The translations under genes and the position numbers were made by a program. A stretch of DNA of 20,116 nucleotides, from assembly GCA_023261815.1 (NCBI GenBank), contig JALNKA010000016.1, positions 1-20,116 on the forward strand. The letters are read 5' to 3'. Numbering within the stretch: position 1 is the stretch's first letter; every line of letters begins with the position of its first letter. The notes under the pieces were generated by a model. That model was not told where the DNA came from. It did not search any database and was given only the letters and a program-made list of their open reading frames with translations. This DNA is from Candidatus Wolframiiraptor sinensis. GTDB taxonomy: Archaea; Thermoproteota; Nitrososphaeria_A; Caldarchaeales; Wolframiiraptoraceae. Below, one piece after another: positions 1-20,116 of this stretch.

Positions 1-105
1 GAGGTTAGGATTGAAAACAGAGCAATAATAGTAATGAAAAATAGTAAAATAGTAATAGTGATAGAAATAGTGATAGACAAGGAGTATGAAATGATGCCTC
101 ACTAA
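1..105 (+). other. 3' end of a short, low-complexity ORF or ORF remnant (EVRIENRAIIVMKNSKIVIVIEIVIDKEYEMMPH*), truncated by the window edge
   Basis: Frame 1 is open from base 1 to TAA at 103-105. It is AT-rich with repeated ATAGT(A/G) units and resembles peptide fragments at 17380-17554. Confidence 0.35.
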
Positions 106-143
106 GAATATTTAAAGCAGCTTGTTGCTTTGTCCACCTTAAG

Positions 144-152
144 TTTTAAATA
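144..152 (+). promoter_or_regulatory. Archaeal TATA box for rpl15e
   Basis: TTTTAAATA ends 25 nt upstream of the ATG at 178, consistent with a leaderless or short-leader mRNA. Confidence 0.55.
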
Positions 153-177
153 TGTCTCGGGAGGCTTTGGTGCGAGA

Positions 178-678
178 ATGGGGCTTTATGGGAAGCTTGA
201 GGAGCTGTGGCGGGAGAAGCCTGAGGAGCTTCGAGCTTTAATGAGGTCAAGGCTGATCAGGTGGCGGAGGGAGCCCGCGGTAGTCAGGGTTAGGAAGCCC
301 CTAAGGCTGGATAGGGCCAGGAAGCTCGGCTACAAGGCGAAGCAGGGATTCATCGTGCTCAGAGTCAGGGTTAGGAGGGGCGGATTCCAGAGACCCAGGC
401 CGAGATCCGGTAGAAGGCCGAAAGCCCTCGGAGTCGTGAAACATAAGGTAAATGTCTCGATGAAGGAAGAAGCGATCCAGCGAGCGAAGAAGAAGTATCC
501 AAACCTCTATCCCCTCGGAGCATACTGGATCGCGGAGGACGGCCTATACAAGTGGTATGAGGTCATAATGGTCGACCCACATCACCCCGCGATACTGGAG
601 GATGATGAGATCCAGCTGCCCGATCCATTATTGAGAAGAGTTAGAAAGAAGTTGGAGAAAAAGGAGCGGAAGAGTTAG
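178..678 (+). CDS. rpl15e: 50S ribosomal protein L15e (eL15)
   Basis: Contains eL15 motifs RLDRARKLGYKAKQGF, RVRVRRGG, GRRPK and EDGLYKWYEVIMVDPHHP. ATG 178 (MGLYGKL) is preferred over TTG 130 because the TATA box lies at 144-152. Confidence 0.97.
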   Translation: MGLYGKLEELWREKPEELRALMRSRLIRWRREPAVVRVRKPLRLDRARKLGYKAKQGFIVLRVRVRRGGFQRPRPRSGRRPKALGVVKHKVNVSMKEEAIQRAKKKYPNLYPLGAYWIAEDGLYKWYEVIMVDPHHPAILEDDEIQLPDPLLRRVRKKLEKKERKS

Positions 679-683
679 AGACG

Positions 684-908
684 TTACTCGACTTTTATTA
701 CTCCAACTGGGCATCCATCCGCGGCGCTCTTCACGTCGTCCAGTAGATTGTTGGGCGCCTCTCCGACGGCCGGATCACCGCCAATCCTATACTTCTCGAC
801 CACCTGGCTCTTCCCATCATCCGGGTTCTGCTCGAAGAACTCTGGAACAAGGGCCCAGCAAGCACCGCAGCCGATGCAGGCATCTCTATCAATGGTCACC
901 CTAGCCAT
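684..908 (-). CDS. Ferredoxin (single Fe-S cluster type)
   Basis: 74 aa with CIGCGAC near the N-terminus and a distal CPVGVI; Fer4_13/15-like layout. Confidence 0.92.
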   Translation of the reverse strand: MARVTIDRDACIGCGACWALVPEFFEQNPDDGKSQVVEKYRIGGDPAVGEAPNNLLDDVKSAADGCPVGVIKVE

Positions 909-1096
909 AATACATCACGATTAATGTGTTATAAAGCAGGAAATAAAGATTCGTTCGACTCAATAATGGGGCCTCGGCGGCATACTTCCAGGAGACCATT
1001 TAGACTCTAAGTTGGCTTGGGATATGAGCGGCTTCGGTTATGTGATTGAGAAAAAGCCTAAATCGCTCCTCTGAAGCTTAATGGCGTCCATAAAGT

Positions 1097-1955
1097 ATGG
1101 AGAAGCACGAGGTAATCCGGAGGATCTTGTTAGCATCAGTCTTTGGTAACGCGGCTATCTGCGTATTGAAGATCTTGGGTGGAGTGATTTCCAGAAGCAC
1201 TGCTTTACTTGCCGATGGCAGCGACTCGCTGCTCAATGTCGCCAGCGGAGCCATAGCGTATAAGTCTAGGATTGAGGCGGAGAAGCCTCCGGATCTTGAG
1301 CACCGGTATGGGCACTCTCTCCTCGAGGTCTACGGATTCCTGCTGATACTCATGTTGATGGTCGCCACATTCTCATTTATCGGATTTCTGGCCATCAACA
1401 GGCTCATGCAGGGAGTGGCGTGGAGCATAGATCCGATAGGCATACCATTTGCGGCCGCCTCCCTAGTGCTCAACACGGTTATGAGCATCCTTCTCAGGCG
1501 GTTTGGGCGCGCTAGCTCCGGTGAGAACGGAGTCGCGCCACATAAGCCTCGACGCGGCTGAGGGCGTTATAACCCTCTCCGGCGTATCGCTGGGAGCACA
1601 TATCTTCGCGCTTTACGATATCGCGGCAACATTCATACTGCTAGCCCTCGTGTCGATCTTCGTCGCCCAAACGCTCCGCGAATTGAAGGCCGATCTCACC
1701 GCCGAAAGCCCGCCGGAGGAAGTTGTCAAGATTATTGAAAACGCGCTCGTCAGCGTGGAAGGGGTGAAGTGAGTTCACGATCTCCGCATCAGGCAAGCTG
1801 GCGCCAAGATCTTCGCCGACGTGCACCTCGAAGTTGATAAGAGTCTTAGAGTGGATGAGGCGCATAGAATATGCGATGAGGCGGAGGATCTAGTGAAGAA
1901 GAAGCTAAGAGATGTTGACCTCATCATCCACATCGAGCCCGAAGGCGAAGAATAA
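1097..1955 (+). pseudogene. Cation diffusion facilitator (CDF/FieF-like) transporter, disrupted by a frameshift near 1510-1520 and an in-frame TGA at 1770-1772
   Basis: The N-terminal part has STALLADGSDS and KPPDLEHRYGH. The second frame has RTESRHISLD. Past the TGA the frame continues VHDLRIRQAGAKIFADVHLEVD...EAHRICDE...IIHIEP to TAA at 1953-1955 (CDF C-terminal dimerisation domain). Confidence 0.85.
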
Positions 1956-2116
1956 CCACAGCCCTCTATCATTTACTCATGCGCCATGAGAGGATCTGGA
2001 GAAATGCTATCGGAAGCCAGCTAGCGAAAGATCACCTAAGGCATCGGATCTTCTTTCCGCCTCGACTTTTGAACCATTATATTTGGGCTTAGAGCTTCTC
2101 GATCGTGGTCTTCGGG

Positions 2117-3328
2117 ATGGAGCTAGCCGGTATCGTGGGCAAGCCCAATGCGGGGAAGAGTACGCTATTCGCAGCCATGACGCTAGCGCCGGTCGAGATC
2201 GCGAACTACCCATTCACGACGATAAAGCCGAATCGCGGAGTAAGCTATCTCAGGATAAACTGCGTCTGCAAGGAGCTCGGGGTCAAGGATAACCCGAGAA
2301 ATAGCAGGTGCGTTGATGGAATCAGATTCATTCCCGTGGAGGTTATCGACTGCCCCGGGATAATAAGGGGCGCTCACGTTGGGAGGGGGCTAGGGCTCCA
2401 GTTCCTCGATGAAATCAGGCAGGCCTCGGCGCTAATCGTTGTCGCGGACGCATCGATGTCAACGGACTCCGATGGCAACCCCGTTAAGCCCGGCGTGGGA
2501 AATCCGATCGAGGACGTCAGGATAGTTGAGGAGGAACTCGATTACTGGATCTACGGCCTCCTATCCGAGGATTGGAAGAGGATATGCAGGGTCGTTGAGA
2601 GCAGAGTTTCGAAGCTTGTGGAGGAGCTCTCGAAAAAGCTGTCGGGCCTGAGGATCACCGGGAAGATCTTGGACGAGACTATAGACGAGCTTGGCCTAGA
2701 CGAGTCCAGGCCCTCCAAGTGGAGCGAGAGCCAACTCCTCTCCTTCGTCAGGAGGCTTAGGGAGAAGAGCAAGCCAATAATCGTCGCGGCGAACAAGATC
2801 GATATCCCGGAGGCCGAGGAGGGCGTGAGGATGCTGAGAGAGGCGGGATACACGGTCGTGCCCGTGAGCGCTGAGGCGGAGAGAATACTGAGAATGGCCG
2901 CTGAGAAGGGGCTGATAAAATACCTCCCCGGAGACAGCGGCTTCGAGATGATAGATGAAGGAAAGCTCACGGCAAACCAGAAGAAAGCCCTGAAGCTAAT
3001 CGAGGAGAGGGTTCTGGAGAAGTGGGGATCAACAGGAGTTCAGGAGATCGTGAACAAAGCCTACTTCGAGGTTCTGAGATACATCCCGGTCTACCCCGTG
3101 GAGGATCCCGAGAAGCTGACGGATAAAGATGGAAATGTGCTCCCGGATGTCTACATACTCCCGAGCGGCTCCACGCCAAGAGACCTCGCATACGCCGTGC
3201 ACACGGACCTCGGGAAGACATTTCTCTACGCCATCGATGCCAGGAGAAAGATCAGGATCGGTGAGAACTACGAGCTGAAATGGGGAGATGTCATCTCGAT
3301 AGTCGCGGCGGCGAGAAGGTCATCATAA
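2117..3328 (+). CDS. ychF: Translation-associated GTPase/ATPase, archaeal YchF/OBG-family with a C-terminal TGS domain
   Basis: Contains GKPNAGKST (G1), ANYPFTTI (G2), DCPG (G3), GRGLGLQFLD, ANKID (G4) and the TGS-like DLAYAVHTDLGKTFLYAIDAR. ATG 2117 is preferred; GTG 2105 is possible. Confidence 0.92.
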   Translation: MELAGIVGKPNAGKSTLFAAMTLAPVEIANYPFTTIKPNRGVSYLRINCVCKELGVKDNPRNSRCVDGIRFIPVEVIDCPGIIRGAHVGRGLGLQFLDEIRQASALIVVADASMSTDSDGNPVKPGVGNPIEDVRIVEEELDYWIYGLLSEDWKRICRVVESRVSKLVEELSKKLSGLRITGKILDETIDELGLDESRPSKWSESQLLSFVRRLREKSKPIIVAANKIDIPEAEEGVRMLREAGYTVVPVSAEAERILRMAAEKGLIKYLPGDSGFEMIDEGKLTANQKKALKLIEERVLEKWGSTGVQEIVNKAYFEVLRYIPVYPVEDPEKLTDKDGNVLPDVYILPSGSTPRDLAYAVHTDLGKTFLYAIDARRKIRIGENYELKWGDVISIVAAARRSS

Positions 3329-3371
3329 ACCGTCAAAAAGCTTATCTCAAGAAAAAGCTCACTATGCTACT

Positions 3372-4025
3372 ATGCCCAATTCGAGCTCCGCCGATAATCT
3401 CCCCGTAAACCTCGTCAAGAAGATATTCAGGAAAGTTTTCGCGGAGCTTCTCGGAGAAAGCTCGCTCAGCATCATGGAGCTCCGATTAAGGAGGGTTTTC
3501 GGCGAAGATCCCTACAGCATGTTATGCAGGGACCCGGCGAGATTCTCCTCGGAGTTAAAGAACATCATCGGCAGCGATGCAGATAATCTATTGAGAATAG
3601 CCGCCGGCAGGCTCGCCGACGACTACGCGCTCAGGAGCCTTAGCCTTAACGCGCGCACATACTCGAAGAAAGATGATGAGGCTTTCCTCGACCTGCTCTT
3701 TGAGGCGGCGCGAAAGGCTGTGGAGAGAATTGCGCCCGGAGCGATATGCTTAGCGCCCTATGATGCCGAGATAATCCTCAAGCTCTTAGAGCTCGCAAAA
3801 GCCGCCGGCGGAGTAGATGAGCGGATCAGCGGGGGCGCGGGCTGGGCGGCTAAGATAAAATCAATCATAATACTCGGGATAAGATGCGATGATGAGATAA
3901 TCCCGGTAGCGCTTTACTCGAGAAGATATGCGAGGCTCGATGCCATCGCGAGAAGATGGCTCGAGGAGACATCACTAATACTCAGAGAAGCGATTAACGA
4001 GCTGGAAACGAGCTCACAGCATTAA
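3372..4025 (+). CDS. Hypothetical protein; N-terminus weakly resembles small archaeal DUF3227/NitrOD5-like helical domains
   Basis: 217-aa ORF with a normal codon style. The segment VFAELLGESSLSIMELRL...DPARFSSELKNIIG is reminiscent of that family; the assignment is tentative. Confidence 0.6.
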   Translation: MPNSSSADNLPVNLVKKIFRKVFAELLGESSLSIMELRLRRVFGEDPYSMLCRDPARFSSELKNIIGSDADNLLRIAAGRLADDYALRSLSLNARTYSKKDDEAFLDLLFEAARKAVERIAPGAICLAPYDAEIILKLLELAKAAGGVDERISGGAGWAAKIKSIIILGIRCDDEIIPVALYSRRYARLDAIARRWLEETSLILREAINELETSSQH

Positions 4026-4113
4026 TTTCATCAATTTTCCTGAAGTTCAACCCAAAAACCTTGAAAGGGCATCCAAATCCGAAGCCAAATAAAAGGTGGG
4101 CGCGGTCTATGGC

Positions 4114-4524
4114 TCATTGCTCTGTTTTCTCCAACTTTGACTCTAAAAGCCGCATTATCTCCTCAAGCTTCGTGAGCCCCACGTTATAGAGACCTGAATC
4201 GCTTCTCGTGATTAGCCCTCTTTCGAGAAGCTCGCTTAAGAGAGCTCTGGTGTAGTTTTCCGCGAATCCCAGGGCATCGGATAGCTCCTTAATCGATGCA
4301 TTCGGAGAGTCCGCCAACTCGGCCAAGTTTGCTAGCCGCTTTCCAAGCAGATAGATGAGGATGTGGTATATTCTTGGAAGCTTGCTCGCGTCTGCCATGA
4401 AGATTATTTTGCCCTCTTTAGTGAAGCCTATGAACTGCTTAACCCTGGGCAAAATCCTCCTGACGATCTCTTGCTCATCAACTGTCAGCTCTTCCTTTAT
4501 CAAATCTTTTAACGGCTTTTCCAT
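4114..4524 (-). CDS. Winged helix-turn-helix domain protein
   Basis: C-terminal SIKELSDALGFAENYTRALLSELLERGLITRSDSGLYNV has a wHTH pattern. The likely start is ATG 4524 (MEKPLKDL), with an AT-rich promoter-like stretch upstream. Confidence 0.75.
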   Translation of the reverse strand: MEKPLKDLIKEELTVDEQEIVRRILPRVKQFIGFTKEGKIIFMADASKLPRIYHILIYLLGKRLANLAELADSPNASIKELSDALGFAENYTRALLSELLERGLITRSDSGLYNVGLTKLEEIMRLLESKLEKTEQ

Positions 4525-4584
4525 GCTATTTCGGAGAAGAGCAAAATTATTTTTAGGGTTTTTGCTCAATTACGGGGCGCTGGA

Positions 4585-4944
4585 TTATCCTTCCACCCCT
4601 CCTCCAAGGTATTTCGTCGAGTAGTATCCCCATTCCCTCTTCTTCCCGAAGCTTCTTACGCCGTGCTCCCTGACCTGCTTCCTGAGCTTTTCCGCCTGCT
4701 CGGCGGAGACCTCCCCCCTCCTCTCTAGGTAGTCTATTACTTCTATGGCCTCATCGTCATTATCGCATCTTCTCAGGTAGTCTATTGGCGTCGGCATCGC
4801 GGGCTCTCTCGGCCTCGAAGCCTCCTCCTCAGCCTCCTCCTCATCGAGCCTGATGGCGTCCATCGAGATGCTCATCTTCCTGAGCTCCATCTCGCGATAA
4901 AGGTTTGGAAATAACTTCCTGAAGCTCTCCTTATCTATTTCCAT
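4585..4944 (-). CDS. DUF2095 family protein
   Basis: FRKLFPNLYREME...PTPIDYLRRCDNDDEAIEVIDYLERRGE...GVRSFGKKREWGYY matches the archaeal DUF2095 pattern as I recall it. Confidence 0.8.
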   Translation of the reverse strand: MEIDKESFRKLFPNLYREMELRKMSISMDAIRLDEEEAEEEASRPREPAMPTPIDYLRRCDNDDEAIEVIDYLERRGEVSAEQAEKLRKQVREHGVRSFGKKREWGYYSTKYLGGGVEG

Positions 4945-5597
4945 CTTTCATCTTCCCCCGGTTCAGGTATGTGGAGTGCATGCGGTCTCGTCTCCAGCAC
5001 CTCTCTCAACTCCAGAAGGTTTAAGCCTTTCTTGGGGTCTCCGTATATATCGCATATCGGCGGCCTCATATACCACTCGTGCTCCTTCAATATGATCTCG
5101 GCCCTGCCTCCGGCCATGGTCTCGATCTTTATCCTCCATAGGCTCCCGCATCTCAGCGGCTCGGAGACATTGACCGGCCCCTCCTCGAGAATTCTGTAGC
5201 CCTCCTCGAGTAACCTCTTCTTCACAGGCTCCGGGTCGATGAAGTCCAGCTCGATGTCTATATCGCTACCCGGCTTTATTACTCCTCTCCAGACGCTTCC
5301 AACGAGCCTGGGCTTGAAGCGTGATAGGGCGGTCATTATGCGGAGAGCCTCCTCCCTAAGCGCCCTCAGCCTCCTCCAGTAATTATCGCCTTCGACCAGC
5401 ATAGCATATTCCAAAAGCTTTATCGCGATCTCCCGGTTGCTGGGGAGAGCATTGACGCCGAGCTTCTGAGCGGCCACCCTCTTGGCCTCAATATACTCCT
5501 TACATGCTCCATGATAGAGTAGTTTTGCGGCTTCTAGGGCTACCTCATCCCTAACCCGCTGGAGCCTCCGCCTCCGCTCCCGCGCTCTCGGCCTCAA
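4935..5597 (-). CDS. Nucleotidyltransferase-domain protein (Pol beta superfamily)
   Basis: Has the LVGSVWRG...SDIDIE catalytic motif and an N-terminal VALEAAKLLY...EYIEAKRVAAQKLG...LPSNREI helical region. The start position is uncertain. Confidence 0.8.
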   Translation of the reverse strand: MRPRARERRRRLQRVRDEVALEAAKLLYHGACKEYIEAKRVAAQKLGVNALPSNREIAIKLLEYAMLVEGDNYWRRLRALREEALRIMTALSRFKPRLVGSVWRGVIKPGSDIDIELDFIDPEPVKKRLLEEGYRILEEGPVNVSEPLRCGSLWRIKIETMAGGRAEIILKEHEWYMRPPICDIYGDPKKGLNLLELREVLETRPHALHIPEPGEDERWK

Positions 5598-6216
5598 TCT
5601 CCCTAACCGGTGGCGCCTCCCCGCTATAAACCCAGTCCGGTATCTTCAGGACCTTGCTTTTTATTATGCCGACGTGCCTGAGGGCTGTTATCTTCTTCGC
5701 CTCCTGATATATGTCGGAGGCCGTCTTGCCCAGGACCATCTCCTGCGAGAACTGGGATAGAGCAAGCTCCTGGGAGGATCGCTCCAAAATCTCTCTCATT
5801 ATGCGCCTTATGGATTTGGCCTTCCACGAGTGGCTTCCGATCCTGTTATAAGTGAAAGCCGTTGACTGAACCCTCAGATGGAATCCATCCTTGGTCACCA
5901 GGTTAGTTATCATATCTATTCTGCTCGTGCCTCTTCTGACGAGACTTCTCAGGAACTCTCGCCCATATTCGTGGCCGTAGAAGATCGTCTCCGCAGCCCC
6001 ATCCTTCACCCTAACAATCTTGAATCTTAGCAGGAGGAATTGATGAGAGAAATCGCCCGTCAACGTATAGAGGCTGACCCAGAGAGTCCTCCCGATAACC
6101 TGCTCCGGCTCATACGTCCAGGTCGTCCCGATCTCCTTGTAACCGAAATACTCCGGCGAGTAGATTGTGTAGATCATCTTCGGAGGCTTCTTCTCCGCCT
6201 TCGCCTTACTCGACAT
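5551..6216 (-). CDS. rps3ae: 30S ribosomal protein S3Ae (eS1)
   Basis: Contains IGRTLWVSLYTLTGD, FYGHEYGREFLRSLVRRGTSRID, TKDG and RHVGIIKSKVLK. Confidence 0.96.
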   Translation of the reverse strand: MSSKAKAEKKPPKMIYTIYSPEYFGYKEIGTTWTYEPEQVIGRTLWVSLYTLTGDFSHQFLLLRFKIVRVKDGAAETIFYGHEYGREFLRSLVRRGTSRIDMITNLVTKDGFHLRVQSTAFTYNRIGSHSWKAKSIRRIMREILERSSQELALSQFSQEMVLGKTASDIYQEAKKITALRHVGIIKSKVLKIPDWVYSGEAPPVREIEAESAGAEAEAPAG

Positions 6217-6318
6217 TCTAGAGCCCCGAGGGCCGTGGGGATAATAAGAATATTTCCTTGTGGGGGCTGGGGCTCTAGGACGCGGCCGCCTAAAGCCGGG
6301 CTTCCGGCGCGCTGAATC

Positions 6319-7076
6319 CTACTCTCGCCCTATCCACACGTCATGAAATCCTTTAGCCATCGCCAGGTATGAGATGAGCCACAGGATCTCCAGCGGATGC
6401 CCTTCCCATATCAGCCCAAGGAGGTCATAATAGTAGTAGAAGATATCCACGATGCCGAGGAGCGCGAACCCTATTAAGATGTATAGCCATCCCCGCGCGA
6501 GCCTTCCGCCCCAGAAGACCATGAAGGCTATTACCGCGAGCGCCACGAGGATCGCGTCGAGCATGGGATATGTCACGGCCAACGCGGCTTCGATTGTGTT
6601 GCCGGATCGAGTTAGCGCCTCAGGCACAACTATGAATGACACCGCGGCCAGAATGAGCAAGCCGCTCGCCATGGAGGGTATCTTGATCATCCGCTCCGAG
6701 AAAACCCACCCGAAGATTCTCATGAATAGCGCGAAGGCCGTGAATAATGGAGCGTATCCGATGATGTAGAAGATGTCGGCCGAGGATGGGAAGGGAATCT
6801 CGATACCGTAAATAAGAACATAGATCGACCAAACTATCTCTCCGATGCACCACATCAGCAGCCCAAGCGCGAGGAAGAAGAATACGATTCCGAGAAGGCT
6901 CCTAAGACCATACTTTCGGGCGACATGAAAGCCGAAGATCGCCGATACGAGGGCATAAACCGGAAACAATATGTTTGACGAGAATGCTATGAAGGGCTTA
7001 TCCCATAATCCATAAATATAGAAAGCTCCTGAGAGGGCCGCGAGAAAATCAGCAGCGCATCAACAGCTCTGCTCAT
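6319..7076 (-). pseudogene. Polytopic membrane protein resembling the N-terminal membrane sensor region of kinases/cyclases; 1-nt frameshift near the 5' end (or a shorter CDS from TTG 6969)
   Basis: Hydrophobic, with WCIGEIVW...PFPSSADIFYIIGY and YPMLD. ATG 7076 (MSRAVDALLIF) joins the main frame (LAALSGAFYIYG...) only if one base is added at the T4 run (7045-7048). Confidence 0.6.
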
Positions 7077-7198
7077 GACCGCTTTTCGGGAGCAATTCCG
7101 GGATATAAGGCTATACTATTCGATGAAAAGCCGCGATAGCTCTCGTCGCTTAGAATTTGGGGAAACTGGTTTTATATCGTAAAACTTTAATCAAAGCG

Positions 7199-8233
7199 AT
7201 GCGTTTCGTTCGCCGGATGAGCCCTCATCGAGCATATGGCGCGACGCTACTATTCTTAGCGCTATTATTCGCGACCTTAATTGGCCATCTCTCGGCGCAG
7301 GAGAGCGGGAAGACGCTGGTGGTCGTCACGGGCGAGGTTTTAGCCAGAGTCGTAAAAGAAGTAGGCGGAGAATACGTCGAGGTGAGGAATATTCTTCCGC
7401 CCGGCGTTGATCCGCACAGCTATGAGCCCAGCGCCCAGGAGCTCTTATCACTTGTTAGCGGCGCATCTTTGATAGTGGTGACCGGGCCGAATCATTATCC
7501 CGTGGAAGAGAAGATTGAGCAGCTTTCCGAGGAGGGGCTTATCAGGGCCCGGGTTCTAGACTATAAGGATTATCAGAGGGAGGGGCTGAGACTCCTCGAG
7601 ATCGATGGAGGCTTGAACCCGCATGGATACTTCTATTCGCTGAGCGGCCTTAGAGCAATCGCTAAGGCGTGCGCTGGGGAGCTTTCGAGACTTATGCCAG
7701 ATAAGTCCGAATATTTCGAACAAAGGCTAAGCACTTATCTCGAGAGGCTCGCACTCGCCAGCGAGGCCGTTAAGCAGATGAACGTGGCCGGAGTAAGAGT
7801 AGCTCTAGTGGATCCCGTTCTCCAGTATGTTGCCCAGGATATTGGGCTCGAGGTTGAGGGTGTACTTATACCCGTTCACGGCGTCGAGCCCTCGCCGGAG
7901 GAAGTTGCTAGGATCGTGAGGCTAGCTCGAGAAGGTAAAATCCCGCTCGTGCTCTTAAGCGATATAGGCCTTGGGGAGGCCTACGCGATAATGTCCTCGC
8001 TGGAGGAGAATGATGTGCCATATGTTCTCATCCCGCTTCTCGACTTCTCGGATAAACCAGAGCTCGCGCCGGTCTACGCGGCTTCCATCATAAAGGATAG
8101 GCTCCGGTCTGGGGCCGGCGTGAGAAGCGCGAGCAGCTTATCGGAGGTCCTTCTCGCTCCATCGCTCGCGGCTAACGGCGTGCTGGTGCTAATCACATTG
8201 CTCCTCATCATGAAGGTGAGGCGGCATGGCTGA
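7199..8233 (+). CDS. Zn/Mn ABC transporter substrate-binding protein (ZnuA/TroA family) with a C-terminal membrane anchor
   Basis: Signal-peptide-like N-terminus, ILPPGVDPHSYEPS, NPHGY, EPSPEEV and a hydrophobic C-terminus. TATA-like TTTTATAT at about 7170-7177 favours ATG 7199 (or 7217) over TTG 7157. Confidence 0.88.
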   Translation: MRFVRRMSPHRAYGATLLFLALLFATLIGHLSAQESGKTLVVVTGEVLARVVKEVGGEYVEVRNILPPGVDPHSYEPSAQELLSLVSGASLIVVTGPNHYPVEEKIEQLSEEGLIRARVLDYKDYQREGLRLLEIDGGLNPHGYFYSLSGLRAIAKACAGELSRLMPDKSEYFEQRLSTYLERLALASEAVKQMNVAGVRVALVDPVLQYVAQDIGLEVEGVLIPVHGVEPSPEEVARIVRLAREGKIPLVLLSDIGLGEAYAIMSSLEENDVPYVLIPLLDFSDKPELAPVYAASIIKDRLRSGAGVRSASSLSEVLLAPSLAANGVLVLITLLLIMKVRRHG

Positions 8234-8987
8234 GATCGAGCTTAAAAATGTCTCATATTCGTTCGGCGATAGGGTTGCGCTTGAGGACGTCTCATTCGAG
8301 CTCAACTCGCCGTTCTTCTGCGCGGTTATGGGGCCGAATGGCGCTGGAAAAAGCACTCTGCTGAAGCTGATGCTCGGCTTGCTTAAGCACCAGAGCGGCA
8401 TCATAAGGATCATGGGATATGATGTTCCGAGGGAGGCCGGCAAGGTTAGAAGGCTGATAGGCTACGTCCCTCAGGTCATCGACATTGATTACAGAGTACC
8501 CATGAGCGTCGAGGAGGTGGTTGCCATGGCCGCGCTATCGAGAGATCTACCACCGAGGATCATGACGGGGAATGTGAGGCGAAAGGTGCGCGAGGTTCTC
8601 GAGCTCGTCGAGCTGGATGATCCATCCATGCAGTTCTCCGAGCTGAGCGGGGGGCAGAGGCAGAGAGCCCTGATCGCCAGGGCGCTCGTGAGCGATCCAA
8701 GAATCCTACTACTCGATGAGCCATACTCGATGCTGGACTTCAACATGAAGTGCGAGATAGCGGAGCTGCTTTACAGGCTGCACAAGGATAAGGGGATAGA
8801 CATCTTCCTCGTGGCGCACGAGCTCAGCCCATGCATCCACCTCGAGCCGATCGTGATATTACTGAACAAGCGCGTCTACGCTATTGGGAGAGCCGGCGAG
8901 GTCCTGACGCTGGAGAATCTCAGGAGAGCTTATCCCGGCTTAACCGAGGTCCCAGCCGGATTCATACTGGGCGAGGATCATGGGTGA
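8226..8987 (+). CDS. Zn/Mn ABC transporter ATP-binding protein (ZnuC-like)
   Basis: Walker A GPNGAGKST, IGYVPQ, signature LSGGQRQR, Walker B LLLDEP and H-loop VAHE. Confidence 0.93.
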   Translation: MAEIELKNVSYSFGDRVALEDVSFELNSPFFCAVMGPNGAGKSTLLKLMLGLLKHQSGIIRIMGYDVPREAGKVRRLIGYVPQVIDIDYRVPMSVEEVVAMAALSRDLPPRIMTGNVRRKVREVLELVELDDPSMQFSELSGGQRQRALIARALVSDPRILLLDEPYSMLDFNMKCEIAELLYRLHKDKGIDIFLVAHELSPCIHLEPIVILLNKRVYAIGRAGEVLTLENLRRAYPGLTEVPAGFILGEDHG

Positions 8988-8993
8988 GGCACG

Positions 8994-9800
8994 ATGACGC
9001 TCGACCTGCTCGCGCTGATCTACTTATCAGCCGCGGCGAACGGCCTTCTAGTCGGGGCCATAAGCCTGCCCCTCATAATCTCCAGGAGCACGCTATTCGC
9101 CCTCACGATAACGCACGCAGTTCTCGGCGGAGCGATACTCGGGATATACGTGAACGAGGTGCTCGGAGTGGGCTTGCCGGTTCAGCTGACGGCATTTCTC
9201 GTCGCGCTAATGCTCTCGATACTCGTCGCGGAATTATCCGAGAAATTCTTCTCCGAGGACGTCTCAATAGCTCTCGCCGTCGCCCTCGCAACCACGATAA
9301 CCGTGGTATTCAGCTACCTCCTCGCTCGAATCTCGCCAGCAGGCTTATCGCAGGCCTGGTCATATGTTGCCGGAACCTCGGCGGTGGCTACGCTCAGCGA
9401 CCTTCAAAGGACGCTGAGTAGCCTGGCCATAATCGTGCCTCTTATTCACATGACGAGCGGCGAGATAAAGTACATATCGTTCGACAGAGATGGGGCCGCG
9501 GCGCTGGGCCTGAACACGAGGGCATATCGCTACCTCTTCTTCGCGCTCGGATCTCTTGCAGCATCAACGCTCTCGATGAGCATGGGCGTCCTCGCCACCC
9601 ACGTTCTCCTAGCGATACCGGGAGCAATAGCGGTCAAGCTATTCCGGAGAAAGCTTTTCACCGCGTCATACCTGTCGGCGGCATGCCTCAGCCTTGGGGG
9701 CTACGCGCTCGCCCAGGCACTAAATATCCCGCCGAGCGGCGGCATCGGAATACTCTCGGCAATAGCTATTCTCGGGATGGTGGTGGCGCGTGAGGCGTAG
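8994..9800 (+). CDS. Zn/Mn ABC transporter permease (ZnuB/ABC-3 family)
   Basis: Highly hydrophobic, with ITHAVLGG and ISFDRDGAAALGL motifs; in an operon with the binding protein and ATPase. Confidence 0.9.
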   Translation: MTLDLLALIYLSAAANGLLVGAISLPLIISRSTLFALTITHAVLGGAILGIYVNEVLGVGLPVQLTAFLVALMLSILVAELSEKFFSEDVSIALAVALATTITVVFSYLLARISPAGLSQAWSYVAGTSAVATLSDLQRTLSSLAIIVPLIHMTSGEIKYISFDRDGAAALGLNTRAYRYLFFALGSLAASTLSMSMGVLATHVLLAIPGAIAVKLFRRKLFTASYLSAACLSLGGYALAQALNIPPSGGIGILSAIAILGMVVAREA

Positions 9801-10275
9801 GGCGCCGAGGCTCAGCCCAAGGGCGATAGAATACCTCCTCTCGATTCTGGAGAGGGCCAGGCATAAGGGCTATGCGAGGCAGTACGAGCTCATCGAGGAT
9901 CTCGGGGTCTCGAAGCCGACCGCGTCTCTCATGGTGAAGAAGCTTAGAAGGGCTGGATACCTGGAGGTTGAGGGCGAGAAGATTAGGCTCAGCGAGGGGG
10001 GTTTGAAGCTGGTGCGGGAGCTGGCTTGGAGACATGGGGTGATAGAGATAGCATTATTCGAGCTAGGCCTCTCGCGTGAGGGAGCATGCAGGATAGCGTG
10101 GAGAATCGCTCAAGAGATACCGGCTGAGGATATTGAACGCATCTGGATAAGGCTTGGCTCGCCGAGATCATGCCCCTGCGGGCACCAGGTCCCGATGACC
10201 GGCAATTGGGCTGGCGACCGGATGATTGAGACGTGCGTGGCCTTTAGGGCTGGCCGACGGCTTGAGCGGCCTTAA
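9790..10275 (+). CDS. DtxR/MntR family metal-dependent transcriptional regulator
   Basis: Contains EYLLSI...ELIEDLGVSKPTASLMVKKL...GYL (HTH), RHGVIE and a P-x-x-CPCGH tail similar to the CPHG motif of this family; last gene of the metal ABC operon. Confidence 0.88.
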   Translation: MRRRAPRLSPRAIEYLLSILERARHKGYARQYELIEDLGVSKPTASLMVKKLRRAGYLEVEGEKIRLSEGGLKLVRELAWRHGVIEIALFELGLSREGACRIAWRIAQEIPAEDIERIWIRLGSPRSCPCGHQVPMTGNWAGDRMIETCVAFRAGRRLERP

Positions 10276-10504
10276 GCGCCAGTATCGCTGAGGCGATTAT
10301 ATCATCGAGCGTCGTGAGGAGAGAGGCTATCGGCCTCCTCGTCCTGACCGCAAAGACTATCTCACCGTTGCTCATTCTCGCGGATAGCTTTATGCCTCTC
10401 GGAAGCGGCTCATTATCCGGCTGAAGAGCTCTCATGACCAGCTCGGCTGTGGAGCTATCATCAAAGCTCATCCTAATCTTGGCCTCGCATTCGATGATCG
10501 GCAT
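10244..10504 (-). CDS. pcc1: KEOPS complex subunit Pcc1
   Basis: Contains RALQPDN and SLLTTLDD motifs and lies just downstream of the DHH gene, as in the conserved archaeal cluster. ATG 10504 overlaps the DHH stop (TAATG); ATG 10513 is the alternative. Confidence 0.85.
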   Translation of the reverse strand: MPIIECEAKIRMSFDDSSTAELVMRALQPDNEPLPRGIKLSARMSNGEIVFAVRTRRPIASLLTTLDDIIASAILALKAAQAVGQP

Positions 10505-11958
10505 TATATCCATCCATACCTCACCCTCGATAACTCTTCTTCAACTGCTCTATCGAGCTCGAGTATGAAGAGGGCTTTCCGGGTCTTAGGTATGCTTGCT
10601 CCAGCCGCGATATCATGCCCGCCGCCCCTCCCGCCGACCAGCTCAGCGACGCTTGCGAGAAGTCTGCCCAGGTTCACGCCCATCTCAACGAGCTTTCTCG
10701 GGGCCCTGGCCGAGACCTTTATCGAATCCTCCGACTGAGCGAGCGCGACCAAGATCCTCTTATCGCCCTGAACTCCCATCGATGATAGCATGGAGGCAAC
10801 CGAGCTTATCAGACGGTCGTCTATCACGCCTCCGCCATCTATCACGAGCAGGTTCTTCAGTTCCTGCCTATTCTCATCCCTCATCGCGTAGTCTATCGCC
10901 TCCGCCAGCCTCCTCCTATAATCCTCGAGCACCCTCTGAGCCTCTTCCAGAAGCGCGCCGCGGCTCCCCATCGCTATCGAGATGCCAAGCCACTCATTAC
11001 CAGTCTTGCCGCATGCGTTCAGCAGCGATGCGAACTCCCTCGCATCCCTCAAGTAAGTCCAAGGCTCTTCCATTGTCAATTCATAGACTTTTCCGATAAC
11101 ATCTCTCGCCATGCTGGGCGGAAGCCCCAGCGACGCCAGGTACTTCAGTATTCCATTGTAGAGCTGCTTCTTCTCGTCTTCGGATAGCTCTGATAATACG
11201 CGCCATCTATCATCCTCCTTCACCCTTATCCCTATCTCAGTTAGGAGGCCGTAGGCGTTCGCCTCATTGCCTGAGATCCCGACGATGAACGGGTTCATTG
11301 TGCTCGCCATAGCGACGTGTATCGGCTTGCTGCTCCTCCCGTAGAAGAGAAGATCCTCCTCAACCCTCAGTAATCCAGCCTTCACGGCATCCTCCACTAT
11401 CCTCTCATTGAAGCCGTGAAGGCCTCGGCCATCAGCTCTATCCTGCATGTCCCCGAGAGCTCCTGTCACGGCGATCGGCGAGAGGATTATGTTCTCCTCA
11501 TTCAGCGCCTTCGCGACCAGATATGCCACGCCAGCCCCACTAACCTCCTCAGATCCGTTTATGCCGTAAAGATGGGGATTGAGCTGAATCACGTTCTCGG
11601 GTGCGGAGCTCATTGGCTCATGATGATCCAAGATTATGATGGGCCTATTCAGCGAGAGCCTGGATATTTCATCCAGGTAGCCGCTTCCCATATCGACGAG
11701 GAGGGGGATATACGATGCCGGGAGATCCGCGAGATGTCTCAGCGCATCATCGAACTCTCCGACCGCCCTCGTAGCGAACCTCGCGTTTTCTCTCAATAAC
11801 GCGGCCGAAGCAATCGCGCCCGAGGAAAGCCCATCAGCATCCACGTGACATAATACTAGAAACTTGCCGCCTTCATCGATCAGCGATCTTATTCGCTCAG
11901 CTACCTCCTCGACTTTCGAGAGAAATCCCTTCTCATCCCTGAACCGGTCCAAAGTCAT
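10504..11958 (-). CDS. DHH family phosphoesterase, archaeal RecJ/Cdc45-like
   Basis: Contains HVDADG, LVDMGSG, ILDHHEP, GALGD and DHHA1 GGGHDIAAGA; syntenic with rps15 and pcc1. Confidence 0.93.
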   Translation of the reverse strand: MTLDRFRDEKGFLSKVEEVAERIRSLIDEGGKFLVLCHVDADGLSSGAIASAALLRENARFATRAVGEFDDALRHLADLPASYIPLLVDMGSGYLDEISRLSLNRPIIILDHHEPMSSAPENVIQLNPHLYGINGSEEVSGAGVAYLVAKALNEENIILSPIAVTGALGDMQDRADGRGLHGFNERIVEDAVKAGLLRVEEDLLFYGRSSKPIHVAMASTMNPFIVGISGNEANAYGLLTEIGIRVKEDDRWRVLSELSEDEKKQLYNGILKYLASLGLPPSMARDVIGKVYELTMEEPWTYLRDAREFASLLNACGKTGNEWLGISIAMGSRGALLEEAQRVLEDYRRRLAEAIDYAMRDENRQELKNLLVIDGGGVIDDRLISSVASMLSSMGVQGDKRILVALAQSEDSIKVSARAPRKLVEMGVNLGRLLASVAELVGGRGGGHDIAAGASIPKTRKALFILELDRAVEEELSRVRYGWI

Positions 11959-12107
11959 TAGCCATCAATCTTGAGCTATGGAAACTAAAATGGTTTACTC
12001 CCTTTAGGCTGCGCGAGGAGCGCGTTCCGCAAAATCTTGTCGCTGAGGGGTCTCATGAATTATGGGAAAGCATTGCTGATTGTGCTGGAATCGATCCTGC
12101 TCGCGGG

Positions 12108-12554
12108 TTACCTGTAAGCATATACGAGCTCCGGTTCCCAGTCTGGTGGAAGCTCGCCGACCCGTTTATAGTACTTGACGAGCCTATGTATTTTCGCCTC
12201 AACGAGCTGGAGCCTATGCCTATTGTATTTATCGCCCTTATGCTTGCTTAGATGCACCCTCATCCTCCTAGCCCTCCTGAGCAGGTTCTCGAGGTCCTCG
12301 GGGATCTGGGGCATTAGATTATTCTCCTTCAATATTTGCATTATCGTCTTACCGGTTACCTGCTTGACTAGTGGAACGCCGTGCTGATCGCGAAGGATTA
12401 CGCCTATCATGCTGGGCGGATAACCCTCCTTAGCATACTTGACTACTAGGGCTTCAACCTCCTCCGGTGTAAGCTTGACCCATGATGGGGGAGCCTTGCT
12501 GAGCGGCCTCTTCGAGCCAGACTTTCCCCGCCTCCTAGCATGCATCCTGGCCAT
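12108..12554 (-). CDS. rps15: 30S ribosomal protein S15 (uS15/S13e type)
   Basis: Contains [34 protein letters not shown] and [12 protein letters not shown]; GGAGG ribosome-binding site upstream. Confidence 0.98.
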
Positions 12555-12661
12555 GCGCTGGCCTCCTGATCAAGGCCCCCAGCCCTGACTAAAAAACATT
12601 ATAACCCATGGAGGGTCCGGGCAAGATTAAAATGAGCGCTGGGTTTTCCCTCGGATGAGTC

Positions 12662-13136
12662 TTGGTATCAAGCGTGATCATCTGCTGCTCGGTTCATAGG
12701 GGGAACACGCTCAAGGTTGCCAGGGTTATCAGCCAGATCCTGGACACCCGGATCTATAGGCCCGAAGAACTCGACCCTGTGGAGACCACCGAGAAATATC
12801 AGCTAATTGGGCTCGGGTCTGGGATATATTATGGCAAGTCTCATCCCTCGATCCTCAAATTCGCTGAGAGGTTCCCCCAGCGTCCGGGAAAAATATGCGT
12901 TCGTGTTCTTGACGAGCGGTCTCCCAAGGATGCCGGTCTTCCACGATTATCATAAACCCCTGCTCGCCATTCTTGTTAGGAAGGGCTTCAAGGTGATTGG
13001 GGAGTTCAGCTGCAGAGGCCATAATCTTCATGGTGCCCTGAGGTGAATTGGCGGGATGAATAAGGGCAGGCCGAGCGCCGCGGATCTGGAGAGGGCGAGA
13101 CAGTTCGCTGGGAACATTCTCAGGAGGCTGGCTTAA
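12662..13136 (+). pseudogene. Flavodoxin family protein, disrupted by a +1 frameshift in an A5 run near 12888-12893 and an in-frame TGA at 13044-13046
   Basis: SVHRGNTLKVA and IGLGSGIYYGK are in frame A; KYAFVFLTSG...IGEFSCRG is in frame B. Past the TGA the frame continues IGGMNKGRPSAADLERARQFA to TAA at 13134-13136. Confidence 0.85.
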
Positions 13137-13178
13137 AGCTGGACGTTTAAATGGTGCCCGGGCCAATCGAGCTGGTGG

Positions 13179-14480
13179 ATGGCTTTCTGGATAGGGCTCG
13201 ATGACACGGATTCGAGGAAGGCCGGCTGCACCACTTACGTGGCGGCTGTAGCCATGAGAAGGCTCGAGGCCCTCGGCGCGAGGATAGTCGGATATCCCAG
13301 GCTCATTAGGCTTAACCCGAGCTGCCCTTACAAGACGCGGGGTAACGCCGCGATCGCCTTCAAAGTTGAGGGAATCGAGCTGGAGAGAGCCGAGGAGCTG
13401 ATGAGGAGCGTTGTCGAGGAGCTCTCGGAGCTGGATGAGGGTGCTGAGACCGGGATCGTGTTCTTGGAGGGCGAGCCCGATGAAAGGCTGAGAAGCTTCT
13501 ACTGGAGGGCTGTTCGCGAGCTGGTGTCTCTTGATGATGGCTTCAAGGTCGCTGAAGAAGCGGAGGCCAAGCTCATCTACTATGGTAGTGGCAGGGGGAT
13601 CATAGGAGCATTAGCCGCGATAGGAGCTGATCTAAGCCTTGGGAAAACCTACGAGCTCATTGCTCATAGGCGGAGAGAGTACTGGGGCACAGTCAGGAGA
13701 ATTGACCCGGTCTCAGTCCTCGAGCTCGATGAAGCCACCAGACCGTATACATTCGATAACATTGATCCGGAGAGCGGCGAGATCAGGATAGCCCCCCACA
13801 CACCATGCCCAGTCCTCTTCGGGATAAGGGGAGTTGACCCCGAGATATTCGAGAAGGCGCTCAAGATCATCCGCGTATACGAGCCCATAGAATTCGTGAC
13901 CATCTTCGAGACGAATCAGGCGACTGACGTCCATTATCAGAGGCTCGGGATCAGGGATCTCAGGGATGGAGTATGCGCGGTGGTCGAGGGCGTCGTGACT
14001 ATGCAGCCGAGGGCGAATGTGGGCGGCCACGTCTTCTTCAAACTCGGAGATGGCAATGGGGAGATATGGTGCGCGGCCTACGAGCCGACGAAAAGCTTCA
14101 GAAAGCTGATCCTGCAGCTGATCCCAGGCGATGAGGTCGTCGCGTATGGCGCGGTTAAGCAGAAGCCCCAAGGGCTAACGCTCAACCTGGAGAAGATTTA
14201 CATCAGGAGGCTCGCGGAGAAGATCGTTGAGAGGTCGCCGAAATGCCCGGAATGCGGCAAGAGAATGACGTCGATGGGAGGAAGTAAGGGGTTCAAGTGT
14301 AGGAGATGCGGGGCCAAGCTGCCCGAGGAATACAAAGAAATAAGTAGAGTTCCTAGAGCGATTAAGCCCGGTTTCTATGAGGTGCCGCCATCCGCGCGAA
14401 GGCATTTGGCGAGACCGCTGATGCTCGATGAGCTACTCCGAGATAACGAGCATCGTCAAGGTGCTTCTAACCTTATCTAG
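13179..14480 (+). CDS. tiaS: tRNA(Ile2) 2-agmatinylcytidine synthetase
   Basis: Contains IGLDDTDS..GCTTY, LIRLNP..PYKTRGN, GRGIIGALAAIG, PHTPCPVLFGIRG, TNQATD, an OB fold (GGHVF, AAYEPT), a CPEC...CRRC zinc ribbon and RRHLARP. Confidence 0.96.
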   Translation: MAFWIGLDDTDSRKAGCTTYVAAVAMRRLEALGARIVGYPRLIRLNPSCPYKTRGNAAIAFKVEGIELERAEELMRSVVEELSELDEGAETGIVFLEGEPDERLRSFYWRAVRELVSLDDGFKVAEEAEAKLIYYGSGRGIIGALAAIGADLSLGKTYELIAHRRREYWGTVRRIDPVSVLELDEATRPYTFDNIDPESGEIRIAPHTPCPVLFGIRGVDPEIFEKALKIIRVYEPIEFVTIFETNQATDVHYQRLGIRDLRDGVCAVVEGVVTMQPRANVGGHVFFKLGDGNGEIWCAAYEPTKSFRKLILQLIPGDEVVAYGAVKQKPQGLTLNLEKIYIRRLAEKIVERSPKCPECGKRMTSMGGSKGFKCRRCGAKLPEEYKEISRVPRAIKPGFYEVPPSARRHLARPLMLDELLRDNEHRQGASNLI

Positions 14481-14703
14481 CCTCCGTGTGAGGGCGCCCG
14501 GATGGGTATCAGGCCCGGAGCGCTATCCTCCAGGAGATTACCTCCTTAAGCTCATCCATGGTGCCTGCCTCGACCTTCGCTATTATGTCGTATACGCCGT
14601 AAACCGCATAAGCCTCCTTCACGTTGGGAATCTTCTTCAACTCCTTGAGAATCTCCTCCTCGCAGCCTATCTCGGTATTAACTAGGACGAATGCCGTAGG
14701 CAT
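14433..14703 (-). CDS. Stand-alone Lrp/AsnC ligand-binding (RAM) domain protein with two exons, join(14703..14525, 14487..14433), 77 aa
   Basis: Exon 1 encodes MPTAFVLVNTEIG...AYAVYGVYDIIAKVEA...EVISWRI. The expected C-terminus RRLDKVRSTLTMLVISE* lies 37 nt downstream in a shifted frame, and removing the BHB-bounded insert joins them in frame. Confidence 0.9.
14488..14524 (-). other. 37-nt archaeal bulge-helix-bulge intron in a protein-coding gene
   Basis: RNA reads ...CUCCUG GAGG AU^A GCGC UCCGG gccugauacccau CCGG GCGC CCUC AC^A CGGAG... This is a 4-bp helix (GAGG/CCUC) with two 3-nt bulges (AUA, ACA), an intron stem (GCGC/GCGC plus CCGG/CCGG) and an exon stem (CUCC-G/C-GGAG). Confidence 0.88.
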
Positions 14704-14726
14704 GATTTCAAATCTGCGACCCTGGG

Positions 14727-14733
14727 TAATAAA
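14727..14733 (-). promoter_or_regulatory. TATA box of the Lrp/AsnC gene
   Basis: TTTATTA on the minus strand ends 23 nt upstream of ATG 14703, suggesting a leaderless transcript. Confidence 0.55.
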
Positions 14734-14738
14734 TCTTG

Positions 14739-14770
14739 TTAATGATCAAATTAATGGTCAAAGTATGATC
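14739..14770. repeat. Tandem 12-bp direct repeat TTAATG(A/G)TCAAA x2 plus a partial third copy (GTATGATC)
   Basis: ttaatgatcaaa at 14739-14750, ttaatggtcaaa at 14751-14762 and gtatgatc at 14763-14770. Confidence 0.6.
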
Positions 14771-14804
14771 TGTTGAAGAGGGCTGGAGCTGTTGGATTTC
14801 TGGC

Positions 14805-15044
14805 TCACTGGGCTTCGGGGGCTTCCACGGCTTCTGCCTCCTCGAGCTCTTTCTCGAAGCTTCTTCTTACGAGGTTCGTAATATAGCCGGCGACCTTATT
14901 TCTGATCTTCTTGGAGACCTGCCCCGTGAGTACCTGGGATACTAAAAGCTTATTAAGCTCAAAATCCGCGGAAACCTTATCCGGGAACCTCTCGATAACC
15001 TCCTTCGCCAGAACCTTAATCTTCCGGATCTTCACGCGTCCCAT
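14805..15044 (-). CDS. rps17e: 30S ribosomal protein S17e (eS17)
   Basis: MGRVKIRKIK..AKEVIERFP...DFELNK...SKKIRNKVAGYIT; ATG 15044 gives the canonical MGRV start. Confidence 0.96.
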   Translation of the reverse strand: MGRVKIRKIKVLAKEVIERFPDKVSADFELNKLLVSQVLTGQVSKKIRNKVAGYITNLVRRSFEKELEEAEAVEAPEAQ

Positions 15045-15210
15045 GCTCTCAGGCTTAAATTTCAATCAAAGCCCTCCACGATAAATAGCTTCTTCGGAAA
15101 AATTTTTAGGAGATAAGGGGCTCGGGCCGAGAGCCTTTTTACCCGCAAGTTTCTTATACCTTCTTAATCTCCAAGACTTGTGCATAAGGCCTGTACCGGA
15201 GGTGGGGGGT

Positions 15211-15477
15211 GTGCTGACCGCCAGGGGGCATCTTAGGAAGAAGGTTCATGTCAGCGGCAACGTGTACTTCTACATCCACATACCCTCGAAGCTCACGCAT
15301 GATAGCCAGTTTCCCTTCAGCGATGGAGACGAGCTGATAATCTCGGTTGATGCGGCCTCATCCAGGATCATCATAGAGAAGGCGAATAATGGTGAAAGCG
15401 GCCGAGGTGGGAAGAGGTCTCGAGAGAGGATTAATGCCTTAGAGAACGCGCCGCTGCCTGACGCCAAGAGCTCTTGA
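15211..15477 (+). CDS. AbrB/MazE/SpoVT-like small DNA-binding protein
   Basis: YIHIPSKLTHDSQFPFSDGDELIISVD...RIIIEK has a swapped-hairpin pattern; GTG 15211 is preceded by GGAGGTG. Confidence 0.7.
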   Translation: MLTARGHLRKKVHVSGNVYFYIHIPSKLTHDSQFPFSDGDELIISVDAASSRIIIEKANNGESGRGGKRSRERINALENAPLPDAKSS

Positions 15478-15879
15478 CACGCTCTCGCAGACTTCCTCGA
15501 TCGTTCTGGTTATCTTGAAGAGGTGGCTTGGGCAGCGGCAGTCGGATGAGCCGAACCCTTTAATGGCTTTCTGGGAAATCTCCTCCATTAGCCGGGCCAC
15601 CCTGCACTCGTATTCTCTCGGGAGCTCGTAGGCGCATGCTCCCTCGACAATCACCCCCTTATCCACCGTGATGTAATCTATGTGCCATTGCAGCTTCTTC
15701 TCCCTCAACCTGTGCCTCGCTATCCTTTTCTCGAGATTATTCTGGGCTGATCCAACATACGCATATAGCCCTTTCTCCAGCTCGATTTCGCCGAGACCGC
15801 CCACCCTTATCCTCGCATCATCCACGATCCTCAGAAAGAGGATGTAAATGCCCCTCAAGATTCCCGGCGCTCCATTCAT
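15439..15879 (-). CDS. DUF123 / GIY-YIG (Uri superfamily) endonuclease-like protein
   Basis: Contains GIYIL, GLYAYVGSAQ, RIARH, WHIDY, EC and GFGSSDCRCPSHLF. Confidence 0.9.
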   Translation of the reverse strand: MNGAPGILRGIYILFLRIVDDARIRVGGLGEIELEKGLYAYVGSAQNNLEKRIARHRLREKKLQWHIDYITVDKGVIVEGACAYELPREYECRVARLMEEISQKAIKGFGSSDCRCPSHLFKITRTIEEVCESVSRALGVRQRRVL

Positions 15880-15939
15880 CCGCGGCGGGCCTAAATCTTT
15901 ATTATCTCAACCGCACTTGAAGATATTCTGGGAGAATTT

Positions 15940-17001
15940 TTGCAGGTTTCCGGCAAGCCCGCGAGGCTTTACGAGAGGCTTGATGGCGGGGTTACCGTGT
16001 GCAGGGCCTGCCCCAGGTATTGCAGGCTCAAGCCAGGCCAGAGGGGCTTCTGCGGCGTTAGGGGGAATATTGACGGCGTTCTCTACCTCCTGGTCTACGG
16101 TAAGATAATCGCGGCCAACGTTGATCCGATCGAGAAGAAGCCGGTCATGCACTATATGCCCGGGACGAGGGTCTTCTCCATAGCGACTAACGGCTGCAAC
16201 TGGGCTTGCAGATACTGCCAGAATTACGATATTAGCCAGAGGAGGAGGGTTGAGGGCGCGGACGTGAGCCCCGAGATCGTCGTCAAGATGGCTAAGAGAT
16301 ATGGGAGCGAGGGCATAGCCTACACCTATAATGAGCCGACGATCTTCATGGAGTTCGCGCACGACGTCGGCGTGATCGCTAGGAGGGAGGGGCTCTTCAA
16401 CGTCTTTGTCACAAATGGCTATTGGACTCCTGATGCCGTCAGGGAGGCCATGGACTTCCTCGATGCCGCGACCGTGGACTTCAAGGGGAATGCCGATCCC
16501 GATTTCCTGAGAAAGTTCAGCGGCGTCCCGAGCCCCGACCCGATATTCGAGACCCTGCTAGAACTGAGGGATAAGACTAGGATCCACATCGAGGTAACGG
16601 ATCTCGTCGTCCCCAGGATAGGCGATAGCTTGGAGCAGGCTAGAAGGCTCGCCCGCTGGATACACGATAACCTCGGCCCCGACGTGCCGATCCACTTCCT
16701 AAGATTTCACCCGGATTACCTCATGCTGGATCTGCCCGCGACGCCGATCGAGGTTCTCGAGAAGCATTATCACGTCGCCAGGGAGGAGGGGCTGAGATAC
16801 GTCTACCTGGGTAATGTTCCCGGCCACCCGTACGAGAATACAATCTGCCCGGAGTGCGGCCAAGTCGTCGTGGAGCGCTATGGATTCGACATACTCTCTT
16901 GGAACCTCGATGACAAGAATCGTTGCAAGTTCTGCGGCTACCCGATAGCGATCTATGGAAGCCCCTCGCCCAAGGCCCTCGAGCGCAGATTCACGTTCTA
17001 G
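15940..17001 (+). CDS. amrS: AmmeMemoRadiSam system radical SAM enzyme (PflA-like)
   Basis: N-terminal CxxCPxxC...GFCGVR, DPIEKKP, the radical SAM motif CNWACRYCQN, AYTYNEP, RFHPDY, YLGNV and C-terminal CPEC/CKFC. Confidence 0.92.
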   Translation: MQVSGKPARLYERLDGGVTVCRACPRYCRLKPGQRGFCGVRGNIDGVLYLLVYGKIIAANVDPIEKKPVMHYMPGTRVFSIATNGCNWACRYCQNYDISQRRRVEGADVSPEIVVKMAKRYGSEGIAYTYNEPTIFMEFAHDVGVIARREGLFNVFVTNGYWTPDAVREAMDFLDAATVDFKGNADPDFLRKFSGVPSPDPIFETLLELRDKTRIHIEVTDLVVPRIGDSLEQARRLARWIHDNLGPDVPIHFLRFHPDYLMLDLPATPIEVLEKHYHVAREEGLRYVYLGNVPGHPYENTICPECGQVVVERYGFDILSWNLDDKNRCKFCGYPIAIYGSPSPKALERRFTF

Positions 17002-17045
17002 AGCAATCCTTTCCTTTCAATTAAGTTAAGTTCAATCCAAAGGCT

Positions 17046-17063
17046 GAAAGGGAAAAAGAGAGA
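17046..17063 (-). terminator. Pyrimidine/U-rich tract, a candidate archaeal terminator of the BHB/K-turn RNA
   Basis: The minus strand reads TCTCTCTTTTTCCCTTTC directly after the hairpin. Confidence 0.4.
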
Positions 17064-17066
17064 TTG

Positions 17067-17193
17067 TAGGGAGGGGGAAGGGCATTTGGATAGCCCTTCA
17101 CCTGCATCAAGGATTGCACTACTCCCTCGCGGAGCATCAATTCTAGAACTACAGGTTTCATCAGGGCTTTTATCCTGCTCCTCCACCCTCCTA
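17067..17193 (-). ncRNA. Structured RNA precursor: long hairpin with a canonical BHB enclosing an 84-nt kink-turn RNA (17086..17169)
   Basis: Outer stem UAGGAGGGUGGAGGAGCA/UGCCCUUCCCCCUCCCUA; BHB GGAU-AAA / AUCC-AAA; stem AGCCCU/AGGGCU; K-turn (GAU bulge, tandem G.A pairs); ACCUGUA/UGCAGGU; apical UGCUCC/GGAGUA. Confidence 0.72.
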
Positions 17194-17240
17194 GCGGCCT
17201 TATCGTAGGGCGGTTACCAATTCTTGAGAGGCCGTCCTCA

Positions 17241-17246
17241 TTATAA
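17241..17246 (-). promoter_or_regulatory. Candidate TATA box for the BHB/K-turn RNA
   Basis: TTATAA preceded on the minus strand by purine-rich GAAGGAAGAC; predicts a start near 17215-17220. Confidence 0.4.
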
Positions 17247-17349
17247 GTCTTCCTTCAAAATCCCTAGTAGACTCCTTAAACCCCCTTCTCATCCCTGACC
17301 CTCGGCCTAAAATTCCCTTCTTGGATCAATATGGCTGCTGTCAGCATGA

Positions 17350-17554
17350 TCAGGCACCTTCCTCGAGGTCTATCTCGAGTATCCCTGCGAGGTTAGGATG
17401 GAGGATGGCGCTATAGTGGTGATAGACGGGAAGAGGACTGAGAAAATAATCGAGGAGAAATGAAGCTGAACGATCTGATACTTTTAAGGCTTAGGGGATG
17501 AAGTATCCATGTGAGATCGAAATAAAGGACGACGCGATAATAATGATAAGTTAG
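17350..17554 (+). other. Cluster of short ORF fragments carrying a duplicated YPCE(V/I)..(E/K)D.AI(V/I).I motif; probably a decayed small gene or genes
   Basis: GTFLEVYLEYPCEVRMEDGAIVVIDGKRTEKIIEEK* ends at 17463, MKLNDLILLRLRG* spans 17460-17501 and MKYPCEIEIKDDAIIMIS* spans 17498-17554. Confidence 0.4.
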
Positions 17555-17624
17555 GGAGAAGAGCGGTGAAGCATCGTCCGGAGAAGGACTTTAATTCTAG
17601 AAGCATGCGGGGTTTTCGGCTGAG

Positions 17625-18605
17625 ATGAGGCTTCATGCGGGGATTTGCGGGAGCTTCCCGAGGCCGCAGGCGCTCCGAAAAGCCTTCGACGATCTTTCAG
17701 AGGGCAAGATAAGCGATGGGGAATTCAAGAACGTTTTGAGGGAATGCATCCTCGAAGTCGCGAGGCTTCAGGAGAAAGCCGGCATGACCATTCTTACCAG
17801 CGGCCTCCTCTCATGGCACGACCTCTTCAGGCCATTCACAATGGAGCTCGATGGCCTGGAGGCCGGCAGGCTGATCAGATTCTTCGACAACAACTTTTAC
17901 TACAGGTGCCCCACGATAATCGGCAGGATACTGTGGAGAAGGCCGGTGACGGTTGACGAGGTTCAGGAGGTTAGGAGGAACACGCGCGAGCTGGTTAAGG
18001 CGATTATACCGGGCCCATACACGTTTCTAAAGCTCTCGGAAAACAGGTTTTACGCCTCTGAGGATCAACTACTCGACGACTTGATCGAGGCTCTAAGAGC
18101 TGAGGTAAACTCGCTGAGAGGTTCGGCAGACCTGATTCAAGTAGATGAGCCTTCGCTAGTGGATCCAGAGCTCGGGAGATCTGAGAGGCTTAAGGGCATT
18201 GAAGTGGTTAATGAGTTTCTCTCGAAGCTCGGCATGCCGGAGAACGAGGTGATCATCGCGACATACTTTAACTTGGATCCTGAAAGGTATGCCATGCTCC
18301 TCGATCTTCGAGCAGGCCTTCATGTCGATTTGAGGTCCACTCCCGCCGAGGCGGATCTAGCTCTCAAGGAGCACGGGTTTGATGGACAGATCCTGAGCCT
18401 GGGAGTCATAGATTCGAGGAGCATCTACCCCGAGGACCCGCGTGAGATAGTTTACCGCGTGAGGGCTTACCTGGACTCGATATCGCCGCATGTTCTGATC
18501 TTCTCTACTAGCTCTTGGCTCGACTACATCCCTTATAATGAGGCTGTTAGGAGACTTGATGCTCTCGGCAGAGTTCTAGCCGAGGCTGAGGTGAGGTTCC
18601 TATGA
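17625..18605 (+). CDS. Cobalamin-independent methionine synthase family, N-terminal-half-like (non-catalytic) subunit of a split MetE
   Basis: Contains GSFPRP, RFFDNNFYYRCP, KAIIPGPYTF, IQVDEPSL, TYF and LGVIDSR; lacks the HxC and CG zinc ligands. Confidence 0.85.
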   Translation: MRLHAGICGSFPRPQALRKAFDDLSEGKISDGEFKNVLRECILEVARLQEKAGMTILTSGLLSWHDLFRPFTMELDGLEAGRLIRFFDNNFYYRCPTIIGRILWRRPVTVDEVQEVRRNTRELVKAIIPGPYTFLKLSENRFYASEDQLLDDLIEALRAEVNSLRGSADLIQVDEPSLVDPELGRSERLKGIEVVNEFLSKLGMPENEVIIATYFNLDPERYAMLLDLRAGLHVDLRSTPAEADLALKEHGFDGQILSLGVIDSRSIYPEDPREIVYRVRAYLDSISPHVLIFSTSSWLDYIPYNEAVRRLDALGRVLAEAEVRFL

Positions 18606-19591
18606 GCTGCAAGCTTCCGGACAAGCTCAGGACAACAGTCGTCGGAAGCTACCCGTATTTTCCGGAAGCTCTTAAGGCATTTCAACTTAGGAGGCGCGGG
18701 GATCGCGGCCCCGAGTATGAGGCCCTGGTCAGGGAGGCGACTAAGAAGGCGATAATGGATTACCTCGATGCTGGTATAGATATCTTGGCGGACGGCGAGC
18801 AGCGGAGGGAGGATATGGCAGTATTCTTCGCCGAGGAGCTGGATGGCTTCGAGATAAGCGAGCCCGTCAGGATTTTCGACAACGTCTACTTCAGGAAGCC
18901 CGTGATCGCGGGTAGGATCAGCTGGAGGCGCGAGATGCTGGTGGAGGATTGGAAATATGCCTCGAGCATCTCCGCAGGGAAGCCGGTCAAGGTGACTATC
19001 ACGGGCCCATATACCATGTATTCCTGGAGTTTTGACAAGTTCTATGGTAACATGAGAAATGCTATCCTCGATTTAGCCGAGTCCTTCAGGAAGGAGATAG
19101 AGGCGCTCGTGAGAGCTGGGGCCACATTCATCCAGATCGATGAGCCGGCGCTCTCGACTCGGGCCGAGAAGATGGATGTGCTGATCGCTGGGGAGGCATT
19201 TGAGATAATGTTCAAGGGGCTGAGCAACGTGAAAAGGATAACTCATATATGCTATGGCAAGCTGGAGAGGCTTTTCCCCGAGATCCTGGACTTTCCCATA
19301 GATCAGTATGACTTCGAGACCAAGAACAGGAATTACGAGCTCCTGAGCCTGTTGAGGGAATACTCATTCGATAAGGAGCTCGCCCTCGGCGTGATAGATG
19401 TTCATAGCTCGAGGATCGAGCCCGTCGAGGAGATCATGGAGGGGATTGCAAGGGGCTTAGAGCTTCTACCGCCCGAGAAGCTCTACATAAAGCCGGATTG
19501 CGGGCTGAAGAGGCTCAAGCGCGAGGTCGCTCTCGAGAAGCTCAGGAACATGGTCGAGGCCGCTAGGAGGGCCAGGGAGACGCTAGCATAA
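18602..19591 (+). CDS. metE: Cobalamin-independent methionine synthase, catalytic zinc-binding subunit
   Basis: Contains [31 protein letters not shown], zinc ligands HICYG, E and PDCGLK, and GVIDVHS; ATGA overlap with the upstream subunit. Confidence 0.92.
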
Positions 19592-20116
19592 GATCAGGGA
19601 TCCTATCTCTTCGGCGATTCTCATGACATTTACGTCAAAGGTGTAGTGTATTTTCGTGAAGTTCCTCCTGAACTCTATCACTCGCCTCCTCACCTCTGAT
19701 GGATCTTCTTTCCTCTTCACGACCCTGTAGATAAAGTCAGCCACCTCCGCCATATCATCCTCCCTCATCCCAATTCTCGTCGCTTCTTGGACGCCTATCC
19801 TTATCCCCGAGGGGTTCTCGATGTCGCTCGGCGCATCCCATGGCAGCATATTCTTGTTGACGATTATGTTCGCCTTCTCGAGGGCCTCGGCGCATCTCGC
19901 TCCACCGCCATCCTCCCGGACATCGAGGAGGACCTGATGAGTCTTCGTGAACCCCCATTTCTCGCCTAGGACCTTGAACCCCCTCGCGTGGAGCTCCTCT
20001 GCAAGCCGCCTCGAGTTCCGAAGTATCTGGCTTGCATATTCTTTTCCGAACGCCTTCATCTCCAGCGATGCCACGCCTAGGGCTGCAAGCCTATGCAGGT
20101 GATGATTCGAGACGAA
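19583..20116 (-). CDS. glyA: Serine hydroxymethyltransferase, 3' part (truncated by the window edge)
   Basis: The frame is open from the window end: [20 protein letters not shown]...THQVLLDV...[16 protein letters not shown]...[16 protein letters not shown]. Confidence 0.95.

Follow-up and report, generated by a model that had tools for sequence, protein, structure and literature searches.

A spliced Lrp/AsnC gene and a probable BHB-bracketed guide RNA of an IS110/IS1111-like element in a Caldarchaeales archaeon

Results

Two BHB motifs within 3 kb

The window, a 20,116-nucleotide stretch of the Candidatus Wolframiiraptor sinensis genome, contains two different minus-strand substrates of the archaeal tRNA-splicing endonuclease (EndA), one established by a spliced transcript and one predicted. 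Considered together, they are probably explained by a spliced Lrp/AsnC gene and an IS110/IS1111-like guide RNA bracketed by a BHB. The motifs fall within positions 14433–17193; of these limits, 14433 is the final base of the exon 2 stop codon, and the second BHB's outer stem starts at 17193. Both lie on the minus strand, with the limits proposed in a sequence-only reading of this DNA, and folding, comparison, and RNAalifold show that these two non-tRNA BHB motifs within 3 kb are genuine. That reading had taken the first motif for an mRNA intron, which is borne out by a spliced transcript contig in the RNA run X18. Its "intergenic BHB hairpin" is indeed a BHB, but the RNA is part of a mobile element and not a free-standing intergenic RNA. 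The wider splicing layer that it proposed for this lineage is only partly supported.

An intron in the Lrp/AsnC gene

The stand-alone Lrp/AsnC ligand-domain gene (14433..14703, minus strand), which is small and regulator-like, comprises two exons and a 37-nt intron. Exon 1 (14525..14703, minus strand; ATG at 14703) encodes the Lrp/AsnC ligand-binding (RAM) domain. Exon 2 (14433..14487, minus strand) encodes (I)RRLDKVRSTLTMLVISE and includes the stop codon (14433–14435); 48 nt of it are shared with the 3' end of TiaS, a plus-strand gene (13179..14480). The BHB intron is placed at 14488..14524 (minus strand) by the fold, related loci, and an RNA contig; limits of 14487..14523 are equally good owing to an ambiguous flanking A. 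In the unspliced frame, a stop at 14509 yields a 64-aa ORF, in which the Pfam AsnC_trans_reg match covers only profile positions 1–56 of 73, while the predicted spliced product is 77 aa long.

The whole BHB spans 14482..14536 (minus strand) and contains an outer helix, a central helix, bulges, and an inner hairpin. In the RNA fold, read by hand, the outer helix (14531–14536/14482–14486) is relaxed, with 3–4 pairs, and the central helix pairs GAGG (14527–14530) with CCUC (14490–14493). The bulges are AUA (14524–14526) and ACA (14487–14489), and the inner helix (GCGC../..GCGC) is strong. This is the 3-4-3 BHB geometry, with helices on the flanks and a 4-bp helix between two 3-nt bulges on opposite strands. 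For the 121-nt intron stretch, the fold energy is ordinary (z −1.05), and the intron is therefore supported by comparison and RNA data, not by energy.

Intron removal restores the C-terminus conserved in intronless orthologues (..ISW(K/S)IRRL(D/E)KVRSTLTMLVV.., frame +1 translation). The predicted junction reads W-R-I-R-R-L-D-K, matching the intronless orthologues, which have ..ISWKIRRLDKVRSTL.. where the predicted splice gives ..ISWRIRRLDKVRSTL.. A motif pattern matched 33 of 100 related loci, 29 with an insert of 29–39 nt and 4 without one; the other 67 fall outside the pattern. All 29 inserts occur at the same codon, with lengths covering all three classes modulo 3. The exon 2 protein is conserved across three genera, the flanking BHB bases are fixed, and the inner hairpin of the intron varies among orthologues with compensating substitutions.

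The X18 metatranscriptome contains a contig that joins 14486 to 14524, skipping exactly 37 nt with a 1-nt ambiguity; this evidence for the spliced form is a single contig from a single RNA run, whose data are kept as assembled contigs. The DNA runs X1 and X3 gave 0 contigs with the 37-nt joint, and both read through the intron. The read-through DNA is of the same strain variant as the X18 contig, both having a 12-nt deletion at 14739. The joint could conceivably stem from an intronless allele at the DNA level in that sample.

The genome encodes an alpha-like EndA subunit above the TIGR00324 cut-off and a second, beta-like subunit below the cut-offs, together with an RtcB ligase. This two-subunit type agrees with the wider endonuclease use suggested from the sequence. 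The two-subunit EndA would cut within both 3-nt bulges of the Lrp/AsnC transcript, and RtcB would join the exons, leading to the 77-aa protein; we infer that these are the enzymes that splice the intron.

A BHB-flanked RNA at the 3' end of a predicted recombinase gene

The second motif is best explained as a guide RNA, encoded by an IS110/IS1111-like mobile element that had not been annotated before. The BHB-flanked RNA (17065..17191, minus strand) is one of 18 covariance-model matches in this genome, representing a multi-copy family. Its minus-strand parts are an outer stem (~17176–17191/17067–17084), a central helix (GGAU 17172–17175/AUCC 17088–17091), two AAA bulges (17169–17171 and 17085–17087), and an inner stem (17163–17168/17092–17097). 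RNAalifold applied to 13 copies independently returned the outer stem, the 4-bp helix, the two 3-nt bulges, and the inner stem, and at each of the four central-helix positions, 12 or 13 of the 13 aligned copies have a standard pair. The geometry is correct on the minus strand only, where we take the side of the bulges relative to the central helix to be that of tRNA introns. EndA cuts after the second bulge base, and by this rule the cut sites are placed at 17169 and 17086. The predicted excised RNA is thus 84 nt long (17086..17169, minus strand) and possibly circular. It includes a basal loop with GAU GA (17158–17162) opposite GA (17098–17099), which resembles a kink-turn according to what we take to be the consensus. 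The RNAalifold structure also has a stem, an internal loop whose two arms are variable, and a distal hairpin (17122–17134). No second programmable loop or donor-binding loop is evident in the consensus structure. An oligo-T run follows the hairpin.

In intact copies, a paralogous gene for a protein of ~300 aa carries the guide RNA at its 3' end, and the predicted 5' cut falls directly after the stop codon of this gene. This protein has no Pfam match even at an E value of 10, reaches only 10 bits (E 0.3) against the NCBIfam model transpos_IS110, whose cut-off is 140, and has no sequence match to solved structures. Its AlphaFold model (pLDDT 91, pTM 0.86) gave full-length Foldseek matches to TIGR-TasR, ISCro4, and the IS621 bridge recombinase (8wt9, 8wt6, 9t56, and 9mty; probability 1.0, E 3e-6 to 3e-5, TM 0.53–0.58). 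The predicted fold matches a RuvC-like domain, a coiled coil, and a C-terminal domain. Asp9, Asp46, Asp97, Asp100, and Ser216 (D9, D46, D97, D100, and S216) are invariant in the alignment (A2), and these presumably equate with the catalytic DEDD and serine of IS621. On the basis of its predicted fold, the protein matches an IS110/IS621-type bridge-RNA recombinase.

A filtered covariance-model search of 40 relatives found nothing. With the filters off and E <= 0.1, 13 of the 16 relatives' loci searched had the BHB RNA at the recombinase homologue's 3' end; these 16 loci come from 10 relatives' genomes, some of them without a match. The covariation alignment took in 13 relatives' loci and has 23 rows, in which the central helix covaries (AU 10/GC 10 and UG 7/UA 8/CG 6). 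The kink-turn-like loop is not kept in another genus, where the BHB itself persists with different helix sequences. This persistence bears on the alternative that 17065..17191 is a structured, MITE-like repeat end or terminator with an incidental BHB shape that EndA never cuts. Such an origin would suit a repetitive sequence within an insertion, followed by oligo-T and with an ordinary fold energy (z −1.38 for the 301-nt hairpin stretch). It would also suit the finding that neither cleavage ends nor a circular joint at 17086/17169 occur among the contigs, although contigs of a repeat show such features poorly. However, the 13 aligned copies share the exact 3-4-3 geometry, which also persists in the other genus, the recombinase stop codon sits at the 5' cut site in intact copies, and symmetric 3-nt bulges are needless for a plain terminator. 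We consider the terminator or repeat-end origin unlikely.

Insertion site and variable arms

The guide RNA in the window belongs to a 581-nt insertion (17012..17592, minus strand), a non-autonomous, internally deleted IS110-like copy recognized from empty sites in congeners. In three of these (G007, G005, and G002), the counterpart of 16700–17011 abuts that of 17591–17800 with a 2-nt overlap. Similarity to other copies reveals a left-end repeat (~17377–17559, minus strand) and a remnant of the recombinase gene 3' end (~17192–17359, minus strand) within the insertion, which also holds the guide RNA and a right-end tail. Variable arm 1 of the RNA (UUCUAGAAUU; 17139..17148, minus strand) is the reverse complement of the 10 nt to the right of the junction, the right target half-site (17593..17602, plus strand). 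Variable arm 2 (GCAAUCCUU; 17109..17117, minus strand) is identical to the 9 nt to its left, the left target half-site (17003..17011, plus strand). Both half-sites are flush with the insertion, the left one lying just past the stop codon of a radical-SAM gene (15940..17001).

A second copy (C9) displays the same pattern of arms and flanks against the intact site in G005, over 9 nt and 12 nt. Complementarity of at least 8 nt to the copy's own flanks was found in 7 of 16 copies versus 11 of 240 non-own pairings, and several copies lack a long flank match. In five copies, arm 1, not arm 2, pairs with the RNA-proximal flank, which speaks against the proposed reading.

These observations are consistent with a mechanism in which the two copy-specific arms would bind the two flanks of the insertion point, pairing with opposite strands, like the target loop of a bridge RNA or seekRNA. 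EndA would free the guide RNA from the 3' region of the recombinase mRNA, RtcB may circularize it, and the mRNA ends would be rejoined after its release. The window copy is a 581-nt deletion derivative that inserted just past the radical-SAM stop codon. As for the expected BHB-matured circular RNAs, the genome does hold 18 BHB-flanked copies, but these form one mobile-element family, and neither cleavage nor circularization of the guide RNA was seen among the contigs.

Search for further BHB introns in protein genes

The sequence-only reading had also anticipated many small BHB introns in protein genes, amounting to a general splicing-dependent expression layer. ORFs of the complete relative G030 were compared with this genome by tblastn, and for 1243 of them the top match scored 60 bits or more. 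The scan recovered the Lrp/AsnC intron, which served as the positive control, and no second BHB intron among these 1243 conserved ORFs. The scan is blind to introns common to G030, in-frame introns without stops, exons shorter than about 8 aa, and genes without a G030 orthologue. Tandem duplications, 1-nt frameshifts, an intein, and an rRNA insertion account for the remaining split matches. The Cbf5 gene is intact and has no intron here.

A genome-wide 3-4-3 descriptor, with tRNA, rRNA, and guide-RNA family copies set aside, gave 505 hits, compared with 387–438 for four decoy geometries with the same helices and 252–297 in four block shuffles. The test is a weak one, in which few known tRNA introns were recovered. 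An ORF-fusion filter passed 567 of 3024 candidates with the true geometry and 444 of 2611 decoys, at similar rates. A hidden layer of introns would draw on the one coding-sequence intron, the modest excess of 3-4-3 hits over decoys and the larger one over shuffles, and the two-subunit endonuclease. Against this, the G030 scan yielded the Lrp/AsnC intron and no further one, Cbf5 is uninterrupted, and true and decoy geometries pass the fusion filter alike, which makes such a layer very unlikely. For the annotation of Caldarchaeales genomes, short BHB inserts and BHB-flanked 3' RNAs are worth seeking, while mRNA introns should not be presumed to form a genome-wide layer.

Discussion

The element resembles the IS110/IS1111 elements described with a bridge RNA or seekRNA (Durrant 2024, PMC11208160; Siddiquee 2024, PMC11187229). 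The likeness extends to the recombinase fold, predicted here, and to the arrangement known from IS1111, with a non-coding RNA downstream of its gene. Short stretches of the RNA correspond to top- and bottom-strand DNA on the two sides of the insertion point, the junction has a 2-nt overlap, and the elements are multi-copy and site-specific. Differences are also apparent. The present protein is invisible to the Pfam models used in those surveys, its RNA is bracketed by a canonical archaeal BHB with a kink-turn-like base in this genus, and one programmable loop is recognized, with no donor loop seen in the consensus structure. The omega-RNA circles of archaeal IS200/IS605 elements offer a second parallel, being transposon guide RNAs that lie at the transposase gene's 3' end and may form circles in archaea. 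In the text of that report, they lack a BHB, and an EndA-independent route is proposed (Picinato 2025, PMC12558985). In contrast, the RNA described here has a canonical, conserved BHB, and no circle was seen among the contigs.

Like box C/D sRNAs, the RNA has a terminal stem with a UGAUGA.../...UGA kink-turn-like motif, here beside an IS110-fold protein in an archaeon. The repeated RNA might accordingly be a family of box C/D (or H/ACA) modification guides and not a transposon guide, with a 5'-proximal CUGAUGA and a 3'-proximal (G/C)UGA adjoining the terminal stem, two variable stretches, and L7Ae present. Other observations oppose this identity: C'/D' boxes are absent, and the best runs of complementarity between the arms and rRNA or tRNA are 5–10 nt, not above the best 8–12 nt per guide in 10 shuffles. 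Moreover, the arms correspond to the DNA on either side of their own insertion, and the copies adjoin a recombinase-like gene, so that a modification guide is extremely unlikely.

A link from IS110 to Nop5 has been proposed, and the archaeal IS110 lineage is stated to be missing from the data (Vaysset 2024, bioRxiv 10.1101/2024.06.21.599552). The IS110/IS1111-like element with its guide RNA could belong to a Pfam-invisible, archaea-specific IS110-like branch, in which EndA would cut the guide at the BHB after the stop codon, RtcB would close the circle, and an L7Ae-type kink-turn would form its base. Such a branch would stand, as a living intermediate, between bridge-RNA transposons on one side and Nop5/box C/D guide RNPs on the other, and would be the lineage missing according to Vaysset et al.; we offer this as a possibility that is still doubtful. 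The second motif suggests an archaeal family of RNA-guided recombinases that has gone unannotated and whose guide RNA appears to be tied into BHB processing by the host. Confirmation of cleavage would make this a new route for the maturation of mobile-element guide RNAs. It would also provide a programmable guide of thermophile origin that is compact and possibly circular, and a concrete system in which to test the proposal that box C/D RNPs descend from IS110-like elements. The source organism is a hot-spring archaeon.

The Lrp/AsnC intron can be compared with the short BHB intron in the cbf5 pre-mRNA of Crenarchaeota (Watanabe 2002; Yokobori 2009, PMC2738675) and the 5'-UTR intron of HVO_1309 in Haloferax (Schwarz 2020, PMC7714728). 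These two are the only archaeal mRNA substrates named in the excerpted text of PMC7714728 (2020) and PMC10485636 (2023). All three are short BHB introns in protein-gene transcripts, associated with a hetero-oligomeric endonuclease and with gain and loss among close relatives. The present case differs in its gene, a stand-alone ligand domain, and in its lineage, the Caldarchaeales. That the gene is instead a pseudogene carrying a frameshift, or relies on ribosomal frameshifting or bypassing in place of splicing, would suit its truncated annotated product and the many 62–64-aa calls in the protein database, but merits almost no credence, given an exon 2 protein conserved in three genera despite the 29–39 nt insert variation, fixed flanking BHB bases, and an RNA contig lacking exactly the BHB-delimited 37 nt. 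Beside the two mRNAs named in those excerpts, the spliced Lrp/AsnC transcript is a third, supported by transcript data; it would be the second with an intron inside a coding sequence, and it comes from a different phylum-level lineage. The truncated proteins of 62–64 aa reported by gene callers are a consequence of this intron.

Two BHB motifs in the window

The C. Wolframiiraptor sinensis assembly (G000) spans 1.18 Mb in 33 contigs with a completeness of 92.4%, and the window corresponds to contig C23. Window gene calls and Pfam matches identified the TiaS gene (13179..14480, +), a 64-aa ORF with an Lrp/AsnC ligand domain (14509..14703, −), a radical-SAM gene (15940..17001, +), and two MetE-like genes starting at 17625, with S17e and DUF123/GIY-YIG genes nearby. 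The window yielded no Rfam match at gathering thresholds and no tRNA by ARAGORN. The two non-tRNA BHB motifs that the sequence-only reading had placed at 14433–17193 are confirmed by the folds, by orthologues, and by an RNAalifold consensus of 13 copies. They differ in nature: one is an mRNA intron (14488..14524, −), and the other brackets an RNA (17065..17191, −) that belongs to a mobile element.

The Lrp/AsnC mRNA intron

The Pfam AsnC_trans_reg domain in the 64-aa ORF covers only profile positions 1–56 of 73, and RRLDKVRSTLTMLVISE followed by a stop codon is encoded downstream in a different frame. In the minus-strand fold, read by hand, the BHB comprises a GAGG/CCUC central helix with AUA and ACA bulges, a strong inner hairpin, and a short, relaxed outer helix. 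Cleavage by EndA, which we take to occur after the second bulge base, would remove 37 nt (14488..14524) and give a 77-aa product. The predicted junction, ..TGG AGG AU|A CGG AGG.., encodes W-R-I-R-R-L-D-K, matching the insert-free orthologues (L014 and L017–L020), which read ..ISW(K/R/S)IRRL(D/E)KVRSTLTMLVV.. and derive from two genomes of another genus in the same family as well as from the same order. Exon 2 of the Lrp/AsnC gene (−) converges on the TiaS gene (+), and the two share 48 nt (14433–14480).

An insert is present at the same codon in 15 other loci from three genera. A motif-pattern screen of 100 loci revealed inserts of 29–39 nt in 29 and no insert in four, while the pattern failed to match the remaining 67, which come mostly from more remote taxa. 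The insert lengths among the pattern-matched loci cover all three classes modulo 3. Across the loci, substitutions in the inner hairpin compensate one another, and the flanks that form the BHB are fixed. For this locus, the nearest named genomes are those of Candidatus Wolframiiraptor gerlachensis and W. allenii, followed by Ca. Benthortus and Ca. Geocrenenecus, all of which are Caldarchaeales of hot-spring origin.

The splicing proposed for this mRNA is supported by a 1079-nt contig from the metatranscriptome run X18, in which position 14486 is joined to 14524, skipping 37 nt with a 1-nt ambiguity. In the DNA runs X1, from which this assembly may derive, and X3, the contigs are contiguous across the intron. 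Since a 12-nt deletion at 14739 is common to the X3 DNA and X18 RNA contigs, the same strain variant retains the intron in its DNA. The spliced form is represented by one contig from one RNA run, and an intronless DNA allele in the X18 sample is possible. Typing of the EndA subunits identified a catalytic subunit (TIGR00324, 103.7 bits) and a second, beta-like paralogue that matches the structural repeat and, weakly, the "subunit beta" models, with the two genes on contigs C7 and C1; RtcB is also encoded. Two reports list no archaeal mRNAs other than cbf5 and HVO_1309 as known to be spliced by the BHB route (PMC7714728, 2020; PMC10485636, 2023). The 37-nt intron, with its transcript support, adds to this very small class. 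The Cbf5 gene of G000 contains no intron.

The BHB-flanked RNA and its associated recombinase-like protein

The second motif had been read as an intergenic BHB hairpin. The BHB was upheld, but the RNA belongs to a mobile element and is not a free intergenic transcript. The region 17040–17220 is repetitive in G000, with 18 BLAST matches; a covariance model derived from 13 of the copies likewise gave 18. The RNAalifold consensus of the 13 copies, on the window minus strand, comprises an outer stem, a 4-bp helix (GGAU/GUCC) with two 3-nt bulges, and a 6-bp inner stem. Further in, an asymmetric loop, which we consider to fit the kink-turn consensus, precedes a stem with UA-to-CG covariation; the distal part forms a large internal loop with two copy-specific arms and a small hairpin, and an oligo-T run lies downstream of the structure. 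BHB-flanked RNAs are indeed numerous in G000, but all belong to one element family. Neither a circular nor a cut form of the family RNA, including the window copy, was seen in the run contigs. The loose ends at 17150, 17151, and 17188 occur in DNA and RNA runs alike and mark repeat boundaries. A role of the variable arms as rRNA or tRNA modification guides was dismissed, as their complementarity was no better than that of shuffled sequences.

The RNA copies are located at the 3′ end of a paralogous gene. In the intact copy (C12:669-1580), the final base of the central helix and the first two of the bulge fall within the stop codon. The encoded protein has no Pfam match and only a faint match to the NCBIfam "IS110 family RNA-guided transposase" (E 0.3); its 69 homologues, from Nitrososphaerota-type MAGs, are all unnamed or "hypothetical". 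Sequence and profile searches against solved structures returned nothing, or only coiled-coil noise such as keratin. The AlphaFold model (pLDDT 91.2, pTM 0.86) can be superposed over its full length on TIGR-TasR, ISCro4, and the IS621 bridge recombinase (E 3e-6 to 3e-5, TM 0.53–0.58), and the next class of matches covers only the RNase-H-like core of integrases. A distant IS110-like recombinase paralogue (38% identity) is encoded at C17:28909-29556 (−); its structured 3′ tail is a different one, has no covariance-model match, and terminates in the same CCCTCTTTTTCCCC run.

Homologues of the protein were found in 13 of the 76 genomes of the class searched, G000 included, mainly in a single further genus of the family and often in multiple copies. 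BLAST-level and filtered covariance-model searches detected the RNA family in none of 40 relatives, a misleading result, since an unfiltered search beside the protein homologues (E ≤ 0.1) placed it at the 3′ end of the gene in 13 of 16 loci. The alignment took in 13 loci from other genomes, leaving 23 of 27 rows after removal of four antisense ones. Both the central helix (AU 10/GC 10 in one pair; UG 7/UA 8/CG 6 in another) and the outer stem (GC 11/CG 8 in one pair) covary in these 23 rows, with counts that lean toward the model because the alignment was fitted to its structure. The kink-turn-like loop is not kept in the other genus.

Insertion and target match

In three congeners, the counterpart of window 16700–17011 directly abuts that of 17591–17800 with a 2-nt overlap, indicating that 581 nt (17012..17592) are inserted in the window. 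Segments of this insertion are similar to the left-end region, the final ~170 nt of the gene, and the RNA as found in other copies, which marks it as a derivative with an internal deletion. The sequence of the empty site is ..GCAATCCTT^AATTCTAGA... The 9 nt on the left of the junction recur unchanged in arm 2 of the window RNA (17109..17117, −), and arm 1 (17139..17148, −) is the reverse complement of the 10 nt on the right; each match is flush with the junction. The arms of the C9 copy show a like match (9 nt + 12 nt) to the intact site in the orthologous spacer of the congener G005. More broadly, when the RNA core was compared with the adjoining 60 nt, the longest complementary stretch reached at least 8 nt in 7 of 16 copies, versus 11 of 240 pairings of an RNA with the flank of another copy. 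In five copies, arm 1 and not arm 2 matches the RNA-adjacent flank, an observation that counts against a guide RNA. The empty-site test was not clean for the C4 copy, whose flanks lie in relatives on different contigs or ~650–700 unrelated nt apart, or for the C12 copy, where the contig terminates within the element; by our own arithmetic, the flank complementary to arm 1 in C4 lies within a few nt of the end of homology with relatives. The target half-sites of the C9 copy (C9:60318-61125) are in opposite orientations ~470 nt apart and adjoin an inverted left-end-type repeat (60756-60859), an arrangement that points to either an inversion or a second insertion.

A better account of the hairpin is that it is the guide RNA of an unannotated IS110-like element, bracketed by a BHB and with processing predicted at 17169/17170 and 17085/17086. 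In two reports on IS1111-type elements (PMC11187229, PMC11208160), the RNA is situated downstream of the gene, and short stretches of it correspond to both strands around the insertion site; the window family parallels both features. BHB bracketing represents a new form relative to known IS110-type guide RNAs. Circular omega-RNAs without a BHB are described in PMC12558985, and Vaysset et al. (bioRxiv 10.1101/2024.06.21.599552) link IS110 recombinases to Nop5, with an ancestral archaeal clade absent from their data. In the literature searched, no paper ties a BHB to an IS110-type guide RNA; the IS110 catalogues of the cited studies may include the family.

Scan for further BHB introns

The sequence-only reading had extrapolated to many small BHB introns that may be hidden in protein genes, as a splicing-dependent expression layer. 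ORFs of the complete relative G030 (1.68 Mb) were compared with G000 by tblastn; the 1243 whose top match reached 60 bits or more were scanned for neighbouring matches separated by additional DNA and for missing termini reappearing nearby in another frame. The Lrp/AsnC intron was recovered as a positive control, and no other BHB-type intron was found among the 1243 ORFs; a broad layer of mRNA introns is not supported.

The other candidates were rejected as introns. Exact tandem duplications of 13 nt (C9 ~50930-50945, ABC-ATPase gene) and 11 nt (C10 ~77950-77965, short-chain dehydrogenase gene) break conserved frames and form no BHB. At C29 ~8591-10868, C11 ~4-732, and C33 17554-18444, conserved genes carry 1-nt homopolymer frameshifts and one contains an in-frame TAA; these could be assembly errors or pseudogenes. 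The candidate at C16:1380-2242 is a frameshifted, truncated TyrRS-like fragment without ~100 N-terminal residues, adjoining a divergent paralogue on the opposite strand (2320-3246). The C26 candidate is an antisense ORF across two genes, and C10:154362-155818 is an in-frame intein-like insertion of ~485 aa in an MCM-type gene.

In the proposed comparison with shuffled sequence, BHB hairpins found by the descriptor were more frequent in real sequence than in shuffles. The true geometry was only modestly above decoy geometries. With a threshold of 12, the strict descriptor matched the right strand at only four tRNA loci; ARAGORN detected 42 tRNAs in G000 and predicted introns in 19 of them, including one implausible call of 1791 nt. 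The sensitivity of the descriptor was thus poor. Because its excess over decoys was modest, it was not used to nominate new substrates; an ORF-fusion filter on its matches provided no discrimination. The 16S and 23S rRNA genes lie on separate contigs, and the 23S gene (C28:51900-55761) is ~870 nt longer than the Rfam model. Relative to G030, it contains an insertion of ~225 nt (C28 52745-52989), which probably represents one or more rRNA introns.
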